This document shows positions 1 through 64,000 of a stretch of 64,000 nt of DNA, in pieces; position 1 is the first letter of the stretch; every line of letters starts with the position of its first letter. Under the pieces are notes generated by a model that had not been told where the DNA came from, did not search any database, and saw nothing but the letters and a program-made list of their open reading frames with translations. This DNA is from an uncultured Gemmatimonadaceae bacterium. GTDB taxonomy: Bacteria > Gemmatimonadota > Gemmatimonadetes > Gemmatimonadales > Gemmatimonadaceae. The translations under genes and the position numbers were made by a program. Location of the stretch: the NCBI GenBank assembly GCA_963740355.1, contig CAVUDW010000002.1, forward strand, positions 864,001 to 928,000, given 5' to 3'.

Positions 1-1653
1 TCACGCCGCCGGAGGCTCGGCAGCGGGAGGAGCGGCCCCGTCCGGGGTCGCCCCATCCGGACCGCCAGGACGGCGGCCACGACGGCGGCGGCGAGAGCGC
101 CGCTTCCGACGGGCCGAGTCCGCATTCGGTTCGGCCCCTTCTGAGCCGGGCTCGACCGAATCGTGTTCATCGCCGCCGTCTTCCTGCTCACCCTCACCGT
201 CGTCAGACGTTCCCGCGGACTGGGGCTCGCCGTCACCGATTGCTTCGCCAGTGCCCGATCCCGCTCGCTCGGCGCGATCCTTCCGCGACCGGCGTCGCCG
301 ACGGCGCGACTTCCGTTCGCCCGCCGGCGCGGCGCCCTCAGCGCTGTCACCTGCGCCCGCTTCGTTCGCGGCGAGCAGTTCGTCCGTGAGCTCAGCCGTT
401 TCCGTTGCATCGTCAGCGGCCGGGTTCACCTCAGCGCGACTTTCCCGTTCCGGCTGTGGCTGACGTTCCGGCCGCGGCGGGCGTGGCTCGCGCGGGGGCC
501 GCTCGGCCCGCGGTGCCTTCTCTTCACGCGGCTCACGCGGCTCACGCGGCACCCGCTCTTCCCGCGGCTCGCGGGGCGGGCGCTCGGCGCGCGGGGCCCG
601 CTCCTCGGTGCGCTCGGCACGGGGTGTCCGTTCGTCGGATCGCTCGGCGCGCGGTGCGCGCTCCGGGCGTTCCTCCCGTCCAGACCGTTCCTCCCGCTGG
701 GCCCCACGTTCCTCCCGTGGCGCCGGCCGCTCGTCGCGCTGGGCGCGATCCTCACGGGCTGCCCGCCCGCCACGATCGGCTCGTCCGCCGCGCTCGCGAT
801 CCTTCTCCGACCGATCCGGCGGACGGGTGGCGCGCTCGGTCGGGACCGGGATCACCGACGACTCCGAGGCGCGGTCGGCGCGGCCTGGTGCCTCTGGGGC
901 AGCCTTCCCCCCGGGCACCGGGCGCTTCGCACTGCGGGCGGCGCGGGCCCAGTGAAACAGTGCCACCACGTCGGCCCAGCCACGCCGCCGTGATGCGCGC
1001 TGCCGCACGTCATACCGCGGAGCGAACTCGACGTTTTCGATGCGGCGCGCGAAGGGCGCGACATTGAGCGCAAAATCGATATTCGCGGCCCACCCCTCGC
1101 CGGAGCAGACCGGAGTGCCACCAAGCGCGCGAAGCAGGTCCCGCAGCACCGAGATCCGGACCAGCCGGAATCCCGTGAACGGATCGGCCACCGGCGGCAG
1201 GCGGAGGAAGGGCTTTACCGCCCAGCGTCCCCAACGGCGCAGGCGGCGCTCGTCGGCGGGCGTGGCGTCGGACATGGTGCGGTGGACTGCAACCAGGTCA
1301 GCGCCGCCCTCGAACCGCTTCACCAACTCGGGGAGATGCTCCGGCGACTCGGTGAAGTCACCTTGCAGCAGCACCATGGCATCGCGGCGGGCGTATTCGT
1401 CGTCCGCGGCCACGTGTCGAACCAGGGCATCGATGCTGGCGGCGTAGCCGCGATGCGCGGCACCGCGGATGACCGTGAGCGGCATGACGGACTGGTACGG
1501 CTCGAGCACTTCACCGGTCCCATCCGTGCTGGCGTCATCGTAGACGACGACGTCGTATTCCCGGGAGAAGCCCTGAAACACCGATCGGAGGCGCCACAGA
1601 AGGACGCCAATGGTGGTGGCCTCGTTGTGGACCGGGATGCAGATGCGAAGCAC
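1..1653 (-). CDS. Glycosyltransferase family 2 (DPM1-like) with long R/E/P-rich disordered C-terminal tail
   Basis: IPVHNE, VYDDASTDGT and DPFTGFRL GT2 motifs; DxD position reads QGD; residues ~245-550 are low-complexity RAER/PRE repeats and poly-Arg blocks. Confidence 0.8.
   Translation of the reverse strand: MLRICIPVHNEATTIGVLLWRLRSVFQGFSREYDVVVYDDASTDGTGEVLEPYQSVMPLTVIRGAAHRGYAASIDALVRHVAADDEYARRDAMVLLQGDFTESPEHLPELVKRFEGGADLVAVHRTMSDATPADERRLRRWGRWAVKPFLRLPPVADPFTGFRLVRISVLRDLLRALGGTPVCSGEGWAANIDFALNVAPFARRIENVEFAPRYDVRQRASRRRGWADVVALFHWARAARSAKRPVPGGKAAPEAPGRADRASESSVIPVPTERATRPPDRSEKDRERGGRADRGGRAAREDRAQRDERPAPREERGAQREERSGREERPERAPRAERSDERTPRAERTEERAPRAERPPREPREERVPREPREPREEKAPRAERPPREPRPPRPERQPQPERESRAEVNPAADDATETAELTDELLAANEAGAGDSAEGAAPAGERKSRRRRRRSRKDRAERAGSGTGEAIGDGEPQSAGTSDDGEGEQEDGGDEHDSVEPGSEGAEPNADSARRKRRSRRRRRGRRPGGPDGATPDGAAPPAAEPPAA
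524..550. repeat. Tandem 9-bp repeat TCACGCGGC x3 (codes PRE-PRE-PRE in the GT2 tail)
   Basis: Three exact copies at 524, 533 and 542. Confidence 0.8.
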
Positions 1654-1885
1654 GTCGGACGGGTGGGCGGGAACGCGAAAAGAACCAGCGCGAATCTAAC
1701 CCCCGGGGATGCCGGAAGCACACTGTCAGCACTCATGCTTCACGAGCGCTGATGCGGCACCACGCGCGTTCGCTGTTGCCGGGACGTGACAACGTGCGTC
1801 GCAGGAGTGTATCTGATTCAGAGGAAGTTGCCGATACCGATAGCGGAAGGACGCAGTCATCACGCATGCACCGAGGCGCGACGGA

Positions 1886-2617
1886 ATGATCCAGGCAGAC
1901 CTGCGACACACGCTCACCCGCGACGACGCTCAGTTGGCATTGCACCTCGTGGCGCGCGACTCACCACGTGATCGTGAGGCCGCCGAGGAGGCGCTGCGCC
2001 ACGAGGGCATCGATGCGCTGCTCGATGACACACGGCTGCTCGATGCGCTGACGGCTGATTCGCGCGCCGCGCACGCGTCGCTGCCGATGTTCGCGTATGT
2101 CGTCGTCCGTCACTCGCTGCGCGAGCTTGGGGAAGGTGAGCGCGCGGTGGCGGATTACGTGGCGAGTGTGGTGGTGCATTTCGCCGATCACGACCGTGCC
2201 TGGCGCGTGGCCGTGCATGACGATGCGACGTACGACACCCTCAGCGCGTTGCTGGCCGATGCGGAGACCGGGGATCCGAAACGCACGTTCCTCGTGCGGC
2301 AGCACCTCGCGAACTACGCGCTCTGGCTTTCGGGGTTGTTTCCCGATCACGTCACGTTGCGCAAGTGGCGCCGCGGTGGCCCCGACCTGTCGTACTACGA
2401 CGAAATGGGCCGGCAGGGCTTCCTGCTCGCGGCGGAGCATCGCATGGCGGACAGCACGGGGCTCCGGCCCGTCTTTTCGCGCGCGGCGGGGGAATTTCCG
2501 CTGATTCGGCAGGCGCTCAATCGCGTCAGCGACCGCTTGCTCTTTCCTGGGCAGCACTCGCCGGAGCGCCTGATGCGGCAGGTGAGTGACGAGGGCCGCT
2601 GGCGGCTGGCGTCGTAA
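1886..2617 (+). CDS. Conserved hypothetical protein
   Basis: 243-aa ORF with host-like codon use; LWLSGLFPD...YYDEMG segment typical of a widespread uncharacterised family. Confidence 0.75.
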   Translation: MIQADLRHTLTRDDAQLALHLVARDSPRDREAAEEALRHEGIDALLDDTRLLDALTADSRAAHASLPMFAYVVVRHSLRELGEGERAVADYVASVVVHFADHDRAWRVAVHDDATYDTLSALLADAETGDPKRTFLVRQHLANYALWLSGLFPDHVTLRKWRRGGPDLSYYDEMGRQGFLLAAEHRMADSTGLRPVFSRAAGEFPLIRQALNRVSDRLLFPGQHSPERLMRQVSDEGRWRLAS

Positions 2618-2736
2618 GCCGGTAGGTCGGCGTATTCGATGACGAGCCGCAACGGAAGTGGTTGCGGTGAAGCTCTCCGTGGGGGTACTCTGGCCGGATC
2701 CTGATCGTCGGTTCGGTTCCTTTACCCCGCTGCCCG

Positions 2737-3231
2737 GTGTCGTCGTTCGGCAATCCCTCTGCGCGCCGCCAGCTGGCGGAAATGAAGCACACGCTGGCAT
2801 TGGCGCGTGTCGCCCGTGATGACGTGCGCGCGGCGTACGCCGTGTCGACGCAGCGACTCGAGGCCGCTCGTACCGAGTTGGCAACTATCGTTCGCCGTGG
2901 CGAGTTGGCGCGCCAGATCGACGATCAGGAGACCGTCAGCGTCGCCGAGCGGTTCGCTGAATCGCAGCGCACCACGATTGCGGTGCTGGAGCGGAAGGTC
3001 GCGGTGCAGCACGAGGAACTGGAGCTCACCGAGCGCACGGTGAGCGAAATGGAAGCGGAGCTGCGTGGTGTGACTGGCATCGGCCCGACGCCGAGTGACG
3101 GTAGCCCGGCCTCCGGTTCCGATGCGCCGCATGTGGACGCCGCCGACTATCGACCGCTCGATGATGCCGCGCGCGCGCAGACGGCGGATGAACGCCTGGC
3201 CGAACTGAAACGAAAGATGGGACGCGCTTGA
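2737..3231 (+). CDS. PspA/IM30-like coiled-coil protein
   Basis: Heptad-rich helical sequence ending DERLAELKRKMG, as in PspA C-termini; start uncertain. Confidence 0.6.
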   Translation: MSSFGNPSARRQLAEMKHTLALARVARDDVRAAYAVSTQRLEAARTELATIVRRGELARQIDDQETVSVAERFAESQRTTIAVLERKVAVQHEELELTERTVSEMEAELRGVTGIGPTPSDGSPASGSDAPHVDAADYRPLDDAARAQTADERLAELKRKMGRA

Positions 3232-4931
3232 TGCGCCGCCTCGTGCTCGCCGCCGCGACGGCCTGCGCGGTGCAGTGCGGTGCGCAGTCGGTCCCCACGG
3301 ACACCGCGCTCTCTCGCTGTCTGGGTCAGCGCATCACCAAGATCTCGATCGAGCCGATGGGCCCGGAGTTCGGTGGGCGATCGAAGTCATCGGCATTCAT
3401 CACGGGGCTGGTCCGCAAGTTCCATGTCGACAGTCGCTCGCGCGTGATTCGCGAGTTCGTGCAGCTGCAGGAAGGCGGCATCTGCACCGAGATCAATCGG
3501 CGCGAGACGGAGCGTGTGCTGCGCGCCCAGTGGTTCATCCAGGATGCCCGCGTGTTGGTGTATCCGGACAAGGATGGGGTGCAGCTGATCGTTGCCACGG
3601 TGGACGAAGTGGCGATGATCGCTGGCGCCCAATTCAATGGTGCCGCGCTGAAGTCGCTCAACATCGGCAACTCGAACCTGATGGGCCGTGGCTTGCTGAT
3701 CGAGACCGGCTGGCGCAGCAACGGCCCCCTTCGCGATGGACGCACGCTGCGGATGCGATCGGCGATCACGTTCGGTCGCCCGATCCAGACCAACCTGACG
3801 TGGAATCGCTACGGGCTTGGCACGCGGGCCGATCTCGAACTCCGGTACCCGTTCCTCACCGACTTGCAGCGCTTTGGCTTCCGCAGCATCATCGGCCAGG
3901 ACGAGGATTACGTCCGCTTCTTGCGCGCGGAGGGCGACCTTCCGTATCAGCGTGTGTCGCGTACGTTCGCGTCGCTTGGCGGCGTGGCACGCATCGGCAA
4001 GCCGGGCGCGCTGTTGCTGGCTGGTGCGTCACTGAGTTATGACGGCGAAAACATCGGCTCGGCGGTAATCGTCACCGATAGCGGCGCATATCCGTTCCAG
4101 GAGGCGTTGCCTGTGCTGGCCGCGCCGCCGCAGAGCGCCACCCGCATGAACCTGCTGTTCGGCGGTCGCGCGATGCGATTCCTCCCGGTCGAAGGCTTCG
4201 ATGCGATCACCGGCGTGCAGGACCTTCGTATCGGGGTGCAGTTTGGTGGGCAATTCGGGCGACCGGTGAAGCTGAGCGGCATCGCCACCAACGACTATTT
4301 CCTGTCGGGTGACATTTACGGCGGGTGGGGCACGCAGCGCGGGTTCATCGGGAGCGAGTGGGTGTTCTCGGGCCGCAAGTCGAATCGAGGCGGTTGGGAC
4401 GGGCGGCTGATCAGCGGTCGCACCGCAGCGTACCTCAAGCCGACGAAGAAATCGACCAGTATCGCATCCGTCGAGTTCACCGGCGGCAACGACGTGCGCG
4501 TGCCGTTCCAGGTTCCCCTCGGCGCAACGCGATTTGGTGTGCGCGGTTTCGGTGAGTCATATGATGCCGGCAGCAGTCGCGTCATCTTGCGCGGCGAGCA
4601 GCGCCAGGCGCTGGGGCGGCCGTGGGGATTTGCCGACATCGGCGCGGTGGTCTTCACCGAAACGGGCAAGTTGTGGGCGGGCAAGGTGCCGTACGGTGTC
4701 GAGACGCCGTGGCGGTCGTCGATCGGCACCGGTGTGCTGCTCTCAGTGCCGCCCCGTTCGCGCCGTATGTATCGGCTCGATATCGCCTACGGGCTGAACC
4801 CGGACATCCGCTCGAAACACTGGGAAGTCCGCGTCGCGTCGGGCGACTTCACGCGCTACTTCTGGCAGGACCCGGACGAATCCCGACGGGCCCGCGAGCG
4901 GTCGCTGGTGTCGAACCTGTTCCAGTTCTAG
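3228..4931 (+). CDS. Omp85/BamA-TamA family outer-membrane protein (POTRA + beta-barrel)
   Basis: Signal peptide, POTRA-like ETERVLRAQWFIQD, VRGF motif, terminal Phe. Confidence 0.7.
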   Translation: MMRRLVLAAATACAVQCGAQSVPTDTALSRCLGQRITKISIEPMGPEFGGRSKSSAFITGLVRKFHVDSRSRVIREFVQLQEGGICTEINRRETERVLRAQWFIQDARVLVYPDKDGVQLIVATVDEVAMIAGAQFNGAALKSLNIGNSNLMGRGLLIETGWRSNGPLRDGRTLRMRSAITFGRPIQTNLTWNRYGLGTRADLELRYPFLTDLQRFGFRSIIGQDEDYVRFLRAEGDLPYQRVSRTFASLGGVARIGKPGALLLAGASLSYDGENIGSAVIVTDSGAYPFQEALPVLAAPPQSATRMNLLFGGRAMRFLPVEGFDAITGVQDLRIGVQFGGQFGRPVKLSGIATNDYFLSGDIYGGWGTQRGFIGSEWVFSGRKSNRGGWDGRLISGRTAAYLKPTKKSTSIASVEFTGGNDVRVPFQVPLGATRFGVRGFGESYDAGSSRVILRGEQRQALGRPWGFADIGAVVFTETGKLWAGKVPYGVETPWRSSIGTGVLLSVPPRSRRMYRLDIAYGLNPDIRSKHWEVRVASGDFTRYFWQDPDESRRARERSLVSNLFQF

Positions 4932-5279
4932 CGCGCGCTGTCCTCTCGTCTTGACCGGGTGAGCTGCGAACACGTGCGCGACTCGGTTCGCGGCTGAGCT
5001 CCCCGCTTCGCGCCCACTGGTTCATCGTAGCGTCGACGCGCTCCGAACGTCTACGGCACAGCCTGTTCCGTGTGTCAGGTATTGCCCGCCATCCGCCAGC
5101 TGTGCACCCGAGTATTTGTACTGTGTCGTGTGCTATTCGCATCGCCACGCGACACTCTGCTCGTGCGGGGAACGCCTTCACTTGTGCGCCGTCAAACTGA
5201 CGCGTAGCTGATCAGGTTCCCTCGACGACACCACATGACTGCACGAGTTGCGGCGGTCTTTCTCATCTGGAGCGACATC

Positions 5280-5672
5280 ATGCATGGATACGTGAAGAAC
5301 ATCGGCGCGATCGCCGAGTCGAACGCCGACTTTCGGCAGGTGCTCTATACCGCCAAGCACTCCCAGCTGGTCGTGATGTCGATACCAGTCGGCGGCGAGA
5401 TCGGGAGTGAAGTGCACAAGCTCGACCAGTTCTTCCGCGTCGAGTCGGGGACTGGCGCCGCCATTCTCGATGGCGTCACCACTCCCGTCTCCGAAGGATT
5501 CGCGATCCTGATCCCGGCGGGGACCACGCACAACATCATCAACTCCGGCACCGCAGACCTCAAGCTGTATACCCTGTATTCGCCGCCGAACCATCGCGAC
5601 GGCGTGCGACATCACACCCGGGCCGATGCGGAAGCCGACACGGAACACTTCGACGGAAAGACAACCGAGTGA
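5280..5672 (+). CDS. Cupin domain protein
   Basis: EIGSEVH..DQFF and IPAGTTHNIIN cupin motifs; GGAG RBS before ATG 5280. Confidence 0.9.
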   Translation: MHGYVKNIGAIAESNADFRQVLYTAKHSQLVVMSIPVGGEIGSEVHKLDQFFRVESGTGAAILDGVTTPVSEGFAILIPAGTTHNIINSGTADLKLYTLYSPPNHRDGVRHHTRADAEADTEHFDGKTTE

Positions 5673-5699
5673 GCGAGAGTGTCACCGGTCAGCGAGCAC

Positions 5700-7325
5700 T
5701 CAGCGCTCGCTGACCGGAAGCTGCGGCTCCGCGATGTACGTTGCGGGCAGCGTGCCCGTGAGTGTGCCGAGCCACGCGCGGATGTTTGCCACCCTGGCGG
5801 CATCCAGTTCGATGCCAAGCTGATGACGTCCCATGAGGACGATCACGCTGTCCAGTGACGCCACTGAGCCATCGTGGAAGTAGGGCGCCGTCTTCTCGAC
5901 GTTGCGGAGCGACGGCACCTTGAACACGAACCGATCGGCCGCCTGATGGGTGACGGCAATCCGCCCACTATCCGCGGTCGTTGGCCACGGCTTGACCTGG
6001 CCGAGTCGGCGGTACATCTGGCCTCCTACGAAGGCACCGTTGTGGCAGCTCGCACACCCCGTGCGCACGAAGGTTGCTGCCCCTTCTCGCTCGGCGAGCG
6101 TCAACACCGTGGTGTCGCCCGCGAGGTATGCATCCCAGCGAGACGGCGTGACGAGCCCACGCTCGAAGGCTCCGATCGCACGGCCGACGTTGTCATAGTT
6201 GATCGGCGCGCCTTGTCCCGGAAATGCTGCAGCGAACAACGCACGATACGACGCCGATGCACGCAAATGTGCAAGCACAGCCTCCGAGTTGACCATTCCC
6301 ATCTCGACCGGGTTGAGGATCGGCCCCTTCGCCTGCTCCTCGACATCCACCGCCCGCCCATCCCAGAACTGGGCGACGTGGCCAGCGGCATTGTAAACCG
6401 TCGGTGCATTGCGGCCACCCACATGCCCAACGCTGCCGAAGCTTACCTGCCGGCCGTCAGCGCCGTATCCGTTCAGCGCGTGACAGCTGTTGCATGAGAC
6501 ATCGTGCCCGTTCGAGAGCAAAGTTTCGTAGAACAGGCGACGTCCCAACGTCACCTCGGCGATGCTTGGAATGCGACCTGGTGCTGCCATCACGGTGGGA
6601 AGCACGCCGAACATCGCCAGTTCGGCGCGCGTGAGCAGCACGGGATGTGCCGAGCCCTCCACGACGCTCGCGGAGCGCTCTGCTGCACTGTCGGCTGCTG
6701 CTTGCGGCGGAGGCGCTGCGCGCCCGCACGCGACGATTGTGGCTGCGACCACGACTGGCCGCACGATGCCAGGTGCGACGCCAAGTGGTCGCCGCCACAT
6801 GCGAAGGATCAACAGCAGTGCGACGGCGCAGGTCGCCGCTACGACCAGCCCCGACGACGGGATGGCCAGCCACGACAGCGATTCCTTCGCCGCTCCGGTG
6901 CTGCCAAGTGCCGGCGCACGCGAACCGGCCCACACCCAGAACACCGAGTACCCGAGGCCGCCGGCGCCGGCACCGAGGCTGATCACGCGCGCAAACAGTG
7001 GGCGAATACCGAGAAGGACCACGATCAGTGAGAGGGCGACTGCCGTCGTGCCGAGTGCGCCTGCATGCAGGTGTGATCGCTGCATGTACACCCACGACTT
7101 CGCCAGAACCGCCTTGATCGCGGCCGCATCACCGTTGTAGACCGCTGCCGGCGCGGCAGCCGCTGACGCTGCGAGGCGCGATGTGATCGCCTCCTCGTTC
7201 AGCCCGAACACCACACCCAATCCGAAACCCAGCAGCAAGGTCAGTGTGGCGAGCAGCAGACCTGGAAGAACCGCATGCAACAGCTCGTCACTGAAACGTG
7301 ACGAGGGAAGACTCGACGTACTCAT
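5700..7325 (-). CDS. Di-heme cytochrome c peroxidase (CcpA/MauG family) fused to an N-terminal ~4-TM domain
   Basis: Two CXXCH motifs (CNSCH, CASCH), RNAPTV, QFWDGR, FKVPSLRNV, PYFHDGS; hydrophobic N-terminal ~180 aa; start 7325 or 7364. Confidence 0.85.
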   Translation of the reverse strand: MSTSSLPSSRFSDELLHAVLPGLLLATLTLLLGFGLGVVFGLNEEAITSRLAASAAAAPAAVYNGDAAAIKAVLAKSWVYMQRSHLHAGALGTTAVALSLIVVLLGIRPLFARVISLGAGAGGLGYSVFWVWAGSRAPALGSTGAAKESLSWLAIPSSGLVVAATCAVALLLILRMWRRPLGVAPGIVRPVVVAATIVACGRAAPPPQAAADSAAERSASVVEGSAHPVLLTRAELAMFGVLPTVMAAPGRIPSIAEVTLGRRLFYETLLSNGHDVSCNSCHALNGYGADGRQVSFGSVGHVGGRNAPTVYNAAGHVAQFWDGRAVDVEEQAKGPILNPVEMGMVNSEAVLAHLRASASYRALFAAAFPGQGAPINYDNVGRAIGAFERGLVTPSRWDAYLAGDTTVLTLAEREGAATFVRTGCASCHNGAFVGGQMYRRLGQVKPWPTTADSGRIAVTHQAADRFVFKVPSLRNVEKTAPYFHDGSVASLDSVIVLMGRHQLGIELDAARVANIRAWLGTLTGTLPATYIAEPQLPVSER

Positions 7326-7496
7326 GAGCGCACTCTGTGCCAGATGGCACGTGATGGGAGACATACAGGACCGAATCGTTCTGTGTACAGCCGATCCCCC
7401 GTCTCGCAGTGTGGTACATCACGCAGCTGAACTCAATGGCGCGCGATGCTGACCACCCTACAGTTCGCCATCACACTCAGCCACTGACTTCTGCGC

Positions 7497-9053
7497 TCAT
7501 GCGTCCGGTATGCTCTTCGTGAGGCGGCGCAACAGCGGCACACACAACAGCATCACCAGCCCAGCGCCCCACGCGGTTGCCGTGGGAATGGTGAAGAAGC
7601 TGGCGCGACTCGGCACGGTCTCGATCAGGCCGGCCATGAAGCCGCCCAGATAGCTCGCCGCACCAATCGAAAGGAACCACGCACCCATCAGCAGCGACAC
7701 GAATTGCGGCGGTGCCACTTTCGTGACGTAGCTCAAACCGACTGGCGAGAGAAACAATTCGCCAACGCTGTGACAGAAATACGCGCCGATGAGGAACCAC
7801 GGGCCAACCTTGCTCCCCGCATCGACATCACGACCGGCGAAGATCAGCAGGAAGAAACCAAGGCCGCCGAAAAAGAGGCCCCAGACCATCTTCATGCTGG
7901 TGGACGGCTCCAGCTTCCGCTTCTGCAGCATCGCCCAGAAGAACGCAGCAGTCGGCGAGAGCAGGATGATGAACATCGGCTGTACACTCTGGAACCAGCT
8001 GGCCGGAATGATGTCCATGCCGAACAGCCCCGCGCCAACGGTGCGATCGGTGTCCTTGTCGGCGAAGATCGTGAGCGAGCTGCCGGCCTGCTCGAAGACC
8101 AGCCAGAAGAACATCACGAAGAAGCAGACCGTGGTCAGTGCATAGACGCGCTTGCGTTCCTCACCCTGCGTGCCGAGGATCGCCACTGCGAAGGCGCCAC
8201 CGATGATGATGCCGAAGGTGAGCGTCATGATGCCGCTGCCGGAGAAGAGCCATGGCGCCAGGCCCATGTCCCGCCACGACGGACTACCAGCCATCACCGC
8301 GACGATCACGCCACCCAGCGCACCGATGGTGGCATTGCGACCGTTCGACTGGGTGCCCAGCTCTCCAATTTCCGCGTTCACTTCCGCGTCGCGCGTGTGC
8401 GCAGGCGCGAGCCCGATGCCTGGCAGGTACCGATCGCGGCCCCAGAGAAAGGTGATCACGCCCAGCGTCATGCCGACGCCGGCGGCGGCAAAGCCGTAGT
8501 GCCAGCCGAACCGCGGGCTCTCCGCGAGATAACCGCACACCAGCGGCGCGATGAATGAGCCGAGGTTGATGCCGGTGTAGAAGATCGTGAAGCCGACGTC
8601 GCGACGCTGGTCGCCGGGTTCGTACATCTGCCCAACCATCGTCGAGACGTTGGGCTTGAAGAAGCCAGTGCCGATCACGATCAATGCCAGGCCGGAGTAG
8701 AAAAACGGCATGGTCTCGAACGCGAGCAGGAAATGGCCGGCGGCGATCGTCAGTCCGCCGATGACCAGTGATCGTCGTGTGCCAAGCACACGATCGGCGA
8801 TGTAGCCACCGATCAGCGGCGTGAGCCAGACGAGTCCAGTGTACGTGCCGTACAACCGCGTGGCTTGTTGCCCCGTCCAGCCGATGCCGTTGATCAGGTA
8901 CAAGACAAGGATCGCGCGCATCCCGTAGTAGGAAAAGCGCTCCCACATCTCGCACATGAACAGCAGGCCGAGGCCGCGCGGGTGGCCGAAGAAGGCGCGA
9001 TCGTCGAGTGCGGTCGAGGCGCGGGGGGGAGCGGCGCCGGCTGGTGGGGTCAC
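7497..9053 (-). CDS. POT/PTR family proton-dependent oligopeptide transporter
   Basis: FFGHPRGL, EMWERFSYYGMR, GTGFFKPN and ELFLSP motifs; GTG start at 9053. Confidence 0.93.
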   Translation of the reverse strand: MTPPAGAAPPRASTALDDRAFFGHPRGLGLLFMCEMWERFSYYGMRAILVLYLINGIGWTGQQATRLYGTYTGLVWLTPLIGGYIADRVLGTRRSLVIGGLTIAAGHFLLAFETMPFFYSGLALIVIGTGFFKPNVSTMVGQMYEPGDQRRDVGFTIFYTGINLGSFIAPLVCGYLAESPRFGWHYGFAAAGVGMTLGVITFLWGRDRYLPGIGLAPAHTRDAEVNAEIGELGTQSNGRNATIGALGGVIVAVMAGSPSWRDMGLAPWLFSGSGIMTLTFGIIIGGAFAVAILGTQGEERKRVYALTTVCFFVMFFWLVFEQAGSSLTIFADKDTDRTVGAGLFGMDIIPASWFQSVQPMFIILLSPTAAFFWAMLQKRKLEPSTSMKMVWGLFFGGLGFFLLIFAGRDVDAGSKVGPWFLIGAYFCHSVGELFLSPVGLSYVTKVAPPQFVSLLMGAWFLSIGAASYLGGFMAGLIETVPSRASFFTIPTATAWGAGLVMLLCVPLLRRLTKSIPDA

Positions 9054-9058
9054 GGCTA

Positions 9059-10117
9059 TCAGGTCACGGGAGAAACAGCGATGCGACGGCTGCGGAGTGC
9101 AGCGGCGGGAAGGAAGAAGTCGGTCGAGTGAGCGGGTTGCTTGATGCAGGCAGCCCAATGCCCAGGCGCCTTTTCCTCGAGCGGCGGCACCGTCTGCGTG
9201 CAGGCGGCGTCCTTGTCCGGATGAAAACATCGCGGGTGAAAGACGCACCCACTCGGTGGATTGGCCGGTGATGGCGGATCGCCTTCGAGCACGATGCGGT
9301 CGCGCGGCGCGAGTGGATCTGGCAGCGGAATCGCCGACAACAGCGCCTGCGTGTACGGCATGATCGGCGCGGCGAACAACACCTCGGCCGTGGCCAGCTC
9401 CACGATGCGCCCGAGGTACATCACGGCCACGCGCGTCGCGAGATGTTCGACGACACCCAGGTCGTGCGCGATGAAGAGGTAGGTCAGCCCGCGATCGCGT
9501 TGCAGATCCTGCAGCAGGTTGATCACCTGTGCCTGCACCGACACATCGAGGGCCGAGACCGGCTCGTCGAGCACGATGAACTTCGGCTCGACCGCCAAGG
9601 CACGCGCGATGCCGACACGCTGGCGCTGGCCGCCGGAGAACTCGTGCGGATAGCGCCGCGTCCACTCAGGGCGCAGGCCGACTTCATCGAGCAGCGACTG
9701 TACTCGCTTGTCGGCCGCTGCCCCTTCGGCGAGTTCATGGATGATCAATCCTTCCTTCACGGTATCGCCGATCGTCATGCGCGGATTGAGCGACGCGTAT
9801 GGATCTTGAAAGACCAGCTGGATGTGGCGCCGCATCTTCCGCAACTCGGCGCCGCGCAACGTGCGCAGGTCCACACCATCGAAGGTGATGCTGCCGGTCG
9901 TGGGCTCGATGAGGCGCAGGATGCAGCGGCCCGTGGTCGTCTTGCCACAACCCGATTCGCCGACCACGGCCAGCGTTTCACCGGCTGACACGTCGAACGA
10001 CACGTCGGCTACCGCGCGCACGTTTCCCTGGACGCGGTTGAGGATGCCGCCGCGAATCGGAAATTCCTTCGACAATCCCTTCACGCTCAGCAATGGCGCT
10101 TTGGTCGGCGTGGTCAC
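9059..10117 (-). CDS. oppF: Oligo/dipeptide ABC transporter ATP-binding subunit (OppF/DppF-like)
   Basis: [26 protein letters not shown]-terminal [11 protein letters not shown] start overlaps oppD stop. Confidence 0.92.
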
Positions 10118-11148
10118 GCGACGGCTCCTGCCGCATGCGCAGTGGCGCGGCGTTCCGGCTCGACGACAAGGTGACACCGAGCGGAGCGACCATCGCCCAA
10201 CTGGTGCAGCGGCGGTGCCTCGGTGGTGCAGCGGCTCCACGCATACGAACAGCGATCAGCGAAGCGACAGCCAGTCGGCCATGCGCCGGGAGGCGGCACG
10301 GTACCGGGAATCGTGGTCAGGCGCTCGCGACGTGTTCCAGCGCGTGGCATGGCGGCGAGCAGGCCCTGTGTGTACGGATGCTGTGGTGCTGCGAAGAGGG
10401 CCGCGACAGGCGCTTCCTCGACGATCTGGCCAGCGTACATCACCGCCACTCGCTGTGCCGATTCCGCGACGACGCCGAGGTCGTGCGTGATGAGCAGCAT
10501 CGAGGCGCCGCGCGCTTGCTGCGCCTCACGCAACAGGTCGAGCAACTGCGCCTGGATCGTCACGTCGAGGGCGGTGGTCGGCTCGTCGGCGATGAGCAAG
10601 ACGGGATTCAGCACCAGCGCCATCGCAATCATGACGCGCTGTCGCATGCCACCGGAGAGCTGATGCGGAAACTGCTTCGCCCGGATTTCAGGCGAGGGGA
10701 TACCGACCGCACCAAGCATCGCCACGGCTTTCGCCCACGCCTCGCTGCGACTGTCGCCAGTGTGCGTCCGCACCACCTCGGCGATCTGCTCGCCGGCGGA
10801 ATACACCGGGTTGAGGGCAGTCATCGGCTCCTGGAAGATCATCGCAGCCTGACGCCCACGGATGCCGCGAAGCTCCTTGTCGCCGAGCTTCAATACGTCG
10901 CGGCCCTCGAACAGGATCTGGCTACCCGGTTCGATGCGGCCCGGCGACTCGATCAACCGGAGAATCGTGAGTGCCGTGAGTGACTTGCCGCAGCCACTCT
11001 CGCCGACCAGTGCCAGGGTCTCACCGCGTCGAATGTCGAACGAGACCCCATCCACCGGCGTGATCGTGCCGTCAGCTGTGCGGAAGGTGACACGCACATC
11101 ACGGAGCGAGAGAAGGGTGTCGGTCGGTGGTGTGCCTGTATCGGTCAT
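10114..11148 (-). CDS. oppD: Oligo/dipeptide ABC transporter ATP-binding subunit (OppD/DppD-like)
   Basis: [33 protein letters not shown]. Confidence 0.93.
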
Positions 11149-12020
11149 GGACGGGGAAGCTGCCGGGGAGCGAGCGCGTCGCGCAACCCATCACCGAGGG
11201 CGCTGACGGCAAGGACGACGACCACAAGACAAAAGCCGGGGGCGAGGGAGACCCACGGCGCGCTGGAAATGAACTCGGTGCCATCACCGATGATGTTGCC
11301 CCAGCTGGCGTCCGGCGGCTGGACGCCGATGCCGAGCCAGCTCAATCCTGCCTCGAGCACGATCACCTGGCCGATGGCGAGCGTGGCAGCGACGAGCACT
11401 GGTCCAAGCACATGCGGAAGGACATGGCGTGCCGCGATTCGGGTTGGCGACGCTCCCAGAGCCCGCGCGGCGAGCACGAAGTCGGCGCTCCGGATCGTGC
11501 GCGCCTCGCCTCGCACTAGCCGCGCGATGCCGAACCACCCGGTCACACCGAGCACCACTACCAGCAACCAGATCGGGACATGCGGTACGGCGGCCAACAG
11601 CGCCAGCAGCACCAATACCCGTGGAACGCTCATGCCGGCATCGACGCACCGCATCATCACCGTGTCGAGTCGGCCGCCCGCCAATCCCGACGTCATGCCC
11701 CACAGCACACCAACCAGCGTCTCGATGAAGACAGCGCCGAAGGCCACCGCAAGTGAGACACGGCCGCCGCTCAGCACTCGCGAGAGCACGTCACGCGAAT
11801 ACGTGTCGGTGCCGAGCAGGTGTTCGGCGCTGGGCGGCTGGTGCACGAGATGCGTGATGTCGAGCTGCTGGTAGGGCGCGTATGGGGTCAGCATGGGGCC
11901 CAGGATCGCCAGCGCCACCATGGCCGCGAGCGTGCCGGCCGCCAGCAGGCTTCGACGATCACGCCGCAGCGTCTGCACCACGTGACGCCAGTCGCCGCTG
12001 CTGATCTCGCGCGTGATCAT
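11145..12020 (-). CDS. oppC: Peptide ABC transporter permease (OppC/DppC-like)
   Basis: [14 protein letters not shown]-like loop [15 protein letters not shown] overlap with oppB stop. Confidence 0.9.
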
Positions 12021-13012
12021 GAATTCGTGCGCGTTGACGCGACTGCACTGTCGGCGGCACGCGGATCGAGTGACTGCGCCAGCAGGTCGGCCAGCGTGGA
12101 GCCGATCACCACCATGATCGAGCCGACCATCACACACCCCACGACGAGATGGTAGTCGCGCGACGCAATGGCACCGGCCGCCAACTGGCCCATGCCTGGC
12201 CACGCGAAGACGTGCTCGACGAAGACGGCACCACCAACCAGAGCAGGCAGCGCGAGTCCGCCCAGCGTGATCACCGGGCCGAGCGCGGTGCGCCACGCAT
12301 GTCGTCGGAAGACGGCACCGGGTGACACACCCTTCGCGGTCGCGGTGCGCACCCAGTCTGCCCCAAGCCGCTCGAGCAATGCGGCGCGTTGCTGTCGCGC
12401 CACCACCGCCGCCAGCAGTGTCACCAGCGTCAGCACCGGCAGGACCAGGTGCTTGATGCGGTCGAAAAAGATCGTCAGGCTCGATGCCGCGAGAGGCAGC
12501 AGCGGATCTGCGGCACCACCCACCGGAAAGATTCGAAGCCAGTAGGCACCACCCAAGAGGATCACCAACGCCAACCAGAAATCCGGCAACGCACCGCCAA
12601 TCAGCGTCAGCGCTCCGATCGCACGATCGGTGGCTCGGCCATGATTCGCGGCCTGGATCGCGCCGAGATACATGCCGATGGCGAACGACACCAGCAACGC
12701 CACACCCATCAGCCAGAGCGTATTCGGCAGTGCCTGCGCGATGGCGTGCGAGACGGTGGTGTTCATGCTCGTGGACCACCCCAGGTCCCCGTGCAGCAGC
12801 GACGACATCCATCGGACGTACTGCGTGCCGAGACCATCATCGAGGCCGTACGCCGCACGCCATTGTGCGCGCAATGCCGGCGTCAGTCGCGCGTTCTCCA
12901 GCGCATTCGAGAACGGATCGCCCGGCGCGAGTCGTACCAGCACGAAGGTGGCCGTCGCAACGATGGCGACGACCACGAATCCCTGCCAGAGCCGCTGGAT
13001 CAGCGCGCGCAC
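12017..13012 (-). CDS. oppB: Peptide ABC transporter permease (OppB/DppB-like)
   Basis: LAPGDP, GDLGWS, RTATAKG, VEHVFAWPGMG, RDY motifs; GTG start at 13012. Confidence 0.9.
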   Translation of the reverse strand: MRALIQRLWQGFVVVAIVATATFVLVRLAPGDPFSNALENARLTPALRAQWRAAYGLDDGLGTQYVRWMSSLLHGDLGWSTSMNTTVSHAIAQALPNTLWLMGVALLVSFAIGMYLGAIQAANHGRATDRAIGALTLIGGALPDFWLALVILLGGAYWLRIFPVGGAADPLLPLAASSLTIFFDRIKHLVLPVLTLVTLLAAVVARQQRAALLERLGADWVRTATAKGVSPGAVFRRHAWRTALGPVITLGGLALPALVGGAVFVEHVFAWPGMGQLAAGAIASRDYHLVVGCVMVGSIMVVIGSTLADLLAQSLDPRAADSAVASTRTNS

Positions 13013-13037
13013 ACGCCGGTGCTGCGTGCGAATGGCG

Positions 13038-14711
13038 TCAGCGTGCGGCGCCCGGTGCGGCGTCGCGCGCGATGCGCTTGTCGGCGGGAATGCGCCACTT
13101 CGCAATCCCGGCCCACCAGGAATCAGGGCGCATGCCAGTGGTGATGATGCGCGAGTGAATGGCCATCGTGCGTCGCGGTTCGGCGAGCCAGATGGCTGGC
13201 GCGTCATCGGCAATGATCCGCCACGCCGACGCGAAGTGTGATCGCATCATCGCTGGATCGAACGCCGCCATGGCCGTGTCGACCTGCGCGTCGAACGCCG
13301 GGTTGCGGTAGGCGCCAGGATTGTTGCCCCCTTCAGCGGCACCGGCACTGGTCCAGGTGTCGCGCACGCCGCCGGTGTTCGGGTCCGGGGCCCAGGCAGC
13401 AATCGCCGCGTCGAATTTCCGGCCGAAAAACTTGCCGCCGAAGCCGCCCATGTCGGAACTCTCGACCTTCACATCGGCACCGACGCGACGAAATTGCTCC
13501 TGGAGCAGCACGGCGGCCCGCATCCGCGGCACGCTGGTGGACGGCACTGCGATGCTGAAGCCAAGCACCTTGCCGTTCTTGCGGCGCAACGAATCTGCGC
13601 CGCGAACCCAGCCCGCTGCATCAAGTATCACATTCGCACTATCGACGTCGTATGGCAACGGCTTCAGCGACGGATCGTTGCTCGCGAGCGACGAGGAGAA
13701 CGGCCCGCGACCCTGCACGGCGAGCGAGTCGTAGATGTTGGCTACGATGCCACGCCGGTCGGTGGCCATCGTGAGCGCACGTCGCACGTTGCGATCACCG
13801 AAGATCGGGTGAGCGCCGCCTTTCACCGGGTCCACCAGGTTGAAGGTGAGGAAGTTGTAGTCGAGCGACGGCATCAGCACGAGACGCAGCTGCGGATTCT
13901 TTGCGACATCCGCCACCTTGTCGGGTCGCACGGCCTCGTAGAGGTCTGCCTCGCCGGTCGCGACGCGCGCGAACGCGGTCAGCGGGTCCGGCGAGACCGT
14001 GAAGAGCACGCGATCGAGCTGCGCGCGACGGCGTCCGCCAGTGGTATCCACCGCCAGCTCCAGCAGCTGCTTCGGCACCCACCGTGACACGCGGAATGGT
14101 CCACTGCCCACTGGCATCGTGGCCAGTGGCGACGATGCCAGCTTGCTACGATCGACCGCTGCCAGCGCATGTTCCGGCAAGATGTAGAGCTGATACACGA
14201 GGTCGAAAAACTGCTCCGGCTTGCGCGCATGGAAATACGCCACCGCGGTATGCGTATCGGTGGCACGCACGGAGTCGATGTTCGCCAGCAGCGGTGCGGT
14301 CGGTGAGGCCGTCTTCTTGTCGGTGTACAGCGCGAAGCTGAACGCGACGTCCTTGGCGGTCACTGGCGCTCCATCATGCCAGCGTGACGTCGAGTCGAGA
14401 CGGAACGCGATCGAGAGTGAATCCGCCGACCAGGTCCAGCTCTGTGCCAACGAGGGGGTGAAACCCTTGTCGCCAATGGTGTTCAACTCGGGACTGATCT
14501 CGGCGAGGTGCTCGAAGACGAGATCCTCGATCTGGCGACCCGAGAGGGTGTTGGTGATTGGCGGGATCAGGTTGTCAGGCTCGGCCGGCGTCGAGATCAC
14601 GACCGTACCGCCCGGTGAGTCGGCTGCCGCCGAGGGCTTTACGTCGGACCCGCCGCCGCAGGCAGCGATGCCGAGCAGGGGCAGCCAACGAATCACGCGC
14701 AGATTCGACAT
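13038..14711 (-). CDS. oppA: Peptide ABC transporter substrate-binding lipoprotein (family 5)
   Basis: Lipobox LGIAAC, WHDGAPVTAKDV, PVGSGPF. Confidence 0.9.
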   Translation of the reverse strand: MSNLRVIRWLPLLGIAACGGGSDVKPSAAADSPGGTVVISTPAEPDNLIPPITNTLSGRQIEDLVFEHLAEISPELNTIGDKGFTPSLAQSWTWSADSLSIAFRLDSTSRWHDGAPVTAKDVAFSFALYTDKKTASPTAPLLANIDSVRATDTHTAVAYFHARKPEQFFDLVYQLYILPEHALAAVDRSKLASSPLATMPVGSGPFRVSRWVPKQLLELAVDTTGGRRRAQLDRVLFTVSPDPLTAFARVATGEADLYEAVRPDKVADVAKNPQLRLVLMPSLDYNFLTFNLVDPVKGGAHPIFGDRNVRRALTMATDRRGIVANIYDSLAVQGRGPFSSSLASNDPSLKPLPYDVDSANVILDAAGWVRGADSLRRKNGKVLGFSIAVPSTSVPRMRAAVLLQEQFRRVGADVKVESSDMGGFGGKFFGRKFDAAIAAWAPDPNTGGVRDTWTSAGAAEGGNNPGAYRNPAFDAQVDTAMAAFDPAMMRSHFASAWRIIADDAPAIWLAEPRRTMAIHSRIITTGMRPDSWWAGIAKWRIPADKRIARDAAPGAAR

Positions 14712-14749
14712 GGAGATGGACAACGGAAATTGGGGGAAGGCGACGACGG

Positions 14750-15583
14750 TCATCGACGCCACGTCCAGCGGGGATCACGATAGCGACTCAACGCTGCCTC
14801 GACATGGTGCGATGGAAGATCGGTGTCGGACAGCGGCACGATCACACCTGTCGCGGCACGAGACACCGCCGACACGATGGCGTCGACCACCATCGCCGGT
14901 GAGATGTCGGCACGCGTCGCGCGCAACGTGGCCGGAGGCGGCACCGTCGGGAGAGGGACGAGTGCCAGCTCGCGGAGTAATTCCTGATCGTTCTCGAGCA
15001 GGATCGACCCGTGCTGAAGGAAGGCGTCGGCGCCACGATGCTGGGCGGAGCCGACGAGCTTTCGTGCTCCAACCACCAATTCCCCTGCCGATGGCGACTC
15101 GAAGCAGGGGGCCAGGCCCGGGCTGGGGGTGCGCTCGCTGGGCATGGCGCGGGACGCCAGCACGCCGAGCGCCTGCAGGGCGTCGAGCAGCACGACATTG
15201 ATGGCGTCATAACCCCGGCGCAAAGACGTTGCTGCCGAGCTCGGTGCGGCGATGCTGTAGGTCACCTCGCGACCGTGCAGCAGGGCGCGGCCGCCGGTCA
15301 GACGGCGGACCACGGGCACGCCAAGCGCCTCACAGCGTTCACAGCTGTAGATCCCACCAGTGCGCTGGTTCCGGCCAAACGAGACGGATGGTGTCGCCCA
15401 GCTGTAGAGCCGCACGAACGTGGCACCTTGCTCGACCGCCGCGCCCAGCATCGCCTCGTCGAGCGCCATGTTGGTGACGGCGTCCCGCGGTGGGCTGCAG
15501 ATGAGGTGAACGGAGGCGCTCCACAACGAATGATCGGGCACGACGAGGGCGGGGCAGTGGTGACGCAGTGGTGACCCGGCCAC
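14750..15583 (-). CDS. Lipoate-protein ligase / octanoyltransferase (LplA/LipM-like)
   Basis: NMALDEAML, VRRLTGGRALLH, KLVGSAQ, LQHGS; start uncertain. Confidence 0.88.
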   Translation of the reverse strand: MAGSPLRHHCPALVVPDHSLWSASVHLICSPPRDAVTNMALDEAMLGAAVEQGATFVRLYSWATPSVSFGRNQRTGGIYSCERCEALGVPVVRRLTGGRALLHGREVTYSIAAPSSAATSLRRGYDAINVVLLDALQALGVLASRAMPSERTPSPGLAPCFESPSAGELVVGARKLVGSAQHRGADAFLQHGSILLENDQELLRELALVPLPTVPPPATLRATRADISPAMVVDAIVSAVSRAATGVIVPLSDTDLPSHHVEAALSRYRDPRWTWRR

Positions 15584-15709
15584 CGCTGTGGCCGCTGGCA
15601 GGGATTACGTTTACGAGGCGTCCGCCGGAGACTCCGTATGAGACGCCGCCATCCGATACCAATCTGACGATCGGGCGCGCGCTCTGGGCGCCCTGTGGAG
15701 TTTAGCCGC

Positions 15710-18613
15710 ATGGCCGTTCCTGTTCGCTCCGCCTCCGCTGCACCGGCCGCGCTCGACGATTCCGGGAGCTTCATCCAGCGCCACATCGGCCCGACGCCCG
15801 ATGAGGTCTCCTCGATGCTCGCGACGCTGGGATACGCGTCCCTCGATGCGCTGGTCGATGCCACCATTCCCGAATCGATCCGCTTCCGCCGCCTGCTCAA
15901 CCTTCCGCCCGCCGAAAGCGAGCATGATGCACTGACGCGCCTGAAGTCGATCGCGTCGAAGAACGAGGTTTTCACGTCCTACCTCGGTCAGGGCTACTAC
16001 AACACGATCGTGCCCGCCGTCATCCAGCGCACGGTGCTCGAGAACCCAGGCTGGTACACCGCCTACACGCCCTATCAGGCGGAAATTGCGCAGGGACGGC
16101 TCGAGGCGTTGCTGAATTTCCAGACGATGGTGATCGATCTCACCGGGCTGCCGATCGCGAACGCATCGCTGCTCGATGAAGCGACGTCGGCGGCCGAGGC
16201 GATGGCGCTGTCGCACGCGGCCGTGAGCGGCAATCGATCGAAGTTCTTCGTGGCCTCGGACTGTCATCCACAGACGATCGCGGTAGTGCAGACACGCGCC
16301 GAGTCGCGCGGCTGGACGGTCGTGGTGGGCGAGGCGGCATCCGCAGCACTGACGCCGGAGTACTTCGGCGCGCTGATCCAGTATCCGACCACCGACGGCG
16401 CCATCGTCGACTACTCGAGCTTCTGCGAGCAGGCGCACGCCGCCGGCGTGCTGGTGACGGCGGCCACCGACTTGATGGCGCTCACGCTCCTCACGCCCCC
16501 TGGCGAATGGGGTGCCGACATCGCCGTCGGTAGCGCACAGCGTTTCGGTGTGCCGATGGGCTACGGCGGACCGCACGCGGCGTTTTTTGCCACGCGCGAC
16601 GAGTTCAAGCGCCTGCTCCCCGGCCGCATCATCGGCGTCAGCCGCGATAGCCACGGTGCGCCGGCATTGCGCATGGCACTGCAGACGCGCGAGCAGCACA
16701 TCCGCCGCGAGAAGGCGACCAGCAACGTCTGCACGGCGCAGGTGCTGCTGTCGGTGATGGCCAGCATGTATGGTGTTTACCATGGGCCGGTTGGCCTGAC
16801 GCGCATTGCGCGGCGCATCCAGCGGCTGACCGGGATCTTTGTCGCCGGGCTGGACAAGCTGGGCCTGCAGGTGTTGCACGAGCACTACTTCGACACCGTG
16901 CGGGTGGAAGTCGGCGTGCATGGCATGCAGGACATCATGGCTGCGGCGGTTGCGCATCGCGTCAATCTCCGTCGCCTCAGCGAAGGGTCGATCGGCGTGG
17001 CGTTCGACGAGACGACGTCACTGGCCGATGTCGCCACGTTGCTCACGATCTTCAACGGCGGCGAGTCGAGTGGCCTCGACATCGAGGCATTGGCGGCCGA
17101 CACCAATCCGCGCTACGACGAGCGTTTTGCGCGCACGTCGCCGTTCATGACGCACCCGGTGTTCAACACCCACCACAGCGAAACCGCGATGCTGCGCTAC
17201 ATCAAGCAGCTCGAGGCGAAGGACCTGTCGCTGTGCCACTCGATGATCGCCCTCGGCAGCTGCACGATGAAGCTCAACGCGGCCACCGAGATGTACCCGG
17301 TGACGTGGGCCGAGTTTGGCCAGCTGCATCCGTTCGCGCCGCGCGAACAGGCGACCGGCTATGCCCAGATGTTCGAGGAGCTGGAAGCGGCGCTGGCCGA
17401 TGTGACTGGCTTCGCTGCCGTGTCGCTGCAGCCGAACGCCGGCTCACAGGGTGAATACGCCGGCCTGCTCACGATCCGTCGCTACCATCAGGCGCGCGGC
17501 GAAGGGCACCGTACTGTCTGCCTGATTCCGGCTAGCGCGCACGGCACAAACCCCGCCAGTGCGGCCATGTGCGGCATGACGATCGTAGCCGTGAAGACCG
17601 CGCCGAACGGCAACATCGACGTGGCAGACCTGAAGGCGAAGGCCACCGAGCATGCCGCCAACCTGGCCGCGTTGATGGTCACCTATCCGAGCACACACGG
17701 TGTGTTCGAGGAAGAGATCGCCGACATCTGTGCCGCGATTCATGCACATGGTGGTCAGGTGTACATGGACGGCGCGAACATGAACGCGATGGTTGGCGTC
17801 TGTCGCCCAGGCGACATCGGGGCCGACGTCTGCCACCTGAACCTGCACAAGACGTTCTGCATTCCGCACGGTGGTGGTGGGCCGGGCATGGGGCCGATCG
17901 GTGTGGCCGCGCATCTCGTGCCACACCTGCCGGGCCATGCGCCTGCGGGCCTTGGCACCGAGCAGAGCTCGGGCGCGGTGAGTGCGGCGCCGTTCGGCAG
18001 CGCCAGTATCCTGCCGATCAGCTACCTCTACATCCGCATGATGGGTGCAGAAGGGCTGGCCTACGCCACCAAGATCGCGATCCTCAACGCGAACTACGTC
18101 GCGAAGCGTCTCGAGCATGCGTATCCGGTGCTCTACAAGGGACCGAATGGCACCGTGGCGCATGAGTGCATCGTGGATCCGCGTCCGTTGAAGGTCAGCG
18201 CCGGCATCGAGGTCGAGGACATCACCAAGCGACTGATGGACTACGGCTTCCATGCGCCCACGGTGAGCTTCCCGGTGGCGGGCACGCTGATGATCGAGCC
18301 GACCGAATCGGAGAACAAGGCCGAGCTGGATCGGTTCGTCGACGCGATGCTGTCGATCCGTGAAGAAGTGGCGCAGGTGGAGCGTGGCGAACTGCCGCGC
18401 GATGACAATCCGCTCAAGCATGCACCGCACACCGCCAGCGCCGTGATCAGCGACGCCTGGACACATGCGTATTCGCGTGACCAGGCGGCATTCCCGTCGG
18501 CCGCCGTGCGCGCGGCAAAGTTCTGGCCGAGTGTGGGCCGGATCGAAAGCGCCTATGGTGATCGCCATCTCGTCTGCAGCTGCTTGCCGATGGAAGAGTA
18601 CGCGCAAGCCTGA
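15710..18613 (+). CDS. gcvP: Glycine dehydrogenase (decarboxylating), single-chain P protein
   Basis: [47 protein letters not shown]. Confidence 0.98.
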
Positions 18614-18631
18614 CCCGCGATGCGCACGAAC

Positions 18632-18675
18632 GCAGAAGGCCGGCTCCAGATCGTGGAGCCGGCCTTCTGCATTTT
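18632..18675. terminator. Intrinsic terminator between convergent gcvP and gcvH
   Basis: Perfect stem GCAGAAGGCCGGCTCCA/TGGAGCCGGCCTTCTGC followed by ATTTT. Confidence 0.85.
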
Positions 18676-18719
18676 CCGCCATATCGTCCGGCGGCGCCAA
18701 TGGTGCGCCGCTACGACAG

Positions 18720-19109
18720 CTACTCGCCGAGGAGCGACTTGTAGTCGGCCGCGCTCATCAGCGCCGCACGCGCGCCCTTGTCGGCGACCTTCATCTTGAT
18801 CATCCAGCCATCGCCGAAGGGATCGGTGTTCACCAGTGCCGGTTCGCCATCGAGGCGCGGGTTCACTTCGACGATCTCACCGGCCAACGGCGAATACAGC
18901 TCGCTGACGGCCTTCACGGCCTCGATGGTGCCGAACACCGCGTGTTCCGCGAACGTGCTGCCGACCTTGGGCAGGTCGAGATACACGATGTCACCCAGTT
19001 CGCCCTGCGCGTAGTCGGTGATGCCGATGGTCACGATGTCAGCATCGGCGGCGCCGGCGACATACTCGTGATCCTTCGTGTACTGAAGATTGGCAGGAAT
19101 CTGCGACAC
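18720..19109 (-). CDS. gcvH: Glycine cleavage system H protein
   Basis: IGITDYAQGELGD, lipoyl-Lys motif EAVKAVSE. Confidence 0.97.
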   Translation of the reverse strand: MSQIPANLQYTKDHEYVAGAADADIVTIGITDYAQGELGDIVYLDLPKVGSTFAEHAVFGTIEAVKAVSELYSPLAGEIVEVNPRLDGEPALVNTDPFGDGWMIKMKVADKGARAALMSAADYKSLLGE

Positions 19110-19148
19110 TGAGTGCTCCGAAAATTCGGGTGAGAGATGGCGATGAGT

Positions 19149-19775
19149 TTAGACCGTGGCGTTGGACTCGGCAACCGCGGCCCATTGCGACACCCGACTC
19201 CACGCTGCGTCGATGCGCGTGTGCAGCGTGGCCAGATCCGCATCATTGTCGATCACGATGTCGGCGCGTCCCCGCTTCAGCGGCGCCGGCAACTGCGCGT
19301 GCACGCGATCGAGCGCTGCGCTTTCGCGCATGCCGCGATCGTGCACGAGCCGGTCGATCCGGGTCGCGACCGGCGCGTCGACCAGCACGATGCGTGGGAA
19401 TTGCCATGCCAGTCGCGCCTCGAAGAGCAGGGGGATGTCACAGACCAATAACTGCCTGCCCTCGCGGCGCGCGTCGGCCACGGCGACTTCCCGGGCGGCC
19501 TGGATCGCCGGATGGAGCATGGCCTCGAGTGCCGTCCGGGCCGTCGCGTCGTGAAAGACATGTGTCCCCAGCCGCGCCCGGTCGAGGGTGCCGTCCGGGT
19601 GCAGCATCTCGGTCCCGAACCGGGCCACGATCGCCGCCAGCGCCGGCGTGCCGGGTGCGACCGCTGCGCGAGCGGCGGTATCGCTGTCGATCAGCCCAGC
19701 TCCACGGGCGACGAACGCCGCCGCGACGGTCGATTTGCCCGCGGCAATGTTTCCCGTCAGCCCGAGCAGCAGCAT
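19149..19775 (-). CDS. coaE: Dephospho-CoA kinase
   Basis: GLTGNIAAGKST P-loop, LDRARLG, DIPLLFE. Confidence 0.95.
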   Translation of the reverse strand: MLLLGLTGNIAAGKSTVAAAFVARGAGLIDSDTAARAAVAPGTPALAAIVARFGTEMLHPDGTLDRARLGTHVFHDATARTALEAMLHPAIQAAREVAVADARREGRQLLVCDIPLLFEARLAWQFPRIVLVDAPVATRIDRLVHDRGMRESAALDRVHAQLPAPLKRGRADIVIDNDADLATLHTRIDAAWSRVSQWAAVAESNATV

Positions 19776-20026
19776 CAGGACTCGGCCTGCCTAGCGAAGG
19801 CGAGCGTGGTCTGGGCCGCGGCGAGAGCCGCCGACGGCACCATCAAGGTCACACCCCGCGCCGAAAAACCCTGAAAGGCGGAGCCGAACAGGCCGACCGA
19901 GTCGTTGCTGCGGATGATGGCGGGGATTCCGGCGCCATCGAGGATGGCAACGGCGATGCTGGCTTCCAACTCGTTGCCGAACTCGCGGCAAGGGACCCAG
20001 TGGGACCCGGGGGACGAGGCAGGCAC
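19775..20026 (-). CDS. DUF2007-like small protein (PII-like fold)
   Basis: FGNELEASIAVAILDGAGIPA...V.LMVP pattern; GTG start inferred; stop overlaps coaE start. Confidence 0.6.
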   Translation of the reverse strand: MPASSPGSHWVPCREFGNELEASIAVAILDGAGIPAIIRSNDSVGLFGSAFQGFSARGVTLMVPSAALAAAQTTLAFARQAES

Positions 20027-20229
20027 GATGGCGGCGGTTGAGGCTGGTGGAACTGGCGGATGGAGCGGGCGGCCGAGGTGCCGACACTCGCGAACGTACC
20101 CCCGTCGGCGGCCGACTGCACGGTCAGCTGGGGGCGAACGATGCCTCGGCGGCCCTTCCGAACGTTGCCCCGTCCTCATCTGTTCGTCTCAGGGCGTTCG
20201 CTCGTTCGCTTCCATCCGGAGCCACGCCC

Positions 20230-20811
20230 TTGTCCCAGACTCCCCGATCGCTGCGCCACGGCCAGTCGTTTGTTGGGCTGCTGGTGGTGCTGCTGGTGCT
20301 GACCCTTCTGACGGCGTTCGCCGCCCCGCGGGTCGACCTGACGCGTTTCCGGTCGGATGCGATCGCGCGGCAGGCCGCCGCAGTGTTCTCGGCGGCGTCT
20401 CGCACGGCTCGCCAGCGACGGCATGACGTGGTGGTGAAGGTCGATTCGAGCGGGAAGCGGCTGGGAGTGGTGGACGACCGCAACGGCAACGGGCAGCGCG
20501 ATCCAGGGGAGTCGGAAGTCTGGACTGACCTCGATCCCAGCGCCGACATCCTCGATCCGCCATCGCCGCTGCCGACCATCTCGGCCAGCAGTGCGCGGCG
20601 ACCGCTGCACACCGCCGGTCTGGCGCCGCCCGTTTCCGTGGGCTCGGTGGCGTTTCGGCGGAGCGGCGGGACGAGTGCCGATTTCGTGCTCTACCTGACG
20701 AGTGACCCTGGCCTGCCGAGTGCGTGGCGGGCCGTGCATGTGGCGAGCCGGACCGGCTTGGTCCAGCTGTGGCGGTTTGATGGGACCCGATGGGCGCGGG
20801 GTCGGACCTGA
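20230..20811 (+). CDS. FimT/GspH-like minor pilin with degenerate prepilin motif
   Basis: G|QSFVGLLVVLLV hydrophobic helix, AAP...AR..A pattern paralogous to the next gene; TTG start after GGAG. Confidence 0.7.
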   Translation: MSQTPRSLRHGQSFVGLLVVLLVLTLLTAFAAPRVDLTRFRSDAIARQAAAVFSAASRTARQRRHDVVVKVDSSGKRLGVVDDRNGNGQRDPGESEVWTDLDPSADILDPPSPLPTISASSARRPLHTAGLAPPVSVGSVAFRRSGGTSADFVLYLTSDPGLPSAWRAVHVASRTGLVQLWRFDGTRWARGRT

Positions 20812-20945
20812 CCTGAGCCTGGCGGCCCCACCCGGGCGCGAGGTCCCACGGGAGATGTGCATGAAGCGAGCCGGGCCGTTACCACGGTCCCGTTCGGTCG
20901 TCTGCCTGTGTGGAACGTCTAACCTCGTAGCCCCGGTAGGTCCCT

Positions 20946-21503
20946 ATGCAGATGTCGCGACGAAGCGGCTTCTCGATGATCGAGATGTTGACGACCCTCA
21001 TCATCATGGGGATCGTCGCCGCGATGGCGGTGCCGAAGATGGATCTGGCACACATGAAGAGTGACGCCGCCTTGCGCCAGGTGACGACGTTCTTCGTCCA
21101 GGCGCAGCGCACGGCGCTGACGAAGCAATACAACGTGATCGTGAGCTTCGACGTGCCGAACAATCGGTTGCGTCTGATCGAGGACAAGAACAACTCGAAC
21201 TCACTGGACGCGGGCGACCGATCGATGTGGATGGGCCTGGAGCCTGGCACCACGTTCAAGGCACCGCCGACCGGCATCGATGGAATGAATGGCGTCGTCA
21301 TCTTCCTCAAGCCGAAGACCGTCGATGGATACCCCTCGGTGATCTTTCGCAGGAATGGTGCCGCGAGTTCAGATGGTGCCGTGTTCTTCAGCAGCAAACA
21401 AACCGATCTCGGTTCACTGCGCGCCGTGGCGATCACCCAAAGCACGGGTCGCGCAGATCCATATAAATACAGCGGGACCGCATGGGTCCGGGCGGGCGCA
21501 TGA
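20946..21503 (+). CDS. Type IV minor pilin, FimT/FimU/GspH-like
   Basis: RRSG|FSMIEML class III signal peptide. Confidence 0.88.
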   Translation: MQMSRRSGFSMIEMLTTLIIMGIVAAMAVPKMDLAHMKSDAALRQVTTFFVQAQRTALTKQYNVIVSFDVPNNRLRLIEDKNNSNSLDAGDRSMWMGLEPGTTFKAPPTGIDGMNGVVIFLKPKTVDGYPSVIFRRNGAASSDGAVFFSSKQTDLGSLRAVAITQSTGRADPYKYSGTAWVRAGA

Positions 21504-21922
21504 TGTCACGTGAACGAGGTGACGCGAAGATGTCGCGTCTGAGAGCACGCAGTGGGTTCACGATGGTGGAAGTGATCGTGGCCTCGGTGATCCTCGGCGC
21601 GGCGTTGCTCGCGATGGCGGGCTTCACGGTGCGATACCAACAGGTGGATGCCAAAGCCCGCTTCGTGAGCAAGGCGCAGCAAGCAGCCAACGAGCGGCTG
21701 GAGAAGGTGCGCACGGCGCAGCCCTACCTCTCGCTCGATACGATGGCGACCACTGAGAGCACCATCAGCGGCCTGCCGGGCTACTCACGCACGACCATCG
21801 TCACGCGCGTGGGCGGTTCGGCGACGGACACGGTCGACTATCGGATCGTGACCGTCCGCGTCACGACGCCGAATGGCGTGGCTGGAACGATCTCGAAAAC
21901 CTCGATGGTGGGGGCATTCTGA
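21500..21922 (+). CDS. Type IV minor pilin, PilV/GspI-like
   Basis: RSG|FTMVEVIVA; start 21500 (ATGA overlap) or 21530. Confidence 0.85.
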   Translation: MMSRERGDAKMSRLRARSGFTMVEVIVASVILGAALLAMAGFTVRYQQVDAKARFVSKAQQAANERLEKVRTAQPYLSLDTMATTESTISGLPGYSRTTIVTRVGGSATDTVDYRIVTVRVTTPNGVAGTISKTSMVGAF

Positions 21923-23091
21923 TGTCACGCATTCAGTTGGGTCACCCTCGAAAGGGTGCACAGCGGGCCGGCTTCACGACACTCGAGTTGCTGGTGGCAA
22001 TGTCGGTCACCCTGGTGATCATCGCGGTTGCAGCGCCGCTATACAGTGCGCAGACCAAGGCGGTCAACAACACGGCCGGCCGCACCGATGCCACACGCTC
22101 AGCCAGCTTCGGTGTCGATGCCATCGACCAGGACCTGCGCAACACAGGCGTCGGCGTTTTCGATGGCCAGCCCTTGATCGTGCGTGGCGCCCCCAATGCG
22201 GTCACGTTCAACGCCAACATGGTGACAGCGCGCTCGAACGACCTCGTGGCGGTGTTCTTCGACCCCGACGCCGACAGCACGGCGCTCGGCTCGCTCAACA
22301 CCTCGACCACGGTCACGCTGCCGAATTCGTCGATCACCTATCCGGCCGCGACCTACGTCAGCAATGCCGAGACGATCAGCTATTACACGAAGTCGGACAC
22401 CGGTGTCTCACCGCTGTCCGATGGGCAGCGTGTGGTGCTCTACCGGCGCGTGAATCGCATGCCGGAGGAGATCATTGCGCGCAACCTGATCCAGACCTCC
22501 AGCGTCCCGGCCTTCCGCTATTACAAGCGCAGCCTGTCTGGCGTGCTCACTGAATATTCGGCCAGCTCGCTGCCGCTCTATCACAGCGTCCCGAAGCATG
22601 CCACCGCCCCTGACAGCGGTGCGGCCGCTGCCGTCGATTCGGTGGCGGTTGTCCGCGTGAGCCTGATCGCGATGTACAAGGATCCGCGCGGCGCGACCGT
22701 GCTCGACACCGTGCAGCGCAATATTCGCATCGCGAACCAGGGGTTGCTCCAGCGCGCCCAGTGCGGTGAGATCCCGATCACCCCAGGCCAGCCGACGCTC
22801 AGCATCGTGCCGATCGCCGGCCTCAATTCGGTGAAGCTGGTGTGGTCGGCCAGCACCGACGAACTGACCGGTGAGCGCGACGTGGAGATGTACGCCGTGT
22901 ACCGCCGCCTCTTCGGGACGGTGGACTGGGGCGAGCCCCTTGCCAACGTGCCCGGTGCTGGCGTTGCGACGCTGCAGTACACCGACAACACCGTCGCACC
23001 CGGCACGAAGTACGACTATGCAATCTCCGCGCTCGACTGTACGCCCGCGCCGTCGGCGTTGACGGCATTTTCCTCGATCCTGGTGCCATGA
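21922..23091 (+). CDS. Type IV minor pilin, PilW/GspJ-like, with C-terminal FN3-like domain
   Basis: RAG|FTTLELLVAM, IDQDLRNTG, C-terminal LVW...YAVYRR...YTD..V.PG..YDY. Confidence 0.85.
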   Translation: MSRIQLGHPRKGAQRAGFTTLELLVAMSVTLVIIAVAAPLYSAQTKAVNNTAGRTDATRSASFGVDAIDQDLRNTGVGVFDGQPLIVRGAPNAVTFNANMVTARSNDLVAVFFDPDADSTALGSLNTSTTVTLPNSSITYPAATYVSNAETISYYTKSDTGVSPLSDGQRVVLYRRVNRMPEEIIARNLIQTSSVPAFRYYKRSLSGVLTEYSASSLPLYHSVPKHATAPDSGAAAAVDSVAVVRVSLIAMYKDPRGATVLDTVQRNIRIANQGLLQRAQCGEIPITPGQPTLSIVPIAGLNSVKLVWSASTDELTGERDVEMYAVYRRLFGTVDWGEPLANVPGAGVATLQYTDNTVAPGTKYDYAISALDCTPAPSALTAFSSILVP

Positions 23092-25097
23092 TGCGTCTCT
23101 CTTCACGACATCCGAAACGCCGCAGCGCTGCGCGCCCGGCTGATCGCCGAGGAATGGCGATCATCGTCACGTTGATCCTGACCGTTGCACTCGGCGCGTT
23201 GGCGCTGTCGGCGGTGTATCTCGCCAGCGGCACGAAGATGGGCATCGCCCTCTCGAACCGCGCGACCGACCTGCAGTACGCGGCAGATGCGGCGCTGCAG
23301 ATGGGCAAGAGCTACGTCAACGCCGATCCCGATGCGATGCCAGAGACGGGTTATCGCGAGATCACGTTCAACGGTGGCGTGCTGAAGGACGCCAGCGGGA
23401 CGGACCTTCCGGGCGTGAACGTGAAAGTGTGGGCGGGCCCAACTGGTGCAACGACCGGCCAGTTTGGCGCCTTCGGCTCGATCATCGCGCAGGCCACTGA
23501 CCAGACGGGCGCCAAGGTGGTGCGTCGCCTCGAGCTGGCGCAGGAAAACTTCGCACGCTTCGCGTACTGGTCGAATCGCGAGACGAACGGCGTCGGACCG
23601 ATCTGGTTCGGCGGCGGCGACGTGATCTTCGGCCCGACCTGGTCGAACGACACGGTACGCATCAACAGCAAGGGATCCCTGCCGTTCGCGGCGCAGTTCC
23701 GCGACGACTTCGGCACGGCGAAGATCATCATCCAGGCTGATCAGGGCGACTTCTGGAAGGGCTACACGCAGAACGCAAAGCCGATCACCATGCCGGCGCC
23801 TGCCGCGTTGTCGAACATGCCGACGTATGCTGCCAGTGGGCGCATGAACTTCAACGCGCCGTCGAACGGCGATGAGAAGACGGCCCGCATGCGCATCGAG
23901 TTCGTCAACATCGACATCGACGGCGACGGCAGCGACACCGATCCGCAGGATGGATTCATCCGCGTGTACATGCTCAATGGCGGATCGCCAGTCGAGTGGG
24001 TGCGTGGTGACGAAGCCGTGGGTGGCTCAGCGACGGACGTCATCACGCGCAAGGGTTTGTGCGGCGAGTGGCTTCGCGTGGGCGGCGTTGACCGCTTCTT
24101 CAGCGGAACGGCGCATGAAAGCACGACGATTCGCACCTGGTTGATGCTGCCAGTGCTCGCTGGCGGCCTCGGATGGTCGTCGGCAACCGCCACCAGCTTC
24201 GGCTTCACGAATGGCGCCGCGATGTCGAACACGCAGATCCGCGACATGCTTTCCCGCGACGGCACGATGGCGGTCGGCAACCGCTCGCAGTGCTTCCTCG
24301 GTGGCGCACCGGAACTGAACCCAGGCGTTGCGCCGCCCTACGGCGGTACCGCAACCACCTTCAAGAACTCCGATGCCTATGGCACCTGGCAGGCGTACGG
24401 CGGCGCGATCGACGCGCGCGTCTTGTTGCGCCGCCCGGCTGAAGCGGCCTACCTCTTCCCGCTCCATCGATCAGTGAACACCGGCGCGCGTGGCGTGATC
24501 AACGTCAATGGCACCACCGGCATCAGCGGCAAGCTGGTCGGACGCGTGACGCTGCATACGACGGGGACGATCGTCGTGCTCGACGACGTGACCTACGGCA
24601 CCAACCCAGCCACCACCGGGCGCTGCGTCGACGTGTTGGGACTTCTGTCGGACAAGGATGTCGTCGTGGCGGACAACATGCTGAACAACCAGACCGACGT
24701 CACGCCGGGTTCGAGCACGAACTACCGCATCGTGGACGACACCAAGGACCTCACGCTGCATTCGGTGGTGATGGCACTCAACACCTCGTTCCGTGTCGAG
24801 GACTACGCGGCTGGCCAGACGGCTGGCAACCCGTGTAATGGCAACGATCGTGGTCGCGGTTGTCTCGCGCTGCTTGGTGGCCTGATCCAGGAAGCCCGAG
24901 GTGCCGTCGGCACGACCAACGGCGCTGGTGGCGGTACTGGATTCGTGAAGCAGTACACGTACGACCGCTGCGCCAACCTGCGCCCACCGCCGTACTTCCC
25001 GACGACAGGACGCTACCTCGACAATCGATACATGGAAGTCGATCCGGTGACGTTCAACATCGGTACCCTGATGTCGAAATTGACACCGGCGCCCTGA
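23088..25097 (+). CDS. PilX/GspK-like minor pilin with large C-terminal domain
   Basis: RRG|MAIIVTLIL without Glu5, YAADAAL motif, 669 aa, C-terminal YD...PPYFP. Confidence 0.8.
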   Translation: MMRLSSRHPKRRSAARPADRRGMAIIVTLILTVALGALALSAVYLASGTKMGIALSNRATDLQYAADAALQMGKSYVNADPDAMPETGYREITFNGGVLKDASGTDLPGVNVKVWAGPTGATTGQFGAFGSIIAQATDQTGAKVVRRLELAQENFARFAYWSNRETNGVGPIWFGGGDVIFGPTWSNDTVRINSKGSLPFAAQFRDDFGTAKIIIQADQGDFWKGYTQNAKPITMPAPAALSNMPTYAASGRMNFNAPSNGDEKTARMRIEFVNIDIDGDGSDTDPQDGFIRVYMLNGGSPVEWVRGDEAVGGSATDVITRKGLCGEWLRVGGVDRFFSGTAHESTTIRTWLMLPVLAGGLGWSSATATSFGFTNGAAMSNTQIRDMLSRDGTMAVGNRSQCFLGGAPELNPGVAPPYGGTATTFKNSDAYGTWQAYGGAIDARVLLRRPAEAAYLFPLHRSVNTGARGVINVNGTTGISGKLVGRVTLHTTGTIVVLDDVTYGTNPATTGRCVDVLGLLSDKDVVVADNMLNNQTDVTPGSSTNYRIVDDTKDLTLHSVVMALNTSFRVEDYAAGQTAGNPCNGNDRGRGCLALLGGLIQEARGAVGTTNGAGGGTGFVKQYTYDRCANLRPPPYFPTTGRYLDNRYMEVDPVTFNIGTLMSKLTPAP

Positions 25098-25120
25098 CAG
25101 TACGACAACGACTGGAAAGC

Positions 25121-25162
25121 ACACGGCCCGGCGATGACTTCCATCGCCGGGCCGTGTCTTTT
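25121..25162. terminator. Intrinsic terminator between pilin cluster and tdk
   Basis: ACACGGCCCGGCGATG/CATCGCCGGGCCGTGT stem followed by CTTTT. Confidence 0.85.
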
Positions 25163-25181
25163 CAAGTTGGCGGAGCATGTA

Positions 25182-25796
25182 CTACAGCAGTGGCACCTGC
25201 GCCGCGTCGTCCCGCTCAACCCGATGACAGGCGCGACACCGCGCCTCGTACGACTGCTTCGCACCGACCATGATCGTCGGCGAATCCCATCGTGCGGGGC
25301 GGCCGTCGATCAGCCGCTGGTTGCGACTGGCCGGGTTGCCGCACAACACGCAGATCGCATGCAACTTGGTCACCTGCTCGGCCACCGCCATCAGCTGCGG
25401 CATGGCGCCGAATGGTTCACCGCGAAAATCAGTGTCCAGCCCCGCCAGGATCACGCGACGACCACGCTCGGCGAGTGCGGTCGCGAGCGAGATGATGCCG
25501 GCATCGAGAAACTGCACCTCGTCCACCGCCACCACCTGCGCCATCGGATCCAGCTTCTGTGCGATCTGCGACGCCGAATCCACCGGGATCGCCTCCAGGT
25601 CACGCCCGTCGTGACTGGAGACGTTGTACAACCCGGCATACCGATCGTCGAGATGGCTCTTGAACACCTGCACGCGCTTGCGGGCAATCGTCGCCCGCCG
25701 CACACGTCGCATCAGCTCTTCACTCTTGCCGCTGAACATCACTCCGGCGATCACCTCGATCCAACCGCCGGAGGATGTGACGAAGCCATCACTCAC
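25182..25796 (-). CDS. tdk: Thymidine kinase
   Basis: [32 protein letters not shown] zinc sites. Confidence 0.97.
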
Positions 25797-25802
25797 GGTG
25801 CC

Positions 25803-28002
25803 TTACTCCTCCGTGCGCGGACCACGACGGGAATTCCGCAGACGCTCAGCGCGTTCGGCGAAATCGTTGCCTTCGGTCCGCGGGCCTGACGGGCGCTCGC
25901 TCTGGTCGCGCGTGAAGCCACGGCCGGTTGGTGCACCACCTTCACGCGGCGGACGGGCGAAACCACCGCTGCTCGGACGCGCCGGACGATCGCTGCGATC
26001 GAACGCGCCACTGCGCGGCGGACGCGATGACGAACGGTCATCGCGCGAGAATCCACCCTCGCGCGGCGGACGCGCCGGACGATCATCGCGGCGGCGCGCG
26101 CGGCGGGCGGCTGAAGCCACCGCTGCTCGGACGCGCCGGACGCTCATCACGCGAGAATCCACCGTCACGCGGCGGACGCGCCGGGCGATCATCGCGGCTG
26201 AAGCCACCCTCACGCGGCGGACGGGTGAAGCCACCGCTGCTCGGACGGGCCGGGCGATCATCGCGCGAGAACGACGGACGTGCCGGGCGATCGCCTTCAT
26301 CACGACGCGGATAGCCACTGCGCTCACGCGCTGGCGGTGCACCCTCGTCACGACGGAAGCTCGGACGTGCTGGACGGTCGCCGCGATCACGCGAGAAACC
26401 GCCGCTGGAGCGGTCGTTGCCACCGCGGCGCGGTGGGCCACCACGCGACGACGACGCAGCCTTGGAACCGCTCATCGGGCCGGCGCGATCGATGCGCGCA
26501 ATGACTTGACGGTTGCGCATCGTGCTGGCGTTCATCGCCGCCACGATCTGTTCTGCATACTGGCCCTGAACTTCCACCAGCGTGTGGCTGTCACGGAGGT
26601 CGATGCTGCCGACGACACTGCGATCAAGCCCGCTTTCACCGGTGATTGCGCCAACGAACGACGATGCCGTGGCGCCATCATCGTTGCCGATGTTGAACCA
26701 CAGAATCTGGAACTCAGGCGGCGGGCCCTCAGCGCGTGGTGCCGCTGCGGGTGTGGCGGCCGGCGCTGCAGTCGGAGCCGGCGCGGAGACTTCGCCGTGC
26801 GTCGCCGCGGATTCCTGGGCGGCGTTGGCGGCCAGCGCGCGCTTCACTTCCTTCGGCTGCGCGGTGGTGACGCCGATGCGCAGTGCCTTCGCCGTCTCGC
26901 GCTCACGCTCGAGCAGGCGCAGTGCGGCGGCCGCGATTTCCAGCGCGTCGCTGTCGTCGAGCAGCGGCTCCAGCGCGGCCAGCTCACGTGCACTGACCCC
27001 TTCCGCAAGAATCTTGCGCAGCTCGCCGAGGCGGGCGCCGTCGCGACCGACGGCGTGGGCCATCGTGTCGGGCAGGATGAAGTAGGTGAGCGAGCCACCG
27101 GTGAGCAGCGAGCGCAGGTGCGCAACCTGACGCGGCGTCACCAGCGCAATGACCTGCACCGGGTGTCCGCCCAGCGCCGCGTCGAGCGCAGCGCGCGTCG
27201 GGGGCACATCGTACAACACCCGCAATGAGCTGTGGACTTCGACTGGGCCGGCGGAGGCCTTCACGTCACCATTGGTGGTGTCGTAGCCAAGTGCGCGCAG
27301 GGCTGCGTGCGCTTCGGCCACCTGCTCCGCTTCCGGCGCGACGATGATCGCCGACGGGGCGTTCACTGCATCGAGCACGCGACGCAACGCAGCGGTGCGC
27401 GTCGAGGCGCTCACCAGCACGTACTGGATGCTGATCGGCGCGCTGCCTTCCGCCACTACATCATCACCCACACGACGCGGGCGCTTCATGTACGACTTGG
27501 CGAACGCCGTGACCGCCTCTGTCTCGCCGGCCATCGTCACCGTGCGGGCGATGTCCTTCGGCAGTTCGGTCATGAGCGTCGTGATCGACGGCTCGTCGGT
27601 CAGCGCCAAGGTGAGATCGGCCTGCAGCACGTACAGCTGCGAGACCTGATCCAGCTTGAGCAAGCCGCTCGGCAGCAACGCCGCGAGGTCGGATGGAGCA
27701 GCGACGATCGCGGCCGGCGGGTTGGCCATCAGGCGAGCGCCGCGCGCGGCGGAGGTCACCGGCACCAGCACCGGGGCGGCATCGCCGGCAGGCAGGACTG
27801 CCTGTGCGACAGCCAGCGCCGTATCAGCATCGGGAACGAGGACGAGCAGGTGCACGCCCGGCTCACCAGCGGTGAGGCGATCCAGCGCGGGCTGGACGAG
27901 CGAAACCATCGCCGCCACGGTGGGTGGGGCGGTCAGGACCACCTGCTGATTGCGGGTGACCTTCGGAGCGGACGGGGTGGCGGACGTATCAGCCTTGGGC
28001 AC
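25803..28002 (-). CDS. Degenerate DEAD-box helicase-like protein with DbpA RNA-binding domain and RGG/RD-rich tail; frameshift near 26090
   Basis: RecA-like layout with motifs decayed (TAPPT, LQAD); DbpA domain FNIGNDDG...GAITGESG...VGSIDL; tail continues in the 25803..26444 frame. Confidence 0.7.
25900..26400. repeat. Imperfect coding repeats (GGFSRDDRPARPPRE-type units)
   Basis: Multiple copies of CCACCGCTGCTCGGACG and GCGCGGCGGACG-like units. Confidence 0.75.
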
Positions 28003-28230
28003 GAGGGCCTCGGAGTGTTGCGAGAATCATTGATGCTGCCGGCGGGCCGACAGTCGGCGCGCAGAAACGGAGCTGGGATGTCAAACATCGAACTGCGCTG
28101 AATCCGTGGGGCGGGCGCGCCGGACGCAGCCTCGCGCCTGAACCGACCCTGGACACTCCGTTGCCGCCGGACTGTGGCGGATTAGCATACGGAAGCCCAA
28201 TAAGATACCCAGAAACCGTCCGCCGCCCAA

Positions 28231-29457
28231 ATGAGCCGCATGCCTGCCGAGTTCGCCCCCTCCCCGAACGTCGCCCAGCTTCGCCCCTCGGCGACCATCG
28301 CCGTCTCCGCCCGCGCCAAGGCGCTCAAGGCGCAGGGGCGTCAGATCATCGACCTCGGGGTCGGTGAGCCGGACTTCGATACCCCGGATTTCGTCAAGGC
28401 GGCGGCAGCACGCGCCGTGGCTTCGGGCCACACCAAGTACACCGCCACCGAAGGCATTCTCCCCCTGCGCGAGGCGATTGCGTCGCATGCGGCTGCCCGA
28501 TGGGCCGGACCGGTGGCAGACGCTCCGTCCGCCGCCGACGTCGTCGTGAGCAACGGCAGCAAGCAGACGCTCTTCAACGCCTGCTTCTGTCTCTTCGGCC
28601 CCGGCGACGAAGTCCTGATTCCGACGCCGGCCTGGACCAGCTATGTCGAGATCGTGGCGCTCGCCAAGGCGACCCCGGTGGCTGTGCTCGGTGATCCGTC
28701 CAACGGCTTCCAGGTCACGGTCGCCGATCTCGAGGCCGCCGCCACACCGCGGACCAAGGGCTTGATGCTCAACTCGCCCAGCAACCCCACCGGCGCGACC
28801 TGGGATGCCGCAGTGCTGAAGGAGATCCTTGAGTTTGCCCGCGCGAAGGGCTGGTGGGTGCTGAGTGACGAGATCTATCGTCGCATTTCGTACGAGACGC
28901 CCGCGGCCTCGGCGCTGGAACTGGTCACCGATCGCTCGAACCTCATCATCGTCGATGGCGTCGCGAAGTCCTATGCCATGACGGGTTGGCGCATCGGCTG
29001 GGCGGTTGCGCCGCGCGCGGTGGCGAAGGCGATGACCGATCTGCAGAGCCACACCACGTCGAACCCCGCCACGCCGAGCCAGTACGCTGCGCTGGCGGCG
29101 TTGACCGAGCGCGATGCGGCCGAGGAGAGCATCACGGCGATGGTCCGTGCATTCCGCAGCCGACGGGATGCCGCGATGGTGCTGCTGGACGAAGAAGGGG
29201 CCCCGCCGTACATCCATCCCTCCGGCGCGTTCTACTTCTTCATCGATGTCAGCGCCATCCCAAATGGTGGCGACGACGCGGGGACGGTGTTCGCGGCGGC
29301 GATGCTCGAGGAACACGGCGTCGCGATCGTGCCCGGTACAGCGTTTGGCACACCGGGATGGGTGCGCTTGAGCTATGCCGCCGCCGAAGCGGATGTGCTC
29401 GAGGCAGTCCGCCGCATCGTCAGCGCCTATCGCGCGATGATGTCGGTTCCGGCGTGA
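28231..29457 (+). CDS. PLP-dependent class I aminotransferase (aspartate aminotransferase-like)
   Basis: GEPDF, NSPSNPTG, SDEIY, KSYAMTGWRIG. Confidence 0.95.
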   Translation: MSRMPAEFAPSPNVAQLRPSATIAVSARAKALKAQGRQIIDLGVGEPDFDTPDFVKAAAARAVASGHTKYTATEGILPLREAIASHAAARWAGPVADAPSAADVVVSNGSKQTLFNACFCLFGPGDEVLIPTPAWTSYVEIVALAKATPVAVLGDPSNGFQVTVADLEAAATPRTKGLMLNSPSNPTGATWDAAVLKEILEFARAKGWWVLSDEIYRRISYETPAASALELVTDRSNLIIVDGVAKSYAMTGWRIGWAVAPRAVAKAMTDLQSHTTSNPATPSQYAALAALTERDAAEESITAMVRAFRSRRDAAMVLLDEEGAPPYIHPSGAFYFFIDVSAIPNGGDDAGTVFAAAMLEEHGVAIVPGTAFGTPGWVRLSYAAAEADVLEAVRRIVSAYRAMMSVPA

Positions 29458-29503
29458 CGCGTTCCGGACGCCACTTCTTCTTAAACTCCAGCCACCGCGG
29501 GCG

Positions 29504-29782
29504 ATGATCACGACGATCGTGCTGATTCAGGCCAATCCGATGACGATTCCGGTCACTGCGACGGCGCTCGCCGAGATTCGCGGCGTGGCCGAGGTCTATT
29601 CCGTCAGCGGTGCGTGGGACCTGGTGGCAATCGTGCGCGTGCCGGAGCTGGATGACATTGCCAATGTCGTCACCGAGGAGTTCACCAAGGTGCCGGGCAT
29701 CGTACGGACCCAGACGCTCACCGCATTCCGCGCCTACTCGAAGAAGGACCTCGAGCAGGCGTGGGACATCGGCGTGGAGTGA
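29504..29782 (+). CDS. Stand-alone Lrp/AsnC ligand-binding (RAM) domain protein
   Basis: VYSVSGAWDLVAIV...IVRTQTL; no HTH; 92 aa. Confidence 0.85.
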   Translation: MITTIVLIQANPMTIPVTATALAEIRGVAEVYSVSGAWDLVAIVRVPELDDIANVVTEEFTKVPGIVRTQTLTAFRAYSKKDLEQAWDIGVE

Positions 29783-30786
29783 GCACCGGCGTGCCGGCGG
29801 TCGGTCGCGCCGTCGACGCCGCCCGGAGTGCGTTACGTGCATCGCTGGGTGACCGGGTGCGCAGCGCCGGACCAGATCGAACCGAGGCGCTGGCGCAGGA
29901 TGGTGCACCGCTGATGCAGCACGCCGCTGTGCGCCTGCTCGGTGGCATCGTGACGGTGCAGGATGTCACGCCGCCAACTCGTGCCTCTTTCGAGGGATTT
30001 CTCGACGGCATCCAGCGGAGCACGACCATCGCCTACCTCGACGGTGTGCCGTTGTTGCATGGCATTGCGGCGGCGGCGATTCGCGAACGTGATCGCTCAG
30101 GGCGGATGACGACCTGGCGCGCGCCGATGATCGACTACGCCGTGTATGCCTCGCGTGCGTTGCTCGGTGACGACACCTGGGATGACGTCGAAGCGGTGCT
30201 CGAATCGCGTGGCCATGCGCTCCGGGATACCGACAACGCCCTGCCCGTGCCCTCGCGCCATCCCTCGTCACTGCTGCGACAGGCACTCGATTCGCTGTCG
30301 CGCGTGCGGAATGACATCGAGCGCGAGATGGGTGACGCGTGGTGTGATGCCCATGCGGAACGACCGCTCTACGTCGATGGCTCGGTGCGCACGAGCCACG
30401 CCATGATGCGGAGCCCGGGCGTGGTGGGCGTCGTGAAAAGTCACGCGACGCTCTATGTGCCCGACGATGCCCTGACCACGGTGTCCGCGCTCGACGCCGG
30501 CCAGCGCACCTCGGTCATTGCCGCGCTGGATGACGCCCAGCGGCCACGATTCTTCACCTGGTACCTGCGCCTGCGCAGCGCCGCTGGACGCGACCCCTTC
30601 TTCGGGTTGATTCGCGTCGAGTGCGGAGTGCGCGACGCATCCGACGCCGTCGCCGAGTCGCATGCCGATGTCGTCAGCGCGTGGTTGCTGGCAGAACGTG
30701 CACCGATCGCCAAGCCCGACGCGCGTTGGGACGTCATGCCGTACGCCATTCGTGATTGTGAAGTGTATCTGAGGGCGGTTGCGTGA
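29779..30786 (+). CDS. nurA: NurA-family nuclease
   Basis: FLDG..R, YVDGS, GVVKSH, WYLRL, GLIRVE and C-terminal D.RW...PYAI..CE..L; GTGA overlap; lies directly before herA. Confidence 0.75.
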   Translation: MSTGVPAVGRAVDAARSALRASLGDRVRSAGPDRTEALAQDGAPLMQHAAVRLLGGIVTVQDVTPPTRASFEGFLDGIQRSTTIAYLDGVPLLHGIAAAAIRERDRSGRMTTWRAPMIDYAVYASRALLGDDTWDDVEAVLESRGHALRDTDNALPVPSRHPSSLLRQALDSLSRVRNDIEREMGDAWCDAHAERPLYVDGSVRTSHAMMRSPGVVGVVKSHATLYVPDDALTTVSALDAGQRTSVIAALDDAQRPRFFTWYLRLRSAAGRDPFFGLIRVECGVRDASDAVAESHADVVSAWLLAERAPIAKPDARWDVMPYAIRDCEVYLRAVA

Positions 30787-30847
30787 CCACGCCGCGCCGT
30801 GCACCTGTCCATGGTCGTCCCGTGTTTTCCTGGAGTTGGATTTCGTC

Positions 30848-32812
30848 ATGATCGATACCCCGGACGCTGAGGTCCGCCGCCCGCTTGGGCGAGTGGTGGC
30901 CACCGAGCGTCGGCCGAATACGCCGCACGAATTCCACTTCTGGACCGCGCTCGATGCCAACGTCGGCATCGGCACCATCGTGCGCGTCGATGGCAGTGTG
31001 GCGGTGAACGGGCACGTGCCGCAGATCTTCGGCGTGGTGATGGAAGGGCAGAGCTGGACCGATATGCTCTCGCCACTCGATGATGTGTTGGGCCGCGACG
31101 GACAGCCGGATGGTGGGCTGGTGGCCACCCAACGCACCGAGATCCGGCTGTATACGGCCAGTGTCTTGCGCCACATGCCGGAAGAGCCGCTTCAACCGGT
31201 GCCAATGGGCACTGTGTGGCTGGCCGATGATCACGACATCGCGCTCGCGCTGCGCATGGATGGATACGTCGGGAAGACGGCGATTCCAGTCGGCCTGTAC
31301 CGCAGTGGTGGCATCGAAAGCCCGGTGTTTCTCGATGCCGATTTCCTGCTCGGCCCGGAAGCGGCGCATCTCAACATCACCGGTGTCAGCGGCCTCGCCA
31401 CCAAGACCAGCGCTGTCGAGTGGTTGCTGCAGTCGATCTTTGCGCACTTCCCCGCCGACAAGGGATCGGTGGCCGCGGTCTGCTTCAACGTGAAGGGTCC
31501 GGACCTTCTTTATCTCGACCAACCGGCGACGCTGGCGCCAGAAGACGTCGCGATGTACGACAAGCTTGGCGTACCGGCGCAGCCATTCCAGAATGTGCAG
31601 TACTATGCGCCATACGATGCTGCCTTGCGCGGACTGGCCACGATTCGCAGCAACGAGGCGCTGCAGCACAACGTGCAGCCGCTGACGTGGGGCCTGAAGG
31701 AAGTGCTGCAGTACGCCGTCACGCTGCTCGACCGCGAGGACATAGACGCCAAGGCCGACGCGCTGATCGACTTCATCACCGATCGTGTGGTGGGCCAGAA
31801 GTTCAAGGACCCGATGCTCGGTGGCGAGATGATCGTGCAGACCTTTGCCGATCTCGATCACTGGTTCCGCACATTGCTCGACGCCCTGGAGTCGAAGGAC
31901 GCGCAGAGCTGGCGCACGCACCATGTGGCCACGATTCGCAAGGTGCGCAACCGCCTCGTGAACCTCGCCACGCGGTGCGCCGGCCTGGTGACCGATGGCG
32001 CCGATGTCAGTGACCTCCCCTTCGGTGCGTTCGAGGACCGGTCGGTACATGTGCTCGACGTGGCGAACCTCGAGGAGGATGCGCAAGGATTGATCTTTGC
32101 GCGCGTCGTGAGCAAACTGCGCGAGCACCTGGAGCGGCGCGACCTGGGCGTCAATCATGTCATCGTCTTCGTCGACGAGTTGAACAAGTACGCCCCCAGT
32201 GACGGCCCCGAGACATACGTGCGGCGCATGCTGCTGGACATCGCGGAGCGGGGGCGCTACCTGGGCATGGTCCTCTTCTCGGCCCAGCAGTTTCGCAGCC
32301 AGGTCCACAAGCGCGTGGTCGGAAATGCGGGCACCGCGCTCTATGGCCGCATGGATGGCGACGAATTGGCGACACCGGGGTATGCCGTGCTGAGTCCTGC
32401 CGTCCGGACGAAGTTGTCCACTCTCGACAAGGGTCAGTTGATGGTTCGTCACCCCCATTTCACCCAGCCGGTGTTCGTCCGCTTCCCGCGGCCGAGTGTG
32501 CTGACCGGCCGGCTCGGCGTCGAGCGGTTCCCGGCCGCCCCGATCGAGGACTTCGATGCCGCCATGCTGCGCCGCCTGCGCCGCTTCGACAGCAGCCTCA
32601 CGGTCGACTGGCTGCGGTCCGTGATTGCGCTCGCCGAGGAGGCCGACGTGATCCGTGCGGTGCGGGCGACCGAGCGGGAACAACCCCGCGATGCCAAGGG
32701 GTATTTCGCCGCACAATTCCGACGACAGGTTGCGCCGCGTGACCTCGCGGCGCCGCAAGCGTTGGTGCAACCCCTGGCCCTTCCTGTTGGCGATGATCCG
32801 TACGGGTTTTGA
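30848..32812 (+). CDS. herA: HerA/FtsK-family ATPase (HAS-barrel + helicase domain)
   Basis: N-terminal barrel, HLNITGVSGLATKTS variant Walker A, VFVDELNKYAP Walker B, RGRYLG Arg finger, SAQQ. Confidence 0.85.
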   Translation: MIDTPDAEVRRPLGRVVATERRPNTPHEFHFWTALDANVGIGTIVRVDGSVAVNGHVPQIFGVVMEGQSWTDMLSPLDDVLGRDGQPDGGLVATQRTEIRLYTASVLRHMPEEPLQPVPMGTVWLADDHDIALALRMDGYVGKTAIPVGLYRSGGIESPVFLDADFLLGPEAAHLNITGVSGLATKTSAVEWLLQSIFAHFPADKGSVAAVCFNVKGPDLLYLDQPATLAPEDVAMYDKLGVPAQPFQNVQYYAPYDAALRGLATIRSNEALQHNVQPLTWGLKEVLQYAVTLLDREDIDAKADALIDFITDRVVGQKFKDPMLGGEMIVQTFADLDHWFRTLLDALESKDAQSWRTHHVATIRKVRNRLVNLATRCAGLVTDGADVSDLPFGAFEDRSVHVLDVANLEEDAQGLIFARVVSKLREHLERRDLGVNHVIVFVDELNKYAPSDGPETYVRRMLLDIAERGRYLGMVLFSAQQFRSQVHKRVVGNAGTALYGRMDGDELATPGYAVLSPAVRTKLSTLDKGQLMVRHPHFTQPVFVRFPRPSVLTGRLGVERFPAAPIEDFDAAMLRRLRRFDSSLTVDWLRSVIALAEEADVIRAVRATEREQPRDAKGYFAAQFRRQVAPRDLAAPQALVQPLALPVGDDPYGF

Positions 32813-32813
32813 C

Positions 32814-33650
32814 GTGACGCGGGTGGTAGTCGGATTCGTCGCGCTGATGGCGGGCGCGTGCGCGTCGCTCGAGGCGCAGCGGCCGAAGAAGTCGGCCGAT
32901 GCGCGGGTCGCGCTCACATTGCGGCCGTTCCCTGGCGACATGATCCGCCAACTCGTCGAGCATGATGTCGATGAGCAGGGCACCATCACGATGCCCAGCG
33001 GCGACTCGACGGTCCGCGTGAGCACGCGCACCACGGTCATCCTGCGCTCACGGGTCGACGCGGTGGATTCGCTTGGCTCGGTGGTCACGTCACAGGTCGA
33101 GAGCGTGACGGTTCGTGCGACCGGCGGAAGGGAAGAGAGTAGGCGCGCGCGCATCGCCACCGGCATGGCGCTGCAGGGCCGGACGCTACGAATGAAGCTC
33201 GCCCCCGACGGCGAGTTGATCGTGCTGGACGACGCGTCGGCGCAGTCAGCGGCGACGATCGCCACCCTCGCCGCGCTGGTAGATCGGGTACCGGCGGCGC
33301 TGCCGTCACTGCCCGTCCACGAGCATGAAAAGTGGACCCGCCACATGGTGCTGGCCGGCGCCCCGGGCGATGGCATCGACGCCGAGTTCACGCTCGACTC
33401 GCTCACCCGGTACGGCGACTTCGCGTGGGTCTCGGTCAAGGGCGTGATGCGCGACGCCGGGGCCGATGCCGGTGCCAGCGTGGTGGGATGGGTCCTGCTC
33501 GATCGCCGGCGCGGCTGGATCACGAAGTCGCGCATGATCATGACGATGCGCGCGGTGACCGGCGCTCAGGGCGGCATGCCCCCGATGCGGTTCGTGATGC
33601 GGGTGGAGCAGCGGGTTGGGGAAGTGGCGGAGCTGCGGGTGCGGCGGTAG
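32814..33650 (+). CDS. Exported hypothetical protein (beta-rich)
   Basis: Signal-peptide-like N-terminus VVVGFVALMAGACASLEAQ; fills the herA-sbcD gap; start 32793 or 32814. Confidence 0.7.
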   Translation: MTRVVVGFVALMAGACASLEAQRPKKSADARVALTLRPFPGDMIRQLVEHDVDEQGTITMPSGDSTVRVSTRTTVILRSRVDAVDSLGSVVTSQVESVTVRATGGREESRRARIATGMALQGRTLRMKLAPDGELIVLDDASAQSAATIATLAALVDRVPAALPSLPVHEHEKWTRHMVLAGAPGDGIDAEFTLDSLTRYGDFAWVSVKGVMRDAGADAGASVVGWVLLDRRRGWITKSRMIMTMRAVTGAQGGMPPMRFVMRVEQRVGEVAELRVRR

Positions 33651-33722
33651 CCCCTCAGCCAGTTGTTGTCACGTGGTTGAGTGCTCGCGCTCGCCAGTTC
33701 GTTCGAACGGTAGATTTCCCCC

Positions 33723-34949
33723 ATGCGCATCGCTCACCTCGCCGATCTCCACTTGGGTTTCCGTCAGTACCAGCGGCTGAGCTCGGCAGGTAACAACCAG
33801 CGCGAAGCCGACGTCGCCCGAGCCACCCGGCACGCCATCGACGCGGTCATCGCGCAGGCGCCGGACCTCGTCCTCATCGCGGGCGACGTCTTCCACCAGG
33901 TGCGCCCATCCAACCCGATGATCCTGTTCGCGTTGCGCGAGCTGACGCGCTTGCGCGCGGCGCTGCCCGGCACGCCAGTGGTCATGATCGCAGGCAACCA
34001 CGATTTGCCTCGCGCAGCGGAAACCGGCTGCATCCTGGCGCTCTTTCGCACTGTTGGTGTCACGGTCATCGAAAGCGCCGCCGAACGGGTGCGCATCCGC
34101 GAGCTCGACCTCTCGATCTTCGCCGTGCCTGACACCCTCGGCCAACCGTTGCCGGCGCTCACAACCGATGTCGAGGCGCGCTGGAACGTCCTGCTGCTCC
34201 ATGGGGAAGTGAAGGGCGTGCTCCCCGATCGCGCGGTGTCGGTGGATCGGAGCCCGAGCGAGATCACTGTCGAGGAGTTGCAGCAGGCACCGTGGGACTA
34301 CGTAGCACTTGGGCACTATCACGTGCATCGGCAGGTGGCCTCGCGCGCCTGGTACGCCGGATCGCTCGACTATGTGAGCAGCAATGCCTGGGGCGAGCTC
34401 GCTGAGCAACACCAGCATGGCGTGCCCGGGAAGGGGTTTGCGATGCACGACCTGGCGACCGGCATCCACAGCTTCGTGCAGGTCCCGATGGAGCGGCGTT
34501 TCGTCGACCTCGAGCCGGTGGATGCCCATTCGCTTGCGCCGGCCGATGTCGACGCCCTCGTTGCTGATCGTGTCGCGCAAGTGCCAGGCGGGCTTGAAGA
34601 CGCGGTGGTGCGCCTCGTGGTTCGCGAGATACCGCGCCACGTTGCGCGTGACCTCGATCACAAGGCGATCCGCGAGTACAAGCGTCGTGCGCTGCACTTC
34701 CAGCTCGACACACGGAAGCCGGAACTGGTCCGCACTCGTACCGGGTCCGGCGCCGGCGGCGCGCGCCCGTCGCTGCCGATGCTGGTCCGCGAAAAACTCG
34801 AGGGCCGTCCCCTCACCGCAGACGTGGATCGCGAGTCGTTCGTATCGCTGGGCCTCGACTACCTGCAACGTGTGAGTGAGCCGACGACCGTCGCGACGGA
34901 GCAAGGGGCGGAGGCGGACTTCATGCTCGCATCACCAGACGCGCCATGA
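33723..34949 (+). CDS. sbcD: Mre11/SbcD DNA repair exonuclease
   Basis: DLHLG, AGDVF, GNHD, LLHG and ALGHYH phosphoesterase motifs. Confidence 0.93.
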   Translation: MRIAHLADLHLGFRQYQRLSSAGNNQREADVARATRHAIDAVIAQAPDLVLIAGDVFHQVRPSNPMILFALRELTRLRAALPGTPVVMIAGNHDLPRAAETGCILALFRTVGVTVIESAAERVRIRELDLSIFAVPDTLGQPLPALTTDVEARWNVLLLHGEVKGVLPDRAVSVDRSPSEITVEELQQAPWDYVALGHYHVHRQVASRAWYAGSLDYVSSNAWGELAEQHQHGVPGKGFAMHDLATGIHSFVQVPMERRFVDLEPVDAHSLAPADVDALVADRVAQVPGGLEDAVVRLVVREIPRHVARDLDHKAIREYKRRALHFQLDTRKPELVRTRTGSGAGGARPSLPMLVREKLEGRPLTADVDRESFVSLGLDYLQRVSEPTTVATEQGAEADFMLASPDAP

Positions 34950-37387
34950 GGCTGCGCGCGCTTCGCCTGCAGAACTTCCGCCAGCACGTCGACACGCTGA
35001 TCGAGTTCGAGAATGGCCTGACCGGCATCATCGGTCCCAATGGTGCCGGCAAGTCGACGATTCTCGAAGGCATCGCGTGGGCGCTCTACGGCAACACGGC
35101 GGCCAGGGGCACGCGCGAATCGATCAAGTTTCACGGCGCGCAGCCGCGGGCGTCCGTTCGTGCAGAACTGGACTTCGAGCTCGGTCCGCACCGATATCGC
35201 GTGGTGCGCGGGCTGACCTCGGCGGAACTGTTCGTGGATGGCGGCTCGGCGCCCGTTGCCAACAGCATCGGGAGCGTCGGCCAGCTGATCGAACAGCGGC
35301 TTGGCATGACCAGCCGCGAGTTCTTCACCACCTACTTCACCGGCCAGAAGGACCTCGCGGCGATGGCGGCCATGGGACCGGCCGATCGCGGACGATTCCT
35401 GTCGCGTGTGCTCGGGTATGATCGCCTGCAGAAGGCGCAGGAACTGGCCAGGCAGAAGCGCGGTGAAGTGATCGCCGCGATCCGTGCGCTGTCGCAGTCG
35501 ATGGCCGATGCCGACATGCTGGCCGCCGAAGTGAAGGAGGCGCAGTTGCTGGTGCGCGCCTCCGAGCAGGCGCTGGCGAGCGCATCGCGCGCGTTGATCG
35601 AGATGGAACAGTTGGTGGCGCAGGCCGAGCCGCGCTGGCGTGAGTCGGAGCGCGCGCAGGCGAGGGACATGGAGTTGCAGACTGCGATCATCCGTGCGGA
35701 AGCCGCGATCGAGGCGGCGGAGCGCGAGGCGGAGCGGGCGGCGCACGCAGTCGCAGAGTCGGAAAGTGTCATCGCGGGCATCGCAACTGTGCTGGCCGAG
35801 CTGGCGCCGCTGGCGGCGCTTCGCGCGGAACTTCAGGGGCTCGAGGAACGCTCGCGACAGGCGGCGCGGCGACAGGCCTTGACGGAAGAGATCGCGCGGC
35901 TCACCACCGGCGTCGACACGGCTGCGGCGCGCCTTGCACAGCTCTCCACCGCACCCACGCTTCGCATCGAGGTGCAGGAGGCGCTGGTCGAGGCGCGAGC
36001 AGCAGCGACGGCGGCCACTGATGCGGCCACTGCGCGTCGCACTGACTGGGTGCGCGACCGGCAGGAAGTGGAGACGCGTCGGCAGCAGAAGCGCGATGAA
36101 TACACCGACATCAAGACGCAGCACGAGAAGCTGAAGGAGCTGGGGCCGGATGCCCCATGCCCCACCTGCCTGCGGCCCCTTGGCGCGAGCCATGCGGCGC
36201 TGCTCGAGGAGCTTGGCGACAAGCTCGAGCTGCTCCGCGTCGAGGGGCTGTACTTCAAGCAGCGTACCGAGCAGCTGCACGCCGAACCTGAGGACTTGCG
36301 CGCGCTCGATGCCGCTCGTGTGGAGAAGGACGCTGTGGTGCGTCAGCTCGAACGAAAGGAGCTGAAGATCGAGCAGGCATTGAAGGAACAGGCCGAAAAG
36401 GCCCGAGAACTGGCGCTGCTCACCGCACAGCGCGACGAACGGGTGCAGGCCATCGCGCAGCTGGCATCGGAGTACGACGCGGCGCACCACGCCGCGGTGC
36501 AGCAATCGGTTGCGGCACTCAGTGCGCTCGAGGTTCGTCACGCCGCGGCGAAGGGAATTGCCGATGAGCTGCCGCAGCGTCTCATCCGGCGGACCGATGC
36601 AGTGGTCGCACGGGCCGCGGCGCGTGCCGGCGTGGCCGCAGCGCGTGAGGCGCGTCTGGTACACGGCTTCAGCCCCGAGGCGCACGCTGCGGCACTGCGC
36701 GACTGGGAACTGGCCACGCAACGGCGGCAGGACGCTGCCGTGGTGCGGGCAGGCGCCGAGAGTGATGCAGGCAACGCCGCTGGCGCGCTCGCGCGGGCGC
36801 TCACGGCGGCCGAGCAGGCTGCCAAGGTGCGGGAACAACAGCGCCAGCTCGAGATGGAGCGGCGGGTGCATGATGAGTTGGACGCGGCGTATGGCGAGCT
36901 GCGGGCCGAATTGAATGCCCGATTGCGACCGGAGCTGGGTGAAATTGCCGGCTCGTTCCTGACCGACCTCACGGACGACCGCTACAACGAGTTCGAACTC
37001 GATGAGAACTACGACATCATTCTCATCGGGGGTGGGGTACCACGGCAGGTGATTTCCGGGGGCGAGGAGGACCTCGCCAACCTGGTCCTGCGTTTAGCCG
37101 TGTCGCAGCTCATCGCCGAACGCAGTGGGCAGCCGTTCTCCCTCCTGGTGCTGGACGAGGTCTTCGGCTCGCTGGACGACCAGCGCCGGGCGAATGTCGT
37201 GGAGTTGTTGCGGCGGTTGCAGGATAGGTTCGAGCAGGTGATTGTGATCACCCATATTGACGGCGTCCGAGACGGTCTCGACCGCGTACTCGAAGTGAGC
37301 ATCGACGAGCAGACCGGTCGTGCGATCGTCGAGCAGCGCGATGGTGGGCGACTGACTGACGAAACCTTGGTGGGGCTGGAGGTCTGA
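34946..37387 (+). CDS. sbcC: Rad50/SbcC SMC-family ATPase
   Basis: GPNGAGKS, coiled coils, CPTC zinc hook, ISGGE signature, LVLDEVFGSLD; ATGA overlap with sbcD. Confidence 0.93.
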   Translation: MRLRALRLQNFRQHVDTLIEFENGLTGIIGPNGAGKSTILEGIAWALYGNTAARGTRESIKFHGAQPRASVRAELDFELGPHRYRVVRGLTSAELFVDGGSAPVANSIGSVGQLIEQRLGMTSREFFTTYFTGQKDLAAMAAMGPADRGRFLSRVLGYDRLQKAQELARQKRGEVIAAIRALSQSMADADMLAAEVKEAQLLVRASEQALASASRALIEMEQLVAQAEPRWRESERAQARDMELQTAIIRAEAAIEAAEREAERAAHAVAESESVIAGIATVLAELAPLAALRAELQGLEERSRQAARRQALTEEIARLTTGVDTAAARLAQLSTAPTLRIEVQEALVEARAAATAATDAATARRTDWVRDRQEVETRRQQKRDEYTDIKTQHEKLKELGPDAPCPTCLRPLGASHAALLEELGDKLELLRVEGLYFKQRTEQLHAEPEDLRALDAARVEKDAVVRQLERKELKIEQALKEQAEKARELALLTAQRDERVQAIAQLASEYDAAHHAAVQQSVAALSALEVRHAAAKGIADELPQRLIRRTDAVVARAAARAGVAAAREARLVHGFSPEAHAAALRDWELATQRRQDAAVVRAGAESDAGNAAGALARALTAAEQAAKVREQQRQLEMERRVHDELDAAYGELRAELNARLRPELGEIAGSFLTDLTDDRYNEFELDENYDIILIGGGVPRQVISGGEEDLANLVLRLAVSQLIAERSGQPFSLLVLDEVFGSLDDQRRANVVELLRRLQDRFEQVIVITHIDGVRDGLDRVLEVSIDEQTGRAIVEQRDGGRLTDETLVGLEV

Positions 37388-37389
37388 CG

Positions 37390-38367
37390 GTGGCGAGTTT
37401 GCGCACGTGGCGTTCCGAGCCGGCGGTGACCGGCCCTGAATTGATTCAGCCGGCGGACATTCCGGCCTTGAACACCGTTTTCAGCGACGCGTTCTCCGAG
37501 CGCTATCGCAAGGACGGGCTGGTTGGCGTGCGCGTTCCGTTCCTCAACCCGTTGATCTGGCGTTATGCGATCGAGGGGGCTGGCGCCGGTGCCGTGCTCT
37601 GGCGCACCGATCGTGGCGCAGTCGCGGCCTTCAACATTGCGCATCGCAGCGGCGTGGAAGGCTGGATGGGGCCACTGGCGGTGATGCCGGAACTGCAGTC
37701 GCGCGGCCTTGGCCGAACGATCGTCTCCTTCGGCGTGGAGCATCTGCGCACACTGGGGTGTCGCGTGATCGGGCTGGAAACGATGCCGCGCACGATGGAC
37801 AACATCGGTTTCTATTCGCAACTCGGATTCGTGCCGGGCCCGCTCACCATCACGGTCACCCTCGACGCGGCCACCGCCGATTCCCCGATCACGTTGCTCG
37901 GCCGGTTGTCGGCACTGGAGCGCGATGACGCGGTGCTCGAGTGTGCCGCGTTGGCCGCCTCGATACGCGACGGCTATGACTTCACGCGCGAGATCCGCAT
38001 CACCGATGCGCTCGCGATCGGAGAGACGGTGCTGATTCGGCGCGGTGGTGTGGTGGTGGCGTTTGCCATCTGCCACTCCGCACCGCTGGTCGAGGGGCGG
38101 GCGCGTGACGAAGTGCGCGTGTTGAAGCTGGTGGCGGCGACCGATGCCGACGCGGCCCTGCTCGTGACACACCTGACCGAATATGCGCTGCGCTGCGGCA
38201 CGCGTCGGGTTGCCATTCGTGTACAAGGCGACGCGACGCGACTGTATGCCGCATTGATGGCGCGTGGTGGGCGCGTGCGATGGACCGACCTGCGCATGAC
38301 GATGGCGTCGTACGGAGAACCACCACAGCCGGCCGATGGCGTGATGCTGTCGAACTGGGAAATCTGA
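37390..38367 (+). CDS. Tandem GNAT-family acetyltransferase
   Basis: LAVMPELQSRGLG acetyl-CoA motif, NIGFYSQLGF; 2 bp after the sbcC stop. Confidence 0.85.
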   Translation: MASLRTWRSEPAVTGPELIQPADIPALNTVFSDAFSERYRKDGLVGVRVPFLNPLIWRYAIEGAGAGAVLWRTDRGAVAAFNIAHRSGVEGWMGPLAVMPELQSRGLGRTIVSFGVEHLRTLGCRVIGLETMPRTMDNIGFYSQLGFVPGPLTITVTLDAATADSPITLLGRLSALERDDAVLECAALAASIRDGYDFTREIRITDALAIGETVLIRRGGVVVAFAICHSAPLVEGRARDEVRVLKLVAATDADAALLVTHLTEYALRCGTRRVAIRVQGDATRLYAALMARGGRVRWTDLRMTMASYGEPPQPADGVMLSNWEI

Positions 38368-38452
38368 GGGCGGTTCGTCGACGAGTGACGCGCGCGCGTG
38401 GCATGTCTGTCGGCGCTGCCGATGTTGCGACGTGTCCTGTCCAACCGTCCAG

Positions 38453-38482
38453 TTGACGAAGGTCTGCACAGACACCTACCTT
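38453..38482 (+). promoter_or_regulatory. Candidate sigma70 promoter for the ncRNA
   Basis: TTGACG-N18-TACCTT directly upstream of the rod structure. Confidence 0.5.
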
Positions 38483-38488
38483 CTGCGC

Positions 38489-38657
38489 AGCAAAAGATCA
38501 GGAACGGGAAGGCATAATTTTTGAGCCGATAAGTCTGCCGGTGAAGTCCGATAAATCGTGCTGACGTCATGCCCCAGTGCGGGGAAGGCGGAAGGCTGCG
38601 GGTGAGGGCTGTAGCGTATCGACGGGCTTCAAAAACCCCTTCTCGTTCCACTCTGGT
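38489..38657 (+). ncRNA. Rod-shaped structured RNA, probable 6S RNA
   Basis: GGAACGGGAAGG (38501-12) pairs with CCTTCTCGTTCC (38638-49); TTTTTGAGCC with GGCTTCAAAAA; CGATA with TATCG; apical CCCC/GGGG; promoter upstream and terminator downstream. Confidence 0.55.
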
Positions 38658-38699
38658 GAATATGGGCGTCCCCTGATCGGGGGCGCCCATATTCGTTTT
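38658..38699 (+). terminator. Intrinsic terminator of the ncRNA
   Basis: GAATATGGGCGTCCC/GGGGCGCCCATATTC stem followed by GTTTT. Confidence 0.85.
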
Positions 38700-38879
38700 C
38701 CGGCCGTGCGCTCCGCATGCGGCGGGAACGCTCCGGGGGGATAGTTTCTTAATCTCTGGCGGAGGCTGTCCGGATGTGCCGGGCGCCGCCGCGCGGTGCG
38801 GCGCGATCGTCGTGTGTTGTTGCCGCCGTGACCCTTTGGCCGATACCCTGGCACACTGCATGGGTATCACCGAGTTCCG

Positions 38880-39293
38880 ATGCCGATCGTGACTGCCACG
38901 CGACGCCTGCGTTTCAACGCTGCGCATCGCATTCACAACCCTGCACTGTCCGACGCAGAAAACCTTCGCCTCTTCGGGAAGTGCAACAATCCGAACTGGC
39001 ACGGGCACAATTACACGCTTGAAGTGTCCGTCATCGGTGAGATCGACCCGATCACGGGCTACGTGATGGATCTCGGCCTGCTGCGCGGGATCGTGGAACG
39101 TGAAGTGATCGACGCGATGGACCATCGTAACCTGAACCTCGAAGTCGAGATTCTGCGCGGGATCAATCCGACCGCGGAAAACATCGTGGTGGCCTGCTGG
39201 AACGCGATCGCGCCGCACGTGGCGCCGGCAACGTTGAGCAGGCTCCGGCTCTGGGAGACCGAGAATAATTATGTCGAGTATGCAGGTTCTTAG
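38880..39293 (+). CDS. 6-pyruvoyl-tetrahydropterin synthase family, PTPS-II type
   Basis: [19 protein letters not shown] (CX5HGH), PTAENI, ETENN. Confidence 0.9.
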
Positions 39294-39909
39294 GCCGGTC
39301 GACGCGGACGACGCGTTCGACAGTGTACGGCCCGCTGTCTCGGGATCCGCGCTGGCGGAGTACGAGTCGCTGGTGCGTCGTCAGCTGGAACTGCTGGGTG
39401 AGGACGCCGAGCGTGATGGCCTTGCGAAGACGCCCAGCCGTGTCGCGAAGGCGATGGCGTGGCTCACGCGCGGCTACGAGATGGACGCCGCCTCGGTCAT
39501 CGGTGACGCACTGTTCGAGGAAAATGCCGATGGCATGGTGATGGTGCGTGACATCGAGTTGTACTCGATGTGTGAGCACCACATGCTGCCCTTCTTCGGC
39601 AAGGCACACATCGCGTATATCCCTGATGGACGCGTGGTCGGGCTCTCGAAACTGGCGCGCGTGGTCGAGGTGTTCGCACGCCGCCTGCAGGTGCAGGAGC
39701 GGATGACGGAGCAGATCGCGCACGCGCTGGCCGACGTCCTCAAGCCGAAGGGCGTTGGCGTCGTGATCGAGTGTGCACACATGTGCATGGCCATGCGTGG
39801 CGTCGAGAAGCAGAACTCGAAGACGATCACGTCAGCCCTGATCGGCAATTTCCGCAGCGATGCGAAGACCCGCGAGGAGTTCCTCCGCCTGGCGCACTCC
39901 CCGCGCTGA
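39280..39909 (+). CDS. folE: GTP cyclohydrolase I
   Basis: [39 protein letters not shown]; overlaps PTPS gene. Confidence 0.97.
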
Positions 39910-39996
39910 GCATCGCCTCGGCGATCACGACGATTGCGTGAACGATTTTCCTGCCGCCGGCCGATCTGATCGCGCCGGCGGCAATACATTTCCGGC

Positions 39997-40707
39997 ATGA
40001 CCCCACGCCGCACCGCCGTCATCACAGGCGCCTCGAAAGGCATTGGCGCCGCACTCGCCCGCCGTTGCGCTGCCGATGGCGTGCAGGTGGCACTGATCGC
40101 GCGCACACGGGCGCCGCTCGAGGCCCTCGCCACCGAACTCGGTCCGCTGGCCAGCGCGCACCCCTGCGACCTCACCAACGCCGATGCCGTCGGCGAGGTG
40201 GCTCATGAGGTGGTGGCGACGTTCGGAGGTGCGCCGGACATTCTGGTGAACAATGCGGGGCTGTTCCAGCTCGCCACGGTTGAATCGATGTCGCCAGCCG
40301 ACTTCAGCGCCGTGGTGCAGACAAACCTCATCGCCCCCTTCCTGCTCACGCGCGCGCTGCTGCCGGCAATGCGCGAACGCGGCAGCGGTTCTATCGTGAC
40401 GCTCGGTTCGATTGCAGATCGAGCCGTGTTCCCTGAAAACGGCGCCTACGCGGCCAGCAAATACGGGCTGCGCGCACTGCATGAAGCGATGCGGATGGAA
40501 TTGCGGGGGAGTGGTGTCCGTGCAACGCTGGTGTCGCCGGGCCCGGTAGATACGCCGCTGTGGGATGCCGTGAATCCCGATGAACGCGCCGGCTTCACCC
40601 CGCGTGCGGCCATGCTGACTGCGGAGGATGTCGCCGACGCGATCTGGTTCGCGCTCTCCCGCCCCGCCAGCGTGAACATCGACGAGCTACGCCTGTCGCG
40701 GAGCTGA
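39997..40707 (+). CDS. Classical SDR oxidoreductase (candidate sepiapterin reductase)
   Basis: TGASKGIG, NNAG, YAASK. Confidence 0.88.
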   Translation: MTPRRTAVITGASKGIGAALARRCAADGVQVALIARTRAPLEALATELGPLASAHPCDLTNADAVGEVAHEVVATFGGAPDILVNNAGLFQLATVESMSPADFSAVVQTNLIAPFLLTRALLPAMRERGSGSIVTLGSIADRAVFPENGAYAASKYGLRALHEAMRMELRGSGVRATLVSPGPVDTPLWDAVNPDERAGFTPRAAMLTAEDVADAIWFALSRPASVNIDELRLSRS

Positions 40708-40713
40708 TGGCTC

Positions 40714-41370
40714 GTGTTCACCGAATTGATCGACACGCTGCGCTGTCCGAATGCTCACGAGGATAGCTGGCTGGTGGCCACCAGCACGCGCAATGAGGGT
40801 CGACACATCGTCGAGGGCCGACTTGGCTGCCCGGTCTGTCGGGCGACGTTTCTCATCGTGGGTGGCGAAGTCCAGTTCGGCGACGCCTTAGGCGCGCCGA
40901 CGCTCGATGTGTTCGACGATGACGCGGCCTTCCGCCTCGCCGCGCAGTTGTATCTGCTGGAGGCGCCGGCCCCGGTGATGCTGGTGGGCCGCTGGTCCGC
41001 CGCGCTGACGCCGCTGCTTCGCCTGCTACCGACGGTGAAGTTCTTCGTCGGCGATGCGCGGCTACCGATCCCGCTCGACGATCGTGTCAGCGGCCTGCGA
41101 TTGCCGTCTGAGCGTTTCCCGTTGGCGGCAACCTCGCTGCGCGCGATGGCAATCGATCAGGAACACGCCACGCCTGCACTGGTCCTCGATGCCTCGCGCG
41201 TCCTGCGCACCGCCGCACGCCTGGTGGTGCCGGTCGGAACACCACTCGACCCCGCGTTCTGGAAGCCGATGGCCAGCGATGCCGAGGTGCAGGTCGCCGA
41301 ACGCCTCCCCATCGCCAGCGCCCCCATCCAACTCAAGCGCGCCCCCTCACATCCACTCTTCGAGGTGTGA
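40714..41370 (+). CDS. Hypothetical protein with Trm112-like zinc-ribbon N-terminus
   Basis: LRCP..H...EG.L.CPVC...F.I..G; C-terminal half resembles a decayed methyltransferase fold. Confidence 0.65.
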   Translation: MFTELIDTLRCPNAHEDSWLVATSTRNEGRHIVEGRLGCPVCRATFLIVGGEVQFGDALGAPTLDVFDDDAAFRLAAQLYLLEAPAPVMLVGRWSAALTPLLRLLPTVKFFVGDARLPIPLDDRVSGLRLPSERFPLAATSLRAMAIDQEHATPALVLDASRVLRTAARLVVPVGTPLDPAFWKPMASDAEVQVAERLPIASAPIQLKRAPSHPLFEV

Positions 41371-41377
41371 GCGCAAC

Positions 41378-43258
41378 TCACTCCGTGGTGTTCGGATCGT
41401 CGTAGAGCGCATCGATCACGCCCTTGTACTTCTCGTTGATCACGCGACGCTTCACCTTCAGCGACGGCGTGAGCTCGCCGCCGTCGATGGTGAACTCATG
41501 CTCGAGCAACGCGATCTTCTTCGGGGACTCGAACTTCGCCAGCCCGGTCATCTCGCTGCGCACCTCGCGGTCGAGCTTCTCGATCACCTGCGGATTGACC
41601 AGCATCGCCGCGCGGTTCGAGGTGTCGATCCCCTTGTGCGTGGCCCAGCGCTCGACCTGGTCCCACGACGGCACCACCAGCATCACCGGGAACTTGCGCT
41701 TGTCGCCGATCATCACGGCCTGGCTCACGAACGCGTTGGTGACCACGGTGTTCTCGATCGGCTGCGGTGCGATGTTCTTGCCGCCGGCCGTGACGATGAT
41801 GTCCTTCTTGCGATCGGTGATGCGAAGGAAACCGTCCTGCATCGCACCGATGTCACCGGTGTGAAACCAGCCATCGGCATCGATCGCTTCGCGGGTCGCT
41901 TCCGGGTTGCGATAGTACCCCTTCATCACACTTGGCCCGCGCGTCAGGATCTCGCCATCGGCGGCGATCGCGACTTCGACACCTGCGATCAGTTCACCCA
42001 CCGTGCCGACACGGATGTTGTTCAACCGGTTGACCGAGATCACGGGGCTCGTCTCCGTCAGGCCGTATCCCTCGACCAGTGTCAGGCCGGCCGCAACGAA
42101 GAACTTGTTGATGGTCGAGGCCAGCGGCGCACCGCCACTGCACGCAACACGCAGCCGCCCACCGAGTCGCGCCTTGATCTTGCTGAACACCAGCTTCTGC
42201 GCCACGGAGTACTTCCAGGCCAGCAACGCTCCCGGATCGCGCTTCGCGAGATACGCATCAGCCCACGCGTCGGCCACGCCCAGCGACCAGTGAAAGATCG
42301 ACTTCTTGAGGCCGGAGCCCGAGTTGCCCCCTTCCATGATCCGGGCATACAACTTCTCGTAAATCCGCGGCACTGAACTGAGGATCGTCGGCCGAACCTC
42401 GCCGAGATTGGCGGCCACCGCATCGATCGACTCGGCGTACGCAATGGTGCACCCGCCGGCAAACAGCATGTAATGACCCGCCATGCGCTCGAAGATGTGC
42501 GACAGGGGCAGGAAGCTCAGCGCCACGTCGTCGTCCTTCGGGTCGAGCACCTGCAGCGACGCGAACACATTGCTGTACAGGTTGTCGTGCGAAAGCATCA
42601 CACCTTTCGGCAGGCCCGTCGTGCCACTGGTGTAGATCAGCGTGGCCAGGTCATCGGGCTGTGTGCCGAGGGCCGCTGCCTTCCAGCTTGCGGCGCGTTC
42701 CGCGAAGTCCACCTTCGCACCCTGCGCGATGAAGTCACTCATCGTGATGTCGCAACCCACGGGCGCTGGCGTACAGAAGCTGATGACGGTCTTGAGCGCG
42801 GGCACATCCGGTCGAATGCGTGCGACCTTTGCCGCCTGATCAGGAGACGAGACGAACATCGCCACCGCGCCGCTGTCGTTCAGGATGTGCACCATCTGCT
42901 CGGCCGGCAGCGTGGGGTAGATCGGCACATCGGCGAGGCCAGCGGTGAGGCAGGCGTAGTCGGCGATCGCCCACTCTGGCCGATTCTCCGACAGGATTGC
43001 GACCCGATCTCCGCGAGACAGTCCCAGTTCCTGCAATGCCAGCGAGGTACGGCGCACGCGCTCCAGCATTTCGGCGTGCGAGATGTCGACCCAGGCGCCG
43101 CCTTGCTTGTGCCGCAGCGCCGCTGGCTTCGAAAACCTGGCCGTCGCGTCGAAGAAGAGCTTCGTCAGCGTGCCCGGTTCCGGGCGCGCGGGGCCGCGAT
43201 GCACCACGAGCGTGCCAGATGCTTCGCTGGTCTGCGGAGCGGTCGAGGAGACTGCCAT
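41378..43258 (-). CDS. Long-chain fatty acid-CoA ligase (AMP-binding)
   Basis: YTSGTTGLPKG, EGYGLTETS, FHTGDIG, TPSLKVKR; GGAGG RBS. Confidence 0.95.
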   Translation of the reverse strand: MAVSSTAPQTSEASGTLVVHRGPARPEPGTLTKLFFDATARFSKPAALRHKQGGAWVDISHAEMLERVRRTSLALQELGLSRGDRVAILSENRPEWAIADYACLTAGLADVPIYPTLPAEQMVHILNDSGAVAMFVSSPDQAAKVARIRPDVPALKTVISFCTPAPVGCDITMSDFIAQGAKVDFAERAASWKAAALGTQPDDLATLIYTSGTTGLPKGVMLSHDNLYSNVFASLQVLDPKDDDVALSFLPLSHIFERMAGHYMLFAGGCTIAYAESIDAVAANLGEVRPTILSSVPRIYEKLYARIMEGGNSGSGLKKSIFHWSLGVADAWADAYLAKRDPGALLAWKYSVAQKLVFSKIKARLGGRLRVACSGGAPLASTINKFFVAAGLTLVEGYGLTETSPVISVNRLNNIRVGTVGELIAGVEVAIAADGEILTRGPSVMKGYYRNPEATREAIDADGWFHTGDIGAMQDGFLRITDRKKDIIVTAGGKNIAPQPIENTVVTNAFVSQAVMIGDKRKFPVMLVVPSWDQVERWATHKGIDTSNRAAMLVNPQVIEKLDREVRSEMTGLAKFESPKKIALLEHEFTIDGGELTPSLKVKRRVINEKYKGVIDALYDDPNTTE

Positions 43259-43412
43259 ACGTCCTCCGGGCTGCAAGTCCGTCACATACGAGCTGGTTTG
43301 GCGAGCCCGTCCACTGATGTCAGGGCGCTGCCGAGCGGAGGCTAGGGCACTGCGCGGGGCCGCGCCAGCGGTGTGCTACCGTCGAACGCGCGCCGCTGAC
43401 ATCGAACACTGA

Positions 43413-44201
43413 CTACGGCGTGAGGCTGAACTGAACGAGGCGCACGGGGATCTGGAGCGGGCTGCCGGGGATAGGCGCACCGAAGGCGCTGTAGGTCGCC
43501 TCGACCACGATCGTCCCGGTCCCGGTGGCTCCCTGCTTCGGGTACGCCTTCACCCGCACGGCCGCGACGTTACTGGCAATGATCGCAGACGCGATGTTTC
43601 GGCCGCCGCTCGGTGAGATGAGTCGCACCGAGTCGAGAATGGTGGTCGAAAAACTCGCCACCCGGAACGCGACGCGCAGTCCGTTCAGCGGCACGGCGGC
43701 GCTATCGCCACCCTTGTGCAGGATGCTTGCCTTCACGTCGCTGAATCGTGTCGTCGAATCGGTGAAGTCGTACACGATCGAATCACGAATCGTGTCGCCT
43801 TTCACGAGGCTCGTCGGACGCGGGACGACAGCGAAGGTTTGCGTCTGGCTCTGGAGCGACCCGGCCTGCGCCACCACCCGGACGGCGGCGGCTTCGACCT
43901 TCCCGAGCAACTGCAGCCCGCCGATCACGCTGAATGCCTTCGTCGAAATCGTATCGATGCCGACCAGCTTGATCTGCGAATCGCTGACGGTGCTGCCGTT
44001 GCTGTTGAAGGCGCGGACGGCCACCCGCGCCGGCAGCAGGTCTCCACCGCGCATGGTGTCACCAACGACGATGGCCAGTGCAGGCAGCGAGTCGAATTGC
44101 AGCGACAGCGGCACCTGGGGGTCGGTGCTGACTTCGGTGCATCCCGCCACGGCTGCGACCAGCAGCAGCGCGGCAACCGTGCCACGCTGGGCACGCATCA
44201 C
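43413..44201 (-). CDS. Hypothetical lipoprotein (Ig-like, beta-rich)
   Basis: Lipobox AVAGC; overlaps the ParA stop. Confidence 0.75.
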   Translation of the reverse strand: MMRAQRGTVAALLLVAAVAGCTEVSTDPQVPLSLQFDSLPALAIVVGDTMRGGDLLPARVAVRAFNSNGSTVSDSQIKLVGIDTISTKAFSVIGGLQLLGKVEAAAVRVVAQAGSLQSQTQTFAVVPRPTSLVKGDTIRDSIVYDFTDSTTRFSDVKASILHKGGDSAAVPLNGLRVAFRVASFSTTILDSVRLISPSGGRNIASAIIASNVAAVRVKAYPKQGATGTGTIVVEATYSAFGAPIPGSPLQIPVRLVQFSLTP

Positions 44202-44983
44202 GCGAAGTGCTCCGCCAGTCGAGCCGCCAGGTTCGTGTACGCGAGTGCGGCGGGGTCGGTGGGATTGCGGAGCACCACGGGCAGGCCGGCGGCGAAGGCG
44301 TCGGCAGCGGCGGGGGAGCGCGGGATGGCGATGTCGTACACGAGGGTCGGGGGCAGGTGCTGACGGATGTATTGTGCGGTGCGCTCGCTCGAGGCGTTGC
44401 CCGCCTGGTACATGGTCAACAATACCCCTTCCAGCGCCAATTGGTCGTTCGCCTGTAGCGCGTCCTGAATCCCGCGCAGAATCTGCGGCGTGGTCTGGAG
44501 CGCAAGCGGCTCACACTGCAGCGGAACGATGACATGCTGGCTCAGGCCGAGCACGGCGCGTACGATGCCGCCCAACCCTGGGGGGGTATCGACGACCACC
44601 ACATGGCAGCGCTCGCGCGCAACCCGAAGCAGCTGCGCCAACTGGGCGCTGTCGGTGGCGCGTCGGGTGTAATCCTCGTGCTCGGCGGCATCATTCACGC
44701 TGCCAACCAGCATGGCACGGAGCCACGGCAGCTGGGTCGGGAGGATGATGTCGCGGAGGGAGACCGTGCCGCGCAGAAAGTCGGCAAACCCGACTGTGGG
44801 ATGCCCTTTCCGCAGCCCAACGCCGTAGCGGACCGCGCCCTGGGGATCCACATCGACGATCAGCGTCTTCAGCCCGCGTCGTGCGAACGCGGCGGCCAGG
44901 TTCACCGCCGTTGTGGTCTTGCCAACTCCGCCCTTCTGACTGACGACCGCGAGCACGCGGCCGAGTGGTTGTTCAGACGTCAT
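44198..44983 (-). CDS. ParA/Soj/MinD family ATPase (orphan)
   Basis: QKGGVGKTT deviant Walker A, DVDPQG, DTPPGL, PLQCE. Confidence 0.93.
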   Translation of the reverse strand: MTSEQPLGRVLAVVSQKGGVGKTTTAVNLAAAFARRGLKTLIVDVDPQGAVRYGVGLRKGHPTVGFADFLRGTVSLRDIILPTQLPWLRAMLVGSVNDAAEHEDYTRRATDSAQLAQLLRVARERCHVVVVDTPPGLGGIVRAVLGLSQHVIVPLQCEPLALQTTPQILRGIQDALQANDQLALEGVLLTMYQAGNASSERTAQYIRQHLPPTLVYDIAIPRSPAAADAFAAGLPVVLRNPTDPAALAYTNLAARLAEHFA

Positions 44984-45584
44984 TCCCGTGACGGAGTCCG
45001 TCGGTGCCGGTGGCCTTCAGGCCGGGTAGATCGCCCTGCGCAAAATCTGACTGCATCCCGCGCACGGCCGCATGTCGCACCGGAGTATCGACCGGTTCTC
45101 TGGCGACGGCGTCGTCGGCAGTCTCTGTCACTTCTGGTTCGCCCCGCAAGCTACGCAATGTGGCTCGAGCATGGCCGATCCATCGGGCGCCGTCTGTTCC
45201 TGATGGGCCCGCTACCAGGAAGGTCTCCAGATGCTGGATCGCGCCGTCCACGTCACCCTTCTTCGCCAGCAGGAACGCCACGCCGTAGTTGGCACCGGGG
45301 TGGGTCGGCGCCGACTCCAGAATCTTGCGATAGGCGCGGATCGCCTCGTCGTTGCGGCCCGACTTGGTGAAGACGATCGCCATGTTGAGCAGGATCTTCG
45401 GATCGTCCGGGCTCGTTCGCAGCGCAAGGCGATACGACGTCAACGCACCGTCGAGGTCGTTTGCCTTCTCCAGCGACAGCCCTTCTGCGACGAAATCGGG
45501 ACGACTCGCTCCCAGATCGCGTGCGGAAGGCTGCCCACCAAGCAGGCGCGACACGCCATCGGAGACACGGCGCAAGAAGGTCAT
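44973..45584 (-). CDS. Tetratricopeptide repeat protein
   Basis: Three TPR-like helices (A..YR.AL...P); ATG 45584. Confidence 0.8.
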   Translation of the reverse strand: MTFLRRVSDGVSRLLGGQPSARDLGASRPDFVAEGLSLEKANDLDGALTSYRLALRTSPDDPKILLNMAIVFTKSGRNDEAIRAYRKILESAPTHPGANYGVAFLLAKKGDVDGAIQHLETFLVAGPSGTDGARWIGHARATLRSLRGEPEVTETADDAVAREPVDTPVRHAAVRGMQSDFAQGDLPGLKATGTDGLRHGNDV

Positions 45585-45799
45585 GGATCCAAGGCCAAGG
45601 GGAAAACGTCGCAAATCCGTGCATAGGCGCACCGACGCACGGACTCGTGATTCTGCACAAGCTACGTGCTGGGTACCACCTCCGGCAATGATGCATGCGC
45701 TGCAGCGCGAACCATTCCGAGCTACCTTCGCCAGGAGCACGAACGCGATCACTTCGATTGCGTCGCGGTTCAGGTCGCCCTGATCACGGAGAAATGGTG

Positions 45800-46330
45800 A
45801 TGCCCCCGCGCCGCACGTCGGTAGACCCGTCCAAGGGTGTGCTGGAAGTTGAATGGCAGCTCTTCGGTGAACTCTCGCGCGCCCTCGCACTCAAGGTCTC
45901 GCGGGAGTTCGATCCGGAACTGGTCATCGGCATCGCCAATGCTGGCGTGATCCCGGGAGCCACGATCGCGTCGATTCTGGATCGCCCGTTCGTATCGATG
46001 ACGGTCAGCCGTCGCTATCGCCCCGACGAGCAGGTGCGCGAGACGCCGGCAATTTTTGGTGAAGCGCCGGCGGCCGCACGGGGCAAGCGTGTCCTGCTGG
46101 TGGATGAGACGTGCGATTCCGGCGACACGATCCGGCTCGCCAAGGCCGCCATCATCAACCTCGGTGCGGAAGCGGTGAAGACGGCGGTCAGCTTCAAGAC
46201 CGGCCCCTTCGTGCCCGACTTCGCCGCCATCGCGACGGAGGCCGCCATCATCCTGCCGTGGGACAGAGAGCTGCTGATCAATGGTGAGTTGGTGCTGAAT
46301 CCGGCCTACGCCGCATACCGAAGCGCGTAG
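45800..46330 (+). CDS. Type I phosphoribosyltransferase
   Basis: IGIANAG, PRPP loop VLLVDETCDSGDT, ILPWD. Confidence 0.85.
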   Translation: MPPRRTSVDPSKGVLEVEWQLFGELSRALALKVSREFDPELVIGIANAGVIPGATIASILDRPFVSMTVSRRYRPDEQVRETPAIFGEAPAAARGKRVLLVDETCDSGDTIRLAKAAIINLGAEAVKTAVSFKTGPFVPDFAAIATEAAIILPWDRELLINGELVLNPAYAAYRSA

Positions 46331-46347
46331 CGTCGGCACACCTCTGA

Positions 46348-48433
<2,086 letters not shown>

Positions 48434-48544
48434 CTACCGATTGGTCAGCGCCACCGAAAACCGTGCTCCGCCAAGAGGGCACCGAATCGTCCCGGGTGGG
48501 TATCCTTGATAGGTGAACCTGACACTGAATCTGGGAGCGTGTGC

Positions 48545-48841
48545 ATGATCTACGAGGATGAAGAGACCATCGAAGACACCGCTGACGAAGTGCATTCGTC
48601 GCGTGAGGCTGGGACTGGAACCGTTGCCCTTGCCGTGCTGGCTGGTGCCGCGATCGGTGCCGCCGTCGCCCTGATGCTCGCGCCGCGTTCGGGACGTGAA
48701 ATGCGTCGAGTGATCCGCAAGCGCGCTGATGGACTGCGTGAGACTGCCGGCGACGTGCTCGACGACACCACGAACCAGCTGGCCCGGGAACTCCGTCGTC
48801 GCAGCCGCCAGGTTCGGCGCAAGCTCGATCGGATGGCCTGA
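48545..48841 (+). CDS. YtxH domain protein
   Basis: LAGAAIGAAVALMLAPRSGREMR signature; GGAG RBS. Confidence 0.85.
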   Translation: MIYEDEETIEDTADEVHSSREAGTGTVALAVLAGAAIGAAVALMLAPRSGREMRRVIRKRADGLRETAGDVLDDTTNQLARELRRRSRQVRRKLDRMA

Positions 48842-49002
48842 CGGGTTGGCTCGCTCGGCAGGAGTCTTGCAGGGGTGAATGGGCAGGCAGTACGGCATGG
48901 CGCGACAACGGCGAGTCACCCTTGGGGTCACTCGCCGTTGTCGTATTCGTGGTGCTCGTGCTGTACCGTGCTGCTGCGGTGCGCGCTCTCGCGGTGCCGA
49001 AG

Positions 49003-49782
49003 CTACCTGAGCTTCGCGATCAACTGTTCGCAGCTCTGCTTGTAACGACGATCGTTGAATTCCACCGCTGGCATCCGGAGCGCAGCGTCACAGGTCTCGC
49101 GCGCCTTGGCCTTCGCGCCCGTGTCTGCGTAGATCAGTGCCAGATCGAGGCGATGCGTGATGCGGCCCGGGTCCGCGGCCACCGCGGCTTCCATGTAGCG
49201 CACGGCCTCGGCCCAACTGGCTTGGTCGAACACCTTCCCCCCAAGGAAATTCCGGGCGGCGAATCGGGAAAAGCTGTTCAGTCGCATCACCTCGGCATTC
49301 CACACGCCCAACACATGCAGCGCCCCGGCATGCCTGGCGTCGAGGCGCACTGCGGTCAGTGCCTCGCTGTGGATTTCCGCAGCGAAGCGCACCCGCTCCC
49401 GTGAGCCGAGCGTCATCGCGGTGCGGCCCAGCGCGACGGCCAGCATGAAGTGGCCGTCGGCACCGCTGCCGTTGGCGGTAACCGCGCGCCGCGCGTAGCC
49501 TTCGCCCTTCTTGTAGTAGTCAGCACGCTTGGTCGCGTCTGTCGAGGCTTCGCCGAGGTCCACCGACTCGCGCGCCGCACGCCAGAGCAGGTCGTAGCTG
49601 GTTGGTGCCCCGGTGAGCGCCGTCTCGTATCGACCAAGCGCACTGGTGGCGTTGAATGCAGCGCGATCACGATCGGCGAGTTCGATCACGGCGTTTGCGT
49701 CCTGCCCGCGTGACTGAGGCGCGAGGAGGAGGCTGGCGACCATGGCCGCAAGCAATCGTCGATGCAGGTGCACTGAAGACAT
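49003..49782 (-). CDS. Exported TPR-like protein (RMDN/PTPIP51-like)
   Basis: Signal peptide, LLWRAAR, GHFMLAVALG, LGVW...L..F.R..A helical repeats. Confidence 0.7.
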   Translation of the reverse strand: MSSVHLHRRLLAAMVASLLLAPQSRGQDANAVIELADRDRAAFNATSALGRYETALTGAPTSYDLLWRAARESVDLGEASTDATKRADYYKKGEGYARRAVTANGSGADGHFMLAVALGRTAMTLGSRERVRFAAEIHSEALTAVRLDARHAGALHVLGVWNAEVMRLNSFSRFAARNFLGGKVFDQASWAEAVRYMEAAVAADPGRITHRLDLALIYADTGAKAKARETCDAALRMPAVEFNDRRYKQSCEQLIAKLR

Positions 49783-49865
49783 TTTCGCTCTATTCGAGGA
49801 CCAGCCGTGGCACAGAGATACAGACCTCCCTGCGATACACCGAGGCAGCATGGGTGGTTCGTCGC

Positions 49866-51191
49866 ATGATCCTGCGAGACCTGATCGCACGCAAGCGCGA
49901 CGATGGCCGCCTCTCTGCGGCTGATTGGCGCGACATCGCCGAGGCCGCAGCCACGGGATCGGTTCCCGACTACCAGCTTGCCGCGCTGCTGATGGCGATC
50001 TTCTGGCGTGGACTGGACGCCGCAGAGACGAGTGCGTTGACGACCGCCATGCTGGCCACCGGCAGTTCGCTCCAGCGGCCCGCTGGCGCACGACCGTGGA
50101 TCGACAAGCACTCCACTGGCGGGGTTGGCGACAAGACGTCGTTGATCCTCGCGCCGCTGCTGGCGGCGGTCGGTGTCACCGTGCCGATGATGTCGGGGCG
50201 TGGGCTGGGGCACACCGGTGGCACCCTCGACAAGCTGGAAAGCATTCCCAGCTTCCGCACCGACCTGTCGCTCGCGCGGGCGGCGGCGCAGTTGGAGGAG
50301 ATCGGTTGTGCGTTGATTGGGCAGACGGCGGAGATCGCGCCGGCCGATCGTCGTCTGTATGCGCTGCGCGACGCGACGGCCACGGTCGAGTGCATCCAGT
50401 TGATCGCGGCGAGCATCATGAGCAAGAAGCTGGCAGAGGGGCTCACGGGCCTCGTGCTGGACGTGAAGCGTGGCAGCGGTGCGTTTCTGCCCGAACTCGA
50501 TCGCGGCCTGCAACTGGCGCAGACGATGATCCGGCTCGGACAGGATGCCGGCGTCCCGGTCGTGACGCTCATCACGGCGATGGATCGCCCGCTCGGCGAC
50601 GCGTGCGGGAATGCGCTGGAAGTGCGCGAGTGTCTCGACACGTTGCGCGGTGGTGGGCCAGCTGATCTCTGGACCGTCACGGAAGCCCTCGCAATCGAGA
50701 TGCTCCGCCTCGCGCGGCCGGAGGTGTCGAGTGCCGAGGCGCGGCTCACACTGCGCGGCGCCATCACCAGTGGTGCCGCGCTGAACAAGTTCCGCGAGAT
50801 CGTGGCGGCGCAGGGCGGTGACGTGCGCGCGATCGACGACCCCGCTCGCTTGCCGCAGGCACCAGAAATCGGAGAGGTGTTGGCCGATCGCAGCGGCGTG
50901 GTGCATGAGCTGCCCCCCAGGCCGATCGGTCATGCGATCATCGCGCTTGGCGGCGGACGGACGACGCAGGAAGCGCGGGTGGACCCGTCCGTTGGGATCG
51001 TGTTTCAGGTTCGGGTCGGAGACGCGGTACGTGTGGGCCAGCCGATCGCCACGGTGCATGCGTCCACGCCCGCTGGCTTGGCGGAGGCGAGGGCGCGGCT
51101 CGTCGGGATCGTCTCCATCGGTGATGGACCGGCGGCGGCCCTGCCGTGGGTCAGCCACCGGGTCACGACGGCCGGTATCGAAGTGCTCTAG
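49866..51191 (+). CDS. pdp: Pyrimidine-nucleoside / thymidine phosphorylase
   Basis: DKHSTGGVGDK, SGRGLGHTGGTLDKLE, SIMSKK. Confidence 0.95.
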   Translation: MILRDLIARKRDDGRLSAADWRDIAEAAATGSVPDYQLAALLMAIFWRGLDAAETSALTTAMLATGSSLQRPAGARPWIDKHSTGGVGDKTSLILAPLLAAVGVTVPMMSGRGLGHTGGTLDKLESIPSFRTDLSLARAAAQLEEIGCALIGQTAEIAPADRRLYALRDATATVECIQLIAASIMSKKLAEGLTGLVLDVKRGSGAFLPELDRGLQLAQTMIRLGQDAGVPVVTLITAMDRPLGDACGNALEVRECLDTLRGGGPADLWTVTEALAIEMLRLARPEVSSAEARLTLRGAITSGAALNKFREIVAAQGGDVRAIDDPARLPQAPEIGEVLADRSGVVHELPPRPIGHAIIALGGGRTTQEARVDPSVGIVFQVRVGDAVRVGQPIATVHASTPAGLAEARARLVGIVSIGDGPAAALPWVSHRVTTAGIEVL

Positions 51192-51340
51192 CCTCGCGGG
51201 ATATCGCCCACGGCCGTCGGAAGATCTCGCCACCGGGCTCCGCCTCTGGTGTCGGCCCGTCAGTCCGGCGATCTTTCCAGTGCCCGGCGCGGGGCCACCC
51301 GTCACGTGCCGCAGTTCCGAACGCTCACACTGCCTCTCTC

Positions 51341-51574
51341 ATGCTCAAGCTTCAGGCCTTCGCGGCACTGGGTGTCGCCATTCTCGCTGCGGCCTTCTAT
51401 TTCGGCTGGTACTTCGCCGTCATGACGCCGGTGACACCGGAAACCGCTGGACTGGACATCGGCGCGTCGAACATTTCGCGACTCGCTGTCGGCGTGATCT
51501 TTGCCGCCATCATCGCGGTCGGCATTGCGTTCTTCCGTCAACTCTGGAACGGCGCCAAGAACGAAAAGCGGTAG
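51341..51574 (+). CDS. Small two-TM membrane protein
   Basis: 77 aa with two hydrophobic helices; abuts the M1 peptidase gene. Confidence 0.65.
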   Translation: MLKLQAFAALGVAILAAAFYFGWYFAVMTPVTPETAGLDIGASNISRLAVGVIFAAIIAVGIAFFRQLWNGAKNEKR

Positions 51575-53527
51575 TTGCCGTTGCACGCGCGCTGGCTGTT
51601 GGTTGCTGGCGCGTGTGTTGCCGTTTCGAGTGGCGCGGCACAACGCGCCCCCGCACTGACGGACGGCGAACGCGTCGTCCGTCGCGTCGACTCGCTCTGG
51701 TCCGCTGCTGCGAGCCGACAGACGCGCTCTGACAGTGGATTGCCTGGGCCCCGCTACTGGGTGCAGGGCGCGCGATACGAACTGCGCGCCACGCTCGACC
51801 CGGGCACGCGGACGCTGTTTGGCGAAGGGCTGCTGCGCTATCGCAACCGATCGCCAGACACCCTGCGAACGTTGGCGCTGAGCCTCGCGCAGAATCTCTT
51901 TCGCGCCGGTGCACCTCATGACGAGGCGGTACCCGTCACTGGTGGGATCATCCTCGAGCGGTTCTGCGTCGCGCGTGAGTCGCGCGCACCAGGCGGACGG
52001 TTGTGTGGCGGCGAGAGCACGAGCGCCGTGTCACCGGCGCTCCGAGTCGACAACACCATCGCATGGCTGACGTTGCCAGTGCCCCTGGCCCCTGGTGATT
52101 CCGTCGATGTGCGCGCCAACTGGCGTTTCGTGATTCCGCCGCGCGATGCGCCGCGGATGGGGACGGATGGCAGTGTCACGATGGTCGGATACTGGTATCC
52201 CCAATTCTGCGTCTACGACGACGTGGCCGGGTGGGAGACGGATCCCTACCTCGCCACCGGCGAGTTCTACATGGATCACGCCGACTACGATGTGCAGGTC
52301 ACCGTGCCGGGTGGGTTCCTCGTCGCGGCGACCGGCGTGCTGCAGAACCCGGCCGAGGTATTGTCGCCGTCCGCCCGCGAGCGACTGCAGCATGCGGCGC
52401 GCAGTTTCGCCGCCGTCACCATCGTCAATGACAGCCTGCGTCGCGCGCACGCTGCGACGACACCGGGCACCGTCGCGACCTGGCATTTCGTGGCCAATGA
52501 CGTGCGGGATTTTGCCTTCTACACCTCGCGTGAGGTCGTGTGGGATGCGATGGCGGCCGTCGTGCCGCGCGCCGGTGCACCGGCCGTGTCCGACACCATC
52601 CTGGTGCACGCGTTCTATCGACCGCGCGAAGCGAGTTGGCGGCGCGCCGCAGACTACGGGCGCCAGAGTGTCGAGGCCTTCTCGCATCTGCTCTGGCCCT
52701 ATCCGTGGCCCCAGCTGACGCTGGTGGAGGGCATCGTGGATGGCGGCATGGAGTACCCGATGCTGACGGTGGTGTCGGTGGGCAGCGACGGTCGCGAATT
52801 GCTGTCGACGATAGCCCATGAAACCGGACATATGTGGTACCCGATGCAGGTCGGCAGTGACGAGCGCCGATTTGCATGGATGGATGAAGGCATCGCAAGC
52901 TGGCTGGAACGTGTGCTGCTGCGCGCCAGCTCTGGTCATGATGACGATGAGGAGGCGGTGCCCGATCTCTATCGCACCGTGACGGGCATGCGCGCCGAAC
53001 AACCGATGCTCACGCACGCGGATCACTACAACGGAGCGCTCACCTATACCGCCGCGAGCTACGACAAGCTGGTGGTGGTTTTCCGGGCGTTCAGTGCCGA
53101 GTATGGTGATTCAGCGCTGGTGCAGGGGCTGCGGGCGTACGGTGCCGCATGGACCGGGCGACATCCGTATCCACCGGACTTCTTCCGGATGGTGTTCGCG
53201 CGCGCTGGCGCGGATCGCGATGTATTCGTGCGCGAATGGATGCGGGGGACGGGACACTTCGATGCGCGCATCGACGATGTGGTGCGCCTGCGTGACACGC
53301 TCACCGTGACGATCCGATCGAGTGGCGGTGCACATCTTTCGGTGCCCGTGGTGGTGAGTCGTGATGGTGAGGCGAGTGAACGGGTCGTCATTCCGGCCGC
53401 CGACTTTCGCAGGGATTCGGTGCAGGTGGTCCGGATTGCAGGAGCGCGGTCGGTCCGATCCATCGTGCTCGATCCTGATCACACGAGGCCCGATGTGAAT
53501 ACCGCCAACCAACGCTGGGCACCATGA
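51575..53527 (+). CDS. M1-family zinc metallopeptidase, exported
   Basis: GGMEYP, HETGH...WMDEG (HEXXH-X18-E). Confidence 0.9.
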   Translation: MPLHARWLLVAGACVAVSSGAAQRAPALTDGERVVRRVDSLWSAAASRQTRSDSGLPGPRYWVQGARYELRATLDPGTRTLFGEGLLRYRNRSPDTLRTLALSLAQNLFRAGAPHDEAVPVTGGIILERFCVARESRAPGGRLCGGESTSAVSPALRVDNTIAWLTLPVPLAPGDSVDVRANWRFVIPPRDAPRMGTDGSVTMVGYWYPQFCVYDDVAGWETDPYLATGEFYMDHADYDVQVTVPGGFLVAATGVLQNPAEVLSPSARERLQHAARSFAAVTIVNDSLRRAHAATTPGTVATWHFVANDVRDFAFYTSREVVWDAMAAVVPRAGAPAVSDTILVHAFYRPREASWRRAADYGRQSVEAFSHLLWPYPWPQLTLVEGIVDGGMEYPMLTVVSVGSDGRELLSTIAHETGHMWYPMQVGSDERRFAWMDEGIASWLERVLLRASSGHDDDEEAVPDLYRTVTGMRAEQPMLTHADHYNGALTYTAASYDKLVVVFRAFSAEYGDSALVQGLRAYGAAWTGRHPYPPDFFRMVFARAGADRDVFVREWMRGTGHFDARIDDVVRLRDTLTVTIRSSGGAHLSVPVVVSRDGEASERVVIPAADFRRDSVQVVRIAGARSVRSIVLDPDHTRPDVNTANQRWAP

Positions 53528-54570
53528 GCGCGGGCGCACTGCGATCGCGTACGATCGAGCGCCCGCTGGCGCGCCCTCGGTATCGCGAAGTGGTGGCGGC
53601 AACGCGCGCTGCCGTGCGTGCACTCGTGGCCTGCCTGCTGTGCGTGGCACTCGATCCACAGCGCGCTGTGGCGCAGCCGTCGCCGCCGCGTGCGGGGTGG
53701 CGGCTGGTGTGGCAGGATGAGTTCAACGGCACCGCGATCGACACCACCAAGTGGAGCTTCGACCTCGGCAACGGCTTCACGACCGACAGTGGCGCAACGT
53801 TCGTCAGCGGCTGGGGCAACAACGAGCTGCAGTGCTACACGCGCGATACCGCGAACGCGTTCGTGTCCGCGGGCCGATTGCACATTCGCGCGCTCCGCTC
53901 GACTGGCGAGGGATGTCCATTCACGTCGGCGCGGCTCACGACGCGTGGTGCAAATGGGCGCGCGCTGTTTGCACAGCGATACGGGCGGTTCGAGTTTCGC
54001 GCTCGCCTTCCGCTCGGTCGCGGCCTCTGGCCTGGGCTCTGGATGCTGCCGCAGGACAACGCGTATGGCACGTGGGCGGCATCTGGTGAAATCGATGTCA
54101 TGGAGGCGCGCGGTCAAACACCCTCGACCGTGCTTGGCACGCTGCACTATGGCGCGCGCTATCCGCACAACGCCTTCACCAGCGCGGATTACGTCCTGCC
54201 GCGCGGTGGCAGCATTGCGGACTTCCACCTGTATGCCGTGGAATGGGAGCCGGGCCGGATTCGATGGTCGGTGGATGGCGTGCTGTACCAGACGCAGTCG
54301 TTTTGGTGGAGCAGCAGTGCTGAAGCAGGGCGGCAGGGTGTGCTGCCCACGTCGGAGGCGTCGCTGAATGCGTGGCCGGCGCCGTTCGACAAGCCGTTCT
54401 ACCTGCTGATGAATCTTGCGGTCGGCGGCAACTTCCTCGGGGCGCCGGACGCGACGACGCCATTCCCGGCCGCGATGGAAGTGGATTTCGTGCGGGTCTG
54501 GACGCGCCGGCGCGACGCGACGGATCTGGCTCCGCGTGGGGCAGGGATTCTGCCGTGGCAGCGGAAGTAA
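53524..54570 (+). CDS. Glycoside hydrolase family 16 (beta-1,3-glucanase-like)
   Basis: WQDEF, GWGNNELQ, catalytic EIDVME, PFDKPFYLLMNLAVGG. Confidence 0.92.
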   Translation: MSAGALRSRTIERPLARPRYREVVAATRAAVRALVACLLCVALDPQRAVAQPSPPRAGWRLVWQDEFNGTAIDTTKWSFDLGNGFTTDSGATFVSGWGNNELQCYTRDTANAFVSAGRLHIRALRSTGEGCPFTSARLTTRGANGRALFAQRYGRFEFRARLPLGRGLWPGLWMLPQDNAYGTWAASGEIDVMEARGQTPSTVLGTLHYGARYPHNAFTSADYVLPRGGSIADFHLYAVEWEPGRIRWSVDGVLYQTQSFWWSSSAEAGRQGVLPTSEASLNAWPAPFDKPFYLLMNLAVGGNFLGAPDATTPFPAAMEVDFVRVWTRRRDATDLAPRGAGILPWQRK

Positions 54571-54740
54571 TCGCGGCCCTTTTCGCTGAAAAACCGTAGA
54601 AACTCCGACGAAAGAGTTTTTAAGCGGTTACAGCGTATGTGTTCGAGGCTTGATTCGGGCTTCAGTAACCCAAAGCCAGTGGTGTCAGTGGTTTACGGGC
54701 GATGTCCGGTACATCGAGGGGTGGTGCCGGCCGGCGTAAC

Positions 54741-54784
54741 TGTCAATAAAAGTTGACACTCGAAGTTGACAACAAAGCTTGACA
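54741..54784. promoter_or_regulatory. Tandem PpsR/CrtJ-type operator boxes upstream of pucB
   Basis: TGTCAATAAAAGTTGACA (54741-58, perfect TGT-N12-ACA) and TGACAACAAAGCTTGACA (54767-84), 8 bp apart; the second ends in a TTGACA -35 hexamer. Confidence 0.8.
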
Positions 54785-54936
54785 CCAACGATCCCGGGCG
54801 CAGAATAGGTCTGTGATTCCGAGTTGCAGAAACACGAGCTAAGCGGAGATCACGTAGCACGGTGCATGGCTACTCGAGCCATGGTCCCCCAACGTGCGGG
54901 TCAAGCACGGTTGTTCATTGCTCCAGGAGAATCGTT

Positions 54937-55095
54937 ATGGCTGATAACGATCCAAACCGCGTCTGGCCGTCAGGCCTGACCACGCGGGAAGCTGAGGAGT
55001 TGCACGACGGTTTGAAGCAGGGCACGCGCATCTTCGGTGCGATCGCGATTGTGGCTCACATCCTCGCGTTCATCAATACTCCCTGGCTTCACTAG
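54937..55095 (+). CDS. pucB: Light-harvesting complex 2 beta chain
   Basis: SGLT..EAEELH...GTRIF.......AH......TPWL; His41 BChl ligand, Arg at -10; AGGAG RBS. Confidence 0.95.
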   Translation: MADNDPNRVWPSGLTTREAEELHDGLKQGTRIFGAIAIVAHILAFINTPWLH

Positions 55096-55107
55096 AGGGC
55101 TACACAC

Positions 55108-55341
55108 ATGAACGAAGGAAAAATCTGGACCGTCGTGAAGCCGTCCGTTGGCGTGCCGCTGTTCCTTGGTGGCGTGACGGTGATTGCACTGCTCGTCCAC
55201 GGTGCACTGTTGCTGAAGACTGACTGGTTCGGCGCCTACTGGAACGGTGGCCCGAAGGCTGTGGCAACCGCCACGGTATCGGCACCGGTGCAGACGGCAC
55301 CTGCGGCCGCGACTCCGACTGCGGCGCCAACCACGCCGTAA
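55108..55341 (+). CDS. pucA: Light-harvesting complex 2 alpha chain with Ala/Pro/Thr C-terminal extension
   Basis: [12 protein letters not shown], His31, Trp40, Tyr44-Trp45. Confidence 0.95.
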
Positions 55342-55367
55342 TGGCGTTGCTGGTCCGCGAGTCTTGC

Positions 55368-55397
55368 TAGGGGCCGGGATACCAATCCCGGCCCCTA
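55368..55397 (+). terminator. Intercistronic pucA-pucC stem-loop (mRNA stabiliser or partial terminator)
   Basis: Perfect 13-bp stem TAGGGGCCGGGAT/ATCCCGGCCCCTA, loop ACCA, no U-tract. Confidence 0.7.
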
Positions 55398-55466
55398 CGT
55401 CGCTGGCGGCGAGCACAACGCGGGACAAGTTTGGTCCACGCACTTCGCCCCCCATGCCCTGACCCG

Positions 55467-56870
55467 ATGAATCTCAACCGGAAGCTCGTACAGACGTGGG
55501 CCGAACTGGGGCCGCGCTTCCTGCCGTTTGCCGATGTCGCCACCAAGGAGTTGCCGCTCTCGCGCCTCCTCCGCCTGTCGTTGTTTCAGGTGTCGGTCGG
55601 CATGGCGTCGGTGCTCCTCATCGGTACGCTCAATCGCGTCATGATCGTCGAGCTTGGCGTGCCGGCGTCGCTGGTGGCGATCATGATCTCGTTGCCGTTG
55701 ATCGCGGCGCCCTTTCGCGCGCTGATCGGGTTCCGCTCCGACACCCATGTCTCGGCGCTGGGCTGGCGGCGCGTGCCGTACATCTGGAAGGGCACGATGC
55801 TGCAGTTCGGCGGCCTCGCGATCATGCCGTTCGCGCTCCTCGTCGTCTCGGGCGGGAACGGCCTTGGCGCTCCGGACTGGATTGGCCAACTGGGTGCCGG
55901 CCTCGCCTTCCTGCTGGTGGGCGCTGGACTGCACACGGTGCAAACCGTTGGCCTCGCGCTGGCGACGGACCTGGTGGCGGAAGAGCAGCAGCCGAAAATC
56001 GTCGGACTGATGTACGTCATGCTGCTCGTGGGCATGATTGCCAGTGCGATCATCTTTGGCGCCCTGCTCTCGAACTTCACGCCGGCCAAGCTGATTCAGG
56101 TGATTCAGGGCGCTGCCGTGGTCACCATCGCGCTCAACATCATTGCGATGTGGAAGCAGGAGGCGCGCGATCCGAACAAGACGCGCGAAGGGCGCGAGGA
56201 ACCGAGCTTCCGCGAATCATGGGACAACTTCACGCAGGGTGAGGGCGCCATTCGACGGTTGATCGCCGTCGGTGTTGGCACGATGGCGTTCAGCATGCAG
56301 GACGTGTTGCTGGAGCCGTACGGCGGTCAAGTGCTGAACCTGACTGTCGCGTCGACCACGCGCCTGACGGCCACCTTGTCGCTCGGTGGGCTGATCGGTT
56401 TCCTGCTCGCGTCGCGTGTGCTGGGTCGGGGCGGCGATCCATTCAAGATGGCGTCGTACGGCGCGCTGGCGGGAATCCCCGGCTTCTCGTTCGTGATCTT
56501 CGCCGGGCCGCTGCATTCGGCACTAATCTTTTTCGCGGGTACCTTCCTGATCGGCTTCGGCGGCGGTCTGCTCAGCCACGGCACGCTGACGGCGACGATG
56601 AACCACGCGCCGGAGAAGCAGCGCGGGCTGGCGCTGGGCGCCTGGGGGGCCGTGCAGGCGTCGGCAGCGGGCATCGCTGTCGCCTTCGGCGGAATCGCCC
56701 GCGACGTGGTGAACGGCATGAGCGCACGCGACGTGTTCGGGCACGCGCTCTCCGGTCCTGCGACCGGCTATACGCTCGTCTACAGCCTCGAAGTCGTGCT
56801 GCTGGTGGTGACGCTGGCCGCGATGTTCCCGCTGATTCGCCGTCCAGTGACGGAACGCGTCACGGCCTGA
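55467..56870 (+). CDS. pucC: PucC LH2 assembly factor (BCD-family MFS)
   Basis: LPFADVAT.ELPL.RLLRLSLFQ, GTLNRVMIVEL, GWRRVPY, QDVLLEPYGG, ALGAWGAVQA. Confidence 0.93.
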   Translation: MNLNRKLVQTWAELGPRFLPFADVATKELPLSRLLRLSLFQVSVGMASVLLIGTLNRVMIVELGVPASLVAIMISLPLIAAPFRALIGFRSDTHVSALGWRRVPYIWKGTMLQFGGLAIMPFALLVVSGGNGLGAPDWIGQLGAGLAFLLVGAGLHTVQTVGLALATDLVAEEQQPKIVGLMYVMLLVGMIASAIIFGALLSNFTPAKLIQVIQGAAVVTIALNIIAMWKQEARDPNKTREGREEPSFRESWDNFTQGEGAIRRLIAVGVGTMAFSMQDVLLEPYGGQVLNLTVASTTRLTATLSLGGLIGFLLASRVLGRGGDPFKMASYGALAGIPGFSFVIFAGPLHSALIFFAGTFLIGFGGGLLSHGTLTATMNHAPEKQRGLALGAWGAVQASAAGIAVAFGGIARDVVNGMSARDVFGHALSGPATGYTLVYSLEVVLLVVTLAAMFPLIRRPVTERVTA

Positions 56871-56934
56871 CGCCTCGCGCAGCGAAGGCGACTCGCCCGA
56901 GCCGTGATCGACCGCGTGCGCGCAGGGTGCAGGA

Positions 56935-56971
56935 CAAGAATCGGGCGGCCACCAGTGGGTGACCGCCCGAT
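56935..56971 (-). terminator. Terminator hairpin between convergent pucC and gyrB
   Basis: ATCGGGCGG.CACC/GGTG.CCGCCCGAT stem, followed by TCTTGT on the minus strand. Confidence 0.65.
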
Positions 56972-57000
56972 CAGGTTACAGCCGGCTGGCTCGCGTCAGG

Positions 57001-59025
<2,025 letters not shown>

Positions 59026-59266
59026 TCAAAAACCGCGGCACAAGCCAGTGCCGATACAGGCGCATAAGTCGTTGCTGTACAACGCTTTATGGAATGTGTC
59101 CGGCCGAGTAGCCGCGCGGCGGAATTCGATGATGCTGGCGCGACAATGGCTTGATAATTCTGGTCGCTCCGAGCCCGCTGCGTCGCTGGCGGCGTTGCCG
59201 CATGCCGGCCAGCCAGCTGACCGGTAGCGCGGCAGCAGCCGTTTCCGACCCGCGCTGCACCGGCCT

Positions 59267-62104
59267 TTGGGCTCAACTCTCCCGGTCGGTACGCCGACCC
59301 TCACAGGGACAATGGCTCTCCCACCCACGCCCCCGTGGTCGGCGTCCGATGTCGCTCCCATCAGCCCACCCGCGATGGCGTGCGATGCCGACCCCGACCA
59401 GAGCAACGCGTTCGTTCGTCGACTGACCGCAGCGGTTGGAATGGCGGGCGTCGCGGGCGTGGGGATGGCCCTCGCCGCCGGCGCGGCGCCGCTGCCCGAG
59501 GCCGGAGGACGGGTCCTCGCGCTGACGGCCGTCGCGCTCTGCATCGCCGCCGCCGCCGTGCCGGTCGGCCTGCTGATTCAGGATCTCCGCGTGGATGCGG
59601 GCGTTCGGAGCTCGTGGCTGTTGATCGCAATCGGCGTCATGCTGCTGGCGCTGGGCCACCTGGCAGGCATGCAGCGACTCGGATCGGCCAACCCGATGGC
59701 GGCGCCACTCGATCTCGCGTTCCACCCCGTCCTGTTTCTCGCGATCGCAACCCTGCCGTGCGGGATGCGGACGGCGAGTGAGCGGTTCCGGGTCTTGCTC
59801 GACGTCTTCATCACCGCCGGTGCCGCCACGGCGCTGACCGTGGCCCTGCTCGCCGGCGGATTTCACACCGCGGAGGCCGTCGCCCCCGGCGTGCAGCCGA
59901 TCGTGGCCATCGTGGCCGACGCGGTCCTCGTCGCAGCGGTCGCAATGCTCTGGCTGCGCGGCATGGTGTCGACGTGGCGTGATCCGCTCGCACCGCTGGC
60001 GGCCGCGTGTCTCCTGCACCTCGCGCTGCAACTGGCGTCCGGACTGTCGGAGGCGGCGTCGGTGCAGCAGGCGATTCAGGCGTTGGCCCTGCTGCCGTTT
60101 CCACTCATCGGCCTGGCCGCGATTCGCCAGCGCGCGAGACTGCGCACAGGCCAGCTGTTCTGCGGGCGCCCGCGTCGGTTGTCGCTGCTCCCCACGCTGG
60201 CTGCGGCCGCGCTCCTGCTGGTGCTCCTGCTGGGCGTGATGGTGGGACGCGGCATGGGAGCAGGGGTGCTCGTGGCCGCTGCGCTGGTCAGCCTTGGCGC
60301 GCTATTGCGGCAGGTGCTTGGCATTCGCGACGAAATCGGTGCACGCGAACAGAGTGCACTCGAACAGGCGGATCGCCGGCTCGCGGCGCTGGTGCGGCAG
60401 GGCAGCGACATGCTGACGATCCTCGACGCCAACACCGAAGTGCGGTACGCCAGTCCATCGCATCTGCAGGTCATGGGCATTCCACCAGAGATGCTCGTAG
60501 GGCGGCGCATGGCGGACCAGATCCATCGCGATGACTTCCCCGCGGCGGAGCAGGGGTTTGCGCGGCTGCTGAGCGGAGACTCGATGCGCGAGGCACTGGT
60601 GGTGCGACTGCGCGACTCCACCGGAGCATGGCGCTGGGTGGAAGCCGTGGGGACGAATCTCTTCAATGAGCCGACGGTTGGTGGGCTGGTGCTCAACAGT
60701 CGCGACATCACGGATCGCAAGCAGCTCGAGGCACAGCTGATCGAGCAAGCGCTGCGGGATCCGCTGACGGGGCTTGGGAATCGGCGGCTGTTCGCGGATC
60801 GTGTTTCGCACGCCCTCGATCGACGGCTCCGTCGCAGGACGCAGGTCGCGCTGCTGCTGCTCGACCTCGACCACTTCAAGTTCGTGAACGACACGCTCGG
60901 CCACGCCAAGGGGGATGCGTTGCTGGTGGGTGTCTCCGAGCGCTTGCTGGCCGTGCTGCGAACTGGCGACACGGTGGCGCGGCTTGGCGGTGACGAGTTC
61001 GCCGTGCTGCTCGAGGATCTCGCCTGTGACGAGGAGGCCGATGCCACCGCACTGCGCATCCAGCACGCCCTCGAACGGCCGTTCCGCCTCGACGAACGTG
61101 AAGTGTTCGTGCGCGCCAGCATCGGCATTGCCTGGGCGACGGACGGGCAGGATGTCGATTCGTTGCTCACCGACGCTGACGTGGCGATGTATGGCGCAAA
61201 GAATTCCGGGCGCGGTCGCGTGGAGCGTTATTCGAGCGAGATGCGTGCCCGCGTCGCCGAGCGGCTCGATCTCGAGGCCGACCTGCGCTTCGCCCTCGAA
61301 CGTGGTGAGCTCGATCTCGTCTACCAGCCCGTCGTCGACCTGCGCACAGGGTGCGTGAGCGGGGCTGAGGCACTGATCCGGTGGACACATCCGGAACACG
61401 GCATGATCCTGCCAGGCCGCTTCATTCCAGTGGCGGAGGAGTCGGAGCTGATCATCGACATCGGCCGGTTCGTGATCAGGCGCGCGGCCATGGACGCGGC
61501 ACGGTTCCGAGCGGCTTGCCCGATGACGGCACGGTTGCGTGTCGCCGTCAACCTCTCGGCGCGTCACCTGTTGTCGCCGGACCTCGTTGACGACGTCACG
61601 AAGGCGATGGACGCGGCGGGCATCGTCGGCTCGGCGATGGCCGTGGAATTGACAGAGTCGGTGCTGGCGTCGAATGAGCCCGTGGTGGCCGGCCGCCTGC
61701 AGGGCCTGCGCGATCTTGGGCTGCGGATTGCGCTCGACGATTTCGGCACCGGGTACTCATCGCTCGCGTACTTGCGTCGCTTCCCGATCGATGTCCTCAA
61801 GGTGGACCGAAGCTTCGTGTCGTTCGGCCAGAGCGACTCGGCGAACGACGGCGTGACGAAGGCGATCGTGTCGATCGGGCAGAGCCTCGGCATGCGTACC
61901 ATTGCGGAGGGTGTCGAGACGCACGAACAGCTGGAGCGATTGTGGAACATCGGCTGCTCACTCGGGCAGGGCTATCTCTTCTCGCGTCCCGTAGATCGGG
62001 AAACGTTTGCGGCGCTGATGGTGGCCTGGGATCCGAGCGAGTACTGCGCCGACCCGACGCGCGATCGCCGCGAGAATGCGTCGAGCGTGGAAGCGGTGAC
62101 CTGA
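59267..62104 (+). CDS. Membrane-bound PAS-GGDEF-EAL c-di-GMP enzyme
   Basis: Multi-TM N-terminus, PAS (IHRDD...WRW...RDIT), intact GGDEF, EAL and DDFGTGYSS; start uncertain. Confidence 0.92.
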   Translation: MGSTLPVGTPTLTGTMALPPTPPWSASDVAPISPPAMACDADPDQSNAFVRRLTAAVGMAGVAGVGMALAAGAAPLPEAGGRVLALTAVALCIAAAAVPVGLLIQDLRVDAGVRSSWLLIAIGVMLLALGHLAGMQRLGSANPMAAPLDLAFHPVLFLAIATLPCGMRTASERFRVLLDVFITAGAATALTVALLAGGFHTAEAVAPGVQPIVAIVADAVLVAAVAMLWLRGMVSTWRDPLAPLAAACLLHLALQLASGLSEAASVQQAIQALALLPFPLIGLAAIRQRARLRTGQLFCGRPRRLSLLPTLAAAALLLVLLLGVMVGRGMGAGVLVAAALVSLGALLRQVLGIRDEIGAREQSALEQADRRLAALVRQGSDMLTILDANTEVRYASPSHLQVMGIPPEMLVGRRMADQIHRDDFPAAEQGFARLLSGDSMREALVVRLRDSTGAWRWVEAVGTNLFNEPTVGGLVLNSRDITDRKQLEAQLIEQALRDPLTGLGNRRLFADRVSHALDRRLRRRTQVALLLLDLDHFKFVNDTLGHAKGDALLVGVSERLLAVLRTGDTVARLGGDEFAVLLEDLACDEEADATALRIQHALERPFRLDEREVFVRASIGIAWATDGQDVDSLLTDADVAMYGAKNSGRGRVERYSSEMRARVAERLDLEADLRFALERGELDLVYQPVVDLRTGCVSGAEALIRWTHPEHGMILPGRFIPVAEESELIIDIGRFVIRRAAMDAARFRAACPMTARLRVAVNLSARHLLSPDLVDDVTKAMDAAGIVGSAMAVELTESVLASNEPVVAGRLQGLRDLGLRIALDDFGTGYSSLAYLRRFPIDVLKVDRSFVSFGQSDSANDGVTKAIVSIGQSLGMRTIAEGVETHEQLERLWNIGCSLGQGYLFSRPVDRETFAALMVAWDPSEYCADPTRDRRENASSVEAVT

Positions 62105-62120
62105 CGGTCGCCTGTCGGAT

Positions 62121-62615
62121 TCAGCGCGACTGGTCCATCACCAGCGTGAGTTCCATGTAGACGTCGGCAGTCACATAGCCGAAGCCCTCCGGACAGGGCC
62201 GGTCCTCGAACCCGAGGCTACGATAAAGCGTGAGGGCTGGGACGAGTCGCGAGTTCGACGTCAGCACGACCTTGCTGGCACCGTGAGCGCGGGCATAGTC
62301 GATCACGCACACCGCCAGTCGTCGGCCCAACCCGCGACCCTTCGCGTCCGGCGACACACCAACTTTCGCCAGCTCGAACACCTCGGCGTCGAGCCGGATC
62401 GCAGCGGCAGTGCCCAGAACCCGCCCATTCTCGATGGCGAAGAAGATTTCGCCTCCCGGATCGACGATCGTCGCGCGCGGCGCGACCAGATAGGTCTCAT
62501 CCGCGGGTTCCAGAAAACCACCTTCCACGAGCCAAGCACGATTGAGCTGGTCGAAGGCGCCGGCGAGGTCGTCCTGAAATGGGGCGATCCGGAGGGAGTT
62601 GGCGGGTGTCGTCAC
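62121..62615 (-). CDS. GNAT-family acetyltransferase
   Basis: ELAKVGV...KGRGLG, ALTLYRSLGF. Confidence 0.88.
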   Translation of the reverse strand: MTTPANSLRIAPFQDDLAGAFDQLNRAWLVEGGFLEPADETYLVAPRATIVDPGGEIFFAIENGRVLGTAAAIRLDAEVFELAKVGVSPDAKGRGLGRRLAVCVIDYARAHGASKVVLTSNSRLVPALTLYRSLGFEDRPCPEGFGYVTADVYMELTLVMDQSR

Positions 62616-62687
62616 ACGCGCAGAGATAACGCAACGGGCCCGGTCGCGCAGGAAACGCGACCGGGCCCGTGAACGATGCTGTGCTGA

Positions 62688-63044
62688 CTACTTCGCCGGC
62701 GGCAACGTGCCGTCAGGCGTGGCCGCGTCGATGGCCTGCGGCAGCATCGCCGCCAACTTGTCGGCCGCGTGCGCGGGATCGATGCCAAGCTTGGTCGCGA
62801 TGGCCGTCACATGTTCGTTGCCAAGCGCCGCCCGCACCTGGTCGGCCGTGATCGGCAGATTCTTCGTGCCCGCCGCGATCCACGAGTTCACCGTCTCGGC
62901 CATGCCACTGGCGCGGAACTTGTCCACCACGCCCTGCAACCCGCCGTGCTCTGGATCGTTGATCGCTCCCATCGCCTTGTCGACATATCCGTCAGCGGCG
63001 TCGGGGAGGATGTCCTTCAGTGACTTTGCCAGGCCTTCGAGCAT
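62688..63044 (-). CDS. YidB/DUF937 family protein
   Basis: GGLQG...F..SG....VNSWI..G.N.PI.......LG...LPQAID..TPDG. Confidence 0.85.
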   Translation of the reverse strand: MLEGLAKSLKDILPDAADGYVDKAMGAINDPEHGGLQGVVDKFRASGMAETVNSWIAAGTKNLPITADQVRAALGNEHVTAIATKLGIDPAHAADKLAAMLPQAIDAATPDGTLPPAK

Positions 63045-63144
63045 GATGGAATTCCTCGTGAAAGTGGGAGCCGCGGCGGTGCGCACTAGAAAATTCTAAT
63101 CTAGTCGGTGTGGGTTGCAGACGCACACGGGGACTGAACGGTGC

Positions 63145-63603
63145 TTAATGCCAGGTCTTTACGCCACCGTGCCGCGCACAGGCGCCGCCGCGCTGGGCAC
63201 CTTTCCACTCTGATCCATCCGTACAGGTGGCTGAAACACCGGCGGCTGGTGCTGCAGCGCGGGCGATGAAGCGCCCGCGGGCATCACGTGCCGGGGCTGG
63301 CTTGGCCGTCGGCGCGGCGGCCTTGGCGACGGTAGCCGGCGGGGTCACCGCGGCGGGACGGGTGGCTGCGGCCGCGGCGGTAGCCGGAGCGACGATGGCG
63401 GGAGCAGCGGGCTTGGCCGCCGTCGCCGTCGCCGGCGTCGTGATGGCGTGCGTCGCGGGGGCCGGCTTGGTGACCGGCTTCGCTGCAGCGTGGGTGGCTG
63501 GGGCGTGCGTTGCCGGGGCGGCCGTCGCCTGAGCGTGCGCGCCGAGTGGCACCAACAACAGGGCGGCAAACGTGGAGAGCCTGCGGGTGATGGAGCGATA
63601 CAT
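63145..63603 (-). CDS. Exported Ala/Pro/Thr-rich protein with C-terminal DUF3761-like domain
   Basis: Signal peptide AHA-Q; C-terminal ATCTDG.......GACARHGGV..W. Confidence 0.75.
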   Translation of the reverse strand: MYRSITRRLSTFAALLLVPLGAHAQATAAPATHAPATHAAAKPVTKPAPATHAITTPATATAAKPAAPAIVAPATAAAAATRPAAVTPPATVAKAAAPTAKPAPARDARGRFIARAAAPAAGVSATCTDGSEWKGAQRGGACARHGGVKTWH

Positions 63604-63801
63604 GTGAACTCCCGTGTGTGTGGTATCGACTGCCGGTTGCGCCGACGTCTCGTCGGGCGCGCGCTGATACACGTGGAAACGCACTGCGTTCAGCGCGTCG
63701 GACCCTTTGTCAATGTGCTATCGTGATGTGAAGAAAGCAGTCGCATCAACGTCATTTCACGATGCTGCGTGATCGTGATCACCTTCGCTTTGGAGCTGTT
63801 C

Positions 63802-64000
63802 ATGTTCGTCCATGCCGTCTATTTCTCGTTGCGCGCCGACTTGCCCGCCGCCGATCTCGCAACCTTTCTTGCGTGGCAGCCGAAGCTCTGTGCGTTGCCG
63901 AGTGTGCACGCCGGGTATCACGGTGTGCCGGCAGCGACGGATCGTCCAGTCATCGACCGTGCGTACACACACGCGCTCGTGTTGCTGTTCGCGGACGCGG
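63802..64000 (+). CDS. Dabb-family stress-responsive alpha/beta barrel protein (partial, runs off window)
   Basis: GGAG RBS; MFVHAVYFSLR...GVPAATDRPVIDRAYTHALVLLF; not in the ORF track. Confidence 0.8.
   Translation, partial: MFVHAVYFSLRADLPAADLATFLAWQPKLCALPSVHAGYHGVPAATDRPVIDRAYTHALVLLFADA

Follow-up and report, generated by a model that had tools for sequence, protein, structure and literature searches.

A predicted B800-850-type LH2 operon of proteobacterial origin in a Gemmatimonadaceae genus without pufA2

Introduction

The standard example of an entire photosynthesis apparatus transferred from one phylum to another is that of the phototrophic Gemmatimonadota. The two or three cultured species are all reported to build an RC-dLH double ring whose antenna size is fixed, and to show hardly any transcriptional regulation (PMC8849296, PMC12817894, PMC11406998). 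The outer ring, LHh, is optically like LH2 (PMC12817894) and is reported to be formed from a duplicated LH1 alpha gene in the puf operon with the LH1 beta chain re-used (PMC8849296). Alpha chains of this PufA2 type carry Ser15, His29 and Trp31, are encoded between pufB and pufA1 and share PufB, according to the structural work (PMC12817894). For Gemmatimonas phototrophica, a regulatory study has the PpsR system barely regulating the gene cluster (PMC11406998).

The window analyzed here is a 64,000-nt stretch (C2:864001-928000) of a 5.45-Mb Gemmatimonadaceae genome, lying inside a 2.55-Mb contig. The original prediction was that it holds a complete LH2 operon of the proteobacterial type. Comparative analysis indicates that this pucBAC locus is probably (about 0.8) a functional operon for a B800-850-type purple-bacterial LH2 and its assembly factor PucC, in a genus here called g1.

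Results

A pucBAC operon beside gyrB

The operon predicted between a GH16 gene and gyrB is complete. All three frames are intact, and Pfam assigns their products to LHC, LHC and PUCC (Table 1). A ribosome-binding site, AGGAG, precedes pucB at 54925-54929. The pucC start lies 125 nt beyond the end of pucA, with an alternative in-frame TTG start at 55431, upstream of 55467. The C-terminal tail of PucA comprises ~30 residues and is rich in Ala, Pro and Thr. GC content is 63-65% at the puc locus versus 65% for the genome.

The window was also said to be free of puf, bch and crt genes, and a tblastn search with 65 ORFs from the gene-cluster region found none there; its matches were pucC, reached via two paralogues, and one unrelated ABC-ATPase paralogue. 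Across the genome, the reaction-centre family PF00124 matches only at C2:1468473-1470131. The operon is ~0.55 Mb from pufBALM, which lie on the same contig and belong to the only photosynthesis gene cluster of the genome.

Table 1. Coordinates of the genes and of the predicted regulatory features at the puc locus
Feature	Position	Strand	Description	Basis
M1 peptidase	51575-53527	+	upstream of GH16	Pfam
GH16 glycoside hydrolase	53524-54570	+	upstream flank	Pfam Glyco_hydro_16, E 2.3e-15
Putative PpsR/CrtJ-type palindrome	54741-54758	.	TGTCAA-N6-TTGACA (fits TGT-N12-ACA), 18 bp	read directly
Sigma-70-like promoter	54779-54806	+	TTGACA-16 nt-CAGAAT	predicted, 10/12 consensus
Conserved leader	54865-54909	+	two short hairpins (54865-54883, 54893-54909)	nearly invariant, nine species
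pucB	54937-55095	+	52 aa, LH2 beta polypeptide	Pfam LHC, E 6.9e-10
pucA	55108-55341	+	77 aa, LH2 alpha polypeptide	Pfam LHC, E 1.6e-13
pucA/pucC intercistronic stem-loop	55370-55395	+		strong fold
pucC	55467-56870	+	467 aa, MFS-type LH2 assembly factor	Pfam PUCC, E 6.3e-153
gyrB	57001-59019	-	downstream flank, convergent with pucC	four GyrB Pfam domains

The antenna chains and PucC are of the LH2 type

Against a Pfam LHC cut-off of 23 bits, PucB scores 39.4 and PucA 51.1. The best solved match of PucB is the Rhodopseudomonas palustris LH2 beta chain 7zdi_B (E 5.3e-20), and its top nine solved matches are all LH2/LH3 beta chains, the first LH1 beta chain following at E 1.7e-7. PucA is closest to the LH2 alpha chains 7ze8_A (8.6e-20) and 1kzu_A (6.5e-19). 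LH2-type alpha chains take all of its first eleven places among solved structures (E 8.6e-20 to 9.5e-9), and the first LH1 chain appears at E 0.029. For the two chains together, the leading solved matches are LH2 chains at E 5e-20 to 1e-15. The genome's own PufA shows the opposite pattern, matching LH1 alpha chains at E ~1e-15 to 1e-16.

A grouping with the ring subunits of Gemmatimonas, raised beforehand as the outcome that would undo the LH2 reading, was not found. Set against LH2 matches at E ~1e-19 to 1e-20, PucA reaches only E 0.17 with the G. phototrophica LH1-alpha chain 7o0u_aa and has no match to the LHh-alpha chain 7o0u_AA up to E 1, while PucB matches the beta chain 7o0u_BA at E 0.005.

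In LH2 of Rhodoblastus acidophilus, the hydrogen-bond donors Tyr44 and Trp45 of the alpha chain give absorption at 850 nm rather than 820 nm. All six pigment-binding residues named in the original prediction are present in ungapped alignments. Alpha His31, Tyr44 and Trp45 align one-to-one with the Rbl. acidophilus chain 1kzu_A, and beta His41, Arg31 and His23 correspond to His(0), Arg(-10) and His(-18), including in the alignment with 7zdi_B. At the B800 site, the alpha N-terminus reads MNEGKIW versus MNQGKIW in 1kzu_A.

PucC covers positions 1-399 of the 401-position PUCC profile. In the tree it lies inside the puc-operon clade, split at 100/100 from six gene-cluster-type sequences. The genome also holds LhaA-like and gene-cluster-type PucC paralogues, to which the puc-type copy is 30% and 52% identical, respectively.

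The operon is confined to one genus and came from Proteobacteria

PucB was found in 6 of 9 g1 genomes. Among 37 phototrophic genomes of 16 other genera it was found in none, the searches returning only three weak PufB matches at 36-43% identity. Similarly, puc-type PucC at an identity of at least 70% occurs in g1 only (301 family genomes searched). In three congeners, G257, G280 and G230 (96, 90 and 87% complete), the site is cleanly empty. A fourth, G010, has no puc operon at the gyrB site; its copy borders the gene cluster, flanked by a puhE homologue and MacB-like genes that are 86% and 85% identical to the window genome's own, and its PucC is only 70% identical. In DNA trees of gyrB and of the M1 peptidase, the empty-site genomes are interspersed among carriers. 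The operon was later lost or moved in some g1 species, and it is dispensable in the genus.

A tree of 40 PucC sequences, rooted on six gene-cluster paralogues, unites all ten Gemmatimonad copies, that of G010 included, in one clade (100/100) that falls within the puc-type radiation of Proteobacteria. The Gemmatimonad copies of the operon all go back to a single horizontal transfer from Proteobacteria. The sister of this clade is a group of Gamma- and Alphaproteobacteria (95/85), not the Betaproteobacteria; forcing the Gemmatimonad and betaproteobacterial copies together gave a borderline p-AU of 0.0465 for a group named after the tree was seen. The donor was most likely a Rubrivivax-like betaproteobacterium, as comparison of the loci suggests.

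The transfer had been predicted to be a separate one. Its proteobacterial source and its confinement to one genus stand; as to its being separate, we lean only mildly towards an arrival of the operon after the gene cluster rather than with it. Somewhat doubtful, and still to be taken seriously, is the history in which the operon came with the gene cluster in the founding transfer, was kept only in g1 and moved to the gyrB site, and was lost elsewhere, pufA2/LHh replacing it in some genera. One block could have carried both, because puc, puf and gene-cluster-type pucC genes lie close together in some Proteobacteria: in Rubrivivax rivuli, pucC (G302:C22:273393-274754) is ~5 kb from pufL (267227-268048) and sits between puf genes and a gene-cluster-type pucC, and in a Methylobacteriaceae MAG a puc-type pucC, puf genes and a gene-cluster-type pucC fall within ~30 kb. 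Joint arrival would also accommodate the gene-cluster position of the G010 operon, the single clade of all ten Gemmatimonad PucC sequences, the ameliorated base composition, the demonstrated losses within g1 and the place of g1 as first branch in the PufL tree, which has weak support (88/48). Against it, the operon is missing from all 37 phototrophic genomes of the 16 other genera, among them five further genera in which, pufA2 being absent, there is no second antenna. Furthermore, the gene-cluster PucC branch measures 2.05 versus ~0.42 for the puc-type stem plus tip, a contrast between paralogues larger than in Proteobacteria that hints at a younger puc copy, the alternative being unequal paralogue rates. 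The low PucC identity of G010 also allows its gene-cluster position to be secondary.

The photosynthesis genes of g1 lack pufA2

A search of the genome for a reaction centre and a bacteriochlorophyll pathway, on which the LH2 reading had been made to depend, recovered pufLMC, a split puhA, bchXYZ, bchC, bchHD, bchL, bchM, bchG, bchP and ppsR. The best match of PufM is that of G. phototrophica (7o0u_M, E 3.6e-165). An in-frame stop divides puhA into a membrane-helix part of ~70 aa (Ht) and a 196-aa part (Hc) that matches positions 87-261 of the puhA profile.

The gene order in g1 is pufB-pufA-pufL; in the window genome 10 bp separate pufB from pufA and 115 bp pufA from pufL. The 10-bp gap holds no ORF. 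When two PufA2 sequences were run by tblastn against the whole genome, the sole hit was the resident PufA, at 30% identity, and none of the eight informative g1 puf operons contains pufA2. In G184, PufA2 equals the solved LHh-alpha chain at 54/54 residues. The wider survey finds pufA2 in a single subclade only, and the plain pufB-pufA core in six genera, g1 included. Identity of the window chains with the Gemmatimonas LHh was rejected on the missing ORF between pufB and pufA together with the weak (7o0u_aa, E 0.17) and absent (7o0u_AA, up to E 1) alpha matches.

Without pufA2, the outer LHh ring cannot be built in g1 as it is in Gemmatimonas. The absence of the gene from the genus strengthens the claim that the antenna architecture is unlike the Gemmatimonas double ring, and the predicted photosystem is RC-LH1 plus LH2 rather than the published one. 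In this arrangement each alpha/beta pair would bind two strongly coupled BChl a via alpha-His31 and beta-His41, hydrogen bonds from alpha-Tyr44 and alpha-Trp45 would red-shift them to ~850 nm, and one monomeric BChl near 800 nm would be held by the alpha N-terminus and beta-Arg31. Free rings would then form from these pairs, probably with nine of them as in the most similar solved complexes, a ring size that, like the 800/850 nm spectrum, is predicted from sequence. Excitation would travel from these rings to a single-ring RC-LH1 core, the product of the distant pufBALMC genes, and g1 would rely on LH2, with no outer LHh ring, for antenna enlargement.

It is improbable that the LH2-type chains instead form a second concentric ring around RC-LH1, in the manner of LHh or of the LH1-LH2 co-complex reported for Halorhodospira halophila (PMC11802735). 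Gemmatimonadota relatives do build very stable double rings, according to the structural papers (PMC8849296, PMC12817894), and PDB entry 8z81, with nine LH2-like alpha/beta copies beside LH1, matches PucB at 1.6e-17 and PucA at 1.6e-16. The best matches nevertheless come from Rps. palustris and Rbl. acidophilus, whose LH2 complexes are free nonamers; a dedicated beta gene accompanied by pucC is the classical arrangement for free LH2; and no sequence feature favours docking on LH1.

The upstream region and the genes are conserved

The classical arrangement has two TGT-N12-ACA palindromes. Here, a single perfect one is found, 196 nt upstream of pucB; it is followed, as far as 54784, by two further TTGACA repeats. 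The interval drawn in the original prediction starts at 54741, the first base of this palindrome. Its core is kept in 8/10 Gemmatimonad upstream rows and its last base varies in 5/10, two of the aligned rows (G083 and L042) being identical and probably one genome. The genome has just four copies of the wider form TGTCA-N8-TGACA: one at pucB, two beside ppsR in the gene cluster and one on contig C3. The genome encodes PpsR (478.6 bits versus a cut-off of 275.4), and the palindrome suggests putative PpsR control of the operon. Against this, PpsR barely regulates the gene cluster in G. phototrophica (PMC11406998) and may have no regulatory role in this phylum.

One promoter-like site was found versus 0.2 expected from shuffles, and both hexamer positions are kept across species. 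Transcription may start from this sigma-70-like promoter, with the upstream palindrome tying the operon to the photosynthesis regulon. In the leader, the hairpins show no compensatory changes and fold no better than shuffles (z 0.57), so what is conserved is the sequence alone. The motif of the second hairpin recurs in seven Betaproteobacteria/Rubrivivax puc loci and one Methylobacteriaceae locus among the 77 loci examined, and is absent from 62 others. In the betaproteobacterial loci, a similar palindrome precedes pucB by ~162 nt.

In other puc operons, an intercistronic hairpin acts as a partial terminator or mRNA stabiliser. The 136-nt pucA-pucC spacer folds at -63.2 kcal/mol (z -3.37), and 0/200 shuffles fold as well. 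By analogy, its stem-loop may serve either role and would keep pucBA message above pucC message.

The puc genes are under purifying selection. Against six congeners, dN/dS is 0.035-0.096 for pucB, 0.13-0.19 for pucC and 0.25-0.31 for pucA. Values for the flanking genes fall in a similar range, 0.02-0.08 (gyrB) and 0.16-0.21 (M1 peptidase), with dS comparable to that of the puc genes. pucA is fast-evolving, and its middle segment in the window is closer to R. gelatinosus than to the genus's own copies. The loss of the operon from three or four congeners would fit a silent or decaying passenger with no light-harvesting role, and this reading is very improbable in view of the intact frames in every carrier examined, the dN/dS values well below 1, and a promoter, palindrome and ~48-nt leader kept across species while neighbouring intergenic DNA is not. 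Among sequencing runs, none recorded as RNA was listed, a blank that weighs on neither side.

The contig is that of a Gemmatimonadaceae host

The concern that the contig might be proteobacterial or chimeric was put to rest by gyrB and by synteny. GyrB shares 92-98.7% identity with its counterparts in MAGs titled Gemmatimonadaceae or Gemmatimonadota. Seven further loci, with the titles Gemmatimonadaceae, Gemmatimonadota or Gemmatimonadales, repeat the order M1 peptidase-(GH16)-pucBAC-gyrB, not every one of them spanning both flanks. The GH16 gene itself varies, only some relatives having it. Separately assembled MAGs from other species share the syntenic puc locus, and a second study supplies short near-identical contigs that span 54537-55307, covering the end of the GH16 gene, the upstream region and pucBA. 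The host is a member of the Gemmatimonadaceae because of the GyrB identity, a PufM closest to that of G. phototrophica and the split puhA. Two MAGs, G010 and G171, do have contig breaks inside pucBA, but a proteobacterial fragment fused to a Gemmatimonad contig by faulty assembly or binning is scarcely conceivable given identical junctions in seven other Gemmatimonad-titled loci, a puc dS matching that of the flanking genes, an unremarkable GC content and the second-study contigs over the same interval.

Discussion

A whole genus lacks the double-ring gene and possesses a classical LH2 operon fronted by a regulator-type site, a combination that predicts a different membrane architecture and an adjustable antenna size. 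It is somewhat probable that g1 has a purple-bacterium-style unit, a single-ring RC-LH1 with free LH2 whose amount PpsR can adjust, and that the phylum thereby has a third antenna solution, independently obtained. The literature searches turned up no report of puc genes in Gemmatimonadota, and as far as they show, the g1 LH2 would possibly be the first outside Pseudomonadota.

If this is true, the history of the apparatus would be revised. The split puhA would be ancestral to phototrophic Gemmatimonadaceae, pufA2/LHh would have arisen once, in one subclade, and six genera would retain the plain RC-LH1 core. Such a distribution of pufA2 and of plain cores contradicts the published inference that pufA2 is older than the divergence of the genera. 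With the puc locus, gene flow from Proteobacteria gains another step, and the integration of a peripheral antenna by a foreign host becomes testable.

Among known systems, the resemblance to Rubrivivax gelatinosus noted at the outset was borne out, strain DSM 1709 (L036) being the best non-Gemmatimonad match for both chains. Its PucB is 67-71% identical to that of the window and its PucA 65% overall, rising to 72% within the first 50 residues, and PucC of R. gelatinosus and related Burkholderiales is 67-70% identical. The alpha segment around His31-Trp45 has 80% DNA identity. Both alpha chains end in an Ala/Pro-rich C-terminal extension, which in R. gelatinosus is reported to have a role in LH2 assembly (PMC5069747). 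Rubrivivax-type puc loci also share the leader hairpin motif, at the same distance from pucB, and the upstream TGT-N12-ACA palindrome. They differ in that pucBA lies on the opposite strand, convergent with pucC, whereas the window has a colinear pucB-pucA-pucC order; the host phylum is different, and the PucC tree does not make Rubrivivax sister to the Gemmatimonad clade.

The top solved matches are the nonameric LH2 complexes of Rbl. acidophilus (1KZU/1NKZ) and Rps. palustris (7ZCU, 7ZDI, 7ZE3, 7ZE8), at E 5e-20 to 1e-18. Their pigment cores align without gaps, with the same alpha and beta ligand residues and the same MN-GKIW start. 7zdi_A also has an Ala/Pro tail; that of the window chain is longer and has more Thr. 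These solved complexes are alphaproteobacterial. PucC of Rhodobacter sphaeroides, a reported LH2 assembly factor (PMC4949548), belongs to the same PUCC/MFS family; the window pucC, directly downstream of pucBA, is likened to it by its family match (E 6.3e-153).

The LHh ring of G. phototrophica and G. groenlandica (pufA2 with shared PufB; 7O0U, 9H19) belongs to the same family and does the same job of an added antenna. In contrast to LHh, each window chain has its own gene, is of the LH2 type and is encoded outside the gene cluster together with pucC.

The pucBAC operon encodes an LH2-type antenna

The genes for the LH2 beta chain (pucB), alpha chain (pucA) and assembly factor (pucC) lie between a GH16 gene and gyrB, all three with intact reading frames. 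Their dN/dS values, computed against six congeners, are listed in the table; the dS of the puc genes is comparable to that of the flanking genes. The genome assembly comprises 5.45 Mb in five contigs with an estimated completeness of 94.5%, and the window corresponds to C2:864001-928000. Short DNA contigs from four runs attest the presence of the locus, none of them alone spanning the whole operon; no run recorded as RNA was among those listed as containing it.

Features of the pucBAC locus and its flanks, with dN/dS against six congeners
Feature	Position	Strand	Description	dN/dS
M1 peptidase gene			flank	0.16-0.21
GH16 gene	53524-54570		5' flank of pucBAC	
Palindrome	54741-54758		18 bp, TGT-N12-ACA, 5' of the predicted promoter	
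Predicted sigma-70-like promoter	54779-54806		TTGACA, 16 nt, CAGAAT; one site against 0.2 expected from shuffles	
Leader segment	54865-54909		nearly invariant	
pucB	54937-55095	+	52 aa; Pfam LHC, E 6.9e-10	0.035-0.096
pucA	55108-55341	+	77 aa; Pfam LHC, E 1.6e-13	0.25-0.31
pucA codons 29-48	55192-55251	+	Rubrivivax-like segment	
Other possible pucC start	55431	+	in-frame TTG	
pucC	55467-56870	+	467 aa; Pfam PUCC, E 6.3e-153	0.13-0.19
gyrB	57001-59019		other flank, convergent with pucBAC	0.02-0.08
Membrane protein gene	59267-62104	+	945 aa, divergent from gyrB	

Comparison of both antenna chains with all solved structures separates them from LH1 and from the outer ring (LHh) of the Gemmatimonas phototrophica double-ring complex (7o0u). 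PucA best matches the LH2 alpha chains of Rps. palustris (7ze8_A, 8.6e-20; 7zdi_A, 1e-19), with that of Rbl. acidophilus (1kzu_A) at 6.5e-19. The top-ranked LH1 alpha chain reaches only E 0.029 and G. phototrophica LH1-alpha (7o0u_aa) E 0.17; up to E 1, the LHh-alpha chain of that species (7o0u_AA) is absent from the matches. Similarly, PucB best matches 7zdi_B (5.3e-20), against E 0.005 for the G. phototrophica beta chain. The PufA protein of the same genome behaves oppositely to PucA and matches LH1 alpha chains.

Since the core alignments of both chains are free of gaps, the residues named in the original prediction (alpha His31, Tyr44 and Trp45; beta His41, Arg31 at -10 and His23 at -18) occupy the positions of the B850 and B800 residues, whose pigment-binding roles are established. 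The pucBAC genes are thus real, intact, conserved and LH2-type, as had been proposed, and their function, spectrum and regulation are predictions from sequence. The proposed likeness to Rubrivivax gelatinosus also held, this species being the best named match for both chains.

Codons 29-48 of pucA stand apart within the gene: their DNA is 80% identical to R. gelatinosus pucA and 53-62% identical to the pucA of congeners, which carry an Rbl. acidophilus-like segment at this position. The N-terminus and tail of the window's pucA look congeneric, unlike this segment, for which the choice lies between a mosaic and an ancestral state kept in the window genome.

Host and photosystem

The window's GyrB is 92-98.7% identical to GyrB of MAGs titled Gemmatimonadaceae or Gemmatimonadota, and the order M1 peptidase-(GH16)-pucBAC-gyrB is repeated in seven so-titled loci (L008, L009, L020, L024, L042, L059 and L074), some of which do not reach both flanks. 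Together these place the contig in Gemmatimonadaceae, in agreement with the lineage suspected at the outset. The presence of GH16 between the M1 peptidase gene and pucB (or gyrB) varies among species (window, L008, L024, L156, L159), marking the spot as a small insertion-deletion hot-spot. Beyond gyrB, the 945-aa membrane protein shows GGDEF- and EAL-type motifs by eye in its translation.

The reaction-centre and bacteriochlorophyll genes expected of a phototroph are found in one photosynthesis gene cluster, ~0.55 Mb from pucBAC on the same contig. It holds bchP, bchG, ppsR, bchH, bchL, bchM, a second pucC-like gene, puhA, crtB, pufC, bchZYX, bchC, bchD and puhE, with a single set of reaction-centre genes (C2:1468473-1470131). 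PufM is nearest to the G. phototrophica RC-M chain (7o0u_M, 3.6e-165). An in-frame stop divides puhA in two, leaving a short membrane part and one of 196 aa; puhA is split likewise in G. phototrophica, according to Qian et al. (PMC8849296). A Pfam search of the whole genome found four antenna genes only: pufB, pufA, pucB and pucA.

The pufM open frame (L089:17867-19381, minus strand, equal to G000:C2:1467867-1469381, outside the window) encodes 504 aa, ~140 aa more than G. phototrophica RC-M (367 aa) and ~180 aa more than typical proteobacterial M chains. In the other genera with no pufA2, M-like second matches also fall within long open frames of 447-699 aa.

The operon is found in one genus, within which it was probably lost and moved

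Of 301 family genomes sampled, 46 carry a PucC-like gene of any kind, and puc-type PucC at ≥70% identity occurs in the host genus (g1) only. A search of these 46 found PucB in six of nine g1 genomes (G000, which is the window genome, G010, G083, G132, G171 and G201) and in none of 37 genomes from 16 other genera, where three weak matches (36-43% identity) are PufB. A collection of named records yielded eight Gemmatimonad-titled loci with PucC 81-84% identical; these overlap the genome counts at least once and are not additive, the upstream regions of G083 and L042 being identical. No report of puc genes or LH2 in Gemmatimonadota was found in full-text searches of the main texts of open-access papers. 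Neither 'puc' nor 'LH2' is mentioned in PMC10581226, PMC8547001, PMC9426454, PMC11271474 or PMC7844134; 'puc' occurs in PMC8779627 and PMC11406998 only as authors' names in reference lists, and PMC12817894 names pucBA for Rbl. acidophilus only.

In three genomes (G257, G280 and G230) the site is empty: the M1 peptidase gene, with or without GH16, adjoins gyrB across a 70-200 bp gap that contains a terminator-like hairpin and no operon remnant. DNA trees of gyrB (12 rows) and the M1 peptidase gene (10 rows) scatter these genomes among carriers, with G257, for example, sister to the carrier locus L024 at 100/99. Because the empty-site genomes are interspersed among carriers, secondary loss is the better reading, and the view of the empty sites as the ancestral state, or as proof of late gain, was dropped.

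The operon also occupies other positions. The gyrB site of G010 holds an unrelated 1.25-kb insert, with neither operon nor pucBAC remnants found there. Its operon instead borders the gene cluster, flanked by a puhE homologue and MacB-like genes (L160 and L161, on contigs C14 and C69), and its PucC is only 70% identical to that of the window. Locus L039 has yet another context upstream of the operon. Assembly breaks fall within pucA in G010 and within pucB in G171, possible signs of strain variation or additional copies.

Origin and timing of the transfer

A PucC tree built from a careful search (40 rows, with six gene-cluster-type paralogues as outgroup) places the ten Gemmatimonad copies, including that of G010, in a single clade (100/100) inside the proteobacterial puc-type radiation. 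This nesting upholds the proposed horizontal transfer and makes Proteobacteria its source; the careful tree superseded a first tree (quick search, one long outgroup) in which the Gemmatimonad copies fell outside all Proteobacteria. A Gamma- plus Alphaproteobacterial group is the sister of this clade (95/85), and betaproteobacterial lineages branch at the base in no resolved order. Forcing Gemmatimonad and betaproteobacterial copies together cost 8.2 log-likelihood units (p-AU 0.0465), a borderline and not decisive value for a group picked after the tree had been seen.

Non-coding features were compared across 77 loci. The second of the leader's hairpin motifs is located 38-50 nt 5' of pucB in each of the seven Gemmatimonad loci whose sequence covers the upstream region. 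It recurs in seven Betaproteobacteria/Rubrivivax loci and one Methylobacteriaceae locus, and is absent from the other 62. Betaproteobacterial puc loci also carry a TGTCAC-N6-GTGACA palindrome ~162 nt 5' of pucB. This evidence, with the best chain matches, points to a putative Rubrivivax-like source.

A transfer separate from, and later than, that of the gene cluster is slightly favoured (probability roughly 0.55). Two observations count for it and against joint transfer: the operon's occurrence in a single genus, and the far smaller divergence of the window genome's puc-type PucC than of its gene-cluster-type PucC (path length ~0.42 against a branch of 2.05 in the careful tree). Arrival of pucBAC together with the gene cluster is a less probable, tentative alternative. 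It is consistent with the G010 operon at the gene-cluster edge, with losses that clearly occur within g1, with a fully ameliorated base composition, and with puc operons inside or beside the gene cluster in Rubrivivax rivuli and a Methylobacteriaceae MAG. In R. rivuli (G302:C22:267227-284064; L026, L152, L172, L176) the puc operon is ~5 kb from pufL and lies inside the photosynthesis gene cluster, with the puf genes on one side and the gene-cluster-type pucC on the other. A second, independent acquisition by G010 was rejected, its PucC grouping with the other nine copies at 100/100.

A pucBAC operon is also present on a 46.7-kb MAG contig titled Limisphaerales (Verrucomicrobiota; L062); its PucC and the PucC of a Gemmobacter MAG are sisters with 100% support. 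This contig is either mis-binned or the product of another cross-phylum transfer.

Antenna genes and predicted expression signals compared with Gemmatimonas phototrophica

The outer ring of G. phototrophica consists of PufA2 and a shared PufB, and its genome encodes PufA1, PufA2 and PufB only, as stated in PMC8849296. In the window genome, tblastn with two PufA2 queries (one, from G184, sharing 54 of 54 residues with the solved LHh-alpha chain) recovered only its own PufA at 30% identity, and the pufB-pufA and pufA-pufL spacings are 10 bp and 115 bp. The host is a Gemmatimonadaceae genus without the double-ring gene.

Across 39 puf operons of the family, 20 have the order pufB-pufA2-pufA1-pufL (coded genera g7, g45, g50, g51, g53, g58, g61 and g63), 17 have pufB-pufA-pufL (g1, g31, g39, g66, g73 and g74) and two are cut by contig ends. 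Four loci of g61 and g63 (L147, L148, L141 and L149) carry an extra PufA2-like gene 5' of pufB, giving A2'-pufB-pufA2-pufA1-pufL with three alpha genes. A PufL tree of 38 family sequences and five proteobacterial outgroups recovers the family as monophyletic (98/94). Within it, all pufA2 carriers fall into a single clade (98/91), the five pufA2-less genera other than g1 into a second (96/89) and g1 into a third (100/100), whose position as sister to the others is weakly supported (88/48). Read most simply, this single-gene tree would imply one late origin of pufA2, predated by a plain RC-LH1 core; Gardiner et al. (PMC12817894) infer that pufA2 and the split puhA are older than genus divergence.

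Upstream of pucB, the sigma-70-like site is conserved across species. The nearly invariant leader shows compensatory change at none of 15 predicted pairs and folds no better than shuffles (z 0.57); conservation is therefore claimed at the sequence level only, and a structured leader RNA was dropped. A strong stem-loop lies between pucA and pucC (z -3.37). It gave the sole match in an Rfam scan of 54400-57100, at 17.7 bits, below the gathering score of 46.7, and this was dismissed as a chance match.

The original prediction began the operon at what is the first base of the 18-bp palindrome. The extended form of this element, TGTCA-N8-TGACA, has four copies in the 5.45-Mb genome: upstream of pucB, in the ppsR-bchG gap, beside the gene next to ppsR, and on contig C3 (G000:C3:1640206), the sole non-photosynthetic copy. 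The genome encodes PpsR. G. phototrophica, according to PMC11406998, has one PpsR site only and a barely regulated gene cluster; if functional, the PpsR-type site of this antenna operon would be a notable difference from that system.
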